Position numbers and translations under genes: made by a program
Shown: in pieces, positions 1-64,000 of the stretch
How positions within the stretch are numbered: the stretch's first letter is position 1
Layout: each line of letters starts with the position of its first letter
The notes under the pieces: model-generated
What the model saw: the letters and a program-made list of their open reading frames with translations, nothing else
What the model was told of the DNA's origin: nothing
Databases searched by the model: none
Sequence record: NC_070871.1
DNA length: 64,000 bases
Reading direction: 5' to 3' (one strand)
Origin: Escherichia phage PGN829.1

Positions 1-342
1 GTACAAACGGATGAACTTGTCATGCTCACTCTCTTGGTTAAGGTGGCGATTATTATATGCCTCCAGAATCAAGTCTCTTACATATGAGCGAATCTCATAA
101 GCTGGACCAACTTGTTCTGATAGCCAATCTGCCACATGGGTTGGTAAAGGACGTAATACGTTTTCCATGAACGTCCGACGTGTGTCGGCTGGTTCAATGT
201 TTAAAGAACGCAATCGCAAAGTAACCGTAGTGGGGTGAACCCCCAACGTCTTAGCGATAGTTGCGAGGGACAGCCCAACAGCATTCATACGAATGATGTC
301 TTCATCAGTTGCTTTGCGATTACTTCTGAATACTTTACTCAT
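1..342 (-). CDS. helix-turn-helix DNA-binding protein, partial (N-terminal 114 aa; gene continues beyond window start)
   Basis: Own minus-strand translation from ATG (rc of 340-342): MSKVFRSNRKATDEDIIRMNAVGLSLATIAKTLGVHPTTVTLRLRSLNIE..., open to position 1; GGAGG SD 9 nt upstream; HTH-like segment. Not in ORF track because truncated. Confidence 0.45.
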   Translation of the reverse strand, partial: MSKVFRSNRKATDEDIIRMNAVGLSLATIAKTLGVHPTTVTLRLRSLNIEPADTRRTFMENVLRPLPTHVADWLSEQVGPAYEIRSYVRDLILEAYNNRHLNQESEHDKFIRLY

Positions 343-404
343 AGTACAATTCCTCCTCAAAATTACCCTCACTTTATTACAAGTGAGGGCATTTGAACAG
401 GCTA

Positions 405-2465
405 TTACTTAACTGCTTTAACCAGCTTGGTAGCTAATTTAGCTTCTTCTTCAGTCAGACCCATTGCAGTGAATGACTTCTTAGCATGACGTTTATAGTC
501 TTGCAGAGCATGGCCTTTCTGATAGTCAGAATATGACGTATCGTTCAGGATGCTACGCAGATTATCAACGTGTTTACCAGAAGGAGCTACTTTAGAAGCA
601 GCAGCAGAACGTGTAGGTTTAACTGTCTTATCCTGCTTAACAGCTTTAGGTTTACCAATAGGCTTAGTTGTATAGGTAGCACGTACATCAGCAATCTTAG
701 CTACCACGTCACTACCTACATCAAATGCAGCCCAAGGCTTACGAGCTTTGGAACGCAGTTCTACCAGAAGGTCAGCAGCAGCTAACTTATCTTCTGGTGT
801 TGTTGCATTAAGGAACTCTTTAACCAGTTCCTGGATTTGTTCTTTCACAGTAGGAGCCTTCTTAATAACGGGTTTAAGGTCAGTAGCCTTCACTGGTTCA
901 GCAGCTACAGCTTCATTCAGTGACTCTTCCATGTCCAGTGCTTCTTTGCTAGCAACTGTACGGAATTGTTCTACAGAACCAGATGTGAGATTGGTGTATT
1001 TGAGGTTAGCACCACGATGTCCACCAACCATAATAAGTGTGGTAGGTGAACTATGGTTCCCAACGATGGCATCATTAAGTAGTTTCTTACCTACTTCAGT
1101 TTTAGACAAATAGATACCACTGTTAACGTTATTACGTTCCTCTTCCGACAGTTCAGCAATAATGTGATACGCAGATACACGCATCTTATTAGTGCTGTAC
1201 TGAGGAACAGCAAATACATCTTCTGGTGCTACTTTACCAAGGATAGTTACGTTACCACCGAAGCTACGAATATAGCTCATGGATGCTACATGCAGACCGT
1301 TAGAACAGTCCTGACGACGGTCAGGATCTACCAGGTCTTCCCGTACCTGCACTTTACAGCCTACCCACTGTTTGATGTTACCTGAGTGACAGTCAACGAA
1401 TACACGTTTACCATCTTCTTTCCCTTTATACTGAAGGCGTTTAAGGAACAGGATTGAACCATCATCAGCGATAGGCAATTCAGCAGTTTCCATGAACTTC
1501 ATCAGGTCTTCTACTGAGTGCAGACGGTCTTTAATAACCGGAGCCAGACGCTCAAGGAACTTAGTAAAGCCCTTGTAGTCTTTCAACTTGGCAGACTGAC
1601 GTAAGTGACGTTGCAGGTTCTCAACTCCGGGGATAACCCCATCGTTGGTAACAGCAACAACCACTTCATCTTCCTTCACATCAGTGTGAAAGTTAGCGTT
1701 ATCAGTACTAATAGCACCTAATGCAGCTAATTTCTCGGATGCAGCAGCCAGCTTATCCTGGTTCGTAGTTTTAGCTACTTCAATGTAAGGCAGTGGTGTT
1801 TGTTCTCGGTTGGTAAATACAAAATGTACGCCTTTGATGTTCTTGGCTTGTTTAGCAAACTCACCCATTTCATCATCGGATACTGCACGAATGGCAATAG
1901 GCCATTCCTGTCTAAGTACAGTGACAGTAAGATCAGAATTCCCCCACAATACGTCTTTAATAAAACGAATTAGTGCAGGATGGTTATGGTCTTTGTCCCA
2001 GCCAATAACCCACATCAGGTTGTCACGCTTGTCATAAAAACCATCTGTTACTGTTACTTCTGGTTCATTAGCCTGTATAGCCAGGAAGGTATCCATAGCT
2101 TTAGATACTAATGTCTTAGTAGGATTGCCCAGCTTAATATCAGAAACGATACGAGCTGGTGGAACACCTGTACCATCCTGAAAGAACTCTTTGAGTTTAG
2201 CTTTAGCGACCTTGAAGAAACGGACAAATCCATTAGTGTTCTTCTCTGCTTCCAGATACTCAGTACGTAGTGATACTTCTGGTGCAATGTTTACTTCTAT
2301 CAGGTCTTTGGTAATTCCCAAGCCTTTGGTTTGTGCTTCAGATACAATACGAGCAACCCGTGGGTCGCTCTGAGGATATACAATTGTGGAGCCATCGGGC
2401 TTCCACAGTGTAAGGTTACGACTGTCAACTGCCAGTGCGATGATAGAAATCAGTTCGATTTTCAT
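405..2465 (-). CDS. rIIB-like protein (by position; large conserved early-region protein)
   Basis: 686-aa ORF co-oriented with and 4 nt downstream of the GHKL-ATPase rIIA-like gene; order matches rIIA-rIIB pairs; no motif verified. Confidence 0.4.
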   Translation of the reverse strand: MKIELISIIALAVDSRNLTLWKPDGSTIVYPQSDPRVARIVSEAQTKGLGITKDLIEVNIAPEVSLRTEYLEAEKNTNGFVRFFKVAKAKLKEFFQDGTGVPPARIVSDIKLGNPTKTLVSKAMDTFLAIQANEPEVTVTDGFYDKRDNLMWVIGWDKDHNHPALIRFIKDVLWGNSDLTVTVLRQEWPIAIRAVSDDEMGEFAKQAKNIKGVHFVFTNREQTPLPYIEVAKTTNQDKLAAASEKLAALGAISTDNANFHTDVKEDEVVVAVTNDGVIPGVENLQRHLRQSAKLKDYKGFTKFLERLAPVIKDRLHSVEDLMKFMETAELPIADDGSILFLKRLQYKGKEDGKRVFVDCHSGNIKQWVGCKVQVREDLVDPDRRQDCSNGLHVASMSYIRSFGGNVTILGKVAPEDVFAVPQYSTNKMRVSAYHIIAELSEEERNNVNSGIYLSKTEVGKKLLNDAIVGNHSSPTTLIMVGGHRGANLKYTNLTSGSVEQFRTVASKEALDMEESLNEAVAAEPVKATDLKPVIKKAPTVKEQIQELVKEFLNATTPEDKLAAADLLVELRSKARKPWAAFDVGSDVVAKIADVRATYTTKPIGKPKAVKQDKTVKPTRSAAASKVAPSGKHVDNLRSILNDTSYSDYQKGHALQDYKRHAKKSFTAMGLTEEEAKLATKLVKAVK

Positions 2466-2469
2466 CAGA

Positions 2470-5037
2470 TTAGTTACCTTTCAGTTTATTTAGACGATTA
2501 CGGTAGAGGGACTTAAACCCAGGAATATCCTCTGGATTCTTCTTAAGGTGTTTGACCAAACTGCCCAAGTCCAGCGTCTGTAAGATGTCATTTTTATCCC
2601 AGCTATAGCTGAATAATTCTTTGTAACCATTAAGTATTTCAAAGTACTTATGGTTACGTGGATTAGTCATCACTATATATGGCTCTAGGTCATCTACTGA
2701 CTTAATGCAACCCATTTCAACAAGTTTTTCTTTGTTGTCATGTGGTCTATTCCGTAGAAAGTCGTATGCCCATTCATACTCTGGTTTAAAAATCAGATTC
2801 TGTAATGGTTTGAACGTTAGACCCAGTATGCCAAGGATTTCCCAATACTCTCTGTCATCCAGTCCTATGTATTCCAGAATACCGATGCGATGTTCAGTAA
2901 CATATTTCTTGAAGTCCTTACTGGTAATAACAGACATCAACTCATTAAAGCGAACATCATCAATGTGGATAGCACCTCGCCGTTTGGCCTTATTAGCTTC
3001 GATTTGATTGCGACAGACAACAGTATCTTCTTTCATCTCATCAGATAGCTCATACCATTTCCACATGGTTCCAATTCTGGCAGTTAATGGACTACCAGAA
3101 CCAACCTGATTAGCCAGTACATAGTACTTAGGATGCTCTACTTCAACGAAACCATACTTTTCATGACGACTTGGGTCAGCAAACTCCTTCTGAATATACG
3201 GCTTAGATTCCCAATCACCGTTTTTATTACGTACAGGAGTAGTACCAAGAACTGCATTCAATGAAATCAGAGCATTAGTTTTACCCCCTGCTTTGGTTTT
3301 ATTGGCAGCTATTGTCTTAGCCCGTTTCTCAGCAGCTATCTTAGCCTGCTCTCTGCGGTAGTTGGTTGGTTTGTCCCACTCATTATATTGAGTAAGGTCA
3401 ATCACCCGATAACCCATAGCAGTGAACTTAGCTACAGCTTCTTCTGCTGCACCCTTCTTAGGACCAACTAAGTGAACAAAAGCTGTACGCTCCAGGTCAC
3501 CTCGGTTGTATTCTGGGAAGTATGAGAAAGAGTCTGCACAATCAGATAAACGTCGGGTAACTACAACGTTCTTGGTAGTGAATATGCCAATACTCTGATG
3601 AGAGTTATGGAATATCCTAAAGTAGTCAGCGAGTTTACCCTTCTCCAAGTCAACACTGTTACCCTGGTTCACTATGTAACCAGACCACTTAATACCAGTA
3701 GCTTTTAAAGCAGCAAGCTGAGGTAAGTGTAGATGACGATATACTAATTCATGGAATGGGGAGTATGTACTTTCTTCGCGAGTATCCTTAAGAGCACGCA
3801 TAGCCTTACCATACAGCTTCTTAAGACCTGTATATTCAGGACGAGCTAATAATGCTTTATTGGATAGATTACGCCAATGCTTGATGTGATGCTTACGTTG
3901 CTTAGCCCACAAACTAGAGGACATATAACGTTGAACGATTCTGTCTGTAACAGCAAGCAGGAAAGGTGGATATTCCCAAAAGCGGGTAGAGGATTTAGAA
4001 GCATATTCCTCAACCTGCTTAATAGCTTCAGGAATCTTAGCCTTAATTTCCTTCTCCATACGGTCTACTAAATCTACACATAGAGTAGTAATACCATCGT
4101 CGGTTAACTTCTGGTTAGACAGTGTTTCTCGACTAGGAGCAATAGCTAGTGTATCTGGTGCAGCCTGAACTACTAAATTATCAGCACCAATGATATTCAT
4201 GAAGTTGAGAATAAGACCAACAGCCTCTTCACTAGCTGGGCTAGATACTATTGGGTACATTACGTTACCGTAACGAACAAATAAGTTACTGTTACCCATA
4301 TAGCCTTGATACCAGCTATCAGACATGTCATATGAACCAGGTTCAAATGACATACCTAACGTATTCAGTAAAGTGTAGTCACCCTGGTGAATACTATTAC
4401 CTTCCTCTGTTCTAACGAGTTTAGGAATACTAAGCTCAGCTTTAATCTCACCGTTAAATACAATAGATGTAATGTAATGCACAAAGGTATTTACATCATG
4501 CTTACCTAGCTGGAATTTAACTTCCAGACCAGATTCCTCAGTAGGAATATTAGTAACAATAGGAACAATACCCGGTTTACCATCGTTCTCAATTGCAGCT
4601 TTAGCTACGTTATATACCGACATCTTTCCTTGGTTCCATGAAGTAACCTGGAAGCTATCCGTATAAGCGAATGGAGATTTACATCCCAGACCAAAACCAC
4701 CAGTAACACTACTGTTGGACTTCTTAGTAGATGCACCATAGACACCATAAATGGAACCAATGAGTTCATCAGGGATGCCATTACCGAAGTCACGGAAGGT
4801 AATAAAGTTGTCAGTATCAATAGTGATACGAATAGGGGTATCAGTCTTACCTGCTTCAATATGAGCATCCCAACTGTTACAGATAGTCTCACGGACTACT
4901 GCCAGAGTAGGATTGTTATATAAGGAAGTACTTAATACGTGAAAGAATGCCGGGTCATCAGAGATGCCAAAGGCAATTGTTTCTTTGCCACCCAGTGTCG
5001 CTGAGGTAGCTACTTCATTGGTATCTGCAACTAACAT
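2470..5037 (-). CDS. rIIA-like protein with GHKL (Bergerat-fold) ATPase domain
   Basis: 855 aa; N-terminal GHKL motifs read in translation: N-box ETICNSWDAH, G1 box DFGNG, G2 box GGFGLG. Confidence 0.6.
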   Translation of the reverse strand: MLVADTNEVATSATLGGKETIAFGISDDPAFFHVLSTSLYNNPTLAVVRETICNSWDAHIEAGKTDTPIRITIDTDNFITFRDFGNGIPDELIGSIYGVYGASTKKSNSSVTGGFGLGCKSPFAYTDSFQVTSWNQGKMSVYNVAKAAIENDGKPGIVPIVTNIPTEESGLEVKFQLGKHDVNTFVHYITSIVFNGEIKAELSIPKLVRTEEGNSIHQGDYTLLNTLGMSFEPGSYDMSDSWYQGYMGNSNLFVRYGNVMYPIVSSPASEEAVGLILNFMNIIGADNLVVQAAPDTLAIAPSRETLSNQKLTDDGITTLCVDLVDRMEKEIKAKIPEAIKQVEEYASKSSTRFWEYPPFLLAVTDRIVQRYMSSSLWAKQRKHHIKHWRNLSNKALLARPEYTGLKKLYGKAMRALKDTREESTYSPFHELVYRHLHLPQLAALKATGIKWSGYIVNQGNSVDLEKGKLADYFRIFHNSHQSIGIFTTKNVVVTRRLSDCADSFSYFPEYNRGDLERTAFVHLVGPKKGAAEEAVAKFTAMGYRVIDLTQYNEWDKPTNYRREQAKIAAEKRAKTIAANKTKAGGKTNALISLNAVLGTTPVRNKNGDWESKPYIQKEFADPSRHEKYGFVEVEHPKYYVLANQVGSGSPLTARIGTMWKWYELSDEMKEDTVVCRNQIEANKAKRRGAIHIDDVRFNELMSVITSKDFKKYVTEHRIGILEYIGLDDREYWEILGILGLTFKPLQNLIFKPEYEWAYDFLRNRPHDNKEKLVEMGCIKSVDDLEPYIVMTNPRNHKYFEILNGYKELFSYSWDKNDILQTLDLGSLVKHLKKNPEDIPGFKSLYRNRLNKLKGN

Positions 5038-5080
5038 TTATTTACTCTCCAGATTAAATGTTGCTTCTTGGTTATGACTA

Positions 5081-5347
5081 TTAAGAATCTAATGCTGATT
5101 TACAGGCTTCAAAGATTACTTTACGTAATTCCCGTTCTTTTTCTGGTTCCTCGTGGGGACTGTAACCAAAAGGACTGTTTTGCATAAAACTAGTCAGAAT
5201 TAGTAAATCTTCTTCAGATAGACCATCAATAGTGATGGAGTATTGGTTTTTGCTTTTTACTGTAGCGTTAGCCATTTCGTTTCCCCGCCATTGCTTGTAG
5301 TACGAATACAGCCAGGTCTGCTGCTTGGTCATCACTAACTGGATCAT
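5081..5347 (-). CDS. hypothetical protein
   Basis: 88-aa ORF in co-oriented gene string. Confidence 0.3.
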   Translation of the reverse strand: MIQLVMTKQQTWLYSYYKQWRGNEMANATVKSKNQYSITIDGLSEEDLLILTSFMQNSPFGYSPHEEPEKERELRKVIFEACKSALDS

Positions 5348-5597
5348 TACCGTGCCCTAATTGAATGTGACCTTCATCATCCCATTCATCAAGTATACGT
5401 TGTACTTCAGACAAACCGGCTTGGATCATTTCTTTACTTGGTTCCAGCCATAACTTACGTTCCTCTGCCAGCGCAGCAATGCACATACATAGAGAAGCAA
5501 TATTTGCAGGGCAAGCAGCAATATCACCCGTAACTGCAATCTCACTAAGTGGAATAGCCTTACCGGTTTTACTATGAATTACTTCAGGATTAATCAT
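5268..5597 (-). CDS. hypothetical protein
   Basis: ORF 5268-5645 trimmed to internal ATG (MINPEV...) whose start overlaps the stop of the upstream gene (ATGA coupling). Confidence 0.35.
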   Translation of the reverse strand: MINPEVIHSKTGKAIPLSEIAVTGDIAACPANIASLCMCIAALAEERKLWLEPSKEMIQAGLSEVQRILDEWDDEGHIQLGHGNDPVSDDQAADLAVFVLQAMAGKRNG

Positions 5598-5814
5598 GAA
5601 TTTGCTCCAGGTTGTGGGCAGGAATAGGGAAACATGGATAGTCACCGGTAGGGTCCAGTGTCACTGATACATGCAGTGTATTTGTCATCTGGGTTAACAT
5701 CAGAGCAGCATTGAAATCATCCTGGGTACAGGCATACACAATGTCACCCTTCTCACCCTCACACATTACAGGTGTGTCTTTGATACGGTATTTAGCAGGC
5801 ATATGCCCTCCCAA
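5590..5814 (-). CDS. hypothetical protein
   Basis: 74-aa ORF; first gene after the terminator at 5829-5858. Confidence 0.3.
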   Translation of the reverse strand: MGGHMPAKYRIKDTPVMCEGEKGDIVYACTQDDFNAALMLTQMTNTLHVSVTLDPTGDYPCFPIPAHNLEQIHD

Positions 5815-5828
5815 AAGAGTTAATTGAA

Positions 5829-5858
5829 ACCAAAAAAAGACCTCCCGGAGGAGGTCTT
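5829..5858 (-). terminator. intrinsic terminator (minus strand)
   Basis: 9-bp stem AAGACCTCC/GGAGGTCTT with 4-nt loop, followed on minus strand by a T7 run; just downstream of the stop at 5871. Confidence 0.6.
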
Positions 5859-5870
5859 AGGTTTACTGTA

Positions 5871-6815
5871 TCATTCAGTAATAGTTTCACCGGGGATTAA
5901 CTTACGGAATTGAATAAAGTGAAGCAGATTACCTGAGTACAGATTCCCTTCTTTATCCATGGATGTAACACCTTGTTCCCATGTAACTGGGTTCATGTTA
6001 TTCACGTACTTTTCACCAAGGTTCATAGGCGTAGCCTGATGCTCAGTAGGTGAAGCATGAATTGGTTGTTTTTCTACCAACTTAGCAAACAGGTCAAGGT
6101 CATCGCTGATAGTAGATGGCTTACCTTCGAAGTTGTTATAAGAAGCACGGGCACAGCGAGCAGCAGAGACTTTAAGCAGCAAGCCTAAAATCTCTTCATT
6201 ACTTGGTTCATCACGAGTAATTCGTTGATATTTGCAATGATTGTAAGCATTAGCACAATCAACACTACGAATATAAGGCAGATGCCAGTCACCTTTCTTG
6301 AGCTTTTGCGGAACAGATTCTTCATGAGCCTTCTTCATGGCCTGAGCCAGTAAACGGATTTCCGGTTGAGCATCCTCATGGTCACGCAATCCATAGAAAT
6401 TAGCCCAACTTGTTGAAGTTACCACTACACGGATATGTGTGAATGGTTCCAGAATACGGTTAACAATTTGCTTATGTACTTGCCCACGTCGTAGCTGTTC
6501 AGCATACACAGCAGCAGCAGATGCAGCGTTATCCCAGATAAACTTAGCATCCTCAATCTCCATGGGAGTGAGTTCTTCGTCTGCTTGCATACCTTTCTGG
6601 TTCTTACCCCAGTGACTTGGCATCACTGGTTCATTACGAACTTGTTCGATGAACTTAGCTGTGGGAATAGCACGACTGCTTGAAGCATTACGGTTGAATA
6701 CTCGGTGGGTCATAAACTCACTGTGAATGAATCGGGGATAAACCAATTCAAAGGTAGTAATACGAGTTCCTGTTTCTGGGTGAACGGAATCTGCAATGAC
6801 AGTTGCCTTAATCAT
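5871..6815 (-). CDS. ThyX-like flavin-dependent thymidylate synthase family protein (divergent)
   Basis: 314 aa; segment FMTHRVFNRNASSSRA resembles the ThyX RHR-x7-S-x-R-Y signature with substitutions; sits with dCTP deaminase in a nucleotide-metabolism block. Confidence 0.45.
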   Translation of the reverse strand: MIKATVIADSVHPETGTRITTFELVYPRFIHSEFMTHRVFNRNASSSRAIPTAKFIEQVRNEPVMPSHWGKNQKGMQADEELTPMEIEDAKFIWDNAASAAAVYAEQLRRGQVHKQIVNRILEPFTHIRVVVTSTSWANFYGLRDHEDAQPEIRLLAQAMKKAHEESVPQKLKKGDWHLPYIRSVDCANAYNHCKYQRITRDEPSNEEILGLLLKVSAARCARASYNNFEGKPSTISDDLDLFAKLVEKQPIHASPTEHQATPMNLGEKYVNNMNPVTWEQGVTSMDKEGNLYSGNLLHFIQFRKLIPGETITE

Positions 6816-7258
6816 TAGAATGACCTTAGATAGTTGGTGATACCACTACGGTTTTCTGTAATCTTCTTAACCTGAACATATACCAGCTTAAACTCACTAC
6901 GGGGTAGTTCCTGTAATACTGCTATACCTTCGGTAAGGGCCACAGAGCACGCTACAGCGGTTTCTTTTTTAAAGGAGTACAAGTCTTCATACATAAGGGC
7001 TTCATACTCCCTACGAAGCATACAGAGAGCATCTCTTGCCTTATCACTTACTTCTTGTGAACCAGCAGACATAGCTAAGCTGTATATGATAAAGACTTGC
7101 TCAAAAACAAAGTCCAATAACCTATCAGGGTTGTTAGACCCCATGAATAATTTTGTTGTGTAGGAACGAGCTTTACGGTTGAGTTCATACTCATCCTCTA
7201 TGCCTTTATTATAAAGAATAGGATTTCGTTCCCTTTTCCGTAGGAATGGGATACGCAT
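6815..7258 (-). CDS. hypothetical protein
   Basis: 147-aa ORF abutting the upstream gene. Confidence 0.35.
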   Translation of the reverse strand: MRIPFLRKRERNPILYNKGIEDEYELNRKARSYTTKLFMGSNNPDRLLDFVFEQVFIIYSLAMSAGSQEVSDKARDALCMLRREYEALMYEDLYSFKKETAVACSVALTEGIAVLQELPRSEFKLVYVQVKKITENRSGITNYLRSF

Positions 7259-7656
7259 TAGTATTTACTACCTCTTCTATACCAGGGGTAATGATGAGTA
7301 GTGCTCTTTCCTTTGAATACATCCTTAGTACGTGGATTCTTTTGTATTTGAGCCAGGTAAAGTTGTGTATCATCGCCGCATGGGTTAAGCCAGAACTTAT
7401 CTATGATCCTGTCTACCTTAGATTTCAGATGAGGTTCCGGGGGAATGTAAGTATCAACAAATACCTGCCTACCTGACCATCCATGAATTAATGTTTGTTT
7501 CATCTTGGAGAGCATATTCTCCAGATTCTTTAATTCAACCTTAGAAACAGTAACATCTACTGAGTCATGAATGCCTGCGTGTGCAATTAGCCTTTCTTCC
7601 AGCTTACTAAAGTCCATATCATGTAGGACTGATTTACCTCGTCTATTTTGAAACAT
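7258..7656 (-). CDS. hypothetical protein
   Basis: 132-aa ORF in co-oriented string. Confidence 0.35.
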   Translation of the reverse strand: MFQNRRGKSVLHDMDFSKLEERLIAHAGIHDSVDVTVSKVELKNLENMLSKMKQTLIHGWSGRQVFVDTYIPPEPHLKSKVDRIIDKFWLNPCGDDTQLYLAQIQKNPRTKDVFKGKSTTHHYPWYRRGSKY

Positions 7657-7670
7657 AACAGTACCTGTAA

Positions 7671-7698
7671 ATAAAAAAGCCCACGGGTTAGGTGGGCT
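7671..7698 (-). terminator. intrinsic terminator (minus strand)
   Basis: Stem AGCCCAC/GTGGGCT with 7-nt loop, then T-run (TTTTTTAT) on minus strand; downstream of the stop at 7772. Confidence 0.5.
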
Positions 7699-7771
7699 TG
7701 GGTTAGGAGATGGATAAGCAATGAGCTGGAAGTAACTTCCAGAAGTACCCTCTTAGGGATACTTCGGTTAG

Positions 7772-8050
7772 TTACTCTGCTTTACTGCCACCATTGGTTT
7801 GAACAACAGTTACGTTTGTAACTTGGTTCTGCCCTTTGTTGGACAGTGACCAAATGAGTGCTACTACCCAGAAGACTAAAGACCAGCCTAATACAATATT
7901 GAGCACACCAATTCCCCACTTGGAGGCATGGCCTCGTGCAAAAGCAATGATAGTAGGTATGAGGTATACAGATAATATGAATAAGAAAACAAGGATTGCT
8001 GCTAAAGATTCCATGATGGTTCCTATGTGAGGTTGAGTTAGTTTCTTCAC
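7772..8050 (-). CDS. superinfection-immunity (Imm-like) small membrane protein
   Basis: 92 aa, two hydrophobic helices; motif PTIIAFARGH..KWGIGVLNIVLGWSLVFWVVALIWSL matches the recalled Imm_superinfect family pattern. Confidence 0.45.
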   Translation of the reverse strand: MKKLTQPHIGTIMESLAAILVFLFILSVYLIPTIIAFARGHASKWGIGVLNIVLGWSLVFWVVALIWSLSNKGQNQVTNVTVVQTNGGSKAE

Positions 8051-8087
8051 AAATAGCCCAACTATGCTGGGCTATTTAGGCAGCTAC

Positions 8088-8294
8088 TTACTCAGCATCT
8101 TTGCTTGCAGGAGCAAGAGCTTTCTTCAGGTAATTACGTACCGAACGATAGGTTTCTTTGGTAATTACTACATCACCACCTACGGTAGTAATAGCAGAGT
8201 TACCTGCGGTAAGTTCTTGCACTGCAATTACTTGGTTCGCATTAAGGGTCAGGCGAATACCAGTATTTTCTTGTGTTACTTGAAATACAGACAT
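8088..8294 (-). CDS. hypothetical protein
   Basis: 68-aa ORF. Confidence 0.3.
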   Translation of the reverse strand: MSVFQVTQENTGIRLTLNANQVIAVQELTAGNSAITTVGGDVVITKETYRSVRNYLKKALAPASKDAE

Positions 8295-8324
8295 GAGTTT
8301 TCCTTAATTAAGCCGGATAGCCTT

Positions 8325-8831
8325 TTATTTTGAAGGTCTAGCAGCTACTGGTTTGTTTTCCTGGTTCTGATACTTGCCATTGTAATTAGCAGGTTCCTGA
8401 ACCAGATGAAATAATACTTGAGCTATCCCAGCACCAGCCGGGATATGCAATTTCTTACGACCGTGATGGACCAGTTCGAGGGTAAGATACCCTTTCCATC
8501 CTGGTTCTATTACGGTATTGAACACTGATAATGCACGTCTTGCCCATGTAGACTTATCGTGAACGATTGCTACACAGGACGGGGACATGTTGAACTTCTC
8601 AATTGCTGAGGCCAAGGCGAACTTACCGAGATGGCGTGATACTTGATTTCCATCAACGACTTTCACCATTGGAATCAACCCAAATAAGCGATAGAAGGTA
8701 ATATCTTGTTTGATACGAATATCATAACCAGCTTCACCTAATCCATAACTTACACCATGCTCGGATACCTTACGGTCTGGGATATCCAGCAACTGAGATG
8801 AACGGTATAGAGAATTACCATTAACAACCAT
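8325..8831 (-). CDS. dcd: dCTP deaminase-like (dUTPase superfamily)
   Basis: 168 aa; C-terminal IEPGWKGYLTLEL...GAGIAQVLF matches the Dcd/dUTPase beta-clip signature. Confidence 0.55.
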   Translation of the reverse strand: MVVNGNSLYRSSQLLDIPDRKVSEHGVSYGLGEAGYDIRIKQDITFYRLFGLIPMVKVVDGNQVSRHLGKFALASAIEKFNMSPSCVAIVHDKSTWARRALSVFNTVIEPGWKGYLTLELVHHGRKKLHIPAGAGIAQVLFHLVQEPANYNGKYQNQENKPVAARPSK

Positions 8832-10006
8832 TATTTCATTCCTTTAGGGATATGAACTACCTCCCCAAAAGGTACGGTAGCATTGGGATTATTCAGAACA
8901 CACCAGATGATAGGAATATCAAATGGTAATTCTTCCATTGGACGAACATACATATCGGAGAATATGATTGCAGCGGTTGGTTTATTCTTAATAATCCACT
9001 CGCGTACTGGTTCCAGGTTTGTACCACCACGACCAGTAATCTTAATCTCTTCAAAAGTATCTTCTTCAGTGATGTCTATCTCTTCTTGAATAATATCGTC
9101 GAAGGTAATTAGGGACATCTTCTTAGGATTGAACTGGCTCTTGACGTAGGCAACCTCTGAGTTAAATCGCAGAGAATCTGCACTACTAATAGAACCAGAT
9201 ACATCCTCAAAGTAGGCTAAGTGTCGTAAGCGTCCTTCATCATCTTCCATGGAAGGTAGATAGATGTCAGTAAAACGACGGTTAGGTCTGGCCCACGTAT
9301 AATGAGTATCGTCAATGTCGGTAAAGAAGTTCATGAGGACTTCCTGCCATGGAACCACTGGTTTAAGGAATTGGGTAATAACCTCTTCCATACGACCAGC
9401 ACCCTTACCAGGCATTGTTCCACCAGCCATTTTCTGGCTCTGCATTGCTCGTACTACGTTGTTGACGACAGCACCCTGGGACTGCCCCGAAGTGGGGGAT
9501 TTCATGTCGCCAGCAAGACCTGCTCCAGCACCCCCTGACGGCTTCTGCCTTTTCTGAGGGTTCTTCATCAGGTCATCGTAGATGTCTTCTTCGACCCATC
9601 CTTTATATTGAGGGTCTTTGCAAATACCTTTATCAATGCCAGTGAACTTATAACCATCTTCTTCTAACTGAAGGTTAATGAAGTGGTCACACGCCTGGTT
9701 CCAGATTTCTGGGTCACGGCTTCCACGACGGATGCCATGCAGATATGCCACATGCCAAAGTTCATGCATTAACACTGTTTCTCTGGCATCTGGACACATC
9801 CAGATAAAGAAATCTGGATTGAAGTGAAGTTCTATCCCATCAGTACATGCAGTGGGACAATTCTCACGTTTCCATGAGAACTTAAGACTACATAGTAATG
9901 AACCAAAGAACGCAGCACTGCGTCCGAGAAATGCTTGAGCCTGAATACGGTCATACTCACGCATGAGTTGTTCATCACTAAGGGAGTGCTGAGGAAATTG
10001 GTTCAT
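8831..10006 (-). CDS. VWA-like domain protein with HExxH motif (DUF2201-type partner of MoxR ATPase)
   Basis: 391 aa; HELWH (HExxH) motif; immediately downstream of the AAA+ MoxR-like gene, the typical ATPase/VWA pair. Confidence 0.5.
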   Translation of the reverse strand: MNQFPQHSLSDEQLMREYDRIQAQAFLGRSAAFFGSLLCSLKFSWKRENCPTACTDGIELHFNPDFFIWMCPDARETVLMHELWHVAYLHGIRRGSRDPEIWNQACDHFINLQLEEDGYKFTGIDKGICKDPQYKGWVEEDIYDDLMKNPQKRQKPSGGAGAGLAGDMKSPTSGQSQGAVVNNVVRAMQSQKMAGGTMPGKGAGRMEEVITQFLKPVVPWQEVLMNFFTDIDDTHYTWARPNRRFTDIYLPSMEDDEGRLRHLAYFEDVSGSISSADSLRFNSEVAYVKSQFNPKKMSLITFDDIIQEEIDITEEDTFEEIKITGRGGTNLEPVREWIIKNKPTAAIIFSDMYVRPMEELPFDIPIIWCVLNNPNATVPFGEVVHIPKGMK

Positions 10007-10010
10007 TGTT

Positions 10011-11063
10011 TTATCCGTGAATGTAGCGAGAGATATTAGCAGCAGCCTTACGCCATTCAGGAGTAGCCTGAAGTTCTGGCAATGCTCTGCCTACTGTACG
10101 GAAGTACAGAATCTTATGGGTGAACGTTTTAAAGCGTTCAATGTACTGAAGAACATCAGCGAAGTTTTCTTCAGTAGTTTTGTTAGCCAGGTGGTTAACA
10201 GTAGCCCAACACAGGTTGTTATCTTCCGGTAGTGCACAGCCCAGAGGGTCTTTGACTACTTTCTCAATCGTAATCATACGATTGTATACCTGAGTGAATT
10301 GAACAAACTCTGTAGCCTTACCGGCAGTAACATGTCCTGCGTAGTAGATAGAATCTTCATCTGGCAGAGCACCTTCAGGACGGTTCTTGAGGTCTTTGTT
10401 AACAAAGTCCCAGGTGCGTGGGCAACAGAACGTTTTGTTCTTATGGGCTGGGTCGAAGTCATGCAGATAACCTGGGTTAGCATGTAAGAATGCAACCAGA
10501 CGTTCATCCCATTCTTGTGGAATCATTACATCTTCAACAAAGATGTCGAAGTTAAGTTCCATTTCGAAGTGAACCACGCGAGACTGCATTGCAGTGCCCA
10601 GTGGGTTAACAATGGCACGGTCAGTAGCTTTGTTACCAGCACATATAATCATCACATTAGGATGGAGTTTTTTCTGACCAGTCATACGGTCCAGAATCAG
10701 TTTGTATGCAGCAGCTACTACTTCTTTTCTGGCTGAGTTGAACTCATCAAGGAACAGGAGCCAACCATTATATCCTTCCGGTATCTCATCCCCCTCAATA
10801 GGGAATAAGTCAGCGAATGGGATAAACTCTGCACGGTCACCATTACGGAATGGTAGACCAGACAAATCCTCTGGGGCAGAAGTAGACAGACGATGGTCTA
10901 TCAGTTTCATACCAAATTCTTCTGCAACAGAGCGAATAATTGCAGATTTACCCATGCCTGGTGATGAAGTCAGGAATGGTACGTTACCTGCTTGCAAGGC
11001 ACGAATAATAAAGTTACGGGCCTGACGTGTATTACATACGGTCAGTGAGTCAATGCTCGCCAT
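10011..11063 (-). CDS. AAA+ ATPase, MoxR-like
   Basis: 350 aa; Walker A SSPGMGKS, Walker B LLFLDEFN. Confidence 0.6.
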   Translation of the reverse strand: MASIDSLTVCNTRQARNFIIRALQAGNVPFLTSSPGMGKSAIIRSVAEEFGMKLIDHRLSTSAPEDLSGLPFRNGDRAEFIPFADLFPIEGDEIPEGYNGWLLFLDEFNSARKEVVAAAYKLILDRMTGQKKLHPNVMIICAGNKATDRAIVNPLGTAMQSRVVHFEMELNFDIFVEDVMIPQEWDERLVAFLHANPGYLHDFDPAHKNKTFCCPRTWDFVNKDLKNRPEGALPDEDSIYYAGHVTAGKATEFVQFTQVYNRMITIEKVVKDPLGCALPEDNNLCWATVNHLANKTTEENFADVLQYIERFKTFTHKILYFRTVGRALPELQATPEWRKAAANISRYIHG

Positions 11064-11097
11064 TTACTTACTCTCCTAAAGTTAATGGAATTACTAA

Positions 11098-11424
11098 TTA
11101 AGATTTGATACATGGGTATGCTGTATCAATAGCTAACAGAACCACGTCTGATGGCACTTTTACTGCATTAACCTTTCGGTCGTACAGAATAATAGTGGCT
11201 ACTCTGTCAAATATGGCTCCTAACTTCATATTCTCCGGTACACAATTATTTCCTGCCTCTACACCCATAGTAACCATGCCCATGAAGTAACCCTGGTTCA
11301 CAAAGTTTGCATTATTGGCTTTGTAGTCGGCAGCAGCGTCTAACAGAGTTTCACGGCTGGATGCTTGAGCATTGAATGACAGAACTGATAAAGCTACTAC
11401 AGCAACAGCAATTAAAGTTTTCAT
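11098..11424 (-). CDS. secreted/periplasmic protein (signal peptide)
   Basis: 108 aa; N-terminal MKTLIAVAVVALSVLSFNAQA signal-peptide-like segment. Confidence 0.4.
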   Translation of the reverse strand: MKTLIAVAVVALSVLSFNAQASSRETLLDAAADYKANNANFVNQGYFMGMVTMGVEAGNNCVPENMKLGAIFDRVATIILYDRKVNAVKVPSDVVLLAIDTAYPCIKS

Positions 11425-11610
11425 TTAGTTACCTTTTAACTCGTTGAGTTGAAGTACTCCGGTAGGGGTTAATGACCACCCAAGACCAGCATTAAACTGT
11501 ACTAAGCCCAGTTTCTTAAGAGACTGTGCGGTTTTATTATTACGGTTGCTGGTGGCAGAACCACCTTGAACCATGCGAAGGAAGATTGCTTGGGACTGTG
11601 TTAATTTCAA
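11425..11610 (-). CDS. hypothetical protein
   Basis: 61-aa ORF, start overlaps neighbour (coupled). Confidence 0.3.
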   Translation of the reverse strand: MKLTQSQAIFLRMVQGGSATSNRNNKTAQSLKKLGLVQFNAGLGWSLTPTGVLQLNELKGN

Positions 11611-11816
11611 AGGTAATATCCTTCCAGGTTTATTGGAGTTACAAATGTACTTGCTGATAGATAGAATGTTTTACCAGTCTCTACAGCAACAGCAGCAGGT
11701 TTACCATCGGGTAAGAGAACTTTTAGGCACACCGTCTGCATATAAATAAAACCATTGGCAGGTTGTACATCACCAAAAGTTACCTCATTGTTTCCAGAAC
11801 GATTTGTTACTTTCAC
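11607..11816 (-). CDS. hypothetical protein
   Basis: 69-aa ORF, 4-nt overlaps both sides. Confidence 0.3.
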   Translation of the reverse strand: MKVTNRSGNNEVTFGDVQPANGFIYMQTVCLKVLLPDGKPAAVAVETGKTFYLSASTFVTPINLEGYYL

Positions 11817-12073
11817 TCATCTTCTCCTTCATCTGGGAGTGGTGATAAATCTACACATAAATGCTCAAAGCGTTTTTCTAAGACAGCAATTCTCTTTTGA
11901 TAAAATGACAGCAGTTCAGGAAGTATTCTTGTACGAGCTTGCGGTCCTAAATCCGTACCATTGAATGATACTTTCACCATATGAGGTGACTTCTTCAAAC
12001 TAGCTAATTGCTGTCGGTTGTCGTTGTATTCTTCATACAATTTCTTAACCAAACGTAGATTGTGGATATTCAT
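11813..12073 (-). CDS. hypothetical protein
   Basis: 86-aa ORF, coupled. Confidence 0.3.
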   Translation of the reverse strand: MNIHNLRLVKKLYEEYNDNRQQLASLKKSPHMVKVSFNGTDLGPQARTRILPELLSFYQKRIAVLEKRFEHLCVDLSPLPDEGEDE

Positions 12074-12258
12074 TTTTTCTCCGGTACGAACTGCATTACA
12101 CAGTTTTGATTACGAGGGATATTCAATTCACATTCATGCTTGAGGGTTTGCGTTACAGAATTTGGAGTAGAACCAAAGTAGGTATTCGAAATAGCTACAA
12201 ATCCTGCACCTATCAAACCACCCAGTAAGAATGAGAAGAATGCAATCTCTTTATACAT
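12070..12258 (-). CDS. small membrane protein
   Basis: 62 aa with one hydrophobic helix (FFSFLLGGLIGAGFVAI). Confidence 0.3.
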   Translation of the reverse strand: MYKEIAFFSFLLGGLIGAGFVAISNTYFGSTPNSVTQTLKHECELNIPRNQNCVMQFVPEKK

Positions 12259-12283
12259 TTCCTGGCTCCAGAATGTTTAAGTC

Positions 12284-12313
12284 AAAAAAAGACCTCCCTT
12301 CAATAGGGAGGTC
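12284..12313 (-). terminator. intrinsic terminator (minus strand)
   Basis: 8-bp stem GACCTCCC/GGGAGGTC, 7-nt loop, then T7 run on minus strand; downstream of the stop at 12363. Confidence 0.55.
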
Positions 12314-12362
12314 AATAGATATCAAAGGAATGTCATGGGTTTTATTAACCCAAATAAAGCAA

Positions 12363-12677
12363 TCAGGATTGCGTAGCAAGCCAATCCAGATATTCTTCTG
12401 GGTCATCGAAGTATTCATTACCATCTTCATAGAACCAGTCAACCCAACGGTCTTCTAGTTCCATATCGACTAGGTCTTGGTCAGTGAGGGACTCATCCCA
12501 CATCTCAATACCGTTAGCATTAGCATAATCGCCTTTGACATTGTTCTCATACTGAAATAGGTCATAGTCTGCTAATGCATTCTTAATCTTAACAGCTTCC
12601 TGAAGACTGTCTGTTTCTACATGAAATGCCTTCATTGGCACTTGAGGAATGTGCCATACACGTAATTTTTGCGTCAT
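12363..12677 (-). CDS. acidic hypothetical protein
   Basis: 104 aa, strongly acidic C-terminal half. Confidence 0.35.
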   Translation of the reverse strand: MTQKLRVWHIPQVPMKAFHVETDSLQEAVKIKNALADYDLFQYENNVKGDYANANGIEMWDESLTDQDLVDMELEDRWVDWFYEDGNEYFDDPEEYLDWLATQS

Positions 12678-12685
12678 TTTTACTC

Positions 12686-12714
12686 TCCTATAAATACAAG
12701 AAAGCCCTCACAAG
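12686..12714 (-). terminator. intrinsic terminator (minus strand), moderate
   Basis: Stem AGCCCTC/GAGGGCT followed on minus strand by TTCTTGTATTTAT; downstream of the stop at 12743. Confidence 0.4.
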
Positions 12715-12742
12715 GAGGGCTATAACCAAATAAAGGCTACTC

Positions 12743-13576
12743 TTATTCTGCAACAGTAATAGCGATGGTTACATCGACCTTACCGTTGGTAACTACTACA
12801 GAAGTAGCTTCACCAGCAGCTACAGGTTTAACTGTTAGTACGTTACCAGCAATGGTAGCTGTAGCACGGGCAGAATCTGGAGCAGTCTTAATAGACAAAG
12901 TACCAGCAGATGAACCAACAGGCATGTTAGTAATGGTTACAGTCTTACCGGCAGCAGTATCAGCAGCAACAGACAGAGCCAGTGAATCAGGAGTAGCCAC
13001 CAGTGAGCTTGCTTCGTAATAACCTACAGCCAGCAGCGACTCATCTTCTACAGTGGTTCCATTAGCATCAGTAACAATCACTTTATAAGTACCAGCAGAA
13101 GCAGCGGTTACGTTATTAAGGGTTAATGTTGCAGTAGCAGCAGATGCGTTATCACCAGAATCAATATCAGTGAATACTGCACCAGTAGTATCAGCTTTGA
13201 ATTGCCATTTATAAGTAAATGGTGCTTTACCACCTGCTACATCAACATGCCAGTTAATGACTTCACCTTCGATAGCGGAGACTACACGAGGCAGCTTAGT
13301 AGCAATAGTCAGTCGTGGAGTAGCTTGCATATCAATAGAGATGGACTGCATATCTACGATGTTGTTAGGCCAGAAGCCTTCTTCAGATGGGTCTTTAGCA
13401 GAACGTTTATACAGCAGATCACGAACACCATGAAAAATAACTAAACTATCCGGGTAAGTGGCATCAGGATGTACAAAAGTACCTACTTCTACTGAACCAC
13501 CCGGGATAGAACCACTCGCATCCAGTACAGTTGCGACATTGGTGGTTTTGTTAAAACCTACTTTTAAAGTTGGCAT
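12743..13576 (-). CDS. Ig-like domain protein, putative capsid decoration protein (N4 gp17-like by position after RNAP II genes)
   Basis: ORF trimmed to in-frame ATG at 13574-13576 (MPTLKVGFNK...); Thr/Ala/Val-rich beta-strand repeats typical of Ig-like (Big_2-type) domains. Confidence 0.45.
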   Translation of the reverse strand: MPTLKVGFNKTTNVATVLDASGSIPGGSVEVGTFVHPDATYPDSLVIFHGVRDLLYKRSAKDPSEEGFWPNNIVDMQSISIDMQATPRLTIATKLPRVVSAIEGEVINWHVDVAGGKAPFTYKWQFKADTTGAVFTDIDSGDNASAATATLTLNNVTAASAGTYKVIVTDANGTTVEDESLLAVGYYEASSLVATPDSLALSVAADTAAGKTVTITNMPVGSSAGTLSIKTAPDSARATATIAGNVLTVKPVAAGEATSVVVTNGKVDVTIAITVAE

Positions 13577-13621
13577 ATGAATTTCCTCATAAGTAAATAG
13601 CAAGATTAGTATACATGACAT

Positions 13622-13652
13622 ATAAAAAAATAAACCCTCTGTTAAGAGGGTT
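13622..13652 (-). terminator. intrinsic terminator (minus strand)
   Basis: Stem AACCCTC/GAGGGTT then T-rich tract (TATTTTTTTAT) on minus strand. Confidence 0.45.
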
Positions 13653-13848
13653 AGTTGTTTACACAGTAGATAGCAAAAGCTATCCATCCTGCTATTACAA
13701 AGCATCCAAGTGAGTATGCTCCATAATAGTAGTAAGCAAACTTAGACTTGTGGGCACGGACTATTGTAGACAGAACCAGTACAGATAAAACTATCAGTAT
13801 TAGCTGAAAGATTACTTCAAAAGGGATTAGCATAGTTGTTACCTCCAA
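13651..13848 (-). CDS. small membrane protein
   Basis: 65 aa, two hydrophobic segments. Confidence 0.3.
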   Translation of the reverse strand: MEVTTMLIPFEVIFQLILIVLSVLVLSTIVRAHKSKFAYYYYGAYSLGCFVIAGWIAFAIYCVNN

Positions 13849-13851
13849 GCA

Positions 13852-13885
13852 AAAAATAAAGCCCCACTCCCGAAGGAATGAGGCT
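13852..13885 (-). terminator. intrinsic terminator (minus strand)
   Basis: 10-bp stem (two G-U wobbles) with CGAA loop, followed by TTTATTTTTT on minus strand; just downstream of the RNAP II gene stop at 13892. Confidence 0.5.
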
Positions 13886-13891
13886 AGTTTA

Positions 13892-15109
13892 TTAACTTAA
13901 TGCATAGTCTGTTTCGAGAATGTCCTGCCAGAGGCTGTCATCCAGCTTACCAGCAGAGAACTCTTGTCCCAGTACCTGAGACAGAATGAATCCCAGTAGG
14001 TCACTCTTAGCAATGTCAGACAGAATCTGGTTGTACTGACGACGTAAGTCATTACCGTAGTTAGGATGGCAACGGAAGCAGTCATGTACAGTCATTACAG
14101 GGAATGGTTTCTTAGGCATAGTATTGAGCATAGCCATGATTACATCTGTATCAACCAATGCAATCGTTTCTGAGTCCAGATAGTCAAAGATACGGGTAGA
14201 CAGGAAGCCAGACTTCTCATAACTAGTCCACAGTGTATTAACCATTTCATAGTTATCATCAGAACCTACCATGTAGTCACCAGTTCCTTCACAGAGGGAC
14301 TTAATATAGTTCACCTGGTTCATATCGAAGTTACAACGACGTAGCATCTCACGTACCACCATTCCATCAATAGAGTGGGTGATGTTAGCAGAGAGCATAC
14401 GGGTCTTCTCTTCAGTACCCTGAACCATACGAGTGATGTCAAATGGCTTACCTAAGAAGTTAACAGTCTGTACTTCTGGAACCATGACCTTAATGACAGC
14501 ATGGAAGTTGTCAGGTAATACCCATACGTAACGATTAGCATCCGGGTTACCACATTGCAGTAAGAACTTGTTAAGTGCCCAAGGACCACTTGCAACTGTT
14601 TCCATTACATTTTCAAAAGTCTTGAGACGGATACCATCCCCGAATACTTCTTTAGGTTTGGCTTCTGAACCGTAGAATGCAGTCATAACTGCCTGCTTGG
14701 TATCACTACGTTTAATACGGGATGCTTCCCCAAGGATGTCCAGCATCTTGTGATAGATAACTGTATAGGCATCACGACGTAATGGCTTACCATTCTCTCC
14801 CATGTAGTTAACTACGTTACACAGTTCAGCAGCAGAACGGTCACCAGTCAGGCAGGCCAGTAACTGCAAGCCTGATGATGTAGCATCCAGGGCTACGGCA
14901 TATCCGATAGGCTTACCAGCTTTCATATCTTTCCATGCGTTTATGCCAGCATAGAATAGTGCAGATTCTTCAGCTTCATCTACCAGATTAAGCAGGTTAG
15001 CTTCGTTCTCATCGAACCAAGCAATACGCTCATCCCAGGTCTTTTTATCCAGTCCGTAAGAATTCGCAATATCAATTTTTAAATACTCTTTCGGTGTGAA
15101 AATCTGCAT
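13892..15109 (-). CDS. phage RNA polymerase II large subunit (T7-like single-subunit RNAP C-terminal half; N4 gp16-like)
   Basis: 405 aa; DATSSGLQ resembles T7 RNAP motif A (DGSCSGIQ) and HDCF resembles motif C (HDSF); size matches N4 p4B. Confidence 0.75.
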   Translation of the reverse strand: MQIFTPKEYLKIDIANSYGLDKKTWDERIAWFDENEANLLNLVDEAEESALFYAGINAWKDMKAGKPIGYAVALDATSSGLQLLACLTGDRSAAELCNVVNYMGENGKPLRRDAYTVIYHKMLDILGEASRIKRSDTKQAVMTAFYGSEAKPKEVFGDGIRLKTFENVMETVASGPWALNKFLLQCGNPDANRYVWVLPDNFHAVIKVMVPEVQTVNFLGKPFDITRMVQGTEEKTRMLSANITHSIDGMVVREMLRRCNFDMNQVNYIKSLCEGTGDYMVGSDDNYEMVNTLWTSYEKSGFLSTRIFDYLDSETIALVDTDVIMAMLNTMPKKPFPVMTVHDCFRCHPNYGNDLRRQYNQILSDIAKSDLLGFILSQVLGQEFSAGKLDDSLWQDILETDYALS

Positions 15110-15110
15110 C

Positions 15111-15704
15111 TTAGGCTCCTAGTTTCCACTTATATCCGTATGCTTGTGCATACGTACCATTAATTACTTTATTAATATTAGAAGGTATACCATTAACACT
15201 TCGTGCAGCAGCACTGAGTGAATGGAACGTCTTAATGTATTCACCATCTAGTGAGTACTGCTCAACAGGTTTAGCTGATTTAGTATTGATGCCCTTGATT
15301 GCGTCGGAGTAGTACCTCTTTACGTTGGTATTAGCTGTAACAATGCGAATGTTATCCAGGGAGTAACCTTTGTAATCATCCAGTCTGTCTAAGCTAGGCT
15401 TCAAGGCAGTTGGGTAATTTTCCAATACCCACTCGTCATACAATGTGTGAAATTCTTTTCTTGAGTATACCCATTTCTCTAGCTCCTCCTTAGTGAAGGA
15501 TACAGGAGTAAATCCTTTCTTCTTGGTTCTACTAATACAGCCGGAGTACATTTGATTAATGACTCCGTGTTTTGAGCGTATAAAGCGTTTAAGGCAGTCT
15601 TTACAGTCTGCCCTTACACCTTGCTTACCTGTGGACTGTTTATTGAACATGTCCAGAGGCAAGTTCTGCTTACATACTGAACATGTCTTCATACTAATCC
15701 TCAT
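15111..15704 (-). CDS. homing-endonuclease-like protein (zinc finger + HNH-like region + NUMOD-like C-terminal DNA-binding motif)
   Basis: 197 aa; CxxC...CxxC near N-terminus; LDRLDDYKGYSLDNIRIVTANTN (HNH-like); C-terminal VEQYSLDGEYIKTFHSLSAAARSVNG...AYGYKW (NUMOD1-like). Inserted between the two RNAP II subunit genes. Confidence 0.5.
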   Translation of the reverse strand: MRISMKTCSVCKQNLPLDMFNKQSTGKQGVRADCKDCLKRFIRSKHGVINQMYSGCISRTKKKGFTPVSFTKEELEKWVYSRKEFHTLYDEWVLENYPTALKPSLDRLDDYKGYSLDNIRIVTANTNVKRYYSDAIKGINTKSAKPVEQYSLDGEYIKTFHSLSAAARSVNGIPSNINKVINGTYAQAYGYKWKLGA

Positions 15705-16512
15705 TTACTAGTTCTTTGTCTGCAAATTCGATAACAGCTTTGTTATAGGAAGTACCTGCATAATTAATATGGTAACCACAGGCATATGTACGCCCTCGTT
15801 TGTCATATTTGTGAGCCAAGGAGAAGTTATTACCTTCTTTGGTCACTAACTCCATTACTTCCTTAGCAGTACGGCTGTACTTCTCAAAGGCTTTAACACG
15901 TTTCTCATAGTCCTGACGGGTTTCGCCTTCTTTGGGCTTATCCATATTAGGACGAGAGTCTTTTACATAGTTAGCAACGTCCCAGTTGATACTTAGTCGT
16001 TGATTATTCATACGGTTGATATGGTCAAGACAGACATCCATCTCATGATGGTTCTTCTTGAGGATGATACTTCCCCTGCTCTCGTAGTAACCTGTATCAC
16101 GGTTACACAGAACAGGCTTAGGAGCACTTACGATAGGTAATGGATACTGGAATGCTTCCAGTTCCATCTGAACATCTTCACTAATCTCATAGATAACACC
16201 GAACTTGTCGATGGTGGGGTCATAGTTGAAGCAGTCATTCTCTGCCATCTTATACAGACAGTCAGCAATGTACTGAGCATCATCTGAATGGCTCATGAGA
16301 GAGCCAATCATAGTCTGAATGTCAGCACGTTTATGTAGGGCAATCTGCACCATTGCATCAATGAGCAGCTTATAATCAATTTCCAAATAGGCAGCGAATG
16401 CCTTAAAGTCAATTTCTTCGGAGTCCTCAAATTCCTTCCTCATGCGAGGCAAGAGCTGATTTTTATTGAATAGTTTTTCGAGTTGCTTCTGATGTTCAAT
16501 GGATGAGTACAT
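15694..16512 (-). CDS. phage RNA polymerase II small subunit (T7-like RNAP N-terminal part; N4 gp15-like)
   Basis: 272 aa (N4 p4A about 269 aa); DKRGRTYACGY resembles the T7 RNAP DxRGRxY region; directly upstream of large subunit apart from the endonuclease insertion. Confidence 0.6.
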   Translation of the reverse strand: MYSSIEHQKQLEKLFNKNQLLPRMRKEFEDSEEIDFKAFAAYLEIDYKLLIDAMVQIALHKRADIQTMIGSLMSHSDDAQYIADCLYKMAENDCFNYDPTIDKFGVIYEISEDVQMELEAFQYPLPIVSAPKPVLCNRDTGYYESRGSIILKKNHHEMDVCLDHINRMNNQRLSINWDVANYVKDSRPNMDKPKEGETRQDYEKRVKAFEKYSRTAKEVMELVTKEGNNFSLAHKYDKRGRTYACGYHINYAGTSYNKAVIEFADKELVNED

Positions 16513-16565
16513 CGCTTATTCTCCTAAATATTATTAATAACCAAAAGCTGCGGAGCAGCTATTAC

Positions 16566-16946
16566 CTAAAAGGTTCCCCAGTAGATATAGCCATCTCCTA
16601 GAATAGGCTTCCAGGCTTCGTCAAACATGACATTGCCTGTAGCATTAGCAAACATAGGAGCAATGTCCTCGTCCTTATACCCAGCTAACCCACAACCAAT
16701 GCGTGTTACTTTAAAGTCCCACTCTGGGTGTGCAGCTGCATATAGGATGAATGCATCTATGAATACTTTGATGTCATCCAGTTTCATAGACTTGATACGT
16801 TGATCTTTGGTTGGGATTGCATAGCTGCAACCATAATGGCCTACTCCCATACCCCAACGAGCACCGTGCTTCTTATATGCAACCTTTGCTGCACCAGCAC
16901 CATGACGGCCTGCTAAATTACTTCCGAATACAAAGATCTCTTTCAC
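16566..16946 (-). CDS. conserved phage protein (GSN-x2-G-x-HG-x-GAA motif family), function unknown
   Basis: 126 aa; FVFGSNLAGRHGAGAA...SYAIPTKD...IGCGLAG motif string recalled from many phage genomes. Confidence 0.4.
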   Translation of the reverse strand: MKEIFVFGSNLAGRHGAGAAKVAYKKHGARWGMGVGHYGCSYAIPTKDQRIKSMKLDDIKVFIDAFILYAAAHPEWDFKVTRIGCGLAGYKDEDIAPMFANATGNVMFDEAWKPILGDGYIYWGTF

Positions 16947-17125
16947 ACTAACCCCCTTACTTCTTTATAGAATTTAATAGCATCTTCCTGAGATTTAGGC
17001 TTAACCTCATAAACACAGTCAAGAGCTTGCTCATGGTCACGCTGTTCCTTCTTGGTTCGGCAATGACCACATTTACCATCCCATTGGGATACATAGCCTT
17101 TACCACATTTGCATTGTTGGTTCAT
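16943..17125 (-). CDS. small zinc-ribbon protein
   Basis: 60 aa; CKCGKG...CGHC cysteine pairs. Confidence 0.3.
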   Translation of the reverse strand: MNQQCKCGKGYVSQWDGKCGHCRTKKEQRDHEQALDCVYEVKPKSQEDAIKFYKEVRGLV

Positions 17126-17385
17126 TTAAAAGTACTCCATGGTATGGATTCTAGGTAATTAATTTTATAAATAATCTTACTTCTTATTTCTCCTCCAACA
17201 TCTTGTACATGAATTAGGTTTAACCTTTGTGCTTGGGTTATAGTAGCTGCGAGAGTTCTTCCCATAATATTTGATATTTCTATAAAAGATTTATCAGCTT
17301 CTACTAATAACTTTAAGTCAGTATTGTCTACATTGTTCCACTCTTTGGAATGGTTTTTTGGCTTATCCATTGGGATTCTCCGCAA
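17122..17385 (-). CDS. hypothetical protein
   Basis: 87-aa ORF, coupled overlaps. Confidence 0.3.
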   Translation of the reverse strand: MRRIPMDKPKNHSKEWNNVDNTDLKLLVEADKSFIEISNIMGRTLAATITQAQRLNLIHVQDVGGEIRSKIIYKINYLESIPWSTFK

Positions 17386-17743
17386 AATAGTTATACATAG
17401 CTTTTACGAGCTTCTCTTTAATAACCTCACCATGACATGGTTTCGGATAACAGAAGCACTGTAAGGCTAATCCTTTTTCATCTATTGCTTTATTACCAAG
17501 ACGATTAAGTTCATTCAGTACAACTGGATTCTTTCTCATGATTTGTTCATGAAGCCATACTCGATATTTGGTTATAACCTGTTCTCTTGAACCGTCCTTG
17601 CCAATGACAAATGGATTACCTAATGGTGAGCCACGTCCAATATACTCCCCTGATTTACCATGATGTTTATTAACAATAGTAATTGGACGAGCAGATACAC
17701 CCAGTAAAGCATTGGTGTCATCGCCTAATGTAATAGTCTTCAT
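17363..17743 (-). CDS. DUF4326-like protein
   Basis: 126 aa; YIGRGSPLGNPF and C-x-C-x-P-x-x-CHGEV motifs match recalled DUF4326 signatures. Confidence 0.45.
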   Translation of the reverse strand: MKTITLGDDTNALLGVSARPITIVNKHHGKSGEYIGRGSPLGNPFVIGKDGSREQVITKYRVWLHEQIMRKNPVVLNELNRLGNKAIDEKGLALQCFCYPKPCHGEVIKEKLVKAMYNYFAENPNG

Positions 17744-17746
17744 TCT

Positions 17747-18007
17747 TTATTTACCCTGAATTACTAAGTGAGATTCATATAGGTCAACCTTTGCAGAACT
17801 TACTACAGGAATTATTTCATCTGTCTTACTAATACGCATAGCAGAGCAACCAACCTTCATCCATAAGTAGGTATCAGAATCTTCATTTAGGAATCGAAAT
17901 ACATCACCATTTGCTAAGTCTTGAAATTGAAGCACAGGCATGGGCTTCTTCTTAATTACCTCTACTTTCATACTATTGACCTTTTGTTTTAAGTACCTGG
18001 AAAGCAA
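17747..18007 (-). CDS. hypothetical protein
   Basis: 86-aa ORF. Confidence 0.3.
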   Translation of the reverse strand: MLSRYLKQKVNSMKVEVIKKKPMPVLQFQDLANGDVFRFLNEDSDTYLWMKVGCSAMRISKTDEIIPVVSSAKVDLYESHLVIQGK

Positions 18008-18296
18008 ACACAGGACGTTTACTACGCCATTGGTTCATAGCTAGTTCACTAGTTTCAGAACCATCATGTAAGTCATAGATAAATGAGATTACATAGTCTG
18101 GTTCTTCCGGGAAGTTCTCTGTAGAGAATGGTAGACCAGACTCCTTAAGGATAGGAACTAGTGGAGATTCAGCATTGCAGTAGAGGGTAAACTCTTCATT
18201 GAATGCCTGGCTTGTCTGGGATACATAATCAATATTACGCATCATCTTATCTACATCAGTAAATGTAGAATCATGAACTACTAGAATAGTTTTCAT
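17973..18296 (-). CDS. hypothetical protein
   Basis: 107-aa ORF. Confidence 0.3.
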   Translation of the reverse strand: MKTILVVHDSTFTDVDKMMRNIDYVSQTSQAFNEEFTLYCNAESPLVPILKESGLPFSTENFPEEPDYVISFIYDLHDGSETSELAMNQWRSKRPVFAFQVLKTKGQ

Positions 18297-18547
18297 ACCT
18301 TCCTCAATGTCCCATAGATGTTATTATCGACAATACTCAAATCACAAAAACCAATCTCTTCTTGTCTCCCAGAGGATACCCAGATATTGTTTTCTGTTAA
18401 TTTAGGTTTCTTAGAGAACCCTATTAATGAGGTATTAGCACTTTTATATTGTCGTGACAATAATGCTATATACTTAACCCAGTGAGGCACTTGAATGGTA
18501 TGTTTCATATATTCCACAGTCTTACCTGTAGGATATGTAATAATCAT
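18293..18547 (-). CDS. hypothetical protein
   Basis: 84-aa ORF, 4-nt overlaps. Confidence 0.3.
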   Translation of the reverse strand: MIITYPTGKTVEYMKHTIQVPHWVKYIALLSRQYKSANTSLIGFSKKPKLTENNIWVSSGRQEEIGFCDLSIVDNNIYGTLRKV

Positions 18548-18765
18548 TTTTGATACCCCTGTATATAGTTAATACGACGTATACGTTGAGTAGATGCCTT
18601 AACAGCCATCTGTTGATTTTCTTCTTTATGCTGGTTTTCCAACAGCTTATCCCATTCTTTCTGGTTCCGTTGTTTCTGTAATATACGGCTACAACGCTTA
18701 TGATTAGCAACTCCTTTACGTTTGTTACATACAGGGCAAACACCATAATCAGTTGAGTACATCAT
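18544..18765 (-). CDS. small basic zinc-finger-like protein
   Basis: 73 aa; CPVCNKRKG...HKRC; chosen over the alternative-frame ORF 18522-18746 because it is coupled to both neighbours. Confidence 0.3.
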   Translation of the reverse strand: MMYSTDYGVCPVCNKRKGVANHKRCSRILQKQRNQKEWDKLLENQHKEENQQMAVKASTQRIRRINYIQGYQK

Positions 18766-18766
18766 T

Positions 18767-19012
18767 TTAGTTGAATCCGTAATAGTTAAAGTAAGGAGCC
18801 TTTCTGTCTTCAGTTGATTTGATAATCACTGATTCATCTAGAAAGTACATCTCATTATTAATACGTACTTCTCTGTAAGATAACTTACCAAAGTTACGTA
18901 TATATACCTTTCTAACATATACCTTACGGGTATGCTTTAGCATGAACCAGGCATACCCTTTGGGATTTACTAATATTGTTTTATCTACGATGACATCACT
19001 AAGATTGTTCAC
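18767..19012 (-). CDS. hypothetical protein
   Basis: 81-aa ORF. Confidence 0.3.
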   Translation of the reverse strand: MNNLSDVIVDKTILVNPKGYAWFMLKHTRKVYVRKVYIRNFGKLSYREVRINNEMYFLDESVIIKSTEDRKAPYFNYYGFN

Positions 19013-19313
19013 CGAGTGCCTCCATCAGTATTTTACGAATAACGTTAACATCAGATTCAGTACCAATTAAACCAACAGGTTTACCTGTACTATCAGTTAC
19101 AAAGCCAGCAATCCTTTCCATCTCTGCTGTAATTAACTTGTCACCATTAATAAGACGATTACGAAGGTAAGCCTCATAAGCTACCTCTATATCTTCTACC
19201 GTGGTTCTTTCGTTACGAGCAAATGGATTACTTAATGGGAATGGTAAATGTACCCGTATATTCCTGTCAGCTACTTTAGCTTGGTGAGGAAGTATACATA
19301 CTATTTCATTCAA
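18999..19313 (-). CDS. hypothetical protein
   Basis: 104-aa ORF. Confidence 0.3.
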   Translation of the reverse strand: MNEIVCILPHQAKVADRNIRVHLPFPLSNPFARNERTTVEDIEVAYEAYLRNRLINGDKLITAEMERIAGFVTDSTGKPVGLIGTESDVNVIRKILMEALGEQS

Positions 19314-19349
19314 GATTATTTCTCCTGTTTAAATACATATCTAACTATT

Positions 19350-19388
19350 CAAGAATAAAAAATAGGAGCCTCCTAATGGAGGACTCCT
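19350..19388 (-). terminator. intrinsic terminator (minus strand)
   Basis: About 10-bp stem AGGAGCCTCC/GGAGG(A)CTCCT with TAAT loop, followed by TATTTTTTATTCTT on minus strand. Confidence 0.5.
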
Positions 19389-19390
19389 TA

Positions 19391-19519
19391 CTATTTGACA
19401 CATGAATGATTGAAGGTAACAATCTTACGTACTGGTTCAGATGTCTTTTGCTTAGCAGCCAGACGTTCTTTCATCTTTTGTACGTCAGATTTATTACCTA
19501 AAATAAGTGATTTACGCAT
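19391..19519 (-). CDS. small hypothetical protein (42 aa), below ORF-track cutoff
   Basis: Own translation MRKSLILGNKSDVQKMKERLAAKQKTSEPVRKIVTFNHSCVK; AAGGA SD about 9 nt upstream; fills the gap before the terminator. Confidence 0.3.
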   Translation of the reverse strand: MRKSLILGNKSDVQKMKERLAAKQKTSEPVRKIVTFNHSCVK

Positions 19520-19523
19520 TATA

Positions 19524-19997
19524 TTAATCCTTACCATGATTAGAGTGGAAACCATATTCATTGTTAGCTAACTCTCTAGCTTCTACAGCTTCTTCGAAAG
19601 TGTTGAATCTACCTAAATGCTTTAGCTTACCATTAATCTTTATACGAACTCTCCATTTACCAGCTTCATATCTTACTCCCGTTGCACCTGACGTATTATT
19701 AGAAGCTCTACTTCTATTACGATTGTTATCTTGGGAAGATACTGCCCTTAGGTTTTCTAAACGGTCATCTGTTCGTATGTGATTGATATGGTCAACCATA
19801 TAACCGTCAGGCAATTTACCGTTGTGCATTTCCCAGATTATAGTAGCTGCCTTAAGATGTCGGTATTTTACTTGGACATATACATATCCACTGTACGTGT
19901 CGAAACTTCCAGCAATATCCCCACTTTTAGCTCTGCCACTACTAACCTTCCAGTAGAGTTTGCCTTCACGGTAGGAGAAGAGTTCATGCCAGTCCAT
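19524..19997 (-). CDS. HNH homing endonuclease with AP2-type DNA-binding domain
   Basis: 157 aa; YMVDHINHIRTDDRLENLR (HNH_3-type) and GVRYEAGKWRVRIKINGKLKHLGRFNTFEEA (AP2-like). Confidence 0.65.
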   Translation of the reverse strand: MDWHELFSYREGKLYWKVSSGRAKSGDIAGSFDTYSGYVYVQVKYRHLKAATIIWEMHNGKLPDGYMVDHINHIRTDDRLENLRAVSSQDNNRNRSRASNNTSGATGVRYEAGKWRVRIKINGKLKHLGRFNTFEEAVEARELANNEYGFHSNHGKD

Positions 19998-20190
19998 ATT
20001 TGGTTCCCATGATTAATGACTTACGCATGTTTAGTACTCCACATAAAGTTAAAAGGCTTGCTGTTACGTACAATTCTTACAACCATTTGATAGCCATTGA
20101 GTTGCACAACACCATAGTGTCGTTTCTGTACACCAGTGTGATATCTACGAAAGATACATTCTTCAATGGCACCTTCTATGTTAGTGAATA

Positions 20191-20409
20191 TCACTGGTTC
20201 CTCTTTGCAAACTCTTCTGCTTCTTTAGCCCATAGTTGCTTGCGTACCTCTTTAGCTACGATGGAAGCAAACAGACACTTAACGAATACAACAGGTAACT
20301 TACAGATAAGTACCAGCTTAGTTCTTACCCACTTGGCTCCATTGAGAATGTAACCACGTAGGCGATACAGCACATAACAGAGTATTACAAACGCAATGAA
20401 GTCCAACAT
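20191..20409 (-). CDS. small membrane protein
   Basis: 72 aa, hydrophobic N-terminal helix. Confidence 0.3.
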   Translation of the reverse strand: MLDFIAFVILCYVLYRLRGYILNGAKWVRTKLVLICKLPVVFVKCLFASIVAKEVRKQLWAKEAEEFAKRNQ

Positions 20410-20413
20410 AGTC

Positions 20414-20599
20414 TTACACCTTATGAAGTTTACGGATTTGTTTACGAGTAGGTTTAGCTACAAAGAAGTGGTCATGGTGCTGACCATTCTTATCTTCTAC
20501 AGATACCTGCCAACGAGCATTAAGTGATATCTTACTGCCCCAAGGTTGCAACATATTAATCATCTTCTGAGAGTTATAACGGTTACATAATGTACGCAT
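20414..20599 (-). CDS. hypothetical protein
   Basis: 61-aa ORF. Confidence 0.25.
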   Translation of the reverse strand: MRTLCNRYNSQKMINMLQPWGSKISLNARWQVSVEDKNGQHHDHFFVAKPTRKQIRKLHKV

Positions 20600-20703
20600 T
20601 GTGGTTACTCCTTCATCTAATATAAATCTATATCTATCTGGTTACTGTTTCAGTACCCTTCGTCTAAAGATACTCAAAAAGTAGAAATAGCTTATCGTCT
20701 AGT

Positions 20704-20733
20704 TAAAAATAAAAGACTCCCCGAAGGGAGTCT
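20704..20733 (-). terminator. intrinsic terminator (minus strand)
   Basis: 8-bp stem AGACTCCC/GGGAGTCT with CGAA loop, then TTTATTTTTAAC on minus strand. Confidence 0.55.
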
Positions 20734-20742
20734 TATGGTTGA

Positions 20743-21126
20743 TTAGAAAGTCAGTTTACGAGCATATTTATTCTCGTCTGCTGGGATGTCAGCAGCCTCT
20801 GCTTTCACACGACGAAGTTGAACTTGCAGGTTAATGATACCTTCTTCACCTGGTTCCAGGTTCTGAGCATATTCGATTAACTGTTCCAGCAAGTCGTTCT
20901 GTGCACAACGCATAGCACGGAAGTCAGCATTGCTGCTATTAGTAGGCAGTGGTTCCTGAGTATCCAGCGGAATACCAGTAGGCAATGAGATGAATTTCTC
21001 ATCATCAGAGCCTTCATTAGCTACATAACCAATGTTCAGCCAGAACTGAGCTTTAGGCTTATCAGCCTTAGCAGTAGAAGTAGCAGCAGCGTTAGATTGA
21101 CCGAAAGTGAATTTTTGAATAGACAT
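20743..21126 (-). CDS. hypothetical protein (127 aa from internal ATG)
   Basis: ORF 20743-21219 trimmed to ATG at 21124-21126 (MSIQKFTFG...), which has a GGAG SD; the upstream in-frame start lacks an SD. Confidence 0.35.
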
Positions 21127-21233
21127 TTTGTACTCTCCAGATTTATGTGATTTACGGGTGAACTCGTCGGTGAGAACACCCAAACAAAAGGATAAAAGTT
21201 CAATGATTAGTGGATGCATTTACATCATCCATA

Positions 21234-21248
21234 AGACGCGGAGCGTCT
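21234..21248 (-). promoter_or_regulatory. candidate hairpin promoter of the N4 virion-RNAP type (6-bp stem, GGA loop) driving minus-strand transcription
   Basis: Plus strand reads AGACGC-GGA-GCGTCT; core GCGGAGC equals the core of the N4 P2 hairpin as I recall it; in a 127-nt intergenic gap upstream of the ATG at 21126. Confidence 0.35.
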
Positions 21249-21253
21249 GGTTT

Positions 21254-21472
21254 TTAAGGCTCAAAGCCAGGTTGTAATTGATAAGGTAATTCAACAACTT
21301 TCCAGTATCTATCGTGATATTCTGGAGTGGATTCGTTGATAGCATCTGCAACCTTTTGTGCAGCTTCTTCACTGTGAAAGTAAGGGAGATTCTCTACGAA
21401 TTTCTCGTCTGGATAATCCCCATCAAAGTTGTCTGTTTGTACGATTTTAAACTGAGGCATATCTATCTCCAA
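21254..21472 (-). CDS. hypothetical protein
   Basis: 72-aa acidic ORF. Confidence 0.3.
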   Translation of the reverse strand: MEIDMPQFKIVQTDNFDGDYPDEKFVENLPYFHSEEAAQKVADAINESTPEYHDRYWKVVELPYQLQPGFEP

Positions 21473-21510
21473 AGTAGATAGTTATCTACTTTTGATTGAC
21501 TATCTAATGT

Positions 21511-21538
21511 TTATAAAAGGAGACTCCGAAGAGCCTCC
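21511..21538 (-). terminator. intrinsic terminator (minus strand)
   Basis: Stem GGAGACTC/GAGCCTCC (one G-U) with CGAA loop, followed by CTTTTATAAAC on minus strand. Confidence 0.45.
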
Positions 21539-21546
21539 TAGGTGAC

Positions 21547-21870
21547 TTAGTCTTTAGTCAGGATGTCAATTACTTTGGAATATTCTGCGTTATAGATACG
21601 AGCGTTCTCTGAATCCTTGCAGAATTCTTCAATACTTTTCTTACGCAGAGTCTCAGTCATAGCTGTTTCCTCTGCCAGTTTATTAACAAAGGTATGCATT
21701 TCTAATTTAGTACGAATGGCTTGTTTCTCTGCCATAGTACTTACATATGAATTAAGCATACCTACTGCTTTAGTTGCTGTACCGAATGTATCTGCAACAG
21801 TAGTAGCAGCTGAGTTAACAGTACCAAGTAAAGTTCCTGCGGTCATACGTACAGTAGCGGTAGTAGTCAT
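21547..21870 (-). CDS. hypothetical protein
   Basis: 107-aa ORF. Confidence 0.3.
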   Translation of the reverse strand: MTTTATVRMTAGTLLGTVNSAATTVADTFGTATKAVGMLNSYVSTMAEKQAIRTKLEMHTFVNKLAEETAMTETLRKKSIEEFCKDSENARIYNAEYSKVIDILTKD

Positions 21871-22071
21871 GATGATAGCTCCAATAGTTGATGATAGGAC
21901 GACATGTCCATAACATGCGGAGCATGTGTAACGTGTAAGGTGGGGTAGGGTAGTGGCTACACCGTCAACATACCGGGGGGGCTAGTTGAGTGTAAGGGTG
22001 TAGCCCCAGCCACAACACTGCTGCTGTACATAGTTATGACCAAAATGGTATGCAAAAATATGATAGCTATC

Positions 22072-22410
22072 CTACTTATAAGCAGTTAAATAGGAGGGAG
22101 CTTTGTTTATGAAACGTATAGTCCTGAATGAGTTACCTTCCCTCACCACACTGGCTCTTATTTTTACGGGTAAGAAGATGTGGAAGTAGTCTCCTTCCGG
22201 AGCAAGGTAACAATCATGTTCGTTGAGGATAACTATCTCAGCATTACTGTTATTAAGCAGTTTATGCCCTTGGGCAAAGTTTGCTAACTCTCCAGGTTCC
22301 ATTATTAGAGTAGGATTACCATAGGGCATAACGTGGATGATTGCTTTCTCTGGTTCAGAGGAATAGTGCAGTAAGTCTGTACCATTCATGCCTAAGAGCT
22401 TAACGTTCAT
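22072..22410 (-). CDS. early-region paralog family member (divergent)
   Basis: 112 aa; weak version of the family motif (MEPGELANFAQGHKLLNN). Confidence 0.35.
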   Translation of the reverse strand: MNVKLLGMNGTDLLHYSSEPEKAIIHVMPYGNPTLIMEPGELANFAQGHKLLNNSNAEIVILNEHDCYLAPEGDYFHIFLPVKIRASVVREGNSFRTIRFINKAPSYLTAYK

Positions 22411-22714
22411 GCTTTAATACCTGTTCAAGAATGCTATCCATGTAATAACAGTATGCTTCACTGTTACTACTGTTTACAGGCATACCAATGTAATCAAATA
22501 CCCATAAGCAGAAGTGGTTTACTTCATGGATAAGTGTCGGTAAGGGTTCTGAAAAGATACCCATAAGAACCTTATTGCCGGAGTAAGAAGTGAAACCCTT
22601 ACAACCTTCTATGTCTGGTTCGTACCCTTTGAGCTTCTTGTACTTTTTTCGGAAGACTTCTCTGTCATTAACTATCTCCAGTTGTACTGGGTATGGGGAT
22701 GTGTTTATTTTCAT
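22400..22714 (-). CDS. hypothetical early protein with HExxH-like motif
   Basis: 104 aa; TLIHEVNHF; doubtful member of the neighbouring paralog family. Confidence 0.3.
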   Translation of the reverse strand: MKINTSPYPVQLEIVNDREVFRKKYKKLKGYEPDIEGCKGFTSYSGNKVLMGIFSEPLPTLIHEVNHFCLWVFDYIGMPVNSSNSEAYCYYMDSILEQVLKHER

Positions 22715-22995
22715 TGTCTTTCCTTATATACAGGGGTGTCATCCTCGAAGGATAGGATGTACTTATCTGTATTGAGGTGCCAAGGACTAAAGCTACCTTG
22801 CCAGGACATTGGTGTTCCTGGTTCTAGTAAATGTACTACTGAATTCTTATTGCATAAGAAAAGTAATCCTTGTAGTTCATGCAAGGACTGTTCGTCTGGA
22901 ACCAGGATAAGTACATCAGCATCTAGGTTATCTACATCTTTATGGAGAATGTAATCCTCCCCATTAGGTTCTGGATAAACTTTACTGATAACCAT
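22711..22995 (-). CDS. early-region paralog family member
   Basis: 94 aa; VLILVPDEQSLHELQGLLFLCN...LLEP. Confidence 0.4.
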   Translation of the reverse strand: MVISKVYPEPNGEDYILHKDVDNLDADVLILVPDEQSLHELQGLLFLCNKNSVVHLLEPGTPMSWQGSFSPWHLNTDKYILSFEDDTPVYKERQ

Positions 22996-23315
22996 TAGAG
23001 GCTCTCGTCGCTAGATAAATATGAGGTAGAAGGGTAGAGGGTAATAAGTCTACCGGTTAGGGTAGTTACTACCATAGGCTCATTCACAGATAGTATGTAC
23101 ACACTAGTGTGTTCTGGTACTTCCACGGAATCTTCTATCTTAATAAATTTGATAGGCTGCCCCAACATTAAGCAAGTACCAATGAACACTTCTGCTTCTT
23201 CACTTGGCTCATATAGGATGGTGGTAACTCTCTCCCTACCTGCCAGGATATTATCCAGCGTATATGGGGATAGATAGCAAGTAGTGGCAAAGCTAATAAG
23301 GCAGTACGGGTGCAT
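22995..23315 (-). CDS. early-region paralog family member (divergent)
   Basis: 106 aa; ILYEPSEEAEVFIGTCLMLG. Confidence 0.35.
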   Translation of the reverse strand: MHPYCLISFATTCYLSPYTLDNILAGRERVTTILYEPSEEAEVFIGTCLMLGQPIKFIKIEDSVEVPEHTSVYILSVNEPMVVTTLTGRLITLYPSTSYLSSDESL

Positions 23316-23318
23316 AAC

Positions 23319-23633
23319 TTATTTCCTTACATAGTAGTAACGGTATTCCTCATTCTCATAATGACTATCCCACTGGTACTCATCAGATACCATCATGAAT
23401 GGTAGAGCATCATGAGCACTACTAACAGCGTATACTGATGGAGGAATGATACATATAACCTTACGGTCACTACCTGCTAAGAATAACTGACCTCTTGCTT
23501 CATGGTAGTCCTCTAGAGTAGGAACCAGGATTACACGTTGTGAGCTACTGTTCATGACTTCTTCTAAAGTGAAGTCATTTGTATACAAAGATTCCCTTTC
23601 AGCATAACTGGGGACGGTCATTATGAATTTCAT
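23319..23633 (-). CDS. early-region paralog family member
   Basis: ORF 23319-23696 trimmed to ATG at 23631-23633 (GAAGGA SD); RVILVPTLEDYHEARGQLFLAG...IIPP. Confidence 0.4.
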   Translation of the reverse strand: MKFIMTVPSYAERESLYTNDFTLEEVMNSSSQRVILVPTLEDYHEARGQLFLAGSDRKVICIIPPSVYAVSSAHDALPFMMVSDEYQWDSHYENEEYRYYYVRK

Positions 23634-23997
23634 GATTGATTTTCCTTCCTTTGGGGATAGGTCTGAAGTAAATGGAAAGTGTTTTATTAAAGACATTATG
23701 GTCAGCTATCAATTCCCAACCAGGTATTTTATAGAACCTAACACCAGGGAAAATCATACTAAAGTCGCTGTAAAAGGAGAGGTCATACACCTTTGGTTCA
23801 GTGAGTATCTTAGTATTGAGTTTCAAGTTGGATAAGAAAAGAGAACCAATAACTTCGTGGGACTCTTCACAATCAGGAAAGAATACTGATTGCCACGGGG
23901 TAATGAACTTACTTACTATCTCTGGTTCCCCAAGGTAGTAAGGTTCTTGATTACGAAGTATTCCAGTAATATCAATATCAAAAGCGTAGATGCTCAT
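23599..23997 (-). CDS. early-region paralog family member
   Basis: 132 aa; AGGAGG SD 9 nt upstream; SVFFPDCEESHEVIGSLFLSN...ILTEP. Confidence 0.4.
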   Translation of the reverse strand: MSIYAFDIDITGILRNQEPYYLGEPEIVSKFITPWQSVFFPDCEESHEVIGSLFLSNLKLNTKILTEPKVYDLSFYSDFSMIFPGVRFYKIPGWELIADHNVFNKTLSIYFRPIPKGRKINHEIHNDRPQLC

Positions 23998-24197
23998 AAT
24001 TGCATACCTCCTGAAAAAGAAATGGGGTAGAGCCTCTCGACTCTACCCCTTACCGTTTTCAATCACGGGTCAGTTCATCACCCTAGATACATGTGTATCG
24101 TTAGCCTACTAGGTAGGAAAGGAGCCGGGTAACCCTGACTGTAGAAGTTATTAACTCTTTACGAGTACCGCCACTATCTACTAGGCGGCATGACTAA

Positions 24198-24488
24198 TCA
24201 CATCGTCACCATCATCCGAACACTGTCTTTTTCTCGTCTGACGGAGACACTATGAGGTAATTTTGTGAAGAACACAAGAGATGGAATAGACTTTTCTAAA
24301 GAGTAAGTTTCTCTTGGTTCTAAGATCTTAATGCCTGGACGATTTTCTAACAGCATCATCCCAGCTAATTCGTGGTAAGTATCCTCATCGTGGGTAATGA
24401 TGATATCACCTGATAGAAAGCCAACCTTGGTGTGGTCTAGCTCAGAGTATTTATCTTCAGAGTCTTGGACTCTCATATAGATTCTCAA
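24198..24488 (-). CDS. early-region paralog family member (first gene of the minus-strand early block)
   Basis: 96 aa; TTG start with AAGGAG SD 6 nt upstream; DIIITHDEDTYHELAGMMLLEN...ILEP. Confidence 0.4.
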   Translation of the reverse strand: MRIYMRVQDSEDKYSELDHTKVGFLSGDIIITHDEDTYHELAGMMLLENRPGIKILEPRETYSLEKSIPSLVFFTKLPHSVSVRREKDSVRMMVTM

Positions 24489-24659
24489 AGGTTACTCCTT
24501 TTGGGAATAGGGTCATCGGAACATTACATACTATTTAGTATCATGAACTTTTTCTATATCATGACTAAAGTGTAACTGTATGGTATCGTTTCTTCAAGGG
24601 GTATCTCACCCCAAGAAAAGAATCTTCTTTAATAGACATAACTTTGTAGCGAGATAAGT

Positions 24660-25349
24660 ATGAGTGAACTAACTAAGCAGCAGATTGTTAATGCCCTACC
24701 TGCTAACTTCAAAAACAGTGTAACCCAGGAGTTGGTGGACACAATTAACAACATTACCCAAGACCAACTGGTTGCTGAAGCATTCCGTGAAAACTTCATC
24801 TCTTACTCTGGAGTTATGAAGGAAGGTAAGTTTAAGACACAGGACTACATGAATGCAGTTCAGTATGTGACTTATAAACACATGGGCTACTCAAACAAGG
24901 AAGCCTACTTCAAGACATTCCCTAACCGACAAGCAGAACTTGTAGCAAGGGGAACCAGTGAGAAAGACATTAGTGCTTACGTGTCTGCTTACCACAGAGG
25001 CAAGCTAGTTAACCTCATCATGGAACAAAGTTTGGTTCCAGTGTGGATTGTGAACCAGGATAATTATCAGAAAGCAATCAACGTTCAGGTTGAACTAATG
25101 ACCACAGCAGCCAGTGAGAAGGTAAGATGTGATGCAGCTAACTCTATCCTTACCCACTTGGCTAAACCAAAAGACCAGGTAACAAATATCAATCTGGACT
25201 TAAGAGAAAACTCTGGGTTGACTGACCTCAAGGCAACACTTGCTGCATTAGCTGAACAGCAAATTAATGCAATCAATAGTGGTGTACCTACCAAGGAGAT
25301 TGCTGGTTCTAAACTAGTACGTGCAAATGAGGACATTACAGATGTCTGA
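24660..25349 (+). CDS. putative terminase small subunit (by position upstream of terL)
   Basis: 229-aa first gene of the plus-strand late operon; its stop overlaps the terL start. Confidence 0.4.
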   Translation: MSELTKQQIVNALPANFKNSVTQELVDTINNITQDQLVAEAFRENFISYSGVMKEGKFKTQDYMNAVQYVTYKHMGYSNKEAYFKTFPNRQAELVARGTSEKDISAYVSAYHRGKLVNLIMEQSLVPVWIVNQDNYQKAINVQVELMTTAASEKVRCDAANSILTHLAKPKDQVTNINLDLRENSGLTDLKATLAALAEQQINAINSGVPTKEIAGSKLVRANEDITDV

Positions 25350-26931
25350 GTTAATTAAACAGGAACTAGATGAATGGCTGGACCAGGTGGATTACTCCTA
25401 CCTTAATTCATCTAACTATGTTCCTAGTCAGTTTGCTCTTACCTTTGCCAACTTTATTAAGTTGGTTAATGGTAAGGAAGGTGAATCCAACAAAACACCT
25501 CCAGTTCACTTGAAGATGTTGGATAAGATGATTAGTCCGAACCAGTATGTAGTTAACCTGTGCTTCCGTGGTGCAGGTAAGACTGCTGTGTTCATGGAAT
25601 ACTTTACTTTATTCCTGGCAGTGTTTGGTCACTTGCCCAGTCTGGGTAAAGTTGAAGGGATGATTTACGTATCCGACTCAATGGATAACGGTGCTAAATC
25701 TGCACGTAAGAATATTGAGTTCCGATATAAAAACAGTGAGTTCCTTCAGCAATGGATACCTGAAGCTACCTTTACGGATAACCTGTTAGAGTTTCGTAAT
25801 GTAGAAGGGCATCGGCTTGGCGTTAAGCTGTTTGGTGCTAAGACAGGTCTTCGTGGTACGAAGATATATGGTAAACGTCCAACACTCTGTGTATTGGATG
25901 ACTTGATTAGTGATGGTGATGCTAACTCCAAGACAAGCATGGAAGCTATCAAGGATACCGTCTATAAAGGTGTGAACCACGCCCTTGACCCAACCCGTCG
26001 TAAAGTAATTTTCAATGGTACTCCCTTTAATAAGGAAGACATTATCATTGAAGCAGTTGAGTCTGGTGCATGGGATGTCAACGTATGGCCTGTATGCGAG
26101 AAGTTCCCCTGTAGCAGGGAAGAATTTCAGGGTGCATGGGATGACCGTTTCTCATATGACTACATCAAAGCTCAATACGATATGGCAGTTAAGACGGGTA
26201 AGCTGGCAGGCTTCTATCAGGAACTTATGCTTCGTATTAGCTCTGAAGATGAGAGACTGGTTCAGGATAGTGAAATTAGATGGTATAGCAGACAGCAACT
26301 GTTAAGGATGAAGTCCTGCTACAACTATTATATTACAACCGACTTTGCTACTTCGGAGAAACAGACCAGTGACTACAGTGTCATTTCAGTTTGGGCTTAT
26401 AGTTCTAATGGAGATTGGTTCTGGGTTGATGGTGTGGCTAATCGTCAGCTTATGGATAAAAACTTTGATGACCTGTTCCGTCTGGTTCAGGAATACCAAC
26501 CACAAAACGTTGGTGTCGAAGTTACAGGTCAGCAGGGTGGATTCATTTCACTCCTTCAGAAAGAAATGATTAACCGTAATGTCTTCTTTAATTTTGCATC
26601 CTCTGAGGGTGGTAAGCCAGGCATACGTCCTGTAACCTCTAAGCTGTCACGCTTTAACCTGGTAGTTCCATGGTTCAAAGCTGGTAAGATGTACTTCCCA
26701 GAAGAGTTGAGAGATTCAACTATTATGGGTCTGTTCATGGGCCAGATTAAACTAGCTACCATTAATGGAATCAAAGGTAAGGATGACTGTATTGATACTA
26801 TCTCCATGCTGGGTTATCTCAATCCCTGGAAACCACAAGCAGGTATGACCATGGTGGATAACAAAGGTGACCCAATGTGGGATGATGAAGAAGAAGATAG
26901 TGTTAACCCACTACGTTCATACATTGTGTGA
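25342..26931 (+). CDS. terL: terminase large subunit
   Basis: Trimmed to ATG at 25342 (ATGTCTGA overlap); Walker A-like CFRGAGKTAV, Walker B-like LCVLDD; about 530 aa with C-terminal nuclease-size domain. Confidence 0.7.
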   Translation: MSELIKQELDEWLDQVDYSYLNSSNYVPSQFALTFANFIKLVNGKEGESNKTPPVHLKMLDKMISPNQYVVNLCFRGAGKTAVFMEYFTLFLAVFGHLPSLGKVEGMIYVSDSMDNGAKSARKNIEFRYKNSEFLQQWIPEATFTDNLLEFRNVEGHRLGVKLFGAKTGLRGTKIYGKRPTLCVLDDLISDGDANSKTSMEAIKDTVYKGVNHALDPTRRKVIFNGTPFNKEDIIIEAVESGAWDVNVWPVCEKFPCSREEFQGAWDDRFSYDYIKAQYDMAVKTGKLAGFYQELMLRISSEDERLVQDSEIRWYSRQQLLRMKSCYNYYITTDFATSEKQTSDYSVISVWAYSSNGDWFWVDGVANRQLMDKNFDDLFRLVQEYQPQNVGVEVTGQQGGFISLLQKEMINRNVFFNFASSEGGKPGIRPVTSKLSRFNLVVPWFKAGKMYFPEELRDSTIMGLFMGQIKLATINGIKGKDDCIDTISMLGYLNPWKPQAGMTMVDNKGDPMWDDEEEDSVNPLRSYIV

Positions 26932-26937
26932 GGAACC

Positions 26938-27648
26938 ATGCAGAAATTATCGGAAGTATACCGTGGCTTGGCACTGAGTACCTTGAAGGGTACTGGTGCA
27001 ATCACGGATGACAGATTAGATATTGAACCAGATAGTAAGCCAGAGATATTGGCTGCTATTAATGAGGGGCTGGTACGTCTGCATAGTCGTTTCCCCCTTA
27101 GAACTAATAGCTGCATTGTGGAGATGAAGGAAGGTCGTACTGATTACCCTCTTCAATCCAAATATGCTTACTCCAGATTTACTAAGCCTACTCTTGAGAT
27201 CCAATACCCATACATCATGGATGGGTTCATGAAACCTTTCCAGGATGATGTTATTAAAATCCTAAATGTGTTTGATAACTCGGGTAATCGCCGTAGACTT
27301 AACGACGACTCAGACCCTCATGCAATCTTCACTCCTCGGCCTGATACTATTCAGTGTATGCGACCTCGACACTTCGAGGCACTTAACGTAACTTATCAAG
27401 CTAAGCACCCAGTACTTACGGGTGACGAAGAACAGGAAGTTGACTTAGCAGATACACTAATGACGGCACTTCATAACTGGGTTGGTTATCGTTACCACAC
27501 TGGTTTGAATACTCCGGAAGCTAATGCTAAGGCAGCAGAGTATCTGCAAACATATGAAAGCATCTGTGGTGAGGTTGTTGATTATGACCTAGCTAATGGA
27601 AGTATTTCAATTACCGAAACTAAATTTGAACAACGAGGATGGCGATGA
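26938..27648 (+). CDS. virion structural protein (N4 gp67-like by position)
   Basis: 236-aa ORF between terL and the tail fibre gene, coupled. Confidence 0.35.
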   Translation: MQKLSEVYRGLALSTLKGTGAITDDRLDIEPDSKPEILAAINEGLVRLHSRFPLRTNSCIVEMKEGRTDYPLQSKYAYSRFTKPTLEIQYPYIMDGFMKPFQDDVIKILNVFDNSGNRRRLNDDSDPHAIFTPRPDTIQCMRPRHFEALNVTYQAKHPVLTGDEEQEVDLADTLMTALHNWVGYRYHTGLNTPEANAKAAEYLQTYESICGEVVDYDLANGSISITETKFEQRGWR

Positions 27649-30600
27649 ACGCACACAACCCCTTTGATGCAAAACAGGATTGGACCAATCCATACTGTCA
27701 AAACAGTTCCAATGACCCAATGGTAGATGCACTACTCGGTAATGCTTACCATGTGGTTCGTACTGTGTACTGCAACCTGGGTAATCTTAAACTTCTGTAT
27801 GATTTCCTGAACCAATATGGGATGGTCATCGGCGTAAACTCTGAAGAGGAGTTGAAGGCATTATCCACGCAAGTTAAATACTCTCGTATCTATGGTTTCT
27901 CTCGTGCAGGTGACCGGCAGGTAACTGACTACTTGTACGTAGAGGGTGACCGTACAGGTATTCTACCCAACGATGTTGATGCAACTGGTTCATGGATTAC
28001 TGTTGCTACTTCTGGTTCCTCTAGTGGTGGTACTTCCTCTGGAGAAGGTGCTTATATTCCTTGGGTATACAGCAATGGTTCTGCTACTGGTGGGGAAACC
28101 ACAATCAATGTACCGGATGGTACGGTGGGTGTACCATTTATCATTATTAATGGTGATATGCAGTATGTAGGACGTGGTTTTGAGTTTGATGTAGACAGTT
28201 TGTCAGTAACTCTGGCTCAGCCTCTAGAAGAAGGTGATGAAGTGGTATTCCTTCTGACTGGAGTTCCTGCTGTACCAGATAATCCTAACATTAATGACTG
28301 GATTCAGATTAATTGGTTGTACAACAATGGTGCTGCTGTAGGTGGTGAGCAGGCTATTACTATTCCTTATACCTTCCAGTCTATTCCGGCTGTGTATAAG
28401 AACGGTCTTCGTTTGTATAAAGGATTAACTACTGAGTCTTATACTGCTGACCCGGATAACCAACGTATTTTTCTTACCGAACCACTGACAACCAATGATC
28501 GCTTGATAGTACAGATTGGTGGTGAAGCACGAGTATTAGAAGCAACGGATCGTACCATACAGGAAGTGGCTCGTGCGGCTAATGTAAAAGATTCTGAAGT
28601 TATTCTCAGTACTGATACAGTACATTCCTTGAATAACAAAAAAGTCATTTATAATCTTGATAATCAGCAGATTTACGTTATTCCAGAATTACCAACTAAT
28701 GTATATATATCCAGCGTAGCTGGTAATATACTTACATATATTCCGGGTAACATTCAGGTTAAGTTACTAACCAAAAAAGAAACTGACCAAATTACCCTAT
28801 GGCGGGATGCCGGGGATGTGCGGGGATGGGGCGCTAAGGGTGACGGAGTAACAGACAGCACTGCTGCATTCTTGAGCGCGTTAGCAAATCACAACAGAGC
28901 TTATGTCCCGGATGGTACTTTTTTAGTGGATACGACTGCTATTGATATCAATCTGGTTCATGGCGAAGGCTATATTCTGACAAATGCTGGCATTCGAATT
29001 TCGGTTCAACAATTTCGTCATCAGATGAAAATGGTACAGGCCAAGCTGATGGTGCCAAATTTCGGCTTTGACAACGGCACTACAGATACATCAATTTACC
29101 CTGGTGCAAGGAACGCTCTACAAGGAATAGCCGTCGTCGAAGTAAATGGGGTCACAAAACTCTTTATGTCGCAGCGTGTTGCTGGCGGTTCATGGACAGC
29201 AACCACACGTTGCAGAATTGTTGAGTGCGAACTGGTTGTCGATGGCTCTACAGTTCCACTTGTGACGTACTCAGGATTGCTTAACATTGGGCATGGTATT
29301 GATCTAACGGCTCGCATCGAGAATGGCGAAGTTTACCTTTATTCCTCACAGTCTGTTGATCCGGCCTATCCTGACGATAAGGCGGGTAAGGGTTACAGTC
29401 GCATTCACTGGCGTGGTTCACTGACCAGTCAGGCGGATGTTGAATCATTCGCACTGTGGGGGCAGGTAGGTAGCGGGCATCGTTTTGAGAAATACAACCG
29501 CGCCTGCGTTAAAATTTCTGACGATGGGAAATTTCTCATCATGGCCTCCTCGCCGGTCAATGCAGGGGCCAAGCGTCAGATCTTCGTCTACGACTTTAAG
29601 GAAGTACAGAACGCTTCGGACAAATTGTCTGTGGGACCTAAATACATTACCGAGTACTCGGTACCGAGTGAGCAAAACTCCAACGTTCTGCAGGGCATCA
29701 TGTCGGATGGGCGCACATTGACCATCAACATGGGTGGAACCGTGACCTTGAGTCCAAACTACATCATAGATGTAGGTTTCGACGGAACCACAGAAGTTCG
29801 CCAGGAGTACGAGGGTGCGCTAGACCAGTATGGGCTTTCTGGAATACTCAATAACCCAACTCAGGGCCATCCATGGCGTTTTGAACCAGAGGGAATCTGC
29901 TCATATAAAGGTGGGCGACTTGTCTCCATTGCAGAGGGCTGGTATGCAACTGCAAAAATAGTTTCATGGGAAGGGGCTAACTGGGCGTGCATTACGCCGA
30001 AAGATACAACTGGTGTCCCACCATCGAACGGTTCGTACTGGATAAAGACAACAAAGGCCGCGACTGAGGGTGCCTGGAGTTCAGCCGTCAACTATGCAAA
30101 CACAGCTGATTTCTCTCATGAAGTGAAGACTATCTACTACATTGGGCCATCACTTGGTTTGCCACAGGAAAAGCCGCTTACCAGTGGGATTAATAACAGA
30201 CCTGACCCGTCGCAGGTTCCAACCGGGCAGGGATCTGGTGCTACATCTATCGGCTTCCAGTGGCGTAATATACTCACAATCAGAGGATGGGCGGCAGCGA
30301 TAAACCGGTACTTTGATGCGTTACAATACGACAATTCATCGAGGTTAAGAATTTATGATTCCCAGGAAGGAGCTGACAATACCCAGTATGTATCAGTACA
30401 GGCCCTCTTTAATAGTACAATCAAGGCATTAATCCTCAGAGCGGGCGGCGCCAGTGTAACTGATAGTGCAGCCATGCGCTTACACAAGCGAGATGATCCC
30501 ACGTATCCTGGTTATATCGTAGAGAGCACGCGAGCAACTGGTGAGTTTTCCAGGGAAACCAATGATTCTGGGGCGACTAGGTTTGCATCTGCTGCTGGCA

Positions 30601-30818
30601 GTACGCCAGTAACAGCTTGCCGTCCCGATGATGGGATGATGTATGGATTCGAAAAAAGCAGGAATGTAAATCTCTGGGGGATCTATCGCGGGATAGGTTC
30701 CCCAGAAGGGGTGATTACGGCACCTCGTGGCTCTCTATATGTGGCAGCAACAGGCGCCCCGGCAACGTTATACGTTAAAGAATCTGGCTCAGGAAATACA
30801 GGATGGGTGGCAAAATGA
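27639..30818 (+). CDS. tail fibre/tailspike protein with conserved N-terminal virion-attachment part and GC-rich, probably exchanged, C-terminal receptor-binding/enzymatic module
   Basis: 1059 aa; GAKGDGVTDSTAAF (pectate-lyase-superfamily N-cap motif) at about aa 395; abrupt shift to GC-rich codons from about nt 28795. Confidence 0.6.
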   Translation: MAMNAHNPFDAKQDWTNPYCQNSSNDPMVDALLGNAYHVVRTVYCNLGNLKLLYDFLNQYGMVIGVNSEEELKALSTQVKYSRIYGFSRAGDRQVTDYLYVEGDRTGILPNDVDATGSWITVATSGSSSGGTSSGEGAYIPWVYSNGSATGGETTINVPDGTVGVPFIIINGDMQYVGRGFEFDVDSLSVTLAQPLEEGDEVVFLLTGVPAVPDNPNINDWIQINWLYNNGAAVGGEQAITIPYTFQSIPAVYKNGLRLYKGLTTESYTADPDNQRIFLTEPLTTNDRLIVQIGGEARVLEATDRTIQEVARAANVKDSEVILSTDTVHSLNNKKVIYNLDNQQIYVIPELPTNVYISSVAGNILTYIPGNIQVKLLTKKETDQITLWRDAGDVRGWGAKGDGVTDSTAAFLSALANHNRAYVPDGTFLVDTTAIDINLVHGEGYILTNAGIRISVQQFRHQMKMVQAKLMVPNFGFDNGTTDTSIYPGARNALQGIAVVEVNGVTKLFMSQRVAGGSWTATTRCRIVECELVVDGSTVPLVTYSGLLNIGHGIDLTARIENGEVYLYSSQSVDPAYPDDKAGKGYSRIHWRGSLTSQADVESFALWGQVGSGHRFEKYNRACVKISDDGKFLIMASSPVNAGAKRQIFVYDFKEVQNASDKLSVGPKYITEYSVPSEQNSNVLQGIMSDGRTLTINMGGTVTLSPNYIIDVGFDGTTEVRQEYEGALDQYGLSGILNNPTQGHPWRFEPEGICSYKGGRLVSIAEGWYATAKIVSWEGANWACITPKDTTGVPPSNGSYWIKTTKAATEGAWSSAVNYANTADFSHEVKTIYYIGPSLGLPQEKPLTSGINNRPDPSQVPTGQGSGATSIGFQWRNILTIRGWAAAINRYFDALQYDNSSRLRIYDSQEGADNTQYVSVQALFNSTIKALILRAGGASVTDSAAMRLHKRDDPTYPGYIVESTRATGEFSRETNDSGATRFASAAGSTPVTACRPDDGMMYGFEKSRNVNLWGIYRGIGSPEGVITAPRGSLYVAATGAPATLYVKESGSGNTGWVAK

Positions 30819-31024
30819 AAATGATGAAAGTTATTCGTGATGAAACCGGCGCAGTAATAAACATCGGCGAATGGGATTACGTTTATGCAGAATCTGAGCC
30901 GGGTAAGGGGATAGTCGCCACCAACCCGCTACCAGATGGATCAACGGAAAGCGAAGAAGAGGTGGTCAATGGCTGGGATGGCGGACTTTATGTTAAAGGT
31001 GATCCGAGGGCAAATGGGGCTTAA
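30815..31024 (+). CDS. small protein linked to the tail fibre C-terminal module (possible fibre assembly chaperone)
   Basis: 69 aa from ATG at 30815 overlapping the upstream stop (ATGA); shares GC-rich composition with the adjacent C-terminal fibre module; function inferred from position only. Confidence 0.3.
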   Translation: MKMMKVIRDETGAVINIGEWDYVYAESEPGKGIVATNPLPDGSTESEEEVVNGWDGGLYVKGDPRANGA

Positions 31025-31163
31025 TAGTTATTTTCTATACCCTGAATAGTAGACAGAGTAACTATTATGGTAACGACTATGGCAAGGATGCCAGTAATTA
31101 TAAACACGAAAATTCCTTAAACCCCTCTTCGGAGGGGTTTCCCAGAAAAACAAAGAGGTTTAC

Positions 31164-33050
31164 ATGAACGAATTATTCTCACAAGGTGGTAAAGGCTCTA
31201 CTGGTATTCTTACCAATAAACAAGCCATTGCCCGTAAGTTTGGTGTTAAGCAGAATGAAGTAGTCTACTTTTCTGTAGGTGTAGACTTGGGGGGTTACAA
31301 AGTCATTTATGACAAGACTACTCAGCGTGCTTACTCTTTGCCCGTACTCCCGGTAGGAACCACTGCTGTAAGCCTGAATGAACAAGCAATCCTGGTTCAT
31401 TCAGCAGGTACTGTTGATTTGGGGGAACTTGGGAAAAGCAGGGGGGAGTATACTACCCTACCTGGCACGTTCTCCACCGGTTCCATAGTAAATACTAAGA
31501 ATGACATACTCGTTTACAATGATACTGGATACACCTACCAGGGTGCACTACCCGTTACTGTAGCTCCTGGATCATCCCCTGTTGGGGATGCTAATTGGGT
31601 TGCTATATCCGACGCATACCTGAAAGAGGAACTACTTAATAAGTATATACACTATGTTACCCCGCAAGTATTTGGTGCTATGGGGGATGGTGTTACTGAT
31701 GATACTGAAGCCATTCAAGCAGCAATGGATTACTGTCAACTGAATCGAACTAAGTTGGTGATTCCATCCAAGAAGTACATTATTACTAAACCCTTGTTGT
31801 ATCGCAATTTAGGCTTTTATAACTATGAAATTGAAGGACAAGGTGGTAATGCAATTATTGAATTAACTACCTTAGCTAAGACAGGTATAACTGAGCCAGA
31901 TGCTTACGGGGTGGATGTTAACGTAAATGCTGCTATTGTTGTATTAACAGATACTAATCAGAGTAAGTATGCTCGTATTTCAGGTATTCGCTTTACAACT
32001 ACAGTCAATGCTGACTACGGTATCTATTTTAGTATAACGGAGAACAGTTACGTATCAGATTGCCTCTTTGAAGGTTATAAGTTTGGTATATTTGATAAAG
32101 GTTCATGGATTCAACGTATATCCCGGTGTATTGCTCGTAACTGTACGGATACCGGGTTCTATATCCAAGACGGTACTAGTACCTACATAAAAGAATGCTA
32201 TGTTGATTATGCTAATCGTGGTTACTACTTAGCTAGTGGCTATAGTTCGATTATTGATTGTGCATGCGACCATACTACCCGCTGGAGCTATGTATTTGGC
32301 GGTGGTTCCGGTGATAACGCTACTACAGATACCCGAAGCATTAGTATGCATAATTGTGGTTCTGAAAATACAGGAACGGGTTCTGCTATCTACATAGATG
32401 GTAGGGTTGCATTAGGTATTTCTAATTATCATGCGGGTAATTACCCTCCATACCAAACAGCCAATACCCCCTATCTTGTAGATGTTTCAAGTAAGGGTTC
32501 AGATTCTCAAATTACTATGAGTAATGTGCGATGTGTTAACTTCTCTTACCTTATTAATGATGCCAGCAGCTCTAATAACTATTTTGACCTTACTAACGTT
32601 ACCTGTCGTAGTACATTAACTGGTAAATACAGTCTGGCTTCTGGAACCAGGGTACTAGAAAGAACCAAGGAAGGTGGTGTACGAATCATTACTAATACTG
32701 ATTTAACTGGTATTGGTATTGTTGCTGGGGATATTGTGGACTCACTCTCCGATAACACCACTTTATCTGGTTTGCGTAATGGGCAATTCATCTATCGTAA
32801 GGGTATATCTATCACCCGCTCTACTGGTTCCGCTGGTAGTACTGAAGTAACACTACCTATTAACTTACTGGATTATCGTGTAGCCGTAACCTTTAATGGG
32901 GGTATTGGTGCATTGCAGAGTATTGCCCCTGTATTTAGCGTTACTAACCAAACCCCTTCTGGGTTTACGGTTAACTGCGCAAGTTCTCGTGGTGACGAAG
33001 CGTGGACTACATTAGGTGCAGATATTATTGTATATGGCTTGAAGCAGTAA
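31164..33050 (+). CDS. second tailspike, pectate-lyase-fold (beta-helix) depolymerase-like
   Basis: 628 aa; GAMGDGVTDDTEAIQAAMDY motif then repetitive Asn/Gly/Thr-rich beta-helix-like segments. Confidence 0.55.
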   Translation: MNELFSQGGKGSTGILTNKQAIARKFGVKQNEVVYFSVGVDLGGYKVIYDKTTQRAYSLPVLPVGTTAVSLNEQAILVHSAGTVDLGELGKSRGEYTTLPGTFSTGSIVNTKNDILVYNDTGYTYQGALPVTVAPGSSPVGDANWVAISDAYLKEELLNKYIHYVTPQVFGAMGDGVTDDTEAIQAAMDYCQLNRTKLVIPSKKYIITKPLLYRNLGFYNYEIEGQGGNAIIELTTLAKTGITEPDAYGVDVNVNAAIVVLTDTNQSKYARISGIRFTTTVNADYGIYFSITENSYVSDCLFEGYKFGIFDKGSWIQRISRCIARNCTDTGFYIQDGTSTYIKECYVDYANRGYYLASGYSSIIDCACDHTTRWSYVFGGGSGDNATTDTRSISMHNCGSENTGTGSAIYIDGRVALGISNYHAGNYPPYQTANTPYLVDVSSKGSDSQITMSNVRCVNFSYLINDASSSNNYFDLTNVTCRSTLTGKYSLASGTRVLERTKEGGVRIITNTDLTGIGIVAGDIVDSLSDNTTLSGLRNGQFIYRKGISITRSTGSAGSTEVTLPINLLDYRVAVTFNGGIGALQSIAPVFSVTNQTPSGFTVNCASSRGDEAWTTLGADIIVYGLKQ

Positions 33051-33055
33051 ATTTA

Positions 33056-33086
33056 GGTAGTGGGGTAAATTTAGTACCCCACTACC
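33056..33086 (+). promoter_or_regulatory. perfect 12-bp hairpin just downstream of the tailspike stop (no U-tract)
   Basis: GGTAGTGGGGTA-AATTTAG-TACCCCACTACC; candidate RNA-stability or processing element rather than a classical terminator. Confidence 0.35.
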
Positions 33087-33308
33087 AAACCCATTAGTGT
33101 TTGCTGATTCCATTGCTCTAACTGTAAAAATGGTTAGGGTAACTCTCCCCCATAGGGTATTGAATATATCCAATGATGCCCTTTCTACAAAGCACAGGTT
33201 TTGCTCGTCTCTTTGTCTGGATGTATTTCAGCATACTAAGTATTATCTAAGAGTCATCTTATGATACGACCCCATTGGGGTTCCTAACTTCGTAACTACG
33301 GTAATAAT

Positions 33309-33638
33309 ATGAATGAATCGGGTGAACTGCTTCTAGTCAGACTGGAGGAACGATTGAAGACTCTGTTTGAGAACCAGACAAGGGACAGACAGGACCGTGA
33401 GAAACTGGAGGAAACTCTGGGAGAACTACGGGATTCAATCAATGACATAGGTAATAGACTAAAAAATGTGGAGGATAGCTTAGCTAAGAATGAACCTACT
33501 ATTGAAGAGTTCATCACTATTAAGCATAAAGTCGTTGGTGCTGGAATTTTTGGTAAGTGGGTGTGGGCTGGGGCAGGTGCAATTATTGGTGTATTGGCTG
33601 CTGCAAGACGGGAGATATTCGCATGGTTCGTAGGCTAA
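33309..33638 (+). CDS. lysis-cassette membrane protein (holin/antiholin candidate), coiled-coil N-terminus and C-terminal TM helix
   Basis: 109 aa; C-terminal hydrophobic GAGIFGKWVWAGAGAIIGVLAAA; directly upstream of holin-like and endolysin genes. Confidence 0.35.
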   Translation: MNESGELLLVRLEERLKTLFENQTRDRQDREKLEETLGELRDSINDIGNRLKNVEDSLAKNEPTIEEFITIKHKVVGAGIFGKWVWAGAGAIIGVLAAARREIFAWFVG

Positions 33639-33883
33639 AAAGAAAGATTGAGTTAGTACCTAACTGGAAAAGATGCTGGAAGTGGGCATCCGTTCAGATT
33701 AGTACATTTGGTTTAATTTTATTCTCTGCTGTAGATATCATCCAACCAATGGTGACAGGATTACCTCGTCACATCCTGGAAGATATTCCCCATGGTTCCA
33801 ATATTGCAATCGCACTGTTTGCCTTAAACATCATAGGCAGATTAATACGGTTCCGTCCAAAGGAAAATTCTCATGAAAGCTAA
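33623..33883 (+). CDS. holin-like small membrane protein (two TM helices)
   Basis: ORF trimmed to ATG at 33623 (MVRRLKRK...); two hydrophobic helices; stop overlaps endolysin start. Confidence 0.4.
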   Translation: MVRRLKRKIELVPNWKRCWKWASVQISTFGLILFSAVDIIQPMVTGLPRHILEDIPHGSNIAIALFALNIIGRLIRFRPKENSHES

Positions 33884-34508
33884 ACAGAAACTTGCTGCAA
33901 AAGGTGGTGCAGTGGGAGGGGTTGTCGCTGCTATCCTGGGGGCAGTGTTCTATATGGAAGGGGGTTATGTAAACAATCCTCGTGACCCAGGTGGGGAAAC
34001 TAATCATGGTATTACCCAATCGGTAGCTAAGTCTCATAAGGAGGTTCTGGCTACTGAATATGGTTGGGATGGTTCTATGAAAGGTTTATCTAAGGAGATG
34101 GCTGCTGAGATATACATTGATGACTACGTACTTAAGCCTAACTTCGTAGCCTTCGCTGATATATCTCCTGCTGTAACGCATAAGCTGGTAGATGCTGGTG
34201 TTAATACTGGTGTAACCCGTCCGGCTAAGTGGTTGCAGTTATCCCTTAATGAAATGTCCCGTGATGGCAAAGACTACCCTAAAATACAGGTTGATGGTAA
34301 AGTCGGTGCAAGTACTGTTAATGCTTATAAAGCATTACAGAAAAAACGAGGCAAAGTTGCAGCATGTCAGGTAATGATTAAGCTGCTTGATGCTAAACAA
34401 CTAAACCACTATACCTCATTAAACATGCCAGACTTTACGTATGGTTGGGTAGCTAACCGAATAGGCAATGTGCCACTGGAGGCATGTAATGAAGATGCTA
34501 ATCTCTAA
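33873..34508 (+). CDS. endolysin, GH108 N-acetylmuramidase with PG-binding domain and N-terminal signal-anchor-like segment (N4 gp61-like)
   Basis: 211 aa; EGGYVNNPRDPGGETNHGIT matches the GH108 catalytic motif; N-terminal GGAVGGVVAAILGAVF hydrophobic stretch. Confidence 0.7.
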   Translation: MKAKQKLAAKGGAVGGVVAAILGAVFYMEGGYVNNPRDPGGETNHGITQSVAKSHKEVLATEYGWDGSMKGLSKEMAAEIYIDDYVLKPNFVAFADISPAVTHKLVDAGVNTGVTRPAKWLQLSLNEMSRDGKDYPKIQVDGKVGASTVNAYKALQKKRGKVAACQVMIKLLDAKQLNHYTSLNMPDFTYGWVANRIGNVPLEACNEDANL

Positions 34509-34995
34509 AGGTTGGCCTTATCTTCTGGTGGTGGTCCTTGGGGCCACCATTTACTTTTGGGGCAATTCCAATGGACAGTCTACTGTTCAAAAGAAATGGG
34601 ATGCCCAAAAGGTCGAAGACCAAAGGGCAACACAAAAATTACAGGACAAATACAATGCTCTCCAAAGAAACCATAGTTATGAAGTCGGGTTACTCACTTC
34701 TCGGTTGCAGACGGCTGAGAGTAATTACGCAAGCGAGCTTGCTCGCGTTAGTAGTGATTATGACAGCCGGATGCAACAGTCTGAAAGACGGGCATCGGTA
34801 TATAAACGTCAAGCCGAAGCCGGAACCCTTGAGTGCAGAAGTCTTGCAAGCCATGCAGCCAAACTCGACAGCAGTCTTGAAGAAGGCAGACGTTTGGTTG
34901 AAGAACTCCGGGCAACTGTTAGACTCCGTGACAGCCAACTAATTGAGTTGGGTAAACAGATTCAGGCTGACCGTAAACTTTTTGAACAGGAATAA
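34489..34995 (+). CDS. i-spanin (Rz-like inner-membrane spanin)
   Basis: Trimmed to ATG at 34489 (GGAGG SD 6 nt upstream); N-terminal TM then coiled-coil periplasmic domain; follows endolysin. Confidence 0.5.
34679..34942 (+). CDS. o-spanin (Rz1-like lipoprotein) embedded in the +1 frame of the i-spanin gene
   Basis: Alternative-frame ORF inside 34489-34995; signal peptide ending in lipobox-like IMTAGC; Pro-rich mature part (KPKPEPLS); start codon uncertain. Confidence 0.4.
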   Translation: MKSGYSLLGCRRLRVITQASLLALVVIMTAGCNSLKDGHRYINVKPKPEPLSAEVLQAMQPNSTAVLKKADVWLKNSGQLLDSVTAN

Positions 34996-34997
34996 CT

Positions 34998-37268
34998 ATG
35001 GAACACCAAGACACTTTTAAGCCTTTACCAGACCCGGCTCAATCAGAGAAGTTAACGGACTGGAAGAAAGAACCAAGTATCCAATTACTGAAAGGTGATC
35101 TGGAATCAGCTAAACCTGCTCACGATGCAATCATGGCTCAGATTCGTGAGTGGAATGACTTGATGGAAGTTAAGGGTAAGGCTAAACCACCCAAAGTTAA
35201 AGGACGTTCGCAAGTTCAACCTAGACTGGTTCGCCGTCAGGCAGAGTGGCGTTATGCACCATTGTCTGAACCATTCCTCTCGTCTAATAAACTCTTTAAA
35301 GTAACTCCTGTTACTTTTGAAGATGAATTAGCTGCACGTCAGAATGAATTAGTTCTTAACTACCAATTCCGTACTCAGCTTAATAAAGTAAAACTGGTAG
35401 ATGATTACGTGCATAGTGTCGTAGATGACGGTACTGGTATTGCTCGTATCGGTTGGGAACGTAAGACTGTTAAGATTAAGACAGAAACCCCAGTCTTCCA
35501 GTTGTATCCAATTGAGAACCAGGAACAAGCAGATGTTCTTCAACAGGCTTTGCAGCTTCAGGCAGAGAATCCCCGTGAGTATGATGAAACAATGCCGGAA
35601 GATATTAAGGAAGCTGTTAACTACTTCAATGAAACTGGAGAAGCTACATATGCAATCCAGACCGGTGTTACTGAGGTAGAAGTAGAGAAAGCACTGGTTA
35701 ACAGACCTACCGTTGAAATGCTTAACCCCAATAACGTAGTTATTGATCCAAGCTGTAATGGTGATTTGGATAAGGCTTTGTATGCAGTCATTTCGTTTGA
35801 GACATGCAAAGCAGACCTCATGAAGAACAAAGACCGTTATCACAACCTGGATAAGATTGACTGGGAAAGTTCCAGTCCTATGACTGACCCAGACCATGAA
35901 AGTAAAACTCCTGGTGACTTCCAGTTTAAGGATGCACTTCGCAAGAAAGTAATTGCTTATGAGTATTGGGGATTCTACGACATTAACGATGATGGTTCAC
36001 TGGAACCAATTGTTGCTACCTGGATTGGCTCTACTCTTATTCGTATGGAGAAGAATCCATTCCCTGATGGTAAGTTACCGTTGGTAGTTGTTCCCTATAT
36101 GCCTCGTAAACGTGAACTCTATGGTGAAGCTGATGCTGAATTGCTAGGAGATAACCAAGCAATTCTTGGTGCAACCATGCGTGGGATGATTGACCTGTTG
36201 GGCCGAAGTGCAAATGGTCAACGTGGTTATCCTAAAGGGATGTTAGATACCCTGAACCGTCGTCGATACGATGATGGACAAGACTACGAATATAACCCAA
36301 TGCAGGGCAATCCTAGTCAGGCCATTATGGAACACAAGTTCCCTGAGTTACCCCAGTCGGCAATAGTAATGACTCAGATGCAAAACCAGGAAGCAGAAGC
36401 ACTAACGGGTGTTAAAGCATTCTCGGGTGGTGTAACTGGTGAAGCTTACGGAGATGTAGCTGCTGGTATTCGTGGTGTACTAGATGCAGCATCCAAACGT
36501 GAGATGGCAATCCTTCGTCGATTAGCTAAGGGTATGGCAGACATTGGTACTAAGATTTGTGCAATGAATGCTGTGTTCTTATCTGAGAAAGAAGTAGTAC
36601 GTATTACTAACGAGCAGTATGTAGAAATTAACCGAGAAGACCTTAAGGGTAACTTCGACATTGAGGTTGATATTAATACTGCTGAGATTGATAACCAGAA
36701 ATCCCAGGACTTGAGCTTCATGGTTCAAACGTTAGGTAATACGGTTGACCAAACTATTACGCTATCTCTTGTAGCTAAGATTGCAGAACTTAAACGTATG
36801 CCAGACCTTGCTCATGAGTTACGTACCTGGAAACCACAGCCAGACCCTATGGAAGAACAGCTTAAGCAATTGGCAATTCAGAAAGCACAGCTTGAGAATG
36901 AAGAGTTGCAAAGTAAGATTGCACTCAATATGGCTAAGGCTAAAGAGGCTGCTTCTAGTGGTGACCTTAAAGACCTGGATTATCTGGAACAGGAATCTGG
37001 TACTAAACATGCTCGTGACATGGAAAAACAAAAAGCACAATCTCAAGGAAACCAGAACCTTCAGATAACTAAGGCGTTGACAACACCTACTAAAGAAGGT
37101 GAAACTACCCCCAACATATCTGCTGCTGTTGGATATAACGCTTTGACTAATGGGAACTCTATACCAGAACGTGACTTAGCTGCACAACAAGACCCAGCTT
37201 ATTCACTTAGTTCCCAATTCTATGACCCTAGCCAAGACCCAGCATCGGCTCTTGGCATGAACTTGTAA
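34998..37268 (+). CDS. portal protein (N4 gp59-like)
   Basis: 756 aa; between lysis cassette and scaffold/MCP as in N4-like phages; size matches. Confidence 0.55.
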
Positions 37269-37281
37269 GGCAGACCTTCAC

Positions 37282-37626
37282 ATGAGTAAAGAATCAACAA
37301 TCACTGGACTGGAACATCGACTGGAAGCTGCTAAAGGTGCAGTTGCACATGCAGAAGATGTACGTAAACTTCTGGAGAATCCACTGTTCCGTAAAGTAAT
37401 TCTTCGTCAGTTCTGTGTGGAAGATTGTGCACGTTACGTGCAGGAGTCTGGTGACCCACTGCTTGAACCTAATAACCGTGCAGATGCATTGAACATGGCT
37501 CAAGCTGCTGGTCACTTACGTCGTTGGCTCGACCTCGCCATTCGTATGGGCGAAAACGAAGCTGATGTTATTCTTCAGGTAGAAGAAGAACTCGATGCAG
37601 TTCGTGCTGAACCTGAAGACGAATAA
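37282..37626 (+). CDS. hypothetical virion-assembly protein
   Basis: 114-aa ORF between portal and scaffold. Confidence 0.35.
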   Translation: MSKESTITGLEHRLEAAKGAVAHAEDVRKLLENPLFRKVILRQFCVEDCARYVQESGDPLLEPNNRADALNMAQAAGHLRRWLDLAIRMGENEADVILQVEEELDAVRAEPEDE

Positions 37627-37645
37627 TTAACCGGAGATATTTCCT

Positions 37646-38866
37646 ATGACTACGGAAGCTGCAACCACAGCTTCCGACATTCTCGCAATGTCGGATGATG
37701 AGATTCTGAATATGGAAGCCCCAGCAGTTATCGCTGAGGGAGATACTTCCACTCAGAACAACCCAGAAACCAACGGCGTACAGGCTCCTGATGAAGAAGT
37801 TGACACCTCTGCTGTTGAAGACCTACCAACCGAAGAAGCCTCCCCTGAAACCGAACCAGTTGAAGAAGATGAAGCAAATTCTTTAACTTCTGATAAAGTT
37901 GATGATAAAGTTGTTGACACAGAAGTTGATAGTAACGGTAAGCCGATTACTAAAGCTGAACCTTCTACTGCTGAACCAGGCCAGGAACAGAAAGAAGAAG
38001 GCAAACAGTCTGAAGGTCTGCCTGCTGACTTCAACTATAAGGAAGGTTACGAGAAGTTGATGGCTCCTTTTAAAGCTAACGGCAAAATGATTACTCCCCG
38101 TTCACCGGAGGAGGCCATTAGCCTAATGCAGATGGGTGCTAACTATACTCGCAAAATGCAAGAACTACAGCCATACCGTAAGGTAATGCTGATGTTACAG
38201 AACAACGGTTTAATGGATGAGGACAAACTTTCTTTCCTGATTGACCTGGATAAGAAGAATCCTGAGGCTATTAAGAAGTTGCTCAAAGACTCTGGTACAG
38301 ACCCTCTGGATTTTAACCCAGATGAGGAAATTAACTACCAGGGTGGCAATCACCGTGTTACCGACACCGAAGCAGATTTTGCAACCGAAATTGACGACTT
38401 AAAGTCTACTCAAGAAGGACAAGCTACATTAGGTGTTATTGGCTCGACATGGGATGCTGCCAGTAAAGATGCTCTTTATCAGAATCGTGGCTTACTCCAT
38501 ACGATTCACGAACAGCGTGAGAATGGTATTTATGACACCATTGCTAACGAAGTGAATCGTCTTCAAATGTTAGGTCAGATTCCGGTAGGTACTCCGTTTA
38601 TTCAGGCTTATAACTACGTTGGTAATCTCCTTGCACAACAGGGAGCATTTAACCAAGTAGCTAAGCCTGAACCGGTACAAGCAGTTAAACCAGCAGTTCA
38701 GCCGGTAGTGCGTGTAGCACAACCTAAGCAGACTCTGGCTAACAACGAGCAAGCTAAAGCAGCTTCCCTTAATCGGGCTGCTACACGCAAAGCAACACCT
38801 ATTGTAAACCCACTCGCCATGAGTGATGAAGATTTCGCTAAACTCCCAGTACCGGGTAGTCTTTAA
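37646..38866 (+). CDS. putative scaffolding protein
   Basis: 406 aa; very acidic N-terminus (PETEPVEEDEANS...); directly upstream of MCP. Confidence 0.45.
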   Translation: MTTEAATTASDILAMSDDEILNMEAPAVIAEGDTSTQNNPETNGVQAPDEEVDTSAVEDLPTEEASPETEPVEEDEANSLTSDKVDDKVVDTEVDSNGKPITKAEPSTAEPGQEQKEEGKQSEGLPADFNYKEGYEKLMAPFKANGKMITPRSPEEAISLMQMGANYTRKMQELQPYRKVMLMLQNNGLMDEDKLSFLIDLDKKNPEAIKKLLKDSGTDPLDFNPDEEINYQGGNHRVTDTEADFATEIDDLKSTQEGQATLGVIGSTWDAASKDALYQNRGLLHTIHEQRENGIYDTIANEVNRLQMLGQIPVGTPFIQAYNYVGNLLAQQGAFNQVAKPEPVQAVKPAVQPVVRVAQPKQTLANNEQAKAASLNRAATRKATPIVNPLAMSDEDFAKLPVPGSL

Positions 38867-38882
38867 ACAGGAATAATACGAT

Positions 38883-40085
38883 ATGTTAAACTATAACGCT
38901 CCAATTGACGGTCAGAAATCTAGCATTGATGGTGCTGGTTCCGATCAGATGAATACCTTTTACTGGCTGAAGAAAGCTATTATTCAGTCTCGTAAAGACC
39001 AGTACTTCATGCCACTGGCTAACACCATTAACATGCCGAAGAACTACGGTAAGACTGTTAAGGTGTATGAGTACGTTCCTCTGCTCGACGATAAGAACAT
39101 TAACGACCAGGGTATTGATGCTAATGGTGCTACCATCGTTAATGGTAACCTGTATGGTTCTTCTAAAGACGTTGGTAACATCACTTCCAAACTGCCTCTG
39201 CTGACAGAGAACGGTGGTCGTGTTAACCGTGTAGGCTTTACCCGTCTGTCTCGTGAAGGCTCCATCCATAAGTTCGGTTTCTTCTACGAATTTACCCAAG
39301 AGTCCCTGGACTTTGATTCCGATGACCAACTGAAAGAACACCTGTCCCGTGAACTGATGAATGGTGCTGTACAGTTGACTGAAGCTGTTCTCCAGAAAGA
39401 CCTGCTGGCTGCTGCTGGTACTGTACTGTATGCTGGTGCTGCTACCTCTGATGCTACCATCACTGGTGAAGGTTCTACCCCGTCTGTAGTTTCTTATAAG
39501 AACCTGATGCGTCTTGACCAGATTCTTACTGAGAACCGTACCCCGACTCAGACCACTATCATCACTGGTTCTAAACTGACCGATACCAAAGTACTTGGTG
39601 GTACTCGTGTAATGTACGTTGGTTCTGAACTGGTTCCAGAACTGAAAGCGATGAAAGACCTGTTCGGTAATAAAGCATTCATCGAAATTCAGCATTATGC
39701 TGATGCCGGTACTCTGATGAATGGTGAAGTTGGTTGTATCGACAAGTTCCGTATTATCCAGGTTCCTGAGATGCTGCATTGGGCAGGTGCTGGTGCTCAG
39801 GCTACTTCTAACCCGGGCTACCGTTCTTCTATGGTTGATGGTCAGGAACACTACGACGTATTCCCGATGCTGGTAGTTGGTGATGACTCCTTCTCTACCA
39901 TTGGCTTCCAGACTGATGGTAAGTCTGTTAAGTTCTCCATCATGACTAAGATGCCTGGTAAAGAAACTGCTGACCGTAATGACCCGTATGGTGAAACTGG
40001 TTTCAGTTCTATCAAGTGGTACTACGGTATTCTGGTTAAACGTCCAGAACGTCTGGCTCTGATTAAGACTGTTGCTCCTCTGTAA
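38883..40085 (+). CDS. major capsid protein (N4 gp56-like)
   Basis: 400 aa (N4 MCP about 401 aa); host-optimised codon usage suggesting high expression; strong terminator immediately after. Confidence 0.65.
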
Positions 40086-40103
40086 TAGTCCGAAATAAAA
40101 CAA

Positions 40104-40128
40104 GGGGGACATTAGTCCCCCTCTTAAT
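40104..40128 (+). terminator. intrinsic terminator after the major capsid gene
   Basis: 7-bp stem GGGGGAC/GTCCCCC, ATTA loop, then TCTTAATAAAA. Confidence 0.5.
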
Positions 40129-40152
40129 AAAACTAAATGAACCACAGGAAAT

Positions 40153-40794
40153 ATGAACATGAGCATTAACGATAAACCGACCGCTGACGTAGAAGTAAAC
40201 GTACAGGGCAACGAAGATACCGTTAACGATATTGCAATGCCTAGTGAACTTGAAGTTCTTAAGCAACGTGCAACGTTGATGAATATCAAGTTCTCTAACA
40301 ACATCTCCGTTGAAAAACTTCGTGAAAAAATTGAAGCAGCACAAGTAAAAGATGAACCAGTAGTAGAAGAAGCTGCTGTTAATCCGCTTGGTGAAAAACA
40401 GGAAGCTGGTGTTAAGAAGATGACTCTTGGTCAAAAGATTCGTGCAGAACAGACTCGACTGATTCGTGTACGTATCCAGAACCTTGACCCTAAGAAGAAA
40501 GACCTACCAGGTGAGATTATCACCGTAGCTAACGAATATATGGGTACTGTGCGTAAGTTTGTTCCATTCGGTGAAGTAACCGACAATGGTTATCACATTC
40601 CGTATTGTATCTACGAGTTCCTTAAAGAGCGTAAGTTCATCAACATTACGACCCGTAAAGGTAAGAATGGCTTACCGGATATTCGTGCAACTGAAGCACG
40701 AGAGTTCTCCATTGAGGTACTGCCTCCGTTGACTGAAGCTGAATTAGCTCAACTAGCTCAGGCACAGATTGCTGCTGGTAGCCTGAACGATTAA
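40153..40794 (+). CDS. virion structural protein
   Basis: 213-aa ORF downstream of MCP. Confidence 0.35.
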   Translation: MNMSINDKPTADVEVNVQGNEDTVNDIAMPSELEVLKQRATLMNIKFSNNISVEKLREKIEAAQVKDEPVVEEAAVNPLGEKQEAGVKKMTLGQKIRAEQTRLIRVRIQNLDPKKKDLPGEIITVANEYMGTVRKFVPFGEVTDNGYHIPYCIYEFLKERKFINITTRKGKNGLPDIRATEAREFSIEVLPPLTEAELAQLAQAQIAAGSLND

Positions 40795-40864
40795 CGTATA
40801 AGCTACAGTTCAACACGGCTCACTGGGGTAACTCCGTGGGCCGTTTCTTTTTGAACCAAGAGGA

Positions 40865-41707
40865 ATGATTATGTCTTGTTCTGCTGAGGTAGAAGCTAAC
40901 CGACTCCTAGAAGAGTTGACTAAGGGTGATGACTTTACCCTTCCCGATGTTGATATGACTGGTCCCGAATGGGATATCCCAGGTGGGGATGATTCTCCAA
41001 TCTTTGGTGCTATTGATAAAATATCCAATGAATCCCTTACTACCCGTGAAGTAGGTGGTAGTGGTACGTTTGATGCATTAATGGAATCTGCACATAATCA
41101 CCTTAAAGCTGAGTTTAAAGCTAACCGTATTACCGGTGGTGAATATACCAAAGCATACATTGCTATGATGGAATCTTGCATGAGCAATGCTGTTCAGTTC
41201 TTACTTGGTCGTGACCAGGCATACTGGGCTGCTGCTATGGCACAGATTCAGGCAGTTACTGCTCGTGTTCAACTGGCAACTTCTAAGGCACAGTTTGTGC
41301 TGGCTAAGATTCAGGCACTGTCTGCTAAGAGTGAATATGCTCTTACTAAGATGAAGATTGCTACTGAGTCTGAAACATACTGTGCTGCACTGTTTAATGC
41401 TAACCAGATGTTACCTCAACAGCTTAAATTGCTTACTGAGCAGACTGAAGCACAACGTGCACAGACACTTGATACCCGTAGTGATGGAGCTACTGTTACT
41501 GGTTCTGTAGGTAAACAGAAAGAGTTGTACTCACAACAGATTACTTCTTATCAACGTGATGCAGAGGTTAAAGCATCTAAGCTGTTTACTGATGCATGGA
41601 TTACTCAGAAGACTATTGATGAAGGCTTGAATCCACCAAATGGTTTCACTAACGCAAGTATTGATACCATTCTGACCAAGCTGAAGTCTAACAACGGGCT
41701 GAACTAA
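40865..41707 (+). CDS. virion structural protein
   Basis: 280-aa ORF, coiled-coil-rich (AQ-rich heptads). Confidence 0.35.
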
Positions 41708-41708
41708 T

Positions 41709-44363
41709 ATGGGCTTATTCAGTGGGAAGACCAAAGTATACGTAGCATCCTCTGTCTATAACATGGCAGGGGATATACATAAACGCCCTAACTATATGAA
41801 GACTGTAGTTATAGGTAATATTGTTTCCAATACAGGATTCACTATGGCAGATACTATCTCTGATAGTTATCTGAATGGGCCAGGTATTCGTATGCGACTG
41901 TTCTCCAGCTGGAGTAAGAACCACTATGATTCAGTAGTTGGTATGGCTGGTTCTTCATTGGGTGTATTGGCTAAGATTGACCCTACCGTTATAGAGGGTC
42001 AAATTACACCCCCTGCTGGTGAATCAGTCTATGTTCAGGCAGCAGAGATTGGCTTTGCTGACTTTGAGCAATGGTGTGACCAGTATCTTTATGAGAATGC
42101 TCCAAGTCGAATCATGGAACGATTCGACATAGATATTGATGAAGATACTAATGAAATCACTATGACCTCCTTAGATGGAGGCTCTACTATTACATTCACA
42201 CCTACTAACTTTGAACCAGGTGCTTTATATCTCTATGCTGATTACTCATTCTATAAGTCCCCTTCTACTAATCCTCCGGTAGTAGGACCGACTACTGTCT
42301 ATGATGATGAGGATGACTTACCTTCCACTTTGTTATGGACTACCGTCTCAAGTGATACGACGGCTAACACAACCAATCTTACTAAGACTATACATACTCA
42401 TTCTGTTTACTCTGATGGCAGACCGGATGAAGACAGTACTGTCACAGAACCAAGTGTGGATAACTGGAACTCTTACGTTAAAGTTTATCGTAGAGGATTC
42501 ACTGAGAAACCCGATGATGTGACTGTAGTTGTATCTGACAGGGTAATGACTCATACAAAATTTGGTGAGATTCAATCCAGTACTTCTGTAACTACTAATG
42601 TGGTTGATATAGGTGGAGGTGTTACTCGTACAGATACAATCACTACAACCACAGAGACACTGGTTCGTAAGTACTCATCCCAGACTACCCGTACTGATAC
42701 CGAGATGACTGCTGTTAGTACACCTAAAATGCTTATTTATAAGCAGAACTCCGGTAACGTTGCACTGGATTCTTTGTTCGAGACTGAAGCTACTGATAAC
42801 CGATTCTACCCATTCATTCCAATCAGGAATGATAAACAATGGGTAGAGAATGACCCAATCTACCCTCACTGTAAGAAAGCCCTTTATAAAGCTACTGGTG
42901 GAAAAATTGATAAAGTAGTCACAGAGCTTAAGAAGAATGATGATATAGGAGATATTCAGTACATCTATGGTTCATTCGGTGTATCCCTTAATACTCCTGA
43001 GGATACTGCTAAGGAATATATCTACCGTTTCTTTCAGATGGCTACTGAAGCATTCCCACCTGACCCAACCTACCCAACACTGGAAGCAGTGATTGCAGGC
43101 TATCAGGCAGCAAACGATGCAGTTGATGCATACGTAGAATGGTGGAACAGGCAGGAAGGTCAGATTGTTGGAACACCTCCACCATTACCAGAATACCCAG
43201 TCATACCTAAGCGTGAGTTTAGGGTACATAGTAATAAGCAATACAAGTACGATATGACTATTGGCTGGAACTATGTATCTGAAACTACCCATTCAGGACA
43301 AGCATGGTCTGGTGCTAAGCAAGGACAACTTCGAGCCAGATATGCGGGAGATATAACGCTTACTCGTAAGAACATACGTACTGCTAGTAACTCTGGTTCA
43401 GTTAAGAAGTTGGAAGTTACTACTACATTTTACTCTATGCAGGAGTATGAGTTACTTTGGCAGGATGGTAATGACACTTACCGTAAACTTAGAGTATTGG
43501 GTCTAAACCACAATAACAGGGTATATAAGAATAAGTCAGTGCATATTGACGTTGCCGAAGCAATGGGGGATGCAGAGGAGAGTGGGTTCATTATCCCGCT
43601 GCACACCAATATTTACCGTTCAATGTCACTGGTTCGTAGTACACAGCTGTCTACTGCCTGTTCCTACTTAGTGATGAACTCATATAAGAAAGTTAAGCAG
43701 AAGTGGTACACAACATCTGCCTTTAAGATTGTGGTTGTTGTAGTTGCTGTCGTTGTATCTGTATTTACTATGGGTGCTGGTGGTGCAGGTATTCTTGGGG
43801 CATACGGTGCAGTTGGTGCATCCCTGGGTTTTGTTGGATTAGCTGCTGTAATAGTTGGTGCTGTAGCAAACGCAATTGCTGCAATGATTCTGGTATCTAT
43901 TATCACAAAAGTATCCACTTCATTGTTCGGTGATAAGCTAGGTTTTATCATTGCTGCTATTGCCTCAATGGTAGCCATGAACGTTGGTACTGCTTTGTCT
44001 ACTGGTACATCCTTATCCTCCCTAGCTGGTGAAATGATGAATGCTCAAAACATCATGCAGCTTACCAGTTCGGTAGGTAATGGTATTAGTCAGTATATTA
44101 ATGCATCCACGGCTGCTACTATTCAGAAAGCAGAGAATATAATGCAGCAGTACAATACTGATATGATGGCAATCAATAAGCAGTATGAAGAAATGTTTGG
44201 TACTGCTGGACAGGGTGTGATTGACCCCATGCAATTCGTGTCAATGGAGTCGTTGGATTCATTCTTGTCACGTACTCTCATGACTGGTTCAGATATAGCT
44301 GACTTGTCCTTAGACATGGTTGGCAACTACTCTGATATGACTCTTAATACTGACCTTGTTTAA
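41709..44363 (+). CDS. large internal virion protein with C-terminal multi-helix Gly/Ala-rich membrane region (candidate ejection/channel protein)
   Basis: 884 aa; C-terminal VVVVVAVVVSVFTMGAGGAGILGAYGAVGASLGFVGLAAVIVGAVANAIAAMILV... hydrophobic bundle. Confidence 0.4.
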   Translation: MGLFSGKTKVYVASSVYNMAGDIHKRPNYMKTVVIGNIVSNTGFTMADTISDSYLNGPGIRMRLFSSWSKNHYDSVVGMAGSSLGVLAKIDPTVIEGQITPPAGESVYVQAAEIGFADFEQWCDQYLYENAPSRIMERFDIDIDEDTNEITMTSLDGGSTITFTPTNFEPGALYLYADYSFYKSPSTNPPVVGPTTVYDDEDDLPSTLLWTTVSSDTTANTTNLTKTIHTHSVYSDGRPDEDSTVTEPSVDNWNSYVKVYRRGFTEKPDDVTVVVSDRVMTHTKFGEIQSSTSVTTNVVDIGGGVTRTDTITTTTETLVRKYSSQTTRTDTEMTAVSTPKMLIYKQNSGNVALDSLFETEATDNRFYPFIPIRNDKQWVENDPIYPHCKKALYKATGGKIDKVVTELKKNDDIGDIQYIYGSFGVSLNTPEDTAKEYIYRFFQMATEAFPPDPTYPTLEAVIAGYQAANDAVDAYVEWWNRQEGQIVGTPPPLPEYPVIPKREFRVHSNKQYKYDMTIGWNYVSETTHSGQAWSGAKQGQLRARYAGDITLTRKNIRTASNSGSVKKLEVTTTFYSMQEYELLWQDGNDTYRKLRVLGLNHNNRVYKNKSVHIDVAEAMGDAEESGFIIPLHTNIYRSMSLVRSTQLSTACSYLVMNSYKKVKQKWYTTSAFKIVVVVVAVVVSVFTMGAGGAGILGAYGAVGASLGFVGLAAVIVGAVANAIAAMILVSIITKVSTSLFGDKLGFIIAAIASMVAMNVGTALSTGTSLSSLAGEMMNAQNIMQLTSSVGNGISQYINASTAATIQKAENIMQQYNTDMMAINKQYEEMFGTAGQGVIDPMQFVSMESLDSFLSRTLMTGSDIADLSLDMVGNYSDMTLNTDLV

Positions 44364-44820
44364 CAGGAGAATCCCCATGGATTTGTCATTCTTAACAGGC
44401 AACCCAACTCCACAGCCAGCTGCTATGTCTTGGATGCCTAATAACAATCAGAACTTTAATACCCCGACTATGAACTATAACCCAGGTGCAACTATTGGTA
44501 TGGGGGCAAATACAGGAGTAGCCTCCCCTACTTCTTTCCTGTCTGGTTCAGCTGATCAGTTGGGATTGAATGTACCTACCTTCCAGTTAGGCTTGGGTGC
44601 ACTTGGTTCATTAGCTAATATCTACAGTGGTTTCCAGGCTAATAAGTTAGCCAAAGACCAGTTGAACTTTACCAAAAGTGTTACTAACACTAACCTGAAT
44701 AACCAGATTAAGTCTTATAACACTGCACTGGAAGACCGTGCTCGTAGTCGTGCTACGGCAGAAAACCGTGACCAGTCTACTGCTGATGCTTATATTGCAG
44801 CTAATAAACTAACTCGTTAA
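44356..44820 (+). CDS. virion protein
   Basis: 154-aa ORF overlapping the upstream stop by 8 nt. Confidence 0.35.
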   Translation: MFNRRIPMDLSFLTGNPTPQPAAMSWMPNNNQNFNTPTMNYNPGATIGMGANTGVASPTSFLSGSADQLGLNVPTFQLGLGALGSLANIYSGFQANKLAKDQLNFTKSVTNTNLNNQIKSYNTALEDRARSRATAENRDQSTADAYIAANKLTR

Positions 44821-44892
44821 TAGGAAACCATCATGGCTCATTGAGTTTTGGGTATTGTTTAGTTAGTATGTGCCAATACTAGGAGAACTGCT

Positions 44893-45429
44893 ATGAAACA
44901 ATATCCAAACTCAAATATTAACGTTCAGTGGAAACCTGCTCATATGGTTAATTCTGGCTGCAAATTTTCTACTAAAACCGAAGATGGTAGTAAGACATGC
45001 TCTGCATACATAAGATGGTGGGGTATGTTTATGCGGTGTTACAATCCTACCAATCCTGGTTATCCTCAATATGGTGCTAAAGGAGTTGTTGTTAGCAAAG
45101 AGTGGGGTAACTACCAAGACTTTGCTCAATGGTACTATGATTCCTGTTTTCTTTTAGGCATTGATCCGGAAAACAATAACTTCCAACTGGATAAAGATAA
45201 TGGGCCTGTCCCTGAGTATAGTCCAAAAGTTTGTAAACTAGTCCCAGTGTCTGACAATGTAGCTAAGGCTAATAGTAAATCACACTGGTACATAAACCCC
45301 AATGGTGACATTGTGGAAATCATTAATTTAAACAAATTCTGCCGTGAGCATGGGTTAAGTCGCAAACAAATGTATCGTTTGCGGGATGGAACTTGTGAAT
45401 CTCACCGAGGATGGAGGCTTTACGTATGA
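44893..45429 (+). CDS. homing-endonuclease-like protein (paralog of the 15111-15704 product) inserted in the late operon
   Basis: 178 aa; shares W..M.RC, F..W and LDKDN...P.NCK-like motifs with the 197-aa product; Cys/His-rich. Confidence 0.4.
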   Translation: MKQYPNSNINVQWKPAHMVNSGCKFSTKTEDGSKTCSAYIRWWGMFMRCYNPTNPGYPQYGAKGVVVSKEWGNYQDFAQWYYDSCFLLGIDPENNNFQLDKDNGPVPEYSPKVCKLVPVSDNVAKANSKSHWYINPNGDIVEIINLNKFCREHGLSRKQMYRLRDGTCESHRGWRLYV

Positions 45430-47390
45430 GTCAGATAACCTGGCGTAATGTTGATGCACCTAACTTTTCTGGAGTTGGTGACAGCATTCGCACATTTGGC
45501 AATATGATTGGTAACGCTACCTCCGGCTTAAGTGATGCACTGGGTAATTTCCAGAACGCTGCTAAGCAGGAGGCTGGCAATGCCGTCATGATGAATGCTA
45601 TGCAATACCAAGACCCTACTGAGTATCGTAATGCTTTGGCATCTGGTGCATTGTTCCAGGGGGTTGACCCTTCACTTGTAAGTCAACGCACTCTCCAGAA
45701 TCTGGATGAGCGAGCAGGTACTCTTCTGACTCAGCAAGGTCAGCAGGGAGCCAATGACTACAATGCTTATCGTTTTGGTCGTTTACAGGACACTGACTCT
45801 GCATTAGATAATGCATCCCCAGCTATTCGTTTATTGTCTGAGGCTTATCAGTCTGGTGACCAGAATCGTATTAATGCTGCACTGGGTCAGACACGAGAGG
45901 CATTATCGGCACTCCCTGCTGACCAACAGTTGGAGATGTTAGGACGTCTTCAAGGTCAAGGTGGTGCTGCTATTAACCAAGCACAAAACCGTTTTGATTT
46001 GGGTGTGGCTCAACGTAACGATGCGGATAGTCAGGCTGCTTTAGGTGTAATGTCACAAATTACCCGTGGTGCTGAGAACCCCAATGATGCTCGTTTGTTG
46101 GCAGAAGCATATAGTAAGAACCTTTCCCCTGTTGCACAGGCACGTTTACAGGAAATGCTTGCTCGTGCATACCCGGGTGTTTACGGCAATAATGTTGGTG
46201 CTACATCCGCTCCCGGTACTGCTGGTACTCGTCAGGGTTCTCCTTATGATGTTACTTATCAGTTTGCTGGTACATCTACCCCTATTACTCAAATGAGTAT
46301 TGGTGATGTAATTAAACATCAGGACGTTATGAAGACTAATCAGGGTGCTTCACCTGTTGGTGCATTCCAGATTAACCAAGCTACTCTGCAAGACTTTGCC
46401 CCCAAAGTTCTTGGTTCAGATTGGAAGAATCAGCCTCTTTCCCCTGAGAACCAGGAGAAGATTGGTAAGGCTATCTTCGAGGCTCGTAAGAACGGCAATC
46501 TTAAAGATACCTGGGCTGCTTTACCTAACTCTACCCCAGGTGCTTATAAGGATATGACTTGGGAACAGATTAAACCTGTTATTGCCCAAGCTGAAGTAGG
46601 GGCTGACCCATTTAATCTGACTCAGAATAGTCAAGGGAATCAGGCAGTATCTACCTTGGCTCAGGGTATGATTGGTACTCGCTCTATGCAGGATAATACC
46701 GGTAGTCTTAATACCGATTTCCTGGGTACTGTCACCGATAATACTCCAGTAGGTGAGATTGCTAATCGTCTGCTGGATGGTGACTTTAAGGGTGCTGACC
46801 GTAACTGGGTACTTAACAGATTAACTGATATTTCTCAACGTGGGAATATGTCACCAGCTATGGCTGCTGCTGTTATGCAACGTGCACAGACCGGTGTACC
46901 AGAAGGATACATTAGCCGTGCTATTGATGCGGTTAACCCATTCATTACTAATGAAGCCGGTAATGGTATGCGTCTTAATGACCGTCTGGTAGATCAGTTA
47001 ATTGAGGGTGTACAACGAGGTGAACCACTGGAAGGAAGTGTACGTAATCTTGGGCGTGCTCAAGCTATGCAGAACATTCAGGCAGCACAGACTGCTTATG
47101 ATGCTGCTGTAGCTGCACTGACAAATACCCAGAACAAGATTAACACTGGACAAACTGGACTTACTGCATTGTTACCTGCACGTCAGGAAGCTGTTACTAA
47201 AGCTGCTGCAATGCTTCAAGCTGCACAAGCCCAGGTACAAGCAGACCCAGCTAATCTGGCTCCAAGAGGTTTTCGGTCACAGGCTAGCGTGGACAGAGCA
47301 CGAGCCAAGGAAGATGAAGAACGTGCTGCACGTTACCTACGTCAGGCACAAGGTTTGCCTGAGTATATGCAACCAAGACAAAATCGGTAA
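45426..47390 (+). CDS. internal virion protein (N4 gp51-like by position, immediately upstream of vRNAP)
   Basis: Trimmed to ATG at 45426 (GGAGG SD); Ala/Gln-rich, likely co-injected protein. Confidence 0.4.
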   Translation: MSQITWRNVDAPNFSGVGDSIRTFGNMIGNATSGLSDALGNFQNAAKQEAGNAVMMNAMQYQDPTEYRNALASGALFQGVDPSLVSQRTLQNLDERAGTLLTQQGQQGANDYNAYRFGRLQDTDSALDNASPAIRLLSEAYQSGDQNRINAALGQTREALSALPADQQLEMLGRLQGQGGAAINQAQNRFDLGVAQRNDADSQAALGVMSQITRGAENPNDARLLAEAYSKNLSPVAQARLQEMLARAYPGVYGNNVGATSAPGTAGTRQGSPYDVTYQFAGTSTPITQMSIGDVIKHQDVMKTNQGASPVGAFQINQATLQDFAPKVLGSDWKNQPLSPENQEKIGKAIFEARKNGNLKDTWAALPNSTPGAYKDMTWEQIKPVIAQAEVGADPFNLTQNSQGNQAVSTLAQGMIGTRSMQDNTGSLNTDFLGTVTDNTPVGEIANRLLDGDFKGADRNWVLNRLTDISQRGNMSPAMAAAVMQRAQTGVPEGYISRAIDAVNPFITNEAGNGMRLNDRLVDQLIEGVQRGEPLEGSVRNLGRAQAMQNIQAAQTAYDAAVAALTNTQNKINTGQTGLTALLPARQEAVTKAAAMLQAAQAQVQADPANLAPRGFRSQASVDRARAKEDEERAARYLRQAQGLPEYMQPRQNR

Positions 47391-47398
47391 TACTAATA

Positions 47399-47421
47399 AA
47401 AGCCCTTCGGGGCTTTTTTCT
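47399..47421 (+). terminator. intrinsic terminator/attenuator between internal-protein gene and vRNAP gene
   Basis: Stem AGCCC/GGGCT with TTCG tetraloop followed by TTTTTTC. Confidence 0.5.
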
Positions 47422-47466
47422 TACACAGGCTTACTGTAGAGTAAGCTTCCTATATACGATATAAGT

Positions 47467-50400
47467 TTGAACAGGAAACATGCTATGTCAACATTTGACC
47501 GTCTGGCAGGTTTCGCAGACAGCATCACTAATGCTAAGCAAGTCGATGTCTCTACTGCAACCTCTCAGAAGCAAGCTGCACAAGGGCAAAGCCCTTTCCA
47601 ATTAACCCCAGAGAATGCTTACAATCTCCAAACTGGTCGTGTAGGTAATCTTGGAATTGGTGCATTCGAACCAGGTTCACTTCAGGCAGATTTCACTCAA
47701 GCCTCCCCATTAGAAATCCTTAATAAATACGGTAATGAGCAAGGTCTACAGATTATTAATAGCCGAGCTAATGCTGCTGATGTTGTACGTCAGGACTTAT
47801 CTAAACAACGTACTAACGCGGAAGCATTTGGTGATACTCTTTCTGGTGTTGGTCTTGGTGTTGCTAATACCCTTGGGGGCATTGCTGCTCTTGGTACAGG
47901 TCTGGTCAATGATAATGCCGGAGCATCCATTGCTTCCGGGATGGATTGGCTGAATGAAGGTGTACACAATTTACAGTCTGATGCACTGAATGCTACCCGT
48001 AAGGTTGTTCAGAATCAGAACCAGATTTCTGCACAAAAGAACCAGAAGCTCTATGAAGAAGATATTAAAAATGGGGAGAGCAGTTTGGTTGCCTCCCTGT
48101 CTCGCATTGGTCGTGATGCTTTTGATTCTGTTGCTAATACACTTGATAATGGTATGGCTGCTACCGATGGGCTGAGTGAAGGTGTTGGTTCTCTCTTTAC
48201 TGGTGGTCCATTAATTCGTGGTGTATCCGCACTCGGTAAAGTAATGGTAGGTGGAGATAAAGCCGTTAAAGGTATTACCCTAGCTGCTGAGTTAGGTTCA
48301 CGTCCTGCACAGATTGCATTGTCTGCTGGTCGTGTTGCTGCACCTGCTATTGCAATTGGTGGTATGGAAGCTGGTGGTGCATACCAGCAGACTGCTTCTG
48401 AAATCATGAAGATGTCCCATCAAGAATTGGCAAGTAAGTCTCCTGTTTATCAACAACATATCGCTGATGGTTTATCTCCTGATGAAGCACGTCGTCAAAC
48501 TGCATCTGAAACGGGTATCATTGCTGCTAGCTTAACTGCTCCAGTTGCTGCTGCTACTGGTCCACTGGTATCTAAGTTTGAACTTAACCCACTTAAGGTA
48601 GGTTCACTGGCTGGTGCTGGCTCTAACATGCTTCGTGAAACCGTAGAAGAAGGTATTCAGTCTGGTACAAGTCAGTTTGCACAGAACAAGGCAATTCAGG
48701 GTAATGTAGATGCTAAGCGTGATCTGCTTAAAGGTGTCGGTGAGCAAGCAGGTCTTGGTGCACTCTATGGCTTCGGTAGTGCTGGTGTTTCTCAGGCTCC
48801 TGGTGCAACTGTTAAAGCTGTTGGTGCTTCTGCTGGCCCTGCTCTTCGTACTACCCTGGCTGGTGCTTCTCTGGTTGGTAGTGCATTAGCAAAAGCTGCT
48901 TCTCCTATTACTAACATCCTGGTTCAACGTGGTGAAGAAGTTGCTAAGCGTAATGAACAAGCATCCCCTGTATCTGATGCCACTGTTAATGCTGCTGCAC
49001 AAGAAGCTACTGCTCAGGCAGAACAAGCACAAGCAACTGTACAGGAAGCAGTAGATGCAATGGATATTTCTCCTGAAGAGAAAGCTGCTGCTACTCAGTA
49101 TGCTGCTGACTTAACTCAGGCAATGAAGTTTGACCCAGTAGAGTTAGAGCAAGCTAATCCAGCAATCCGTGAAGCCGTTTCTGGTTCCACTAACCGTGTT
49201 GAAGCTATTCAGAAGATGGCTGACCTGGTTAATACTGCCGAAGACCCTAACGTTCAAATGGAAGCTGCAATCCAGATGTATGACAATATCATGTCTATGG
49301 ATAGCTTCATTAACCGTGACCCAGGTGCTCTGGCTAACCTGGAACAAGGTTCCCCTGCTGCTGCAATCGTTGACCAGTTCTCTGGTCTGATGGCTAACGT
49401 TCAGAATACACCTAAAGTACTTCGTGCATTCCGTGCTATTCATTCTATGATTCAGGAACAGGCTGAAGCAGGTAAACTGAAAGCTACTGAAGAAGCCAAC
49501 CAAGCCCAAGCAAACAATATTGCTATGGCTGCTGATATGTCTCCAGAAGTACTGGATGCTGATTCAGTGAACATGATTCTGAAACATGCAAGTGAAGGTA
49601 AGATTACACTGGGGAATCATCAGCGTGCTGCCCTGCAATCGGCTGCTGCCTTGTTACAGGGTGCACGAGAATTTGATGCTAAAGCAGAAGAACTAGGCTT
49701 ACGTCCTCAAGACATTGTTAGTAAACAGATTAAAACCGACGAGTCTCGTTCTAATGAAGGTCAGTACTCTGCGTTGCAACATGCTAAACGCATTCGTTCT
49801 GCGTACAACTCTGGTAATTTCGATTTGGCTTCCGCTTACCTCGACGACTTTATGAAGTTCGCCCAGCACATGCAGAATAAGGTCGGAGCGTTGAATGAGC
49901 ATCTGATTTCTGGGAATGCGGATAAGAATAAGTCTGTCCATTATCAGGCTCTTACTCCCTCCCGTGAATGGGTACGTAGTCGTACTGGTCTTGGTGTCAA
50001 TCCGTATGATACCAAGTCGGTTAAGTTTGCCCAGCAAGTAGGACTGGAGGCCAAAACCGTAGCTGATATTGCTAACGCACTTGCTACGGCTTACCCGGAG
50101 CTTAATGTTTCTCATGTGAAGGTTACTCCATTAGATTCACGTCTGGACAAGCCTGCTGCCCAGGTAGTTAAAGAGTTCCGTCAAGGTGGTCTTGATGCCA
50201 CTCAGTCTCAACAGACCAATGAACCAGTGAATCAGGTTGATGAAACTCCTGCACCAGCGCAAGAGACTACTACTACTGTACAGCCTAAAGCTAAACCAGT
50301 GGTAGAAAATAAGACTGTTCCTGTTAAAGAGGCTAGTTCAAAAGCAGAAGAAGTCTCTACTACTAAGTCTGAAACAGTAGATGCTACCCTCACCAATGAG

Positions 50401-53400
50401 GATACCACTCAAAAAGTAGCTGAAACTAAAACGGAAATGGAAACAGTTTTCCCTGTCTATAACAATGACAAGACACCGAACCAGTTCCTGAAATCATTTA
50501 CCCTGCCGGAAGAACCTAAGTCTCGCACCATTGGTTCTGAATCCCCTTTGACTGATATTAAGCAAGCACTGTCTTCTACTGCACGCTTTGAAGCATTCAC
50601 TCAAAAAGAAAATAACGCTCTCACAAGTGATGTGATTAAGCGTTATCAGGACTTAATGGGCTTTGGTGAAACTCTGAAGACTACTCTGTCTGATCGTCTG
50701 GCTAAGTTTCTTGCTAATAAGAACGTTGGTAAACGCTTTGCAGAAGGCACAGAGGCTAACCGTTGGGTAGGTGGTAAGTTACTTAATATCGTAGAGAAAG
50801 ACGGAGACACCTTTAAGTTCAATGACCAGTTGTTAGAGACTGCTGTACTTGCTGGTCTGCAATGGCGACTGACTGCTACACAGAATGCTGCTGTTAAAGA
50901 CATGAAAGATGTAGCTGCTATTACTGGTGTAGAGGCATCTCTGTTACCTGAAGGTATTCTGGCTGACTTCGAGAATGCTCAGACTCTGGTTGAAGCTACT
51001 AACTCACTGGCTCAAAAGATTGAATCTTACTGGGGTTTGAATCGCAATCCAAATGCACCACTGGGTTATACCAAAGGTATCCCAATGGCAATGGCTACGG
51101 AGATTCTGTCTTCTTTCATTGAGATGGGTGAAGTTAAAGAATCTATGCTGGATGTGTCTGAGTTTGACCCAGACTCTAATAAGACCGTCGGTCTGTATAC
51201 CATTGAGAAGCTGGATGATAACGATGCCATTAACAAGTTCCCTACTGCTATCGAGGAAGCTGTTCTCGTAGAACCAGAAGAGAAAATGTACTTTGGTGAT
51301 GATATTCCTTCCGTGGCTCAAACTCAGTTACGTAACCCTGCTGTTAAGAATACCCCAGAGCAGAAAGCTGCTCTTAAAGCAGAACAGGCTACCGAGTTCC
51401 GTGTACACATGCCGATGGTTAACTTCTATGAAGCATTAGGTCGTGACAACATTCTGGAACTGATGGGTGCTGGTACTCTTAATCCTGAACTGCTGAACGT
51501 GAACACTGCTAAGTCACTGGAGGGTAAAAACCTGTCAGTGTCTATGGCATATGATTCCCTGTTCGGTGTAATCAACCAGTTACAGGAACAGGAGAATGGT
51601 CTGGATACGCCTATTCACTATGGTTACAACATGACCCGTGTAGGTCGTATGCAGATGTTAGGTAAGAACAACCCACAATCCAGTAAACTGGTTCGTGAAG
51701 CAATTCTGCCAACCTTCTCTACTATTGACTTGAGTAATGAAAATAGCCAAACATTCTCTGACTTCCAGCTAGGACTGGCTCAGGCATTGGGTATCAAGGT
51801 ACATAACATGTCCCGTGAAGCTATGTCTGAAAAGTTGACCAAGGCTCTGGAAGGTAATCTGAAACCTGCCGTTGATATGGTGGTTGAGTTTGATAAGTCT
51901 GGTCACTTACCAGCTAATGCAGTGGATATTCTGAAAACATCTCTGGGCGGCGATAAATCATTCGTAGCTCTTATGGCTCTTATGGAATATGCCCGTTACC
52001 TGAACAGTGATGACCGTGCCAACTTTAATACCCCTCTGTACGTTGAAGCCGATGGTGTAACTAACGGACCAATCAACGCAATGGTATTAATGACCGGTGG
52101 TAAGTTCACTTCAGACTGGGTTAAGAATACTGCTAAAGGTGGCTTGTTCTTCGGTAAAGCTGGTAAGACTATGAATGAACATCGTTCACAGGATGACAGT
52201 GTTGACCTGTATGAAGCATCTACCAATGGTCTGCAACAAGCACTTAATGAGTTACGTACTACTTACCGTAACAACGTTCCGGTTATGAACCAAATGAATC
52301 ATCTTCAGAAGTTAATGGACCTGTTTATTAAAGACTTTAACCTGAATGAAGACGGTACTCTGGACCTGAAACGTGGTATCGCTAAAAACCCACTGACTAT
52401 TACCATCTATGGTTCTGGTGCTCGTGGTATTGCTGGCAAGATGGTTAGTGCAATTACTGACACCATCTATGAACGCTTCAGTGATGTTCTGCAAGCTCGT
52501 GCTGCTGACCCTAGCATTTCCCCAGCTATGGCAATGTTTGGTAAGGAGGCTGCGTCTGAGGCTGATGCTCAGGCTATGCTGGATACTTTCCTTACTTCTA
52601 TGGAAGCACTGACTGGTAATGTTCCAGTTATGCGTAAAGGTGAACTGTCTATTCAACAGGTAGAAGGTGCTCTGACTGGTAAGTTAGACCCTCAGAAGTT
52701 TACCGTATCAGGAAATGCTCTGAAGAACTTACAAGAGAACATGCTTCACCTGTTCGTTGAACCAATGCGTACTGGTATCCGTAATACTGTTGGTGAAGGT
52801 CTGATGCATTCTACTGAGAACTTGCAGAAGGCTACCCAGATTCAGTCACTGGTATTGCAGGATATGTTCCAGCAACGTGTCCAGGAGAAGCTAGCAGAAA
52901 AAGAAAAAGACCCAACATGGAAAAAGGGTGATTTCTTAACACAGAAAGAACTGAATGAAATCCAGGAATCATTATCCCCACTAGCTCCAATGATTGAGAC
53001 TGGTTCACAGACTTTCTACATTGCTGGCAGTGAAAATACTGATGTTGCTAACCAAGTTCTGGCTACCAACTTAGATGATCGTATGCGTGTGCCAATGAGC
53101 ATCTATGCTCCTTCACAGGCAGGTGTTGCAGGTATTCCTTTTATGACCATTGGTACTGGCGATGGCATGATGATGCAGACCCTTTCTACTATGAAAGGTG
53201 CTCCGAAGAATACCCTGAAAATCTTTGATGGTATGAACATTGGTATCAACAACATCACTGATGCAAGTCGTAAAGCTAATGAGGCTGTATACACTTCCTG
53301 GCAGGGTAACCCTATCAAGAATGTCTACGACTCCTTCTCTAAGTTCATGAAGAATGTAGACTTCAGCAAACTGTCTGATGAAACCAAACAGGCTATCGCT

Positions 53401-56400
53401 AAATCTGCTCTGGAATATGACCAGCGTGAAGGTGCTACCGATGACCTGTTACGTGTTGGTGCTGAACAGATTGAACGTAACCTGCGTAATATTGCTCTGG
53501 GTGTAGATATTCGTCACAAAGTAATGAACCAGGTACAGACTACTGTTGACCAGATGGCTGCTGTTGGTGCTCCTTATGTGAACAACGGTAAAATCTCTCT
53601 GGAAGGTCTGACCGTAGACCAACAAGTAGCTAAGCTAAATGAACTGTTCGATGCTGAATTAAACAAACGTCGTGATGCAGTACGTGCTGCTAAAGTAGAA
53701 CCAGTGAAAGAAGTGCCAGCAATGGAACAGGTTGGTCGTGTACTGAAGTCTGGTGTACGCCTACTGTCTAATACTGCTATCTCTAAGCTGGCTAAAGAGA
53801 TGTCTCCGGAACAGCAAGCAGTACTGAAAGAAGTACAGAAATCCCTTGCTGCTAAAGACTATAAGGTTGTTTACGGTACACCTTCCCAACTGGATGCTTA
53901 TGCTATTGAGAAGAATATTACTCGCCCAGCACCAGAAGATATTGAAGCTGCTGAAGCTGGTAATGCGTATGGTTGGACTAACTTTGAAGATAAGACCATC
54001 TACTTAGTTACCCCTTCCTTAGAGACTCTGGTTCATGAATTGGTGCATGCTTCTACTTTTGAATCTGTACTGGCTCACTATGAGGGTACTCCTAATGAAG
54101 CGGTCCAGAACATTGAAGACCTGATGAACCAGTTCCGTGCTCTGGATGTTAAGGATGAATCCCCGGCAGTTCGGGAAGCATATGCAGATGCTCTTAATAC
54201 TATTAACGGTCATTTATCTAATGGCTTTATTGAGCCAGCAATGGCTAAAGCTGCTGCACTGAATGAGTACATGGCATGGGGTTTAACCAACCGTGAACTG
54301 ATTAGTAAGCAGAAGAAAACCACTGCACTTAAGACTATGGTTCAGGCTGTATATGAAGCAATTAAACGTCTGGTATTCGGGCGTAAGAAAGCACCAGCTA
54401 ATGCAGATGATATGTTCTCTGGCTTACTGTTTAACTCGTCCGTAGTTATGCGTGGGCAAGCTCCTACTGCTGCTGTAGTCAAAGATACTACTCTGTTCCA
54501 TAACAAAACGTATGGTGACAATACTCGTCTGGAAGAGCTAGGGAAAACCTTCGATAAACTGATTACTGACTACATTGGTTCTGAACCAGTACAGCAAGTA
54601 ATTCGTAAAGGTAAGTTCTCTGATGCAGTGGTTAATGCGACTAAAGTAACTCGTGATGTTCAGGCTCATGGCTTCACTATGAATATGCAGGAACAACGTC
54701 TCTTTACTAACATTGTTGCTGCTCTGGCTACTGAGGCTGCTATTAATCCTGCTGCTCTGGCTCGTGCGCAGGAATACTACACACATGTTACTAAGAACCT
54801 GACCGTTGAGTCATTCATGACTGACCCAGATAGTACTAACCCTGCTGACCGTTACTATGCACAGCAGAAGTTCGATACCATCATGGGTGCTAACAACATT
54901 GAGTTTGATTCACAAGGTCGTTCCTCCTTACTGCCTACCTTTATTGGTCTGGCGATGGTAAGTGAAGAGGTACGTAAAGTGCTGGCTGATATTCCAGTTA
55001 TGAAAGTAGACAAGAAATCTGGCAATACCGCTGATGCAATGCTGACTAACATCGGTACTGCTGCAATGGCTAGTCTGAATGCTCGTGTAGCAGGAGATAC
55101 TAAAGCTACCAACGTACAGGAAGGTATGGATGCACTGGCTCAGACAATCATGCAGACCAGTCTTAATGCACAATCCTTCTATGATTCCGTTGCTACTCCT
55201 ACGGGTAATGCTATTGATCGTGCTAACCAGTATCTGGTGGACTCTATTGATGTACTGTCTACCCGTGCTTTAGAAGGTGCTCGTGAAGTTGCAGCTAATA
55301 CCAAGAACCCGTTGGTTAAAGGTGCTGCCCATGCTGCACAATTAATAGCTGCTATTGCTACAGAGAAGAATGGTGCAATCGTAGCCGAAGGTGTTATGGC
55401 TGCAATGAACCAAGGTAAAGTATGGCAACCCTTTCACGATCTGGTTAATGACTTAACTGGTCGTACTAAGAGTAATGCTTCTGTATATGATTTGATTAAG
55501 GCAGTGCGTGCCCAGGTACAGGCTGACCGTCAACAGTTCCGTGAACATCTGCCCACCACTATCGCATCTAAGTTCAGCCGTAAGCTGACTAATGATGAGT
55601 GGAAAGCAATGCATACCGGTATGGGTAAAACCGACTTAGCTGTTCTGCGTGACACTATGTCTCTGGCTGAAATTCGTGACCTGCTGACTGACCAGAAGAT
55701 TGTTGACCGTGAGGTTAATAAACTGGAAGCAGATTTGCAGAAACAAGCTGGTCGTAACTGGCCTTTGATTAACCGTAAATCTAAGCAACTGGCTCAGTAC
55801 ATGATTAATGGAACAGTTGGTAATAACCTGCTGCGTAATGCTACAGCAATCTCTCGTATGCTGGGTGAACGTCAGGCTGCACGTTCTACTGTAGACGTAG
55901 CTCAACTGGATAAACTGATTACTCTGTATGCACTGGAAGCAATGAGTAAAACTGACCGCGAGGTGTTATCTTCACTGGCTCAGACAGAGATTGAAGGCAT
56001 GGACTTCGCTACTTCTTATCTGGTTGGTCAGCGTAAAGATGAAATGGCTAAAGCCAAATCTGATACTCGTGCAACTCTGAACCAGTACAAAGGGTATATT
56101 CCTGGTGAGACTAAACAGGGTGTTAACTTGATAGTTGCTGAAGATAGTCAGTTTGCTGATTTGATTGAGAAGTCCTATGTACGTCTGGGTACTTATCAGG
56201 GTAGCTCTGCTAATCGTGGTCCAGCACGTAGCTACTACTTTGCACCGGTACAGGCACAGGCTCCATTCTCGCAAGGTATCTTACAGAACGTTCGCAATAC
56301 TGCTGGTGGTGTAGACCTTGGTACAGGCTTTACGATGGGTACAATGGTAGCTGGTCGTATCACTGACAAGCCTTCTGTAGACCGTATCACTAAAGCACTG

Positions 56401-57837
56401 GCTCGCGGTGAACGTGGTAATGAACCACTGCTGCCTGTATATGATGATAAAGGCAATGTGGTTGCTTATGAGCAATCTATTGACCCTAACATGCTGAAGC
56501 ACATTGAGGGTGAGAACCATCTCGCTCGTGCAATCGGTGTATGGCGTGGTCGTCAGGTAGAGGAAGCTAAGGCTCAGCGTTTCAACGATATGCTGATTGA
56601 GAACCTGCATAGCATGTATGAGAACGACATTAAGATGTCTACCTCTAATAAGTCACAGTACGTTAACCTTCTTGGTTCTAAACTGGATCCAGTAACTGCT
56701 GATGCTCTTAAACTGATGAACAGTGAAACTCGTCAGAAAGCAGAAAGTCTGTTTGGTGAAGGTGAACTGTGGGTACGTCGTGACATGCTGAATGATGCAC
56801 TGGGTTATCGTGCAGCTTCTGTAGGTGATGCCTGGTCTGGTAACTCTCGTTGGTCACCGGAAACATTGGATACCTTCAAGAAAGCTATGTTGGGTGTATT
56901 TGGCAACCGTGCTTACAAATATGTAATGGGTGGTGAGAATCTGGTTCAGAACTTAGTTAAAGAAGCCAAAACTCTGATTGTAGTTAAATCAGTAGTTGTG
57001 CCTGCTGTTAACTTCCTGGCTAACCTTTACCAGATGGTCGGTCGTGGTGTACCTGTTAAGAACATTACTAAGAGTATTCCACAGAAGACTGCTGAGATTA
57101 ATCAGTACCTGAAATCTCGTCTGCGTCAGGTAGATGCAGAAGCGGAATTACGTGCAGCTACTAACCCGAACCAGATTCGTAAACTTAAAGCTGAGATTCA
57201 GTCCATCACTGATAGCCATAAGCGTATGAGTATCTGGCCTCTGTTAGAAGCTGGTGAGTTTTCTTCAATTGCAGATGCTGGTATTGGTCGTGATGACATC
57301 CTGATTACTGAAGGTAAACTTCATGAATACATGGATAAGCTGGCTGATAAGTTACCTAAGTCTGTACGTAATGCTGGACGTTATGCACTTATCACCAAAG
57401 ATACTGCTCTGTTCCAGGGTATCCAGAAGACGGTTGAGTACTCTGACTTTATTGCTAAAGCAATCATCTATGATGATTTGACTCAGCGTAAAGGTAAGAC
57501 TCGTGAAGAAGCACTTGGACGTGTAACGGAAGAGTTCATTAACTATGACCGTCTGCCTGGTCGCTTCCGTGGGTATATGGAAAGTGTTGGTCTTATGTGG
57601 TTCTATAACTTTAAGATTCGTTCTGCAAAAATTGCAGTATCCATGATTCGTAACAACCCGGTACACGCAGCTATGGCTATGTTGGCTCCAACTCCTACCA
57701 TGTTTGGTAATGTTGGTTTACCTATTCAGGACAACATCTTCAGTATTGCTGCACAAGGCAATCTCGGTTACTCCTGGGGCTTCGGTCAGGGACTTCGTGC
57801 CCATAACCTTAACCCTTGGCTCAATCTAGCTAACTAA
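47467..57837 (+). CDS. virion-encapsidated RNA polymerase (vRNAP, N4 gp50-like giant protein)
   Basis: Single 3456-aa ORF (N4 vRNAP about 3500 aa); last gene of the late operon, converging on a bidirectional terminator. Confidence 0.9.
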   Translation: MNRKHAMSTFDRLAGFADSITNAKQVDVSTATSQKQAAQGQSPFQLTPENAYNLQTGRVGNLGIGAFEPGSLQADFTQASPLEILNKYGNEQGLQIINSRANAADVVRQDLSKQRTNAEAFGDTLSGVGLGVANTLGGIAALGTGLVNDNAGASIASGMDWLNEGVHNLQSDALNATRKVVQNQNQISAQKNQKLYEEDIKNGESSLVASLSRIGRDAFDSVANTLDNGMAATDGLSEGVGSLFTGGPLIRGVSALGKVMVGGDKAVKGITLAAELGSRPAQIALSAGRVAAPAIAIGGMEAGGAYQQTASEIMKMSHQELASKSPVYQQHIADGLSPDEARRQTASETGIIAASLTAPVAAATGPLVSKFELNPLKVGSLAGAGSNMLRETVEEGIQSGTSQFAQNKAIQGNVDAKRDLLKGVGEQAGLGALYGFGSAGVSQAPGATVKAVGASAGPALRTTLAGASLVGSALAKAASPITNILVQRGEEVAKRNEQASPVSDATVNAAAQEATAQAEQAQATVQEAVDAMDISPEEKAAATQYAADLTQAMKFDPVELEQANPAIREAVSGSTNRVEAIQKMADLVNTAEDPNVQMEAAIQMYDNIMSMDSFINRDPGALANLEQGSPAAAIVDQFSGLMANVQNTPKVLRAFRAIHSMIQEQAEAGKLKATEEANQAQANNIAMAADMSPEVLDADSVNMILKHASEGKITLGNHQRAALQSAAALLQGAREFDAKAEELGLRPQDIVSKQIKTDESRSNEGQYSALQHAKRIRSAYNSGNFDLASAYLDDFMKFAQHMQNKVGALNEHLISGNADKNKSVHYQALTPSREWVRSRTGLGVNPYDTKSVKFAQQVGLEAKTVADIANALATAYPELNVSHVKVTPLDSRLDKPAAQVVKEFRQGGLDATQSQQTNEPVNQVDETPAPAQETTTTVQPKAKPVVENKTVPVKEASSKAEEVSTTKSETVDATLTNEDTTQKVAETKTEMETVFPVYNNDKTPNQFLKSFTLPEEPKSRTIGSESPLTDIKQALSSTARFEAFTQKENNALTSDVIKRYQDLMGFGETLKTTLSDRLAKFLANKNVGKRFAEGTEANRWVGGKLLNIVEKDGDTFKFNDQLLETAVLAGLQWRLTATQNAAVKDMKDVAAITGVEASLLPEGILADFENAQTLVEATNSLAQKIESYWGLNRNPNAPLGYTKGIPMAMATEILSSFIEMGEVKESMLDVSEFDPDSNKTVGLYTIEKLDDNDAINKFPTAIEEAVLVEPEEKMYFGDDIPSVAQTQLRNPAVKNTPEQKAALKAEQATEFRVHMPMVNFYEALGRDNILELMGAGTLNPELLNVNTAKSLEGKNLSVSMAYDSLFGVINQLQEQENGLDTPIHYGYNMTRVGRMQMLGKNNPQSSKLVREAILPTFSTIDLSNENSQTFSDFQLGLAQALGIKVHNMSREAMSEKLTKALEGNLKPAVDMVVEFDKSGHLPANAVDILKTSLGGDKSFVALMALMEYARYLNSDDRANFNTPLYVEADGVTNGPINAMVLMTGGKFTSDWVKNTAKGGLFFGKAGKTMNEHRSQDDSVDLYEASTNGLQQALNELRTTYRNNVPVMNQMNHLQKLMDLFIKDFNLNEDGTLDLKRGIAKNPLTITIYGSGARGIAGKMVSAITDTIYERFSDVLQARAADPSISPAMAMFGKEAASEADAQAMLDTFLTSMEALTGNVPVMRKGELSIQQVEGALTGKLDPQKFTVSGNALKNLQENMLHLFVEPMRTGIRNTVGEGLMHSTENLQKATQIQSLVLQDMFQQRVQEKLAEKEKDPTWKKGDFLTQKELNEIQESLSPLAPMIETGSQTFYIAGSENTDVANQVLATNLDDRMRVPMSIYAPSQAGVAGIPFMTIGTGDGMMMQTLSTMKGAPKNTLKIFDGMNIGINNITDASRKANEAVYTSWQGNPIKNVYDSFSKFMKNVDFSKLSDETKQAIAKSALEYDQREGATDDLLRVGAEQIERNLRNIALGVDIRHKVMNQVQTTVDQMAAVGAPYVNNGKISLEGLTVDQQVAKLNELFDAELNKRRDAVRAAKVEPVKEVPAMEQVGRVLKSGVRLLSNTAISKLAKEMSPEQQAVLKEVQKSLAAKDYKVVYGTPSQLDAYAIEKNITRPAPEDIEAAEAGNAYGWTNFEDKTIYLVTPSLETLVHELVHASTFESVLAHYEGTPNEAVQNIEDLMNQFRALDVKDESPAVREAYADALNTINGHLSNGFIEPAMAKAAALNEYMAWGLTNRELISKQKKTTALKTMVQAVYEAIKRLVFGRKKAPANADDMFSGLLFNSSVVMRGQAPTAAVVKDTTLFHNKTYGDNTRLEELGKTFDKLITDYIGSEPVQQVIRKGKFSDAVVNATKVTRDVQAHGFTMNMQEQRLFTNIVAALATEAAINPAALARAQEYYTHVTKNLTVESFMTDPDSTNPADRYYAQQKFDTIMGANNIEFDSQGRSSLLPTFIGLAMVSEEVRKVLADIPVMKVDKKSGNTADAMLTNIGTAAMASLNARVAGDTKATNVQEGMDALAQTIMQTSLNAQSFYDSVATPTGNAIDRANQYLVDSIDVLSTRALEGAREVAANTKNPLVKGAAHAAQLIAAIATEKNGAIVAEGVMAAMNQGKVWQPFHDLVNDLTGRTKSNASVYDLIKAVRAQVQADRQQFREHLPTTIASKFSRKLTNDEWKAMHTGMGKTDLAVLRDTMSLAEIRDLLTDQKIVDREVNKLEADLQKQAGRNWPLINRKSKQLAQYMINGTVGNNLLRNATAISRMLGERQAARSTVDVAQLDKLITLYALEAMSKTDREVLSSLAQTEIEGMDFATSYLVGQRKDEMAKAKSDTRATLNQYKGYIPGETKQGVNLIVAEDSQFADLIEKSYVRLGTYQGSSANRGPARSYYFAPVQAQAPFSQGILQNVRNTAGGVDLGTGFTMGTMVAGRITDKPSVDRITKALARGERGNEPLLPVYDDKGNVVAYEQSIDPNMLKHIEGENHLARAIGVWRGRQVEEAKAQRFNDMLIENLHSMYENDIKMSTSNKSQYVNLLGSKLDPVTADALKLMNSETRQKAESLFGEGELWVRRDMLNDALGYRAASVGDAWSGNSRWSPETLDTFKKAMLGVFGNRAYKYVMGGENLVQNLVKEAKTLIVVKSVVVPAVNFLANLYQMVGRGVPVKNITKSIPQKTAEINQYLKSRLRQVDAEAELRAATNPNQIRKLKAEIQSITDSHKRMSIWPLLEAGEFSSIADAGIGRDDILITEGKLHEYMDKLADKLPKSVRNAGRYALITKDTALFQGIQKTVEYSDFIAKAIIYDDLTQRKGKTREEALGRVTEEFINYDRLPGRFRGYMESVGLMWFYNFKIRSAKIAVSMIRNNPVHAAMAMLAPTPTMFGNVGLPIQDNIFSIAAQGNLGYSWGFGQGLRAHNLNPWLNLAN

Positions 57838-57844
57838 ATGAAAA

Positions 57845-57873
57845 AGCCCCTCATTAGAGGGGCTTTAATTTTT
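57845..57873. terminator. bidirectional intrinsic terminator between convergent vRNAP and DUF2829 genes
   Basis: 8-bp stem AGCCCCTC/GAGGGGCT with ATTA loop, A-run upstream and TTTAATTTTT downstream. Confidence 0.65.
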
Positions 57874-57874
57874 A

Positions 57875-58375
57875 CTAAACTAACACCCAGTCTTCAGCTA
57901 ATATATCTGATTGGGATGGGACCCAAGGCATAAACTGGTTATCAACAGTTTTGATTCCTAACCATGGACGAGGTTTCAATTCATCAGCAAGTCCTGGACG
58001 CTCTAAGCTACTGCTATTCCATTCTTGAGCAGCAACGTACTCAATGTACATTCCTTTACCATTCCAGCCTTTACGGGCTAGTTTGAAGCCGGATTTGAGA
58101 AGCTCTACTGCATGACCAAAGGTGCAACCTTTTTCTACGTCATGGTACGCAGTTTCAAATGCAGATTTAGGTGACCAGCTAATATAGCCACGGAACTGAG
58201 GATGGTTAGACTTAGAGTCTGGGTACTCTACTAAGTAACCTTCTTCTAATGGGTCCTCATTAGCAGGTACATCCCAGCCACGAAGTTTGCAGTATGTTTC
58301 TTTGTTCATTCGGAAACCATTTACACACTTGGTTCCGATATAATTGGTAAAATGGACTTTAATTTCTTCTGACAT
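57875..58375 (-). CDS. DUF2829-domain protein (Tad2-like candidate cyclic-nucleotide sponge) with extra N-terminal domain
   Basis: Trimmed to ATG at 58373-58375 (GAGG SD); C-terminal half FGHAVELLKSGFKLARKGWNGKGMYI...PWVPSQSDILAEDWVLV matches recalled DUF2829 signature. Confidence 0.5.
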   Translation of the reverse strand: MSEEIKVHFTNYIGTKCVNGFRMNKETYCKLRGWDVPANEDPLEEGYLVEYPDSKSNHPQFRGYISWSPKSAFETAYHDVEKGCTFGHAVELLKSGFKLARKGWNGKGMYIEYVAAQEWNSSSLERPGLADELKPRPWLGIKTVDNQFMPWVPSQSDILAEDWVLV

Positions 58376-58393
58376 AACTACCTCAAATGAGAA

Positions 58394-58425
58394 AGCCCTC
58401 ACTAGGAGGGCTTGTTTTGTTTTGG
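58394..58425. terminator. hairpin with T-tract (terminator-like), between DUF2829 gene and upstream gene
   Basis: Stem AGCCCTC/GAGGGCT with 5-nt loop; TGTTTTGTTTT on plus strand, weaker TTCTCATTT on minus strand. Confidence 0.35.
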
Positions 58426-58493
58426 CTTCATGAGCCTTACCACATGTCGGGTAGTTCAGTACCTTTCGGTAAAAACTACCTTACACTTTTGAA

Positions 58494-58886
58494 TCAGATT
58501 GTACAACCACCACCATCACAGGTGTTGTTTTCTGCAAAGGAAGCCAGAGCTTTAGCAGTCTCTTCTTTCTCATGCAGTACCTGACGTAGCAGGTAACCTT
58601 CTAATTCCCAAATCTTATTGAATGCATTTTCATATGCATACTGACGGCCTTTTTGCTCATCATAGATAGCTGGGTCAACACAGGCAGATACACCTTCAAC
58701 TTTGAAGCCATTTTCCAAGATGATAATGCAATAGGTTATCAGACCCAGGTTAGCCAAATCATCTGCCGGGAGTGCAGATGGATCAACAAATGCAGACTTC
58801 ACTGCATCAGCTCCATTAAAATAGTAGACGCTCTTAATCTTAGCTTCGATTGCTTCTTTACTTACTGTTGCCATTATTAGCCTCAT
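58494..58886 (-). CDS. hypothetical protein
   Basis: 130-aa ORF (possibly starting at internal ATG 58874); no family recognised. Confidence 0.35.
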   Translation of the reverse strand: MRLIMATVSKEAIEAKIKSVYYFNGADAVKSAFVDPSALPADDLANLGLITYCIIILENGFKVEGVSACVDPAIYDEQKGRQYAYENAFNKIWELEGYLLRQVLHEKEETAKALASFAENNTCDGGGCTI

Positions 58887-59016
58887 AGAGTGGTTTGAGT
58901 TTGTACTTAAACATGACTGCGTTGTTATAGGCTACGCTACCTGCAAACACCAAAGACTTGCGTCCTCGATTATCCGTTACCTCATAGGCATACGGGGTTG
59001 AGATTAGGTCAATCAT
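58858..59016 (-). CDS. small hypothetical protein (weak)
   Basis: ORF-track ORF uses TTG start inside the terminator; internal ATG at 59014-59016 gives 52 aa; no good SD. Confidence 0.2.
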   Translation of the reverse strand: MIDLISTPYAYEVTDNRGRKSLVFAGSVAYNNAVMFKYKLKPLYEANNGNSK

Positions 59017-59040
59017 ATTGATTATCCAATTATTAATACT

Positions 59041-59080
59041 CAAATAAAAAAGTCCCCCAGAGTGACGGCTCCAGGGGACT
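59041..59080 (-). terminator. intrinsic terminator closing the minus-strand noncoding/tRNA-like transcription unit
   Basis: Stem AGTCCCC/GGGGACT enclosing a 16-nt loop, followed on minus strand by TTTTTATTTG. Confidence 0.55.
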
Positions 59081-59762
59081 TAGTACTATTTACCCATAGC
59101 TGGGAGGCTTTTGGTTCTTACCACGAAGACAGTCCACGCTGACCAGGCTTGGGATTGATAGTCCCGTTCCTGTGGTAATTACTCAGGCTAGGATTTAAGG
59201 AGTTCCTATTCTCCAGCGAAATTCCCGTCGAAGGGAATAACAATACAATAGCAGCCACTGGACTGTCTTACCAGTGTTGTCTTTAGAGTGCGGTGCAATC
59301 AGGACTATGTTACTGCTAAATAGGTGAGTCATGCCAGACTCTAACTGGCTCCTTCTTCGCAATCCTTACATACCCCTACATAATTATTGCGTTAAGCTTT
59401 TTTGTTTAAGTTTAAGTGAAGGCGTTCTTGCTGACTCATAATAGGGTGGGCGTTTGACGAATGACTAGTTCGTTACTACCCATTTGCCATAAGTACCTGG
59501 CGACTTGGGTTTGAGGTGGGAGTCCGAGTCCTGTACAGCCTTACCGTTAACACATTGGCAGCGTATCTAGAATTGCACTTCCGGCAACTGGATTTAACTG
59601 TTACACCTCAAATATGGTAGGGGCGTCCAGAAGTCTCATCTGGTACTTACGCCGTCGTATGGTTACGACTTACCCCCATAATTCTTCCAATTCAGAGTAG
59701 CACTGTCACGGTAGGTGCTTTAAATGCCGGGAAACATTTAAATATACAATGCTACTTTGAAT

Positions 59763-59886
59763 TGGTTATCAGTGAAGGATTCGAACCTCCGGTTGGAGTC
59801 TATAGCTTACCGCAGCAGCCCTCCAATCTAGCGGTGTCACACTTAGTCCAAACTTGAACATGTCAAGCCATCTCGTGCAACTGATA
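59763..59886 (-). tRNA. tRNA-like element 1 (acceptor stem, D-arm-like, T-arm, encoded CCA; 124 nt, no canonical anticodon arm)
   Basis: Minus-strand read: TATCAGT...GGAGG-TTCGAAT-CCTTC-ACTGATA-A-CCA; 7/7 acceptor pairing; U8, A14, G18G19 at expected positions; about 48 nt excess in the body. Confidence 0.4.
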
Positions 59887-59888
59887 AT

Positions 59889-59954
59889 TGGTTCCGGCGT
59901 CTGGACTCGAACCAGAACACTCATGCCGTGCACGGCACTAGTACCTACACCGGA
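59889..59954 (-). tRNA. tRNA-like element 2 (acceptor stem, T-arm, encoded CCA; only 66 nt)
   Basis: Minus-strand read: TCCGGTG-...-TCTGG-TTCGAGT-CCAGA-CGCCGGA-A-CCA; 2 nt from element 1; central GCCG-TGCA-CGGC hairpin instead of D/anticodon arms. Confidence 0.4.
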
Positions 59955-60135
59955 ATAAATTGCCAGGGATTCCACCTGGCTCCATCTGTTTTTAAAGTCA
60001 CTCAGATATCGTCTGGACTTGTTGTGGAGTGACGCACCACCTCACTCTTAAATGTTAACCCATTCCCAGCCCCACAACACACGCTACGGTTAAGATTATT
60101 GCGCATGGTGTATGGTCTTGCTGGTCACAACGGAA

Positions 60136-60218
60136 AGAGCACTTGCGGAGTCGAACCGCCTTGTCTTCTAGAGCTTTCGCATATAACTAATCGCTAGTCT
60201 ACGTCACCCGTAATGCTC
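60136..60218 (-). tRNA. tRNA-like element 3 (acceptor stem and T-arm, no encoded CCA; 83 nt)
   Basis: Minus-strand read: GAGCATT-...-GGCGG-TTCGACT-CCGCA-AGTGCTC-T; acceptor 7/7 with one G-U; body does not fold into a canonical cloverleaf by hand. Confidence 0.3.
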
Positions 60219-60912
60219 TTTCCTGTTATGTTCCCTGACTTATTAATCACACCTCAGGGACGCAGTGCGCCGAATTTGTTTACAAGGAATCGGAAGACCT
60301 TGCTGACTTACAGGCTATTACGCCGCCATCAGAATAACATCATCGTTTGCATTTATGTAATTGGTTCGTTTCTAAAAAACCGCATAATCGCTTACGAAAA
60401 CTATCAAAGAGTACACTAAGCACAGGTAGCTATCCTGCCGTCTTCTCTACCTACACCGGCTACAGTGTAGACCTCCGCACGTTAGCTTAATATACTCATT
60501 GATAGGATGTTATAATAGGGGAGGGAGGACGAGTCCCTCTTTACCCTATGATTTAGTTTACACGTAAGACCTAACATTTCAATGCTGGATGAATAGAGTA
60601 ATGAACTATCCGACATTAATGGTTAATGTTGTGCTCAGCATGAGCGTTAGTTGATAAGGGATCTGAAGCCTTATCCCAAAGATACTAACCTTTGGGATAT
60701 AGCCTAAGATTCAGAAATGGCCACTATAGGGAGAGGCCATTGATTAACCCGAATGTTGCTTTACATTTTCTGTGATAACCCATTCTTAAAATAGTCTGTC
60801 TGACGGATGGGGGGCCACCCCTAGCGTCAGTGCCATACGGCAAAGATTAAGTTAAGAAAGGTTATGATAGGAGTTCCTATCTCAAAGGATTCTAACAGAA
60901 CCCTTCACGATA

Positions 60913-61083
60913 TTAACTACTCTTTTTCAGTGCTTCTACTTCGCCCTCTTTATACCAAGCATATGGTATTAAGATTTTGCAGCCTTCTGATTCAATGTGA
61001 AATGCTTTCTTTCCTTCAACAGGTTCTCCACCCATGAAAGAACTAATCTTCCCATTGAGCCAGTGAATAGTAAATTTGTTCAT
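60913..61083 (-). CDS. small hypothetical protein (56 aa), below ORF-track cutoff
   Basis: Own translation MNKFTIHWLNGKISSFMGGEPVEGKKAFHIESEGCKILIPYAWYKEGEVEALKKSS; GAGG SD 7 nt upstream. Confidence 0.35.
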   Translation of the reverse strand: MNKFTIHWLNGKISSFMGGEPVEGKKAFHIESEGCKILIPYAWYKEGEVEALKKSS

Positions 61084-61314
61084 ATTAGCCTCAGTTGAAC
61101 CAATCCCCTTCGGAGAGTATTAAAGGGGACTGGTTCGGTTGTTGTTATTCTGGCGGCTTGTCACCACCGTGTTTACCACTGCATTTCCACAGGATAATGA
61201 CAGTGATGATAAAAGCTATGTATGGAGCCGACACGTCTATAATCCTGACCAGTAGTAGCATCAGGACTATAAACACTACCACACCTAGCAGCAGCTTCTG
61301 AGCCACCTACCAAA

Positions 61315-61755
61315 TTAACTACGTTTAAGGCCAGCGAACAGTGAAGGCTTAGTAGCAGGTTTCTCTGCTGGTTCTTCAGCCTTAACTTCTTCCTGCACAA
61401 CTTCTTCTTGTGCTTCTGGTTCAGTCACTGCTTCTTCTTCAGGTTCCGGCGTAGAACTCCCGTTCTGACCACCAGTAGAGGTCTGGGTTTCTTCTTCCTT
61501 TACCTCTTCAACCGTTTCTTCCGGTTCCGGTTCTACCGGACGGTGTTTGGCTTCCTGAGGATTCTTACGAGAACGGCGAGTTTTCTTCTCTACTCCCACG
61601 GGTGGAGTATCTTCATGAACCTCTTCGTTGATACCAACGGAGGCTGTACCATCTGCATTGATGACAATATTAATATCACCAGCAAGGTTGATTTGATCAT
61701 CGACATAAGCCTGTACAGCAGCTTCTACTTCGGACTGGTTCAAAATGATTTGCAT
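61315..61755 (-). CDS. acidic protein with SSB-like C-terminal tail tip
   Basis: 146 aa; Glu/Pro-rich low-complexity tail ending KPSLFAGLKRS, echoing the SSB C-terminus ...GGKSLFGKR. Confidence 0.4.
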   Translation of the reverse strand: MQIILNQSEVEAAVQAYVDDQINLAGDINIVINADGTASVGINEEVHEDTPPVGVEKKTRRSRKNPQEAKHRPVEPEPEETVEEVKEEETQTSTGGQNGSSTPEPEEEAVTEPEAQEEVVQEEVKAEEPAEKPATKPSLFAGLKRS

Positions 61756-61756
61756 A

Positions 61757-62311
61757 TTATGCCTTTAATAACTTAATGAGGTTCTGGAAAGCTGGGAGAT
61801 TTACACCAGCGTGGATTGCACCGATTGCATCTGCTAAGTGCTCATTCTTATTCAGAAGTTTGCCCTTCTTATCAGTGAGCCAGTTGGCTTCTGGATAGAC
61901 GGCATGAGCAGCACGAATCATCGTGTCCTTAGATGCAGTTTTATCACCGACCAGTGCAAGTTTGTTTTCAATTGGGGATACTTCAAAGATTGGACAACCT
62001 AATGCACGAAATGCACCTATTAATCCTACGCATACGCCATAGGATTTCATACCGTTAGCAGACTGAGAGCCTACTGGTACTTCTACGAATACTGCTTTAG
62101 CAGACCGTAACCATTCTTCACAACCAAGAAACAAATCGTGAGCGGCTTGTATATCTTTGGAGTTGGTTCGAACTTGTTTGTTGTGGTCAACTTCAGTTTG
62201 AACCAGTTTAAGTTCGACCTGCTCGAAGACGCCGGACTCAATGTCCAGCATCCCACGAGCTAAACCCCAATTGCGGAGACTAATGTCTGCACCAACAATT
62301 GGGATTTTCAT
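61757..62311 (-). CDS. RuvC-like Holliday junction resolvase
   Basis: 184 aa; N-terminal IVGADIS (RuvC GxDxGS-like), VFVEVPV, C-terminal NEHLADAIGAIHAG (RuvC H-x-AD-A motif). Confidence 0.5.
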   Translation of the reverse strand: MKIPIVGADISLRNWGLARGMLDIESGVFEQVELKLVQTEVDHNKQVRTNSKDIQAAHDLFLGCEEWLRSAKAVFVEVPVGSQSANGMKSYGVCVGLIGAFRALGCPIFEVSPIENKLALVGDKTASKDTMIRAAHAVYPEANWLTDKKGKLLNKNEHLADAIGAIHAGVNLPAFQNLIKLLKA

Positions 62312-63108
62312 TAACGTTTACCGAACAGTGATTTACCACCAGCAGGAGCAGTACCCGTGCCAGCACTTGGTTTAGGAAGCAAGCCACCTTTGCCATTAAC
62401 ACCAGCAGAACCCTTGGTCTTATCACGGGTTTTACCCTTGTTCTTTTCTAACCATGCTGCATAAAATACAGCCAGTTCTGGGGTCAGTTCTTTCTCAGCC
62501 TTCTCTGCTTCCTGAGCCTCGACGACTGTGACCAGCAGTTCCGGGTGAAACACTTTCTGAATCTCGTTTACTTCACGGGTTTCACCGGAATCAACGTAAC
62601 CGTTGTCACCCTTAACCTGCTTAGATTCCAGAACCTTTTCCAGGGCGAAGGTAACAGTCTGACCAACCAGGTCTACTGGAACCATGACAGATTTATTAAC
62701 TTCTGCTTTAGCATCGAAGTCATAGACTTTAACAATCTTCTCTTCGAAGTCAGCCTCAGGCAGTTCCGTACCGGTAGCCATCAGCATCATGTCGTTAATG
62801 ACGGTGTATCCCGGCAGGAAGTATTCTTTACCGTTCTTCTCGTAAGTAGGCTTATTGCCTTTAGAATTACCAGAAGTGAAGTACACCTGTGAACGGAACT
62901 CGCCAGCATCATTACCATCAGAACCTTTCAGGTTTTCAATGATTAACTGCATCCAGTCTGCACCAGAGTCAGCTTTACCTACGTAAGCTACTTTTACAGT
63001 ACCGGTGTAGATATCTGACTCCTTTGCACCGAAGCCACCACCACCAAGGGAGTCTTTTACAGCTTCAACGTTTTTGGTTTTTTCTTTCAAGTTACTGAAC
63101 AGTGACAT
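62311..63108 (-). CDS. single-stranded DNA-binding protein (N4 SSB/gp45-like)
   Basis: 265 aa, the size I recall for N4 SSB; Gly-rich flexible C-terminal tail; sits between RecA-fold ATPase and resolvase genes. Confidence 0.5.
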   Translation of the reverse strand: MSLFSNLKEKTKNVEAVKDSLGGGGFGAKESDIYTGTVKVAYVGKADSGADWMQLIIENLKGSDGNDAGEFRSQVYFTSGNSKGNKPTYEKNGKEYFLPGYTVINDMMLMATGTELPEADFEEKIVKVYDFDAKAEVNKSVMVPVDLVGQTVTFALEKVLESKQVKGDNGYVDSGETREVNEIQKVFHPELLVTVVEAQEAEKAEKELTPELAVFYAAWLEKNKGKTRDKTKGSAGVNGKGGLLPKPSAGTGTAPAGGKSLFGKR

Positions 63109-63148
63109 AATATTTTTCCTAATAAGTGATTAACAACCAGGCAAACGC

Positions 63149-63901
63149 TTAAGCGTAGTATTCAGCCAGATGGTCTAAGAGTTTCTGGGCATCATTATCA
63201 ATGTAAGTCTCAGACTTATCGAACATACCCATTGGGGAACGTAGACGTTTACCAACAGACTTCTTGGTTGGGCGAGTCTGGAATACGTGCTTATAACCTA
63301 AGTCACGTTCTTCTTCGGTAATTTCAAGCATCTTGTTGCCATACTTCTCCAGCTCTTTAATGTCTACACGCTCTGCGTAAACCACTGTAGAGAAGTAAGC
63401 CTCAAGACCATTGTTCTTCAGAGAACCTTTCACTGGGATGAATGTTTTAATCACACCAGCAGCTTCGTCGAGTTCATCTTTGGCATGGGCAGTAATAATT
63501 ACTGGCTTACCAAATTTAACAACTTTCTGTTGCAGCAGTATTTTAAAGAACTGTGCAAAATCTCCCCATGCCTTCTGAGTATTAGCAGATGGCAGTACAT
63601 ACTGAGATTCCAGCATATCCATCATGAAGGTAGCAGAGTCGATAATGATTCCATCAACATCGTCTGCCATTTCACCACCTGGGGATGCAACATCAAATGC
63701 TTCCCAAATCTGATATGGGTCTTCAATGTTGTAGGTATTAAACTTGTTACGGAAAGGTAGACGTTTACCTGCTTCAGTATTCAGATAGAGCCAGCGTTCC
63801 TGGTTCCTGATGTTACGCAGTGATGCTGATTTACCACTCGCTGAGAATCCTGCAATCAGGATTAGCTGAGTGTTCATATCATTGGAGATTTCTTCGGACA
63901 T
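63149..63901 (-). CDS. P-loop ATPase (RecA-fold recombination/replication ATPase, Sak4/AAA_24-like)
   Basis: 250 aa; Walker A GFSASGKS near N-terminus, Walker B-like IIIDSA. Confidence 0.5.
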   Translation of the reverse strand: MSEEISNDMNTQLILIAGFSASGKSASLRNIRNQERWLYLNTEAGKRLPFRNKFNTYNIEDPYQIWEAFDVASPGGEMADDVDGIIIDSATFMMDMLESQYVLPSANTQKAWGDFAQFFKILLQQKVVKFGKPVIITAHAKDELDEAAGVIKTFIPVKGSLKNNGLEAYFSTVVYAERVDIKELEKYGNKMLEITEEERDLGYKHVFQTRPTKKSVGKRLRSPMGMFDKSETYIDNDAQKLLDHLAEYYA

Positions 63902-63958
63902 TATTTTTCCTCGTTTAATTTAGGAGTCCTTCAAACCAAAGAAAGACTCCTGTTTACT

Positions 63959-64000
63959 TATTTGCCAGCGTAGCGTTTAGCTACAGTGACCATTACGGTT
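63959..64000 (-). CDS. 3' end of an upstream minus-strand gene (partial, last 13 codons in window)
   Basis: Own translation ...TVMVTVAKRYAGK-stop with TAA at 63959-63961; too short to characterise. Confidence 0.25.

Follow-up and report, generated by a model that had tools for sequence, protein, structure and literature searches.

A MoxR-like AAA+ ATPase and its zincin/VWA-like partner in the middle-gene block of the N4-like Escherichia phage PGN829.1

Among the described AAA+ ATPases that act together with a VWA protein, NorQ/NorD (iron insertion), CbbQ/CbbO (Rubisco activase), CoxD/CoxE, and the chelatases are metallochaperones or enzyme activases that work without proteolysis. MoxR-like proteins are defined by a β-hairpin inserted into helix 2 (H2 insert), which in NorQ binds a finger of the VWA protein; in the mechanistic template, a VWA finger occupies the pore of the MoxR protein and the MIDAS site (motif DxSxS-T-D) binds the target (PMC13036017). 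Midasin (Rea1), a eukaryotic giant, combines six AAA modules in one polypeptide, has a MIDAS domain that docks on the AAA+ ring, and contains no peptidase. In phages, a pair of a MoxR AAA+ ATPase and a vWA protein with an N-terminal metallopeptidase domain has been described for jumbo phages of group 2.2, and a role in virion assembly was proposed in analogy to the MoxR-vWA system that Acidianus two-tailed virus requires to develop its tails (Iyer et al. 2021, PMC7824862). In N4-like phages, gp24 and gp25 belong to the 14 core genes and are among the five of these without assigned function; in N4 they are middle transcripts and absent from the listed virion proteins (PMC4193335). Published experiments on any member of the gp24/gp25 family, plasmid copies included, were not found in the literature.

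The window analyzed here is a stretch of 64,000 nucleotides from Escherichia phage PGN829.1 (NC_070871.1), a Gamaleyavirus (G7C/N4-like Schitoviridae). The unit under study is encoded on the minus strand and consists of the following features.

12291..12313, minus strand: terminator-like hairpin upstream of the unit (consensus match only: 9-bp stem and T-run)
11073..11077, minus strand: AGGAG ribosome-binding site of the ATPase gene (sequence read)
10011..11063, minus strand: gp24-like AAA+ ATPase of the MoxR class, 350 aa (ORF list, PHROG, AF2, Foldseek)
8831..10006, minus strand: gp25-like protein, 391 aa, with zincin-like domain, linker, and VWA-like domain (ORF list, Pfam, PHROG)
8325..8831, minus strand: dCTP deaminase, gp26 homolog in the same operon (Pfam DCD, 2.7e-16; PHROG_1663)
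7677..7699, minus strand: terminator-like hairpin downstream of the unit (consensus match only: 8-bp stem and T-run)

According to the ORF list, positions 8831-11063 span exactly two ORFs, the 350-aa ATPase with the P-loop SSPGMGKS and the 391-aa protein with the motif HELWH, as the preliminary description had stated. It had also placed the second gene immediately behind the first, and the junctions, read directly, bear this out: the ATPase stop and the ATG of the gp25-like gene are 4 nt apart (TAA-AACA-ATG), and in the sequence TAATG the TAA of the latter overlaps the start codon of the dCTP deaminase gene. Upstream of the ATPase ATG, at a distance of 9 nt, is the ribosome-binding site AGGAG. 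All three genes belong to a single, tightly coupled operon. The ATPase and its partner match PHROG_1297 ('ATPase') and PHROG_1314 with E-values of 6.8e-134 and 1.8e-144, respectively, more than 50 deposited Gamaleyavirus genomes show 93-98.5% identity to the DNA of the window, and 939 and 1774 protein clusters contain homologs of the two proteins at E<=1e-5. Together with the Pfam matches given below, these sequence comparisons identify both ORFs as genuine genes rather than chance ORFs.

The two proteins are the Gamaleyavirus homologs of N4 gp24 (AAA ATPase) and gp25 (vWFA protein), which are already catalogued, an identity that the preliminary description had missed, and their homologs in St11Ph5 carry the annotations gp24 and gp25. 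Compared to deposited Gamaleyavirus proteins, the ATPase is 100% identical (among others to the 'ATP-binding protein' of UE-S5b) and the partner 97-98% identical; otherwise, nothing material differs from the N4 pair. Judged by their sequences, the two genes bring nothing new, as they are near-identical to deposited and similarly annotated ones. The gene order also matches that of N4, with gp15/gp16 (RNAPII), gp17, small ORFs, gp24, gp25, gp26 (dCTP deaminase), and gp30 (thymidylate synthase). The same order is found in roseophages and in Sinorhizobium phage ort11, and the succession of ATPase, partner, and deaminase is kept, at 44% identity, in an N4-like element of Mesorhizobium. An assignment of the pair to the early region, as initially made, does not agree with its position in the middle-gene block, downstream of the RNAPII genes gp15/gp16 and of gp17, nor with the middle transcripts of N4 (PMC4193335); expression in PGN829.1 itself presumably also falls into the middle phase.

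The ATPase gene encodes the following motifs.

10944..10967, minus strand: Walker A motif (P-loop) SSPGMGKS, residues 33-40 (read in the ORF translation)
10818..10886, minus strand: helix-2 insert region, residues 60-82 (AF2 secondary structure, cross-lineage conservation)
10743..10760, minus strand: Walker B motif LLFLDE, residues 102-107 (D106 and E107 invariant)
10416..10634, minus strand: stretch with N144, R162, and R216 (the last in a CPRTW motif), candidates for sensor 1, arginine finger, and sensor 2, respectively (cross-lineage alignment)

The Walker A motif conforms to the pattern GxxxxGK[ST] and the Walker B motif to hhhhDE. In an alignment of 12 ATPases from distant phage lineages, G38 and K39 are invariant, and invariance of K39, D106, E107, N144, R162, and R216 extends down to 18% identity. 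The roles of N144, R162, and R216 are suggested by their positions in the AAA+ fold. Across lineages, the helix-2 insert is marked by the motif P64-x-D66-x-x-G69-x-P71, in which D66 is invariant and P64, G69, and P71 are nearly so. AF2 models were obtained for the monomers, with a pLDDT of 85.4 for the ATPase and 77 for the partner. The ATPase model predicts an H2-insert β-hairpin between β2 and β3 (strands 71-74 and 77-80) and a pre-sensor-1 hairpin (strands 131-133 and 137-144). The closest solved folds are NorQ and CbbQ, with NorQ and CbbQ2 as the best small-protein matches in Foldseek (NorQ chains, E about 1e-7 and a TM-score of 0.60-0.65 when normalized by target length; MoxR ATPase CbbQ2 6l1q, 1.9e-7), and AAA modules of dynein and Rea1/midasin were matched as well. 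In sequence, similarity of gp24 to NorQ or CbbQ was undetectable with HMMER against the PDB, where midasin was the sole protein matched (E 9e-5 and 1.6e-5).

The preliminary description had looked to profile searches for support of the AAA+ and VWA/metallopeptidase folds. This support was obtained from DUF2201_N, DUF2201, and the generic AAA profile, all above their cut-offs, but not from AAA_5, for which the window ATPase reached 17.5 bits and thus remained below the gathering score of 22. The generic AAA profile (28.7 bits, cut-off 21.2) is the only Pfam profile that it passes, and no NCBIfam model matched it. Among 26 family members, AAA_5 was matched by 24 (best 9e-6), bpMoxR by seven, and AAA_3 by six, in all cases weakly. 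As the window ATPase stays under the AAA_5 threshold, the designation as MoxR-type rests on fold, motifs, and partner and not on a curated family cut-off. The NorQ/CbbQ2 folds, the motifs, the H2-insert hairpin, and the VWA partner uphold the original MoxR-type call and support placing the gp24-like protein among the clade-7 MoxR-like AAA+ ATPases with a predicted helix-2 insert.

The partner gene encodes two domains joined by a linker.

9248..9958, minus strand: DUF2201_N (PF13203) putative metallopeptidase domain, residues 17-253 (Pfam envelope)
9752..9766, minus strand: HExxH motif H81-E82-L-W-H85 (alignments)
9686..9688, minus strand: D107 in the motif A105-x-D107-x-x-x-N111, candidate third zinc ligand (invariant across lineages)
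9254..9295, minus strand: basic linker motif W238-x-R-P-N-R243-R244 ... Y249-L-P251 (conserved in the N4-like and cross-lineage alignments)
8849..9220, minus strand: VWA-like domain (DUF2201, PF09967), residues 263-386 (Pfam, Foldseek)
9191..9205, minus strand: MIDAS residues D268-x-S270-x-S272 (invariant in both alignments)
9020-9022, minus strand: MIDAS residue T329 (invariant in both alignments)
8954-8956, minus strand: MIDAS residue D351 (invariant in both alignments)

The N-terminal domain is recognized by PF13203 with an E-value of 4.8e-56 (190.8 bits, cut-off 23.2). Its residues H81, E82, and H85 are invariant among 27 N4-like partner sequences, as are the MIDAS residues. In 13 sequences from different lineages, H81 and H85 are again invariant and E82 is present in 12, the exception being Atu_ph07 with HQILH. 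This HQxxH variant suggests that catalysis may be dispensable. The motif A105-x-D107-x-x-x-N111 is found in all 13, and either the invariant D107 or the near-invariant H90 is a candidate for the third zinc ligand. No solved peptidase related to this domain was retrieved by sequence from the PDB or was present among the top 50 Foldseek matches, which are dominated by the VWA domain, and a few relatives show weak matches to Peptidase_M91 and M48. It is the HExxH motif by itself that suggests a peptidase activity of the gp25-like protein.

PHROG_1314 and many GenBank labels designate the protein as an HNH endonuclease, and these labels are the sole support for such an identity. In the window protein and 27 relatives, Pfam shows only DUF2201_N and DUF2201 and no HNH family even at E<=5, and the conserved histidines are those of HExxH and not of HNH. 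Where true HNH homing endonucleases occur at this locus, they are ORFs of their own: in UE-S5a, one lies between the two genes, and in U1G an HNH-carrying insertion interrupts the ATPase gene exactly between L105 and D106, whereas the pair in the window has none, in contrast to these sister phages. With neither an HNH profile nor HNH histidines, this identity is effectively refuted, and its probability is next to nil.

The C-terminal domain matches PF09967 ('VWA-like domain') with an E-value of 2.2e-34 (118.7 bits, cut-off 26.4). The top 50 Foldseek matches in the PDB are mostly VWA and integrin I domains (probability 0.97-1.0), including the CLCA1 VWA, integrin I domains, ArnB VWA2, and the MDN1 MIDAS domain (E about 1e-3, probability 1.0), and in a sequence alignment to PDB entries the I-domain of integrin alpha-X covers the DxSxS strand. 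All five MIDAS residues are invariant in the 27 N4-like and the 13 cross-lineage sequences. The evidence supports a VWA-like domain with a complete MIDAS site, and the earlier characterization as a VWA/HExxH protein holds for both halves, DUF2201_N with HExxH and DUF2201 with the full MIDAS. In the linker, W238, P241, R244, Y249, and P251 are invariant among the N4-like sequences, and across lineages R244 is invariant and R243 nearly so. Residues 234-256 have a pLDDT below 50 in the monomer model. By analogy with the finger/linker of NorD, this segment is a candidate ATPase-engaging finger or linker.

The pair thus shares with NorQ/NorD and CbbQ/CbbO the H2-insert hairpin, a VWA partner with a DxSxS-T-D MIDAS, and adjacent genes. 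It differs from them in about 80 additional residues that form a helical domain at the C-terminus of gp24, in the far smaller size of gp25 compared to NorD or CbbO, with a minimal VWA domain of about 125 residues, in the N-terminal zincin domain with HExxH, which NorD and CbbO do not possess, and in the absence of an evident metalloenzyme client. These similarities raise the possibility of a metallochaperone or enzyme activase like NorQ/NorD, CbbQ/CbbO, CoxD/CoxE, or the chelatases, which would open a metalloenzyme of phage or host, possibly one of nucleotide metabolism, in order to load or release a ligand, with HExxH serving as a metal-handling site instead of a peptidase. All close fold relatives of the ATPase with a characterized structure belong to this kind (PMC13036017), VWA_CoxE is matched by four partner family members, a td/ThyX thymidylate synthase or dCTP deaminase gene lies within a few genes of the pair in N4-like phages, RaK2, and S-TIM61, and the catalytic glutamate is missing in Atu_ph07. 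However, E82 is retained in the other 12 distant lineages, and conservation extends over the entire HExxH helix, as it does in active zincins. Moreover, there is no candidate client enzyme common to all carriers, and neither the plasmids nor rV5 carry a thymidylate synthase or deaminase gene close to the pair. The dCTP deaminase and ThyA do not require an inserted metal cofactor. Taken together, a purely metal-handling or activating function appears quite improbable.

Homologs of the pair with the conserved residues, apart from E82 in Atu_ph07, occur in at least seven other phage lineages. Carriers include RaK2-type and Atu_ph07-type jumbo phages, rV5-like phages, cyanophages, Aeromonas and Rhizobium phages, and plasmids. 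In S-TIM61, RaK2, Atu_ph07, and PAc, the ATPase gene is the direct upstream neighbor of the partner gene; in TM27A it lies about 1 kb upstream, and in rV5 the distance is 3.6 kb. In profile comparisons with the gp24 family, ATPases of other phage lineages reached E-values of 6.7e-40, 4.3e-31 (RaK2), and 8.3e-23, and those of plasmids 1.4e-39 (Burkholderia) and 7.3e-61 (pSYSA). The two genes are found in 741 versus 826 phage records, with an almost identical host breakdown, and the family of DUF2201-type partners amounts to more than 21,000 clusters at 50% identity. The plasmid-borne copies are full-length homologs that are adjacent or one gene apart. In Synechocystis pSYSA the module is Sll7029/Sll7028 and lies amid toxin-antitoxin modules; on a Burkholderia pseudomallei conjugative plasmid it adjoins VirB type IV secretion genes and contains, between the two genes, an extra 309-aa ORF without a detectable relative in the phage loci. 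The plasmid copies could act on a different substrate than the phage copies.

This distribution bears on the proposal made for the jumbo-phage pair, according to which the proteins would serve as a chaperone and protease in virion morphogenesis, aiding head or tail assembly while the peptidase processes structural proteins. The group 2.2 pair has the same two-protein architecture as the pair in the window (PMC7824862), and the related jumbo phage RaK2 has a homologous pair with a partner composed of DUF2201_N and DUF2201; both proteins of the jumbo phages contain inserts and are longer. An assembly role fits the neighborhood of the pair in RaK2, where annotated virion structural proteins and an Hsp70-like gene precede it, and in S-TIM61, where it is located after Hsp20 and before a virion structural protein. 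In some N4-like roseophages virion-protein genes lie near gp24/gp25 (PMC4193335). In contrast, the N4-like pair resides in the middle replication and nucleotide-metabolism block, translationally coupled to the dCTP deaminase gene, and on the strand opposite to the region assigned to the late structural cassette of N4-like phages (PMC9163698), and N4 gp24/gp25, as middle transcripts, are not listed virion proteins (PMC4193335). Furthermore, the virion architecture of the carriers differs completely (podoviruses, myoviruses, jumbo phages), and full-length cassettes are present on plasmids that make no virions. The assembly proposal fits neither the N4-like genomic context nor the plasmid copies, and the occurrence on plasmids and in many lineages argues against a purely virion-assembly role, which we regard as unlikely.

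The same distribution could point to a dedicated counter-defense or establishment factor that degrades a component of host immunity or restriction upon entry into a new cell. In the sample examined, the module is restricted to mobile elements, namely phages and large plasmids, and its copies lie amid toxin-antitoxin modules in pSYSA and beside transfer genes in Burkholderia. Counter-defense genes are typically variable accessory genes, whereas gp24/gp25 are a strictly conserved core pair whose members share about 50% identity when phages of Alpha-, Beta-, and Gammaproteobacteria are compared, and their expression is middle-phase rather than immediate. PADLOC, which contains defense genes and not anti-defense genes, gave no defense-model match, with only a 13.8-bit DolB match for the ATPase and none for the partner. 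A dedicated role of this kind is therefore very unlikely.

The best reading, held with slightly better than even confidence, is an ATP-driven machine that remodels and cleaves a cytoplasmic protein in mid-infection. In this machine, gp24 presumably assembles as a hexameric ring with gp25 as its dedicated partner, and the VWA-like domain of gp25 would dock on the ring by analogy with NorQ/NorD, CbbQ/CbbO, and midasin. The MIDAS-bound cation would then capture an acidic residue of the target protein, and the N-terminal zincin-like domain, with HExxH and the invariant aspartate, would cut the captured or remodeled protein. The pair would be made together with the dCTP deaminase in the middle phase of replication and nucleotide metabolism. 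Within this reading, gene structure, domain identities, residue conservation, pairing, and distribution are established here, and it is the hexamer, the docking mode, the proteolysis, the timing in PGN829.1, and the nature of the target that we infer. The suggestion of the preliminary description that such pairs may remodel host complexes is a conjecture with which these observations are compatible. The cassette occurs in non-structural blocks of many unrelated lytic phages and on virion-less plasmids, which makes a virion component less likely as target; the target is more likely to be found among cytoplasmic host proteins or the element's own replication-associated proteins. A bolder version, which we consider doubtful, is an ATP-powered, MIDAS-targeted protease used throughout mobile elements, from N4-like and several other unrelated lytic phage lineages to large plasmids, to remove or remodel one conserved host protein that has to be gone for replication or establishment. 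If this were true, the pair would represent a new class of two-component AAA+ proteases, with a MoxR motor and a VWA-zincin protein, in parallel to Cdc48-Wss1/SPRTN or FtsH. To our knowledge, no motor-adaptor-protease based on a MoxR ATPase has been characterized biochemically. The pair matters because these N4-like core genes recur in other phage lineages and on plasmids. Knowledge of the substrate would close a gap in the N4 infection cycle, and the functions attributed to MoxR-VWA systems would then reach beyond metal insertion and complex assembly.

The ATPase and its partner are encoded next to each other on the minus strand of the window. This agrees with the preliminary description, which had read the stretch 8831-11063 as an ATPase with the motif SSPGMGKS followed by a 391-aa protein with an HELWH motif; both open reading frames were confirmed.

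Features of the gene pair and its transcription unit in the window
12313-12291, minus strand: terminator-like hairpin, a consensus match only
10011..11063, minus strand: ATPase ORF, 350 aa, with SSPGMGKS at residues 33-40
8831..10006, minus strand: partner ORF, 391 aa, with HELWH at residues 81-85
7699-7677, minus strand: terminator-like hairpin, a consensus match only

In the sequence, an AGGAG ribosome-binding site can be read 9 nt upstream of the ATPase ATG, the ATPase TAA is followed by the partner ATG at a spacing of 4 nt, and the partner stop codon overlaps the next ATG in the sequence TAATG. This downstream gene encodes a dCTP deaminase (Pfam DCD, 2.7e-16). Thus, the junctions indicate that ATPase, partner, and dCTP deaminase form one tightly coupled unit. 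The two terminator-like hairpins, located on the same strand, flank about 4.6 kb in which these three genes are accompanied by a superinfection-immunity gene resembling T4 Imm and by small ORFs. A scan of the region for sigma-70 promoters gave fewer matches than in shuffled sequence. The Imm-type gene (7772-8050, minus strand) lies downstream of the dCTP deaminase gene in the same transcription unit as the pair and encodes a 92-aa membrane protein that matches PF14373, the family of T4 Imm-type superinfection immunity proteins, at 7.9e-17. The 108-aa ORF that immediately precedes the ATPase (11098-11424, minus strand) has a signal-peptide-like N-terminus and weakly matches the Pfam family Rap1a of T6SS amidase immunity proteins (E 0.0021, below the cut-off); its homolog in the record of phage UE-S5a is named 'tai4'. 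If this ORF encodes a periplasmic T6SS-immunity-like protein of phage origin, it would be worth a separate look.

The 2.2-kb stretch of the pair recurs at 93-98.5% identity in members of the genus Gamaleyavirus (G7C/N4-like Schitoviridae), namely in over 50 phages of Escherichia, Shigella, and Klebsiella. The ATPase is 100% identical to the 'ATP-binding protein' of UE-S5b; for the partner, identity with deposited proteins is 97-98%. In the RefSeq record of phage St11Ph5 the homologs are annotated as gp24 (ATPase) and gp25. There, they are preceded by gp15/gp16 (RNA polymerase II), gp17, and a few small ORFs, and followed by gp26 (dCTP deaminase) and gp30 (thymidylate synthase). N4-like phages share 14 core genes, five of which have no known function, and both gp24 and gp25 are among these five (Chan et al. 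2014, PMC4193335). The pair in the window is thus a near-identical copy of an already catalogued core gene pair. Its placement in the early region by the preliminary description is inaccurate because gp24 and gp25 of N4 are middle-gene transcripts (PMC4193335); RNAPII is among the early products, and the middle genes are then transcribed by it (PMC9163698). Literature searches retrieved no experiments on proteins of the gp24/gp25 family, no publications joining MoxR with N4-like phages, and no reports on DUF2201 that are relevant to function. A phage Tn-seq preprint considered as a source of functional data concerns an unrelated phage.

In sister phages the pair is a site of insertions encoding homing endonucleases. 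In phage U1G (locus L011, 2421-3302), an insertion of 882 nt splits the ATPase gene exactly between L105 and D106 of Walker B; the respective codons are located at 10743-10760 of the window, which lacks the insertion. It contains an ORF for an HNH homing endonuclease and, in its 3' part, the group I intron core element GAUAUAGUCU and a P9-like hairpin. The match to Rfam RF00028 (23.7 bits, E 0.001) is below the gathering score of 50, and self-splicing is only putative since the insertion ends with C instead of the usual G. About 90 database sequences are represented by truncated ATPase products of 224-231 aa. In the closest relatives UE-S5a/b, UE-M3, and UE-M6, a free-standing gene for a 158-aa HNH homing endonuclease (L012 of UE-S5a, 1676-2152) is located precisely in the 4-nt spacer between ATPase and partner, for which positions 10007-10010 of the window represent the empty site.

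For the window ATPase, only the generic AAA family of Pfam is matched above threshold (28.7 bits), while AAA_5 remains below the cut-off; among 26 relatives, AAA_5 is found in 24, bpMoxR in seven, and AAA_3 in six. Single-sequence and profile searches against the PDB returned only midasin, and weakly, and scans of ATPase and partner with PADLOC and NCBIfam gave nothing usable. An AlphaFold2 model based on an alignment of 26 sequences (pLDDT 85.4, pTM 0.79) predicts a helix-2 insert as a beta-hairpin between beta2 and beta3 (strands 71-74 and 77-80) and a second hairpin preceding sensor 1. With this model, the best Foldseek matches included NorQ chains (E ~1e-7, TM-score normalised by target length 0.60-0.65) and CbbQ2, a MoxR ATPase, alongside AAA modules of dynein and Rea1. 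MoxR-like (clade 7) ATPases are defined by the H2 insert, which in NorQ touches the VWA 'finger' of NorD (PMC13036017). In an alignment of 12 ATPases, including those of S-TIM61, RaK2, rV5, Atu_ph07, TM27A, and PAc at 18-30% identity, G38 and K39 of Walker A, D106 and E107 of Walker B, N144 (candidate for sensor 1), R162 (candidate for the arginine finger), R216 in a CPRTW/SPRSW motif (candidate for sensor 2), and D66 in the H2-insert motif PxDLxGLP are all invariant. In the ATPase, every catalytic residue is conserved, and an H2 insert of MoxR type is predicted. A family-specific helical extension of about 80 residues at the C-terminus is also kept by the plasmid homologs. The earlier domain reading, a MoxR-type AAA+ ATPase with a VWA/HExxH partner, is supported, except that a Pfam match of the window ATPase to a MoxR-type family stays below threshold.

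In the partner, Pfam identifies DUF2201_N ('putative metallopeptidase domain', residues 17-253, 190.8 bits) and DUF2201 ('VWA-like domain', residues 263-386, 118.7 bits), in line with the proposed VWA and putative metallopeptidase domains. In the structural model (pLDDT 77), the helical N-domain is predicted well, a linker at roughly residues 150-256 has low confidence, and the C-domain is a minimal alpha/beta fold of six strands. The top 50 Foldseek matches of the full model in the PDB are mostly VWA/integrin I domains for the C-domain, including CLCA1, ArnB VWA2, and MDN1 MIDAS (probability ~1.0, E ~1e-3), and the nearest solved fold of the peptidase domain was therefore not obtained. Single-sequence and profile searches against the PDB yielded only a marginal integrin I-domain match over the MIDAS strand and no solved relative of the N-domain, leaving D107 and H90 as candidates for the third zinc ligand; a BFVD search returned uncharacterised phage homologs only. 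In alignments of 27 N4-like sequences and of 13 sequences spanning eight phage lineages, the MIDAS residues D268, S270, S272, T329, and D351 are invariant, as are H81, H85, D107 (in A-x-D-x-x-x-N), P216, and R244. E82 is present everywhere except in Atu_ph07. Both the MIDAS site and the HExxH motif are intact in the window partner. In the homolog of Agrobacterium phage Atu_ph07 (L013, 3944-5233), HQILH replaces HExxH and the full MIDAS site is retained; judged from this sequence, the peptidase may be inactive in this lineage. Many GenBank/RefSeq records and PHROG_1314 label gp25-like proteins as 'HNH endonuclease', which looks like a propagated misannotation, as profile searches reveal zincin-like and VWA-like domains only; a note in the RaK2 record traces the label back to a roseophage ORF.

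Among 50,697 phage records, tblastn detected the partner in 741 and the ATPase in 826, with an almost identical breakdown by host genus. The partner family comprises 21,717 clusters of 50% identity at E<=1e-3 with the N4-like profile. The ATPase is encoded immediately upstream of the partner in cyanophage S-TIM61, RaK2, Atu_ph07, and Aeromonas phage PAc, about 1 kb upstream in Rhizobium phage TM27A, and 3.6 kb away on the opposite strand in rV5, where the ORF upstream of the partner is not an ATPase. The two genes form a coupled cassette with strict co-inheritance. A conserved third component was not found: the 309-aa ORF located between the two genes on a plasmid and the 303-325-aa ORF upstream of the rV5/KP12 gene are mutually unrelated, and neither matches a Pfam family. 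Neighbours in these six phages are mostly genes of nucleotide and DNA metabolism (ThyX, td, DNA polymerase I, polynucleotide kinase, RNA ligase, Nudix, glutaredoxin); in RaK2 and S-TIM61, chaperone or virion-protein genes are adjacent too. A role of the pair in virion assembly and proteolytic processing, as proposed by Iyer et al. (PMC7824862), appears rather unlikely.

The cassette also occurs outside phages: 107 PLSDB plasmids encode the partner. A conjugative plasmid of Burkholderia pseudomallei (L017, 4889-8158) encodes full-length homologs of both proteins, an ATPase that matches the gp24 family at 1.4e-39 in profile comparison and a VWA-like protein, immediately upstream of VirB type IV secretion genes. 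On pSYSA of Synechocystis (L018, 5934-8212), the full-length homologs Sll7029, a MoxR ATPase (7.3e-61 in profile comparison with the gp24 family), and Sll7028, a VWA-like protein, are adjacent and surrounded by toxin-antitoxin modules; in the literature searched, both genes appear only in an expression study. A dedicated role in counter-defence has a low probability in our estimate. An AAA ATPase near the partner copy of a Rhodococcus plasmid is outside the gp24 family. Large bacterial contigs, one belonging to the genome of an isolate, also contain N4-like gene arrays. Mesorhizobium yinganensis CN2-181 (L004, 727 kb contig, 4881-12306) has the order ATPase, VWA-peptidase, dCTP deaminase, and thymidylate synthase, and for a Roseococcus MAG (L003, 297 kb contig) the check covered the ATPase and an RNAPII subunit of N4 type. 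These could be integrated or otherwise resident N4-like elements or assembly artefacts. The underlying scan with narrow peptide patterns returned N4-like elements only and is thus uninformative on chromosomal DUF2201 genes.

By analogy with NorQ/NorD, CbbQ/CbbO, and midasin, gp24 would assemble as a hexamer, whose pore and H2 inserts would be engaged by the VWA domain of gp25 or by its conserved basic linker W238-x-RPNRR-...-YLP. The MIDAS cation would bind an acidic residue of the target, and ATP hydrolysis would twist or stretch adaptor and target. In contrast to the bacterial NorQ/NorD and CbbQ/CbbO models, gp25 has a fused zincin-like domain, which could add a further step: the remodelled target might be cleaved, or an autoinhibited peptidase might be released in an ATP-gated manner. 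That the pair acts as an activase or metallochaperone without proteolysis is improbable. The more likely target of the pair is a cytoplasmic protein of the host or one associated with replication, because the cassette is probably expressed together with genes for replication and nucleotide metabolism, because most carriers have it outside structural modules, and because plasmids carry it. The interest of the pair in the window is confined to the function of a known core gene pair.

Follow-up and report, generated by a model that had tools for sequence, protein, structure and literature searches.

What kind of gene has entered the RNA polymerase II (RNAP II) operon of Escherichia phage PGN829.1, and where exactly could its target lie? 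The phage is a G7C-like coliphage of the genus Gamaleyavirus (Schitoviridae, N4-like), and the DNA analysed here, further called the window, is a stretch of 64,000 nucleotides of its genome (NC_070871.1). All features described below lie on the minus strand. The listing of open reading frames contains three successive genes, encoding 272 aa (15694..16512), the ORF under study (15111..15704), and 405 aa (13892..15109). The first is the gene of the RNAP II small subunit (N4 gp15-type, below RNAP1), as follows from the match to PHROG 2166 'N4-like RNA polymerase' (E 1.3e-115) and the annotations of relatives. The last is the gene of the large subunit (N4 gp16-type, below RNAP2), with matches to PHROG 2051 'RNA polymerase' (E 2.1e-176) and Pfam RNA_pol. 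Thus an earlier sequence-only reading of this DNA was right that the flanking genes encode the RNAP II subunits, and the ORF listing bears out that a 197-aa ORF sits between them. RNAP2 is intact and has no intron at QAVMTAFYGSEAK, the intron site being taken from bioRxiv 10.1101/542787. We estimate at roughly three in four the probability that the product of the middle gene is a free-standing homing endonuclease which belongs to the His-Me finger (beta-beta-alpha-metal) superfamily and whose active site is of the PacI type.

Terminator-like hairpins were observed upstream of RNAP1 (16546..16560) and after RNAP2 (13860..13885, an 11-bp stem followed by a T-run). Since these hairpins bracket RNAP1, the endonuclease gene and RNAP2, and none was found between them, the three genes look like one transcription unit. 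A scan for sigma-70 promoters, with N4-type promoters outside its scope, found no sites on the coding strand between RNAP1 and RNAP2, and fewer sites than in shuffled sequences. The endonuclease gene would be co-transcribed with RNAP1 and RNAP2 as a single early unit and translated from its own candidate Shine-Dalgarno box inside the 3' end of RNAP1. A tblastn search of the 64-kb window found no paralogues of the endonuclease gene.

The start of the gene had to be corrected. The 197-aa ORF begins at an ATG (15704) that is specific to PGN829.1 and arises from a synonymous AAT in RNAP1, the corresponding codon being AAC in G7C, ST4, Bas96 and Moonfish. The second ATG (15692) is located 2 nt past the TAG stop codon of RNAP1 and is the annotated start in 4/4 database orthologues. 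It is preceded at a distance of 5 nt by the candidate Shine-Dalgarno box GAGGA (15698..15702), embedded in the last RNAP1 codons (GAG GAT). This box is kept in all five carriers of the gene, and EC1-UPM and PhAPEC7 have GAAGA. Most likely, the gene starts at 15692, encodes 193 aa and occupies 15111..15692, stop codon included. The 11-nt overlap with the upstream gene, noted in the sequence-only reading, is then an artefact of ORF calling, as it needs the upstream ATG confined to PGN829.1. The other boundary was described correctly as lying 2 nt before the downstream start: after the stop codon (15113-15111) there is a single base before the RNAP2 ATG (15109). The candidate Shine-Dalgarno box of RNAP2, AGGAG (15116..15120), lies in the last endonuclease codons; it is kept in all carriers and stands in place of AAGGAA of the non-carrier spacer.

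A 2.8-kb query around the locus matched 59 phage records at 60-95% identity, mostly from Escherichia and Shigella phages. Orthologues of the gene are present in only five of these 59 Gamaleyavirus-like records, namely ST4, Bas96, G7C (two records) and Moonfish, and the encoded proteins are 86-96% identical to that of PGN829.1. The closest comparison is with gp15.1 of G7C (AEL79623.1; HQ259105), which is 94-96% identical, occupies the same position, and shares the junction sequences and the RNAP2 5' haplotype. Nothing of substance distinguishes the PGN829.1 gene from these orthologues, all of which are annotated from the second ATG, except for the extra in-frame ATG upstream. The G7C record (HQ259105) already lists this gene as 'putative HNH homing endonuclease', so the present finding is no discovery: both the type of feature and its annotation were known before, and mobile elements of this sort are ordinary. 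Database annotations of the orthologues, 'endonuclease VII' or 'HNH', have been assigned by similarity only. Five putative homing endonuclease genes have been noted in G7C (PMC3670811); in G7C-like phages gene 16 contains an intron, and the DNA polymerase is split by an inserted endonuclease that is not spliced out (bioRxiv 10.1101/542787).

The RNAP1-RNAP2 junction of Gamaleyaviruses exists in at least seven alleles. The junction is empty in EC1-UPM and phiG17, where a spacer of 54-56 nt contains a hairpin. Other occupants are a 53-aa ORF, a 79-aa ORF, alone or with extra sequence, and either of two endonuclease genes of the HNH_3+AP2 type. Finally, the junction of HK2 and pSb-1 contains a 204-aa distant member of the family of the PGN829.1 endonuclease. 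The RNAP1 of HK2 is 97% identical to that of PGN829.1, but the endonuclease only 33%, which points to replacement at the same site. Thus the gene has its own start and stop codons between the conserved genes RNAP1 and RNAP2, outside any intron or intein, is sporadic among close relatives, and has an intact empty site in some of them. The comparison of junctions suggested in the sequence-only reading has produced insertion-free genomes; the two outcomes named there as contrary, an orthologue in all relatives with no domain support and an assignment of a non-nuclease function by domain searches, did not occur, carriers being confined to 5/59 records.

The insertion is accompanied by a polymorphism of the adjacent coding region. 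In the first 51 nt of RNAP2, PGN829.1 has 17-21 differences from five non-carriers and 4 from G7C; in codons 18-250 the differences amount to only about 4-7% in all comparisons. More than half of the changed codons in this recoded tract are synonymous. The tract, codons 1-20 of RNAP2 (15050..15109), is linked to the endonuclease gene in all carriers and found in no non-carrier (0), as expected for flanking polymorphism around a free-standing homing endonuclease gene, and we infer that these 60 nt are an immunity and co-conversion tract inherited with the gene. In the phage database, only the five carrier records match the tract from its first base (83-92% identity), whereas other relatives are at most 77% identical over its full length or are aligned only from nt 31 or later. 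The remainder of RNAP2 shows a different relationship. In codons 18-250, PGN829.1 has 26 nt differences from the non-carrier UE-S5a and 47 from the carrier G7C. As the flanks are nearer to UE-S5a than to G7C, the gene and its 60-nt flank have a history unlike that of the surrounding polymerase genes. The sporadic distribution (5/59), the empty junction and the recoded tract that accompanies the gene in all carriers argue for the free-standing homing endonuclease proposed earlier.

Homologues with 33-57% identity were found at the RNAP1-RNAP2 junction of other lineages as well: in a 70-kb N4-like metagenomic contig (L014), in three short contigs (L019-L021), in the Vibrio phages pVco-5 and pVco-7, and, as described above, in HK2 and pSb-1. 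In each of the three short contigs the homologue is directly upstream of RNAP2, and L019 also shows the 3' end of RNAP1. In Acinetobacter phage XC38 and Erwinia phage MIF8 the homologue is located just downstream of RNAP2. Hence members of the family occur at or beside RNAP II genes in several Schitoviridae genera. Distant homologues are found elsewhere, with a portal gene downstream (P0035), by a lysis-type peptidase gene (P0031) or by a capsid gene (P0029), and so the association with RNAP is limited to the closer lineage. When HK2 is set aside, the divergence of the homologues tracks that of RNAP2 (Spearman 0.77, a descriptive value only, as the pairs are not independent). The homologues have diverged in step with both subunits: the identities of the endonuclease, RNAP1 and RNAP2 are 53/50/50% for L014 and 31/40/35% for pVco-7.

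The three short contigs contain traces of the insertion itself. Upstream of the homologue, L019, L020 and L021 have a second, truncated start of RNAP2 (e.g. MQTFTGLEYLKIDIANN, then unrelated sequence and a stop codon), and the complete RNAP2 starts right behind the endonuclease gene. The two copies share 33-40 of 51 nt as far as codon 17 and 14-15 of 51 nt beyond it, and in all three contigs the break follows codon 17, at ...AA(T/C)AAC|T. The upstream, old copies read GAATACCT, with TACCT, like Gamaleyavirus non-carriers; the downstream, functional copies have TATTT or TATCT, like PGN829.1 and the other carriers. Of the nine codons that differ between the two copies in L020, eight differ synonymously. 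These remnants would place the insertion point at codon 17/18 of RNAP2, a position transferred to PGN829.1 from relatives that are 45-57% identical. The equivalent position in PGN829.1 is RNAP2 nt ~52 (15058), the predicted neighbourhood of insertion or cleavage. The recoded tract of PGN829.1 ends, at codon 20, where the remnants of the three contigs break. Our reading of the remnants is that a break occurred near codon 17/18 and was repaired by copying the endonuclease gene and the donor RNAP2 start from a carrier, and that the remnant was left by an illegitimate join at the upstream side of the repair. No duplicated RNAP2 start was found upstream of the gene in PGN829.1, G7C, L014, pVco-7 and HK2, and in PGN829.1 and G7C the gene follows RNAP1 directly, with a clean join.

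These observations modify the initial description of the locus. It had been suggested that the gene is inserted exactly between the two subunit genes and that it targets their junction. The ORF indeed fills the gap. However, the inserted unit appears to include the recoded first ~17-20 codons of RNAP2, and both the recoded tract and the breaks in L019-L021 indicate that the likely target is inside the 5' coding sequence of RNAP2 rather than at the junction.

The same data bear on a simpler history, in which the gene is a non-mobile moron, derived from an old N4-like ancestor and lost in most lineages, and the polymorphism of the junction is caused by ordinary phage recombination. Co-divergence with RNAP2 agrees with such a history, and so do the 53-aa and 79-aa non-nuclease ORFs, which mark the junction as a site of general plasticity, and the frequent recombination among G7C-like phages (bioRxiv 10.1101/542787). 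It does not account for a sharp 60-nt recoded tract that ends where the remnants break in three other loci, nor for a gene and tract common to G7C in a genome whose flanks are nearer to a non-carrier, and the protein has the architecture of known homing endonucleases. We consider this explanation highly improbable.

Selection on the gene raises another alternative. Among the five orthologues the dN/dS ratio is 0.05-0.13, at dS up to ~1.0; for comparison, the ratio is 0.04-0.07 for RNAP1 and 0.04-0.24 for RNAP2. Thus the gene is under strong purifying selection and is not decaying. Purifying selection and divergence tracking that of RNAP2 are also expected of a useful, vertically inherited gene. 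It could be domesticated or mutualistic, being kept for the benefit of the phage, e.g. because it destroys the genomes of co-infecting relatives, a competitive weapon acting through marker exclusion, or because it binds DNA near the RNAP2 start and thereby regulates the operon. The homing endonuclease I-TevI represses its own promoter, which provides an analogy for the regulatory version. This explanation overlaps with homing in mechanism; the difference lies in why the gene persists. In its favour are a dN/dS as low as that of the essential polymerase subunits and the divergence of the junction homologues (L014, pVco-7) in step with RNAP1 and RNAP2. Another argument is provided by the 24-nt core TATTTAAAAATTGATATTGCGAAT (RNAP2 nt 25-48; 15062..15085). 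The core has at most one mismatch in the Gamaleyavirus carriers examined and in L014, whose RNAP2 is 50% identical, and 6-8 mismatches in non-carriers of the same genus. Such conservation of synonymous sites at 50% protein identity could mean that the protein or the mRNA uses this sequence. However, it comes from few independent lineages, and as the core is weaker in three other junction carriers, L019, L021 and pVco-7, we build nothing on it. On the other hand, 54 of the 59 relatives do without the gene, several of them having other occupants at the site, and it is the catalytic residues that are invariant, not the DNA-binding tail alone. A domesticated gene is thus an unlikely explanation, and homing remains the preferred one.

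The protein itself (193-aa numbering) has three defined parts, with a short helical bundle between the first and the second. The N-terminal Cys4 zinc ribbon (C4, C7, C30, C33; 15594..15683) aligns with the N-terminal CxxC...CxxC of PacI. The beta-beta-alpha-metal nuclease core (aa 99-133; 15294..15398) contains the invariant residues P99, S100, D102, R103, D106, Y110, N114 and N123. The C-terminal DNA-binding domain (aa 143-191; 15120..15266) is of the NUMOD1 type, and the match to Pfam NUMOD1 (PF07453) reaches 32.7 bits (E 8.5e-8), the gathering cut-off being 22.8, which bears out the NUMOD-like C-terminus claimed from the sequence. This is the sole Pfam match, and no HNH model was found at E<1. 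In the AlphaFold2 model (pLDDT 92), the N-terminus resembles a zinc ribbon and is followed by helices, by a unit of strand, loop, strand and helix at 99-133, and, past a linker, by a small domain at the C-terminus.

Conservation was analysed in 117 distant representatives of the family with pairwise identity of at most 50%. The four N-terminal cysteines are retained in 108-111 of the 117, so the zinc finger of the initial description stands. D102, R103, Y110, N114 and N123 are each present in 108-115 representatives (D102 in 114/117, Y110 in 114/117, N123 in 113/117), and the alignment of homologues contains the invariant motif PSxDRxDDxxxYxLxNIxLxT..N. The position of the general-base histidine of HNH enzymes is occupied by arginine (Arg103) in 115/117 proteins and by histidine in 0/117; since no representative has a histidine there, the arginine is a trait of the family rather than a sign of decay. 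The HNH-like segment LDRLDD...NIRIVT, noted earlier, hence deserves its name in part: a beta-beta-alpha unit is predicted, but arginine replaces histidine and no Pfam HNH model matches. The same can be said of the signature of the His-Me finger superfamily. The core of a beta-hairpin and an alpha-helix is present, as are the metal ligand Asn123 in the core helix and Asp102 preceding the histidine position, whereas the catalytic general-base histidine is absent. The family is large: a threshold of E<=1e-30 yields no fewer than 2,121 cluster representatives, many of which have a length of about 200 aa and match over their entire length.

The full-length match to PHROG 1035 'endonuclease VII' (E 6.5e-31) offers a different identity, which we rejected. 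Scans of Pfam (to E<1) and NCBIfam found no HNH or Endonuclease_7 domain, NUMOD1 alone passing the threshold, and T4 endonuclease VII is missing both from the matches to PDB sequences and from the top structural matches. The PHROG label appears to be a misnomer owed to the N-terminal zinc ribbon.

A single-sequence search of PDB sequences yielded only chance matches, to ribosomal bS1m and WT1 zinc fingers. A profile search brought out I-HmuI and PacI. For PacI, the motif is aligned to GVDRSDSFEGYSPQNARLACFICN, where D, R, Y, N and N stand at the same distances from one another, and hhalign gives a probability of 82% and E 1e-5, so that the similarity is remote. D102 and N123 are aligned to the corresponding Asp and Asn of PacI, D102 also to D74 of I-HmuI, and Y110 is aligned with the sole tyrosine of the PacI loop SDSFEGYSPQN. 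Both proteins thus have an N-terminal CxxC...CxxC ribbon, a beta-beta-alpha core with D-R...Y...N...N, a tyrosine in the loop and no catalytic histidine. PacI (PDB 3ldy/3m7k) is group 20 of the His-Me finger superfamily, and the roles of its residues are taken from the reviews PMC5714182 and PMC4081073. It defines a small, mostly viral group; it has no histidine, a loop tyrosine fills the role of the latter, and Asp and Asn hold a single metal ion (PMC5714182, PMC4081073, PMC3384342). By analogy, in the PGN829.1 protein Asp102 and Asn123 would bind a single divalent metal ion, and the loop residue Tyr110, acting as a base or a nucleophile, would replace the missing histidine. The database labels 'endonuclease VII' and 'HNH' hide this putative, rare PacI-type active site of the family.

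The absent histidine and the missing counterpart of the second Cys4 site of PacI count against our main reading. The lack of the histidine also suggests that the protein might be a catalytically dead DNA-binder, an HNH enzyme that lost this residue and, like the SMAD MH1 domain, was retained for binding. The replacement of the general base by arginine across the family and the failure of all Pfam HNH models to match agree with this, and His-Me finger groups without the histidine can be inactive (PMC5714182). However, the inactive groups lack both the histidine and the equivalent tyrosine, whereas here Tyr, Asp, Asn and Arg are invariant with the spacing of PacI, an active enzyme (PMC4081073). 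Moreover, the recoding of the flank and the duplicated remnants indicate that DNA was broken and repaired at this site. We therefore give a dead binder very little weight.

We suggest the following scheme of homing. When a carrier and a non-carrier Gamaleyavirus meet in one cell, the enzyme would bind and cut or nick RNAP2 of the non-carrier at a predicted site around GAATACCTGAAAGTAGATATCGCCAATAAC|T, no further than ~55 nt into the gene. Repair off the carrier genome would copy the endonuclease gene with adjoining markers. The carrier genome would be protected because codons 2-20 of its own RNAP2 are recoded. The mobile unit would then consist of the endonuclease gene and a replacement 5' end of RNAP2. 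As it brings this replacement, the unit can occupy an essential operon with neither subunit gene disrupted. Cleavage and homing by the PGN829.1 endonuclease are predictions of this scheme; in the literature searched, no experimental work on the family was found (cleavage, target site, co-infection).

What is added to the existing annotation is the corrected start, the predicted PacI-type active site, a mobile unit reaching into RNAP2, and a testable target site. The comparison of carriers, non-carriers and the three loci with remnants yields a concrete candidate target in RNAP2, at about codons 8-18. The RNAP1-RNAP2 junction of Gamaleyaviruses is a hot spot and a convenient natural system for mobile nucleases competing at one site of an essential operon. 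A broader generalization is tentative and somewhat doubtful: there may be a very large class of Tyr-dependent, PacI-type NUMOD1 homing endonucleases, one lineage of which has occupied the 5' end of RNAP2 since before the N4-like genera diverged, invading without intron or intein by means of the recoded first ~17 codons. A bolder version, to which we give far less credence, is that the two-subunit split of the N4-type RNAP II was itself brought about by an ancestor of this lineage, in the way that a similar insertion divided the DNA polymerase in phage 10Gb.

No characterised PacI-type homing enzyme was found in the literature searched. Close by description are two free-standing genes of lactococcal Skunavirus phages that were classed as PacI-like by HHpred in a 2025 study (PMC12724721). 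Like the PGN829.1 gene, these PacI-like HNH genes are phage-encoded, free-standing and variably present, but they belong to other phages and are inserted in the morphogenesis module, and the likeness is one of description and PacI-like class (PMC12724721). The only PacI-like Skunavirus enzyme included in an exclusion assay is missing from the set reported to reduce plaquing (PMC12724721), which speaks against our main reading.

PacI itself is a 142-aa homodimer that cuts the 8-bp palindrome TTAATTAA and has no NUMOD domain, in contrast to the PGN829.1 protein with its NUMOD1 tail and mobile-gene context. The second Cys4 site around the active site of PacI (HCGYC...C...CFIC) has no counterpart in PGN829.1. 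The NUMOD1 tail resembles that of I-HmuI of Bacillus phage SPO1 (PDB 1u3e), an HNH homing endonuclease encoded inside a group I intron, which nicks one strand; unlike the PGN829.1 protein, I-HmuI has the canonical D74-H75...N96 and no N-terminal Cys4 ribbon. The tail suggests that the PGN829.1 protein may act as a monomer on a long asymmetric site, as I-HmuI does.

Free-standing homing endonucleases are commonplace in virulent phages. The genes of SegB, SegG, MobE and their relatives in T-even phages are located between conserved genes, not in introns, are sporadic among relatives, and are tied to co-conversion of flanking markers and to marker exclusion. The Seg proteins are GIY-YIG enzymes and the Mob proteins canonical HNH enzymes, and activity and biased inheritance of the T-even enzymes have been shown experimentally. 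The PGN829.1 gene similarly lies between conserved genes, is sporadic, and has a linked flank tract. The proposed mobile unit resembles the atp6 element of fungal (Allomyces) mitochondria, which carries a copy of the end of its target gene, so that the gene stays intact and the old end is left as a remnant. In elements of the Allomyces type the replaced part is the 3' end, and the encoded enzymes belong to the GIY-YIG type. In the present case the 5' end would be replaced; PGN829.1 is without a remnant, whereas in L019-L021 the old ends stand beside the insertion as in the Allomyces element.

The open reading frame of the window's endonuclease gene (15111-15692, minus strand) is extended to 197 aa by an in-frame upstream ATG at position 15704, created by a single synonymous change in the small RNA polymerase II subunit gene RNAP1. 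This ATG exemplifies the spurious gene overlaps that longest-ORF calling can produce.

The 5' leaders of homologous endonuclease genes contain a conserved hairpin ATGGTG...(17-19 nt)...CACCATG. It was observed in a 70-kb N4-like metagenomic contig (L014, 3954-4003) and in two short metagenomic contigs (L019, approximately 1405-1441, a G.U variant; L020, approximately 160-192). The start codon lies under the 3' arm, and the Shine-Dalgarno box is within the loop. By analogy with the endonuclease genes of T4, this hairpin may serve for translational control. It is absent from the window.

In phages with other states of the junction between RNAP1 and the large subunit gene RNAP2, a conserved spacer precedes RNAP2: positions 1377-1432 of L002 (EC1-UPM, lacking the endonuclease gene), with equivalents in L003-L006 (gene-less relatives and relatives with other alleles). 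The spacer contains a hairpin, GGCTCTCCATAGTGGGGAGCC, not followed by a T-run, and the Shine-Dalgarno box of RNAP2. It is dispensable, as neither the window nor G7C has any trace of it.

The same junction harbors a conserved 79-aa ORF (MSRLKLWLISQEENTGWDTYDSAVV...) in UE-S5b, 24-32N, E20 and AN24P2 (L027 969-1208, L024 1114-1353, L026 1086-1328, L025 1469-1708), and an unrelated 53-aa ORF in PhAPEC7-type phages. In AN24P2, a 158-aa ORF (MNWHEIFEYANGRIYWKIKP..., L025 158-634) adjoins RNAP1 directly upstream; other relatives have small hypothetical genes at this place. The 158-aa ORF looks like a further candidate insertion of the endonuclease type.

A second mosaic block was found within RNAP2 (window 14090-14330, nucleotides 780-1020 of the gene). 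Its identity to EC1-UPM and UE-S5a is 40-72%, whereas that to PhAPEC7 and PW8 is 83-97%. The block is located just upstream of the point, at approximately aa 343, where RNAP2 is split by an HNH_3 endonuclease gene in phage Moonfish and in L014. A further homing event may have left this block as its footprint.

The RNAP2 genes of the distant N4-like Vibrio phage pVco-7 (L007 3132-5228) and Acinetobacter phage XC38 (L008 350-2424) each consist of two ORFs separated by an ORF of 175-183 aa; the inserted ORFs have no Pfam match. This arrangement resembles gene 16 of the G7C-like phages N4G2 and Sz33, for which a spliced group I intron has been reported (bioRxiv 10.1101/542787).

Follow-up and report, generated by a model that had tools for sequence, protein, structure and literature searches.

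The virion RNA polymerase (vRNAP) of bacteriophage N4 transcribes gp1, gp2 and gp15 according to the literature, and a hairpin promoter on the template strand precedes each of these genes:

N4 ~96, template strand: P1, TCCATAA-GTTGC-GAA-GCAAC, downstream gene gp1
N4 ~565, template strand: P2, CATCCAAAAGAAGC-GGA-GCTTCTT, downstream gene gp2
N4 ~4554, template strand: P3, ACCAAAAGCTGC-GGA-GCAGCT, downstream gene gp15

The promoter determinants used here were taken from a 2015 review and from structural papers of 2026. In the review, the N4 vRNAP promoter is described as a GC-rich heptamer centred at -11 with inverted repeats on both sides; a loop-closing G:C pair together with a 5' G and a 3' A in the loop is required for extrusion and stability, the polymerase reads -11A/G, -10G, -8G and +1C, and the start lies eight nucleotides downstream of -8. 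N4 P2 has been solved in co-crystal and cryo-EM structures with mini-vRNAP and full-length vRNAP, and the published P2 oligonucleotide contains CCAAAAGAAGCGGAGCTTC. The heptamer GCGGAGC is named as the N4 promoter mini-hairpin in a paper on the GCGNAGC class, in which the member with N = G has a reported Tm of 73 degrees C (Hirao and Kimoto). Homology has led to the prediction of hairpin promoters for numerous N4-like phages, including LUZ7/LIT1, Pectobacterium CB1-like phages and KP8, and those of the N4-like phage LUZ7 were confirmed as early promoters by ONT-cappable-seq mapping of transcription start sites. The putative P2 of Klebsiella phage KP8 is AAGACGCTCCGCGTCTTATGGA (non-template strand; Viruses 2019, PMC6950046, Table 1).

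The stretch of DNA analysed here (64,000 nt, hereafter the window) is that of an N4-like podovirus (Gamaleyavirus/G7C-type, Schitoviridae), the nearest deposited genomes being G7C/IME11/Bp4/ECBP1-type coliphages (Gamaleyavirus, Schitoviridae). Genes lie on the minus strand from ~24490 down to ~400 and on the plus strand from 24660 on. Positions ~21860-22011 align with the first ~150 nt of N4, placing the equivalent of the N4 left end at ~22011, and the minus-strand ORFs at 22072-24488 hold the place of the N4 right-end genes gp70-72. In the early region, a hairpin upstream of the gp2 homologue is very probably (roughly 0.9, judged from sequence) the counterpart of the N4 early promoter P2, used by the virion RNA polymerase, which is injected together with the phage DNA. 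Its parts and its gene are as follows:

21234..21248, plus strand (template): P2-orthologue promoter hairpin; 5' arm 21234-21239, loop GGA 21240-21242, 3' arm 21243-21248
21238..21244, plus strand: heptamer GCGGAGC centred at -11 (-8G, -9C, -10G, -11G, -12A, -13G, -14C)
21230, minus strand: predicted P2 transcription start (+1; template C, RNA G), from the N4 rule applied to the sequence, leftward
20743..21126, minus strand: 127-aa homologue of gp2, with 71% identity to N4 gp2 counted from residue 34 of the latter

The hairpin reads AGACGC-GGA-GCGTCT on the plus strand, with a perfect 6-bp stem and a GGA loop, and is followed by GGTTTTTAAGG. It lies in a gap of 127 nt that is bounded by the stop codon (21254-21256) of a small ORF on the minus strand and by the start of the gp2 homologue at 21126, which has the RBS GGAGAG. 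All the published determinants are found at this site. A stem within the range of 5-7 bp and a 3-nt loop are on the strand that serves as template for the minus-strand early genes; the GC-rich heptamer at -11 has a C:G closing pair and a loop with 5' G and 3' A, and is identical to the heptamers of N4 P2 and P3; and the bases recognised by vRNAP are present as a purine at -11 (21241 G, followed by 21242 A at -12), -10G (21240), -8G (21238) and +1C (21230). The site is near the left end, upstream of the early gene gp2. By the N4 rule (8 nt downstream of -8, +1 = C), transcription would start at 21230, where template +2 (21229) is also C, and the hairpin would span -4 to -18 relative to this start. 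The earlier note on this DNA had given the same sequence, coordinates and gap, the same template-strand orientation and the same reading as an early promoter, and in all of these it is borne out, the last by colinearity with N4 P2 and by the full set of determinants. The note placed the start about 10-12 nt downstream of the hairpin; the predicted start is 11 nt from the loop centre and only 4 nt past the stem base.

Nearest-neighbour DNA folding of the hairpin gives -5.6 kcal/mol (z = -2.8). Generic nearest-neighbour parameters are not known to account for the extra stability of GNA mini-hairpins, and for that reason these energies add little. The window heptamer belongs to the GCGNAGC mini-hairpins of Hirao and Kimoto, and because of this the GGA-loop (template) strand, not the TCC-loop strand, is expected to be the stable and recognised one. 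The class is a structural one and not a functional family, and the copy in the window is embedded in a longer stem and combined with a polymerase start site.

Window positions 21100-21290 are colinear with the N4 P2 region, running from the gp2 RBS/ATG block through TGGATGCAT..CATCCA to the hairpin. The two sites share their position upstream of gp2 and after gp1 and the gp1 terminator, the template-strand orientation, GCGGAGC with its GGA loop, CC at +1/+2, the TGGATGCAT..CATCCA flank and the 11 nt from loop centre to +1. The core GCGGAGC, which the earlier note had given for N4 P2, is the same in the N4 genome, the published P2 oligonucleotide and the mini-hairpin paper. The window differs from N4 P2 in its stem, AGACGC with 6 bp where N4 has AAGAAGC with 7 bp, in pair -7/-15, where C:G replaces A:T as a compensatory change, and in a spacer ATAA (21231-21234) where N4 P2 has the AAAA 'ruler', although ATAA is also the spacer of N4 P1. 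A further difference is an insert of ~215 bp with a 68-aa ORF immediately upstream of the hairpin; thus, P2 is ~780 nt from the presumed left end (~22011) in the window but ~575 nt from it in N4.

The putative P2 of KP8 (AAGACGCTCCGCGTCTTATGGA, PMC6950046) matches the window sequence CAGACGCTCCGCGTCTTATGGA at 21 of 22 positions, including the whole 6-bp hairpin and the start region. However, the AGACGC hairpin precedes ORF4 in KP8 and directly precedes gp2 in the window (both homology predictions). The ORF that directly follows KP8 P3, ORF5, is taken to be the gp2-like gene, judged from related loci, and is preceded by a GGCTGC hairpin of its own. KP8 has four putative promoters, compared with three in the window. 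Four hairpin promoters are also seen in several related loci (L007, L008, L010, L011 and L015), where, as in KP8, the extra fourth promoter, whose stem is AGACGC or AGAAGC, serves a further small ORF that is located between gp1 and gp2. In the four-promoter relatives gp2 itself has a GGCTGC or AGCTGC hairpin, whereas the window gp2 has AGACGC, which suggests that promoter-plus-ORF modules have been gained, lost or swapped via recombination at the conserved heptamer.

The sites N4 P1 and P3 and those of LUZ7/LIT1 and CB1-like phages resemble the window site in their stems of 4-7 bp, their loops of 3 nt and their start at a G ~11-14 nt away from the centre of the loop. Distant relatives have GTA, GCA, GAA or TAA loops and stems other than that of the window. 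In the distant loci (L019-L030) the loop is G-N-A with T, C or A at its centre (GTA, GCA, GAA), or TAA. The 'central purine' rule is thus not universal across Schitoviridae, since these loop centres include T and C; presumably, the base at the loop centre changes together with the -11 recognition pocket of the vRNAP concerned.

Hairpins of the generic type are common in the window: counting perfect stems of 5 bp or more that are closed by a 3-nt loop, there are 118, about one per 540 nt. GGA loops occur in three of the 118, and these are exactly the three GCGGAGC sites of the window, all of them on the plus strand, with 6-bp stems and, by inspection, CC at +1/+2. GCGGAGC hairpins with stems of at least 5 bp are expected at a mean of 0.04 against the three observed, a number reached in none of 2000 dinucleotide-preserving shuffles. 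The two sister sites and their genes are as follows:

21913..21927, plus strand: P1-orthologue hairpin ACATGC-GGA-GCATGT, predicted +1 at 21909, aligns with N4 P1
21547-21870, minus strand: gp1 homologue, 66% identical to N4 gp1
16546..16560, plus strand: P3-orthologue hairpin AGCTGC-GGA-GCAGCT, predicted +1 at 16542, the same 6-bp hairpin as N4 P3
15694-16512, minus strand: RNAPII small-subunit (gp15) homologue, 65% identical to N4 gp15

The P1 orthologue sits upstream of the gp1 homologue, ~90-100 nt from the N4-left-end equivalent (~22011), and differs from N4 P1, which has a GAA loop and a 5-bp stem, in its GGA loop and 6-bp stem. The predicted +1 of the P3 orthologue is 30 nt upstream of the gp15 homologue, and its 6-bp hairpin is shared with N4 P3, although the N4 stem is one pair longer. 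When both strands were scanned under relaxed settings (minimum stem 4 bp, seven determinants scored, with a '+1C' flag that actually scored +2), no further promoter with the full determinant set was found in the window. The two other top scores, at 45564 and 53632 on the plus strand, were rejected: their stems are of 4 bp with TAA loops, and both are located within plus-strand late genes, on the non-template strand. The scan of the whole sequence for hairpins, proposed in the earlier note as a check, thus keeps the P2 site but adds the sister sites at 21913-21927 and 16546-16560, which the note had missed. Its second candidate, CCTAC-TAG-GTAGG at 24105-24117, is one of the 118 generic hairpins and does not hold up as a promoter: in its heptamer, ACTAGGT, position -8 is A, -10 is T and -12 is G, and a T stands at the predicted +1 of the template. 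No counterpart of it is found in the homologous N4 gp70-gp71 gap or in the 38 fetched loci, and a strong minus-strand terminator (24049-24024) stands between it and the next gene. Just past the stop codon of the nearby gp70-like ORF (24198-24488) there is a GC-rich stem-loop, CCGCC..GGCGG (24170-24190, minus strand), with no T-run after it. Its N4 equivalent, CCCGCC..GGCGGG at ~69370-69395, is likewise downstream of the gp70-like gene, and this conserved stem-loop may be an RNA structure.

To follow the site across relatives, loci were fetched by gp2 protein only, and the upstream sequence was then inspected. Nearly all have a 3-nt-loop hairpin at the same offset, with differing stems (AGACGC, GGCTGC, AGCTGC, AAGAAGC, GCCGC, ACCTGC, AGCGGC, GGGCC, CACGCC and others). 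Of the 51 unique canonical sites counted over the window, N4 and related loci, 50 are template-strand sites. Covariation was analysed in an alignment of the window with 15 closer relatives (16 genomes), anchored on the gp2 start codon and not on the hairpin. The heptamer GCGGAGC is invariant (16/16), although the gp2 proteins of these genomes share only 71-99% identity with that of the window. The five inner stem pairs are paired in every genome, and two of them change on both sides: pair -6/-16 is A:T in 12 and C:G in four genomes, and pair -7/-15 is C:G in 11, T:A in four and A:T in one, with neither unpaired in any. Thus, the bases of the stem vary while the pairing persists. Slid registers are only 29-46% paired, and the observed covariation was reached in none of 500 shuffles.

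N4 gp2 is an early protein and a cofactor of RNAPII. The predicted P2 leader before its homologue in the window is 104 nt long, and terminator-like elements are seen on both sides of the unit:

20713..20734, minus strand: intrinsic-terminator-like hairpin and T-run, just past the gp2 stop codon
21519..21538, minus strand: terminator-like hairpin GGAGGCTC-TTCG-GAGTCTCC followed by TTTTAT, downstream of gp1, identified by inspection and homology

The first of these would close a P2-gp2 transcription unit of ~500 nt. The second has its homologue in the N4 sequence that directly follows gp1 and is not among the terminator-scan matches; it is a putative separator of the P1 unit from the P2 unit. 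In the N4 record (EF056009), the gp2 CDS is 586-1071, an annotated start that is ~11-12 nt downstream of the P2 start and lacks an RBS. The corresponding ATG in the window (21219, equal to N4 586) was rejected as the gp2 start, as homology begins only at N4 residue 34. An RBS-plus-ATG block, CATTTTGTACTCTCCAGAT, is identical in 16 of 16 genomes at the position of window 21126. These comparisons point to the internal Met34 as the real gp2 start (N4 685; window 21126).

Between the gp1 terminator and the P2 hairpin, the window carries a 68-aa minus-strand ORF (21254-21460; phrog_19873, RBS GGAG, ATG at 21460), where N4 has only ~40 nt. The whole stretch 21100-21560 is covered by no deposited phage record among the matching records listed, and from these comparisons the slot upstream of P2 appears to be a place where small ORFs are variably inserted. 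This ORF was not found to have a hairpin promoter and would therefore depend on P1 read-through. In the interval from the gp1 terminator to the RBS of this small ORF, the window also contains a perfect 8-bp inverted repeat, AGTAGATA-GT-TATCTACT (21473-21490); the counterpart of this place in N4, just upstream of P2, is occupied by another inverted repeat, GATAGTT-ATTG-AACTATC.

The hairpin starts 5 nt past the stop codon of this small ORF, and as an inverted repeat it would fold in minus-strand RNA too, so a role at the RNA level has to be weighed, namely that of a stem-loop at the 3' end of ORF 21254-21460 in P1 read-through transcripts (as a stabiliser, processing site or weak terminator). 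On the minus strand, the terminator scan also rates the P3 hairpin, with TTTGGTTATT after it, as terminator-like, and a secondary terminator role is conceivable for some promoter hairpins. However, the RNA tail at the window site, UUAUGGAUG, is not U-rich. The upstream ORF is variable and absent from N4 and most relatives, whereas the hairpin stays at a fixed distance from gp2, and the conserved bases (GGA loop, -8G, +1C) are contacts of a DNA-reading polymerase on the template. A UCC loop in RNA is not known to have any special property. An RNA-level role is therefore very improbable as the main function of the hairpin, though conceivable as a side effect. The AAAA spacer of P2- and P3-type promoters gives a U-run after the hairpin in read-through RNA, and some promoter hairpins might also attenuate transcripts from upstream.

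Slightly less probable again is a Rho-independent terminator of plus-strand transcripts, which would stop antisense transcription into the early region from the left. A consensus scan scores plus-strand 21234-21248 as terminator-like, with the tail GGTTTTTAAG (hairpin, then GGTTTTT), and 11 of the 16 aligned genomes have a short T-run after it. In several relatives (L002, L004, L005), however, the T-run is missing while the heptamer and stem are invariant or covarying, and the sister P1 and P3 sites have no plus-strand T-run. There is no credible plus-strand gene to the left, where coding is on the minus strand down to ~400, and a terminator has no need of an invariant GGA loop, of -8G or of CC at a fixed distance on the other side. 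Least credible of all is a chance palindrome or a decayed, inactive promoter relic: generic hairpins of 5-6 bp with a 3-nt loop abound (118 in the window), but chance accounts for neither the number of GCGGAGC hairpins (three against 0.04, in 0/2000 shuffles) nor the pairing maintained by compensatory changes, and all determinants are intact, with a heptamer that is invariant despite the divergence of gp2 (71-99% identity).

For the hairpin as the P2 counterpart, the enzyme that would read it is also encoded in the window:

47467..57837, plus strand: gene of the virion RNA polymerase (3456 aa); identity to N4 vRNAP is 67%, rising to 70% over the mini-vRNAP domain

This protein, the cognate enzyme, has the promoter-reading elements (-11 recognition site, specificity loop). 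Residues are numbered here with an offset of 997 (mini-vRNAP being residues 998-2103 of the full protein), and the named residues were verified in the N4 sequence. The hairpin-reading residues K114, R119, W129, D901 and R904 are kept, as are the backbone contacts K849, K850 and K268, all with identical local context. As a counter-point to the P2 reading, K267, which in N4 is one of two intercalating-hairpin lysines that melt the base of the 7-bp stem, is N in the window.

By analogy with the mechanism established for N4, the left genome end would enter the cell and gyrase-driven negative supercoiling would extrude the inverted repeat as a cruciform. The template-strand GCGGAGC mini-hairpin, with a sheared G:A pair in its GGA loop, would survive SSB, while the TCC-loop arm would be melted; the dependence of P2 on gyrase and SSB is carried over from N4. 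Transcription would then begin at the template C 8 nt downstream of -8 (21230) and proceed leftward, and the product would be a short mRNA for the homologue of gp2 (the RNAPII cofactor in N4), ending at the terminator 20734-20713. Together with the P1 and P3 orthologues (gp1; RNAPII subunits gp15/gp16), P2 would launch the early-to-middle transcription switch.

The beginning of the predicted P2 transcript contains a further inverted repeat:

21212..21230, minus strand: inverted repeat in the initially transcribed region, RNA 5'-GGAUGAUGUAAAUGCAUCC, with a stem-loop that would start exactly at +1

In this transcript the stem is GGAUG..CAUCC (+1..+19, 21212-21230), and the predicted P1 transcript has a stem GGAC..GUCC (+1..+13, 21897-21909). 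In N4 (L001) the corresponding 5' stem-loops are at ~84-96 and ~536-554, and the feature is also seen across the related loci (L002-L036). Distant Schitoviridae keep the position of the +1 stem with other sequences (GGAUUC/GAAUCC, GGGUA/UGCCC, GGGGA/UCCCC, GGCUGCU/AGUAGCC), and P3-type sites lack the stem-loop. A paired +1 and a dG of -4.5 kcal/mol or lower within 24 nt are found in 25 of the 44 unique 5' ends predicted and in 18% of control 24-mers that start with GG, although the 44 ends come from related sequences and these counts are not independent. A literature search with literal terms for a +1 stem-loop of vRNAP transcripts returned nothing relevant. That the +1 stem-loop is a conserved functional element of vRNAP early transcripts is a tentative proposal, and a somewhat doubtful one; if true, it could protect the 5' end from degradation or peel the nascent RNA off the single-stranded template.

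The P2 element is already known in kind and in sequence (textbook N4; the putative P2 of KP8), is ordinary for N4-like phages, and opens no new question. Among the matching phage records listed, none has a promoter annotation at the P2 site. The analysis provides a base-precise annotation of the early transcription units of a Gamaleyavirus-type phage, with predicted +1 positions at 21909, 21230 and 16542. The compensatory changes in the stem, the invariant heptamer and the conserved reader residues give independent evolutionary support to the recognition rules established biochemically for N4.

What the first reader, a model, noticed from the sequence alone, without database searches (positions are those of the whole stretch)
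22072..24488. Tandem array of six to seven diverged paralogous small early genes
The first minus-strand early genes (24198-24488, 23599-23997, 23319-23633, 22995-23315, 22711-22995, 22072-22410, and possibly 22400-22714) encode 94-132-aa proteins sharing a core of the form hydrophobic stretch, Pro, acidic pair, x-x-H-E-[LV]-x-G-x-L-F-L-x-N ... I-L-x-E-P (for example DEDTYHELAGMMLLEN, DEQSLHELQGLLFLCN, LEDYHEARGQLFLAG, CEESHEVIGSLFLSN). Tandem duplication with rapid divergence at the start of the early region is what host-takeover or anti-defence loci look like, and I do not recognise the family.
Basis: seen in the sequence. Interest (0 to 1): 0.65.

Follow-up and report, generated by a model that had tools for sequence, protein, structure and literature searches.

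The report
Fast-evolving paralog array behind conserved RNA
At the right end of an N4-type coliphage genome, six of seven small genes are fast-evolving copies of one uncharacterised protein family, and five of those six lie downstream of a previously undescribed conserved structured RNA ending in a terminator; the function of both is unknown.

Summary
The window is a G7C-like (Gamaleyavirus) N4-type coliphage.

**Paralogy.** A (24198-24488), B, C and E are paralogs by leave-one-family-out profile comparison: 83-96.5% probability, scores 37-58 against about 10 for shuffled columns. G joins them at 61-83%. D joins through G at 85%. F (22400-22714) is unrelated and carries an invariant HExxH...E signature.

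**Not early genes.** A and B are homologs of N4 gp70 and gp71. The array lies at the right genome end, between the small terminase and the terminal repeat. The three virion-polymerase hairpin promoters and gp1 lie beyond it.

**Evolution.** Only about 22 sequence clusters exist among 1.84 billion representatives, all from N4-like phages. There are no Pfam, NCBIfam or PADLOC hits. Array proteins are 54-92% identical between close relatives, against 97-99% for the terminase. Copy number varies between phages.

**Conserved RNA.** The 186 nt between A and B (24014-24199, minus strand) form a structured RNA ending in a terminator just before B's ribosome-binding site. It occurs in seven genera of two subfamilies. 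39 of 47 pairs show compensatory changes, and Rfam has no match.

**Function.** Most likely these are read-through-gated, mid-infection host-interaction proteins. That is inferred, not shown.

The parts
24489..24659 (.). Divergent intergenic region between the small terminase gene (gp69 homolog, 24660-25349, plus strand) and gene A. It presumably holds the promoters of both.
   Evidence: It is strongly conserved between Gamaleyaviruses, N4, KP8 and Moo19 (alignment). No confident sigma-70 match and no virion-polymerase hairpin heptamer. Its conserved 13-mer is not repeated elsewhere in the window above chance.
24198..24488 (-). Gene A, 96 aa, homolog of N4 gp70. It is the most widely conserved member of the family.
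   Evidence: phrog_7213. tblastn finds it in 96 phage records from Escherichia, Shigella, Klebsiella and Achromobacter N4-like phages. Where the record keeps the N4 orientation, it lies near the right end. hhalign against the rest of the family gives 93.9%. AlphaFold2 model: pLDDT 70.6, pTM 0.60.
24014..24199 (-). Conserved structured RNA. It is the 3'UTR of gene A and the leader of genes B-G. Elements: helices P1 and P2, single-stranded AAUAAC, a junction helix P3a/P3b enclosing hairpins P4 and P5, an invariant CUCC in the junction, a GGUGA motif, hairpin P6, and an intrinsic terminator (24024-24049 plus a U-run). The terminator ends about 10 nt before the ribosome-binding site of gene B.
   Evidence: - Terminator.
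- Fold z-score -4.0.
- RNAalifold on 8 sequences aligned by sequence alone: -58 kcal/mol, 47 pairs, 7 compensatory. 96.5% of cells paired, against 36-44% with slid partners.
- Covariance model R1 was built from close relatives only. It finds full-length matches in N4, KP8-like, Moo19 and four Achromobacter phage lineages.
- 19 distinct sequences: 97% of cells paired, 39 of 47 pairs with changes on both sides, 0 of 500 shuffles as high.
- No Rfam match.
23599..23997 (-). Gene B, 132 aa, homolog of N4 gp71. First gene of the tightly packed B-G operon.
   Evidence: phrog_9160. The PhAPEC5 and G7C records note similarity to N4 gp71. hhalign 83.0% against the rest of the family.
23319..23633 (-). 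Gene C, 104 aa (G7C gp71.1 type), paralog. It overlaps the end of gene B by 35 nt.
   Evidence: phrog_11661 matches from residue 22 of the longer ORF. hhalign 95.4%.
22995..23315 (-). Gene D, 106 aa (G7C gp71.2 type). A divergent paralog of the D/G clade.
   Evidence: phrog_12099. The direct comparison with the core family is not significant (0.9-6%). Linked to the G family at 84.9%, E 6.5e-6. Achromobacter phage Axy12 gp39 matches both the family profile and the D profile.
22711..22995 (-). Gene E, 94 aa, paralog. It is the hub of the family in profile comparisons.
   Evidence: phrog_16338, which gene A also hits at E 2e-4. hhalign 96.5%. AlphaFold2 model: pLDDT 58.5.
22400..22714 (-). Gene F, 104 aa. 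Not a member of the family. It carries an invariant HExNH, then 18 residues, then SEAYCYY (a gluzincin-like signature).
   Evidence: phrog_1365. hhalign 0.2-0.3% against the family. Invariant columns H63, E64, H67, E86. No Pfam or PDB profile match.
22072..22410 (-). Gene G, 112 aa, divergent paralog. It is the last gene before the terminal repeat.
   Evidence: phrog_12606. hhalign 83.5% and 61% against the family. G-type orthologs in other phages hit the family HMM directly.
22075..22098 (-). Conserved 24-nt joint CCCTCCTATTTAACTGCTTATAAG. It encodes the C-terminal PSYLTAYK of whichever gene is last in the array.
   Evidence: The same block ends G-type, D-type and E-type last genes in different phages, while the sequence upstream of it is unrelated. 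An F-type protein in Bp4 (P0324) carries the same PSSYLTAYK tail. The 88 bp before the G7C repeat match window 22100-22013, although G7C lacks E, F and G.
21547..22012 (-). Context only: the start of the terminal repeat and the true early region. It holds a P1-type virion-polymerase hairpin (ACATGC-GGA-GCATGT on the template strand, around 21910-21930) and the gp1 homolog (21547-21870).
   Evidence: G7C terminal repeat positions 6-468 match window 22007-21547. The U1G record ends at 22012. GCGGAGC sites. Precomputed Pfam hit PF26891 Phage_N4_Gp1.

Best explanation
This is the right-end accessory module of a G7C-like N4-type phage.

**Shown**
- Gene A (gp70 homolog) is followed immediately by a 186-nt conserved structured RNA. 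That RNA ends in an intrinsic terminator about 10 nt before the ribosome-binding site of gene B.
- Genes B to G are packed with overlaps or 3-nt gaps. The consensus scan finds only two weak intragenic sigma-70-like matches, fewer than expected by chance.
- Six of the seven proteins are paralogs built on one small domain. C, D and E are clearly acidic (pI 4.4-4.8). The predicted fold is a beta-sheet with a single helix.
- They evolve about ten times faster than the neighbouring terminase.
- Copy number changes between phages, and a conserved 24-nt joint marks the boundary with the terminal repeat.

**Inferred**
- The module is transcribed only after the whole genome has entered the cell, probably in the middle phase by the phage's second RNA polymerase.
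- B to G are made only by read-through of the RNA's terminator. The RNA therefore acts as a gate, either because different polymerases respond differently to the terminator or because a factor or ligand binds the RNA.
- The paralogs are dispensable host-interaction proteins, anti-defence or host-factor binders. Each would present the same scaffold with a different surface.

Confidence is about 0.85 for the anatomy and about 0.35-0.4 for the function.
For: - **Position and orthology:**
- **Paralogy:**
- **Restriction to N4-like phages:** 225 hits, all those listed being small unnamed or hypothetical proteins, many on about 70-kb contigs. 22 clusters among 1.84 billion representatives. Foldseek against viral models matches only uncharacterised proteins of N4-like phages at E <= 0.001.
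- **Fast divergence and acidic composition:**
- **Variable copy number**: N4 has A and B. G7C has A-D. U1G, PhAPEC5, ECBP1 and this window have A-G. Moo19 has A plus six genes, at least four of them family members. KP8 has at least five members. Achromobacter phage Axy12 has three.
- **Operon packing:**. **Terminator in front of B's ribosome-binding site:**. The same terminator is annotated in PhAPEC5.
- **RNA conservation and covariation:**. The gp70-RNA-gp71 order is kept in all seven genera examined.
- **No virion-polymerase promoter in the module:**. The left end is injected first (PMC4496689).
- **Positional analog:** the 29 small ORFans at the right end of Pseudomonas phage LUZ7 are covered by mid-infection transcripts (PMC9163698; gene map).
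Against: - There are no expression data for this phage group. The promoter of gene A could not be classified.
- No sequence or profile similarity to any known anti-defence or defence-related family.
- gp70 is conserved across two subfamilies, which fits a conserved function better than an arms race.
- The RNA's thermodynamic z-score without its terminator is weak (-2.1 to +0.4).
- The LUZ7 ORFans are not homologous to this family, and LUZ7 lacks the RNA. The timing argument is therefore by position only.
Confidence: 0.4

Rival explanations
1. One reading: these are the first early genes, transcribed by the injected virion RNA polymerase, and they act in immediate host takeover.
For: In this record the array is contiguous with, and upstream of, gp1 and gp2 on the same strand. 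In concatemers it would precede the early region. It consists of small, fast-evolving ORFans.
Against: - Orthologs are N4 gp70 and gp71, at the right end just before the terminal repeat.
- The only three hairpin-promoter heptamers lie at 21917, 21238 and 16550, downstream of the array.
Confidence: 0.04
2. The proteins serve a genome-end, replication or packaging function. Examples would be handling the terminal repeat or concatemer junction, or assisting replication, rather than interacting with the host.
For: - The array sits between the terminase genes and the terminal repeat in every lineage.
- gp70 is conserved across two subfamilies.
- A conserved joint lies at the boundary with the repeat.
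- The authors of the LUZ7 study suggested a replication-related role for its right-end ORFans, which are transcribed mid-infection (PMC9163698).
Against: - Between close relatives the proteins are 54-92% identical, while the terminase is 97-99% identical.
- Copy number ranges from 2 to 6 or more.
- There is no similarity to any nuclease, terminase accessory protein or DNA-binding family.
- Several members are markedly acidic.
Confidence: 0.2
3. The proteins and the RNA work together. gp70-family proteins would bind the conserved RNA, either to autoregulate read-through or to form a ribonucleoprotein particle.
For: - The order gp70, RNA, gp71-like gene is kept in all seven genera examined.
- Both structure models hit the RNA-binding RecA-like domain 2 of DEAD-box and other SF2 helicases most often.
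Against: - Helicase motifs are not evident in the alignments.
- The proteins are acidic to near-neutral (pI 4.4-6.5), which is unusual for RNA binders.
- Co-occurrence could simply reflect operon structure.
Confidence: 0.12
4. The shared motif is chance similarity or a compositional artefact, and some of the ORFs are not genes.
For: Pairwise scores are low (23-29 bits). Each ORF sits in its own PHROG. One gene caller did not call G.
Against: - Profile comparisons exceed column-shuffled controls by more than 10 standard deviations for A, B, C, E and G.
- Every ORF has conserved orthologs in many phages.
- The negative controls, F and gp1, score at background.
Confidence: 0.02

Closest known systems
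Coliphage N4 gp70 and gp71 (YP_950548, YP_950549), both hypothetical proteins
   Same: They are direct homologs of A and B. They sit at the same place, after the small terminase and before the right terminal repeat, with the same 210-nt gap holding the same RNA. gp70 and gp71 both match the family profile, so they are themselves paralogs.
   Different: N4 has two family members plus a 42-aa gp72. This phage has six members plus the unrelated F. No function is recorded for the N4 proteins.
The right-end cluster of 29 small ORFans (gp87-gp115) of Pseudomonas phage LUZ7
   Same: Same position and polarity: rightward, after the gp69-like gene, running to the genome end. They are small ORFans of unknown function, covered by mid-infection transcripts (PMC9163698).
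   Different: No sequence relationship: all profile scores are below 1.5 bits. The conserved RNA is absent. The proteins are shorter (about 55-75 aa).
Terminator-containing leader RNAs (riboswitches and attenuators) and 3'UTR-derived small RNAs
   Same: A conserved multi-helix RNA ends in an intrinsic terminator directly in front of the ribosome-binding site of the downstream operon. It is continuous with the stop codon of the upstream gene, as in 3'UTR-derived small RNAs.
   Different: It matches none of the 4227 Rfam families, even at E <= 1. No ligand, no conserved alternative antiterminator fold and no target has been identified. Its host polymerases include a T7-like phage enzyme.
RecA-like domain 2 of SF2 and DEAD-box helicases (fold level only)

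Membership tests
N4 gp70/gp71 superfamily (defined here; merges phrog_7213, 9160, 11661, 16338, 12606, 12099) | Shared core: a strand, P-D/E-E, a helix with H-E-x2-G-x-L-x-L-x-N, a strand, E-P. Detectable by profile-profile comparison above shuffled controls. | tested here: met
   A 93.9%, B 83.0%, C 95.4%, E 96.5%, G 83.5%. D joins only through G, at 84.9%. F is not met (0.2-0.3%).
N4 gp70/gp71 superfamily | Position between the small terminase gene and the right terminal repeat, on the strand opposite to the terminase. | tested here: met
   Window, U1G, PhAPEC5, G7C, N4, KP8, Axy12, Axy13, Axy10, Axy24, phiAxp-3 and JZBo1.
N4-type early genes (transcribed by the virion RNA polymerase) | Location in the leftmost 10% or so of the genome, downstream of a hairpin promoter with a GC-rich stem and a 3-nt loop (PMC4496689). 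| tested here: not met
   The array lies upstream of the left terminus at about 22012. GCGGAGC hairpin cores occur only at 21917, 21238 and 16550.
Known anti-defence, defence-related or host-takeover protein families | Significant match to a curated family model. | tested here: not met
   No Pfam hit at E <= 1. No NCBIfam hit above noise. No PADLOC hit. All matching PHROGs are of 'unknown function'. Activity itself cannot be tested with these tools.
SF2 helicase C-terminal RecA-like domain | Clear fold match, and helicase motifs IV-VI including the arginine finger. | tested here: inconclusive
Gluzincin-type zinc metallopeptidases (gene F only) | HExxH, plus a third-ligand Glu about 18-25 residues downstream, plus recognisable family homology. 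| tested here: inconclusive
   HExNH and a Glu 18 residues after the second His are invariant in 12-31 homologs. Neither a PDB profile search (best E = 1, unrelated protein) nor Pfam finds a peptidase.
Any described RNA family (Rfam 15) | Covariance-model match to the intergenic RNA. | tested here: not met
   No match at E <= 1 on the RNA in the window, or in N4, KP8, Jgk1, Axy12, Axy13 or Axy10.
Riboswitch or transcription-attenuator leaders | A conserved structured domain followed by an intrinsic terminator upstream of the regulated ORF, plus an effector-dependent alternative fold. | tested here: inconclusive
   The first feature is met. The effector and the alternative fold cannot be tested here, and no conserved antiterminator was established.

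The most novel reading that the evidence does not exclude
The gp70-gp71 intergenic element is a new class of phage riboregulator, conserved across two Schitoviridae subfamilies. It gates expression of a diversifying array of host-interaction or anti-defence proteins. It would do so either by sensing a cellular or phage signal, or by discriminating between the host RNA polymerase and the phage's T7-like RNA polymerase II at its terminator. The gp70 family may be its protein partner.
Probability: 0.3. Interest if true: 0.8.

Novelty: new variant of a known kind. Interest (0 to 1): 0.55.

Why it matters
N4-like phages (Schitoviridae) are widespread, are used in phage therapy, and are a classic model of transcription. 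Their right-end genes gp70-72 have nevertheless never been assigned a function.

Three results follow from this work.
- These genes form one fast-diversifying superfamily, which gives a defined set of candidates for anti-defence or host-factor screens.
- Array content varies between near-identical phages through a fixed joint. This gives natural gain and loss variants to compare.
- The conserved structured RNA with a terminator in front of the array is a concrete regulatory element that can be tested directly. N4-type phages use three RNA polymerases in succession, so a terminator read differently by each enzyme would be a simple timing device.

There is also a practical point. Several database records, including Moo19 and this 'Enterococcus faecium' chromosome, are linearised or joined so that these right-end genes look like the first early genes.

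Tried and rejected
- **Curated protein libraries.** Pfam, NCBIfam, PADLOC and PHROGs annotations gave nothing informative for any of the seven proteins.
- **Close-relative locus search with gene B.** It returned only near-identical phages.
- **Classifying the promoter of gene A.** The sigma-70 scan found fewer sites than expected by chance. The conserved 13-mer upstream of A is not repeated elsewhere. The promoter class stays open.
- **One MAFFT alignment of all RNA lineages.** It misaligned the 3' half, and RNAalifold then saw only P1 and the terminator. This was solved with a close-relative alignment and a covariance model.
- **Thermodynamic stability of the RNA without its terminator.** It is not distinctive (z from -2.1 to +0.4). 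The case rests on covariation, not on energy.
- **Pseudoknot between the P1 loop and the invariant CUCC.** Rejected by eye on the sequences: the loop varies while CUCC does not.
- **Link to the LUZ7 late small RNAs (orf69/orf70).** Rejected. They lie at a different locus and the model finds nothing in LUZ7.
- **Degenerate DNA pattern scan of viral contigs for the RNA.** It gave almost only chance hits. Of the 80 loci listed and tested with the covariance model, only N4 itself was confirmed. The scan therefore served as a specificity control.
- **Literature searches** for gp70, gp71 or an N4-like non-coding RNA found nothing relevant.
- **Gene F against PDB and Pfam profiles.** No peptidase match.
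Full report
**What the window is.** Window positions 21500-25500 match Escherichia phage U1G at 96% identity, and dozens of other Gamaleyavirus (G7C-like, N4-type) genomes at 85-93%. The window carries a 3456-aa virion RNA polymerase ORF and a late gene block on the plus strand. Proteins identical to genes D and E are recorded from a 2.76-Mb 'Enterococcus faecium' chromosome, CP043865.1, at 2.69-2.71 Mb, and that locus reproduces this gene order. The phage is therefore embedded in, or mis-joined to, a Gram-positive assembly. That is almost certainly an artefact.

**The observation.** All seven ORFs exist as described. I call them A (24198-24488), B (23599-23997), C (23319-23633), D (22995-23315), E (22711-22995), F (22400-22714) and G (22072-22410). 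Each falls in its own PHROG of unknown function. Only A cross-hits E's PHROG. None hits Pfam, NCBIfam or PADLOC.

Pairwise BLASTP is weak: A-E 29 bits, C-E 27, B-C 26, B-E 23. I therefore built one alignment per family from orthologs in related phages and compared profiles. With each family left out in turn and compared with the rest, hhalign gives:

| Family | Probability | Score |
|---|---|---|
| A | 93.9% | 43 |
| B | 83.0% | 37 |
| C | 95.4% | 52 |
| E | 96.5% | 58 |
| G | 83.5% | 36 |

Thirty column-shuffled versions of each family score 9.5-11 +/- 2, with a maximum of 18. D scores 15-21, at the edge of its shuffled range, although always in register. With enlarged alignments D matches G at 84.9% (E 6.5e-6), and G matches the core family at 61%. 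An Achromobacter phage protein, Axy12 gp39, hits both the family profile and the D profile. F and the flanking gp1 homolog score at background in every test. So there are six paralogs in two clades (A, B, C, E and D, G), and F is unrelated.

**Where the array really is.** Annotated relatives identify A as N4 gp70 and B as N4 gp71. In N4, G7C and six Achromobacter and Klebsiella phages the genes lie after the small terminase gene, on the opposite strand, and run up to the right terminal repeat. The first base of the G7C terminal repeat and the end of the U1G record both map to window position about 22012, 60 nt past the stop codon of G.

Beyond that point come three features of the true early region:
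- a hairpin of the N4 virion-polymerase promoter type (stem, GGA loop, stem on the template strand);
- the gp1 homolog (21547-21870; precomputed Pfam hit PF26891);
- a second hairpin, followed by the gp2 homolog.

The heptamer GCGGAGC occurs three times in 64 kb: 95, 774 and 5462 nt from the terminus. [quoted passage not shown] The array is therefore not the start of the early region. It looks so only because this record joins the right and left ends. The Moo19 record has the same trap: it is cut inside the module, so its 'gp1' to 'gp6' are B-, C-, D- and E-type genes.

**How the family behaves.** A profile search of 5.8 billion proteins returned 225 hits. All those listed are small unnamed or hypothetical proteins, many on about 70-kb contigs, and none has a Pfam domain. 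An exhaustive HMM search of 1.84 billion cluster representatives returned 22 clusters, nearly all small proteins that fall in the same four subfamilies. tblastn finds gp70 in 96 phage records from Escherichia, Shigella, Klebsiella and Achromobacter.

Between this phage and other Gamaleyaviruses, the terminase subunits are 97-99% identical. The array proteins are far less conserved: A 60-86%, B 82-92%, C 72-85%, D 54-80%, E 71-73%, F 56-59%, G 67-69%. Against N4 the large terminase is 86% identical and A is 34%.

Array content differs between phages:

| Phage | Array |
|---|---|
| N4 | A-B |
| G7C | A-B-C-D |
| this window, U1G, PhAPEC5, ECBP1 | A-B-C-D-E-F-G |
| IME11 | A-B-C-D-G'-F-G |
| pSb-1 | A-B-C-D-G'-E' |
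| Moo19 | A, then six genes, at least four of them family members |
| KP8 | at least five members |
| Axy12 | three members |

Whichever gene is last ends in the peptide PSYLTAYK. That peptide is encoded by an invariant 24-nt block (window 22075-22098), and the sequence upstream of the block is unrelated between phages. D in this window still ends in a decayed copy, YPSTSYLSSDESL. This suggests that genes are added or exchanged at that joint.

The proteins are soluble and acidic to near-neutral. C, D and E have pI 4.4-4.8.

**The RNA between A and B.** The 200-nt gap between A and B is not a spacer. It folds well (z = -4.0). It ends in a perfect terminator (24049-24024 plus a U-run), whose U-run stops about 10 nt before the AGGAGG of gene B. 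The same gap exists in N4 and in every other lineage.

Single-sequence folds of nine lineages independently give one architecture, with different helix sequences:
- P1, with an 11-nt loop;
- P2, of variable length;
- AAUAAC;
- a junction helix P3a/P3b enclosing hairpins P4 and P5;
- an invariant CUCC in the junction;
- a GGUGA motif;
- P6;
- the terminator.

The comparative evidence is as follows.
- RNAalifold, on eight close relatives aligned by sequence alone, recovers all helices: -58 kcal/mol, 47 pairs, 7 compensatory.
- On that alignment 96.5% of cells are paired, against 36-44% when partners are slid, and no shuffle out of 500 reaches the observed covariation.
- A covariance model built only from those eight sequences finds full-length matches at the same locus in other lineages: Moo19 142 bits, Axy13 56, Axy12, Axy24 and phiAxp-3 49, KP8-like 43-49, N4 42, and Axy10 39 with filters off.
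- It finds one copy per genome. It finds none in the right 39 kb of LUZ7 and none in about 700 kb of unrelated viral DNA.
- On the model-fitted alignment of 19 distinct sequences, 97% of cells pair and 39 of 47 pairs show changes on both sides. This alignment leans towards the structure, so the result is the unbiased one.
- Many G-U pairs make the structure specific to the transcribed strand.
- Rfam 15 has no match at E <= 1 in any lineage, and I found no paper describing it.
- Energy alone, without the terminator, is unremarkable.

**How it most likely works.**

*Shown:* the order A, RNA with terminator, then B-G packed with overlaps of 1-35 nt or a 3-nt gap, with only two weak intragenic sigma-70-like matches, fewer than expected by chance.

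*Inferred:*
- The right end enters the cell last, so the module cannot be expressed until the middle transcription machinery is working (PMC4496689).
- Its polarity is that of early and middle genes, not of the leftward late genes.
- The positional analog in LUZ7, 29 right-end ORFans, is covered by mid-infection transcripts (PMC9163698). It is not homologous.
- B-G would be made only from transcripts that pass the terminator. The RNA is thus a gate, and it could respond to polymerase identity, to a protein or to a ligand.
- Fast divergence, variable copy number, dispensability in some relatives and restriction to one phage family all point to host-interaction or anti-defence proteins. No known family matches, so this remains a hypothesis.

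They are weighed in their own sections.

**Gene F.** Its homologs keep HExNH, 18 residues, then SEAYCYY invariant. The spacing resembles that of gluzincin metallopeptidases; that comparison rests on my own knowledge. Profile searches of the PDB and Pfam find no peptidase.

**Verdict.** The array is a new, well-delimited example of a familiar kind of phage accessory locus. The conserved RNA in front of it is the more novel element.

Noticed in passing
window 24014-24199 (minus strand): A conserved structured RNA of about 186 nt lies between the gp70 and gp71 homologs and ends in an intrinsic terminator just before the ribosome-binding site of gp71. It is present at the same locus in seven genera: Gamaleyavirus, Enquatrovirus, Kaypoctavirus, Moovirus, Dongdastvirus, Inbricusvirus and Pourcelvirus. 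It shows extensive compensatory base changes and has no Rfam match.
   Followed up: yes
window 22075-22098 (minus strand), with the sequence on to about 22013: An invariant 24-nt block, CCCTCCTATTTAACTGCTTATAAG, forms the 3' end of whichever gene is last before the terminal repeat, whether G-, D-, E- or F-type, giving the tail PSYLTAYK. It overlaps a sigma-70-like match (TTAACT, 18 nt, TATCAT; TATAAT in G7C) that points into the repeat. It may be a recombination joint or a cis-acting site at the boundary between unique sequence and repeat.
   Followed up: partly
window 22400-22714 (minus strand), gene F: This 104-aa protein (phrog_1365) carries an invariant HExNH, then 18 residues, then SEAYCYY. 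That is a minimal gluzincin-like zinc-peptidase signature. It is conserved at 56-93% identity in N4-like phages, including KP8. No Pfam or PDB profile match was found.
   Followed up: partly
whole window; L018 = CP043865.1 2694803-2715123: The sequence comes from a 2.76-Mb 'Enterococcus faecium' chromosome record (GCA_009937865.1) that contains an N4-like coliphage genome. Proteins D and E are named as E. faecium hypothetical proteins. This is probably contamination or misassembly. The two genome ends are joined through a single copy of the terminal repeat.
   Followed up: partly
window 21910-21930, 21234-21248 and 16550-16556 (template = plus strand): Three GCGGAGC cores of the N4 virion-RNA-polymerase promoter type (6-bp stem, GGA loop seen at the first two) lie 95, 774 and 5462 nt from the left genome terminus. 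They sit upstream of the gp1 homolog, the gp2 homolog and the RNA polymerase II genes, which matches P1-P3 of N4.
   Followed up: partly
window 24489-24659: The divergent region between the small terminase gene and gp70 is unusually conserved between N4, KP8, Moo19 and the Gamaleyaviruses. An example is GATTCTTTTCTTGGGGTGAG..CCCCTTGAAGAAAC followed by TTA[CG]ACTTTAG. Its promoter class could not be assigned.
   Followed up: partly
L020 (Achromobacter phage Axy13, MK962632.1), locus positions about 2075-2520: An unannotated ORF starts right after the RNA's terminator (GGAGGTCCGATG...). It encodes a gp71-like family member with core ILLLPDSDTGHSIYGQLLVEG, scoring 25.7 bits against the family profile. 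The 522-nt 'gap' in that record is therefore a missed gene.
   Followed up: yes
L041 / L015 (Shigella phage Moo19, MZ358387.1): The record is linearised inside this module. gp86 (gp70 type) and the first 38 nt of the RNA lie at the record's end. The RNA reappears in full at positions 20-251 of the record's start, so the ends overlap slightly. The genes numbered 'gp1-gp6' (B, C, D and E types) follow it. The record's gene numbering therefore does not reflect the early region.
   Followed up: yes
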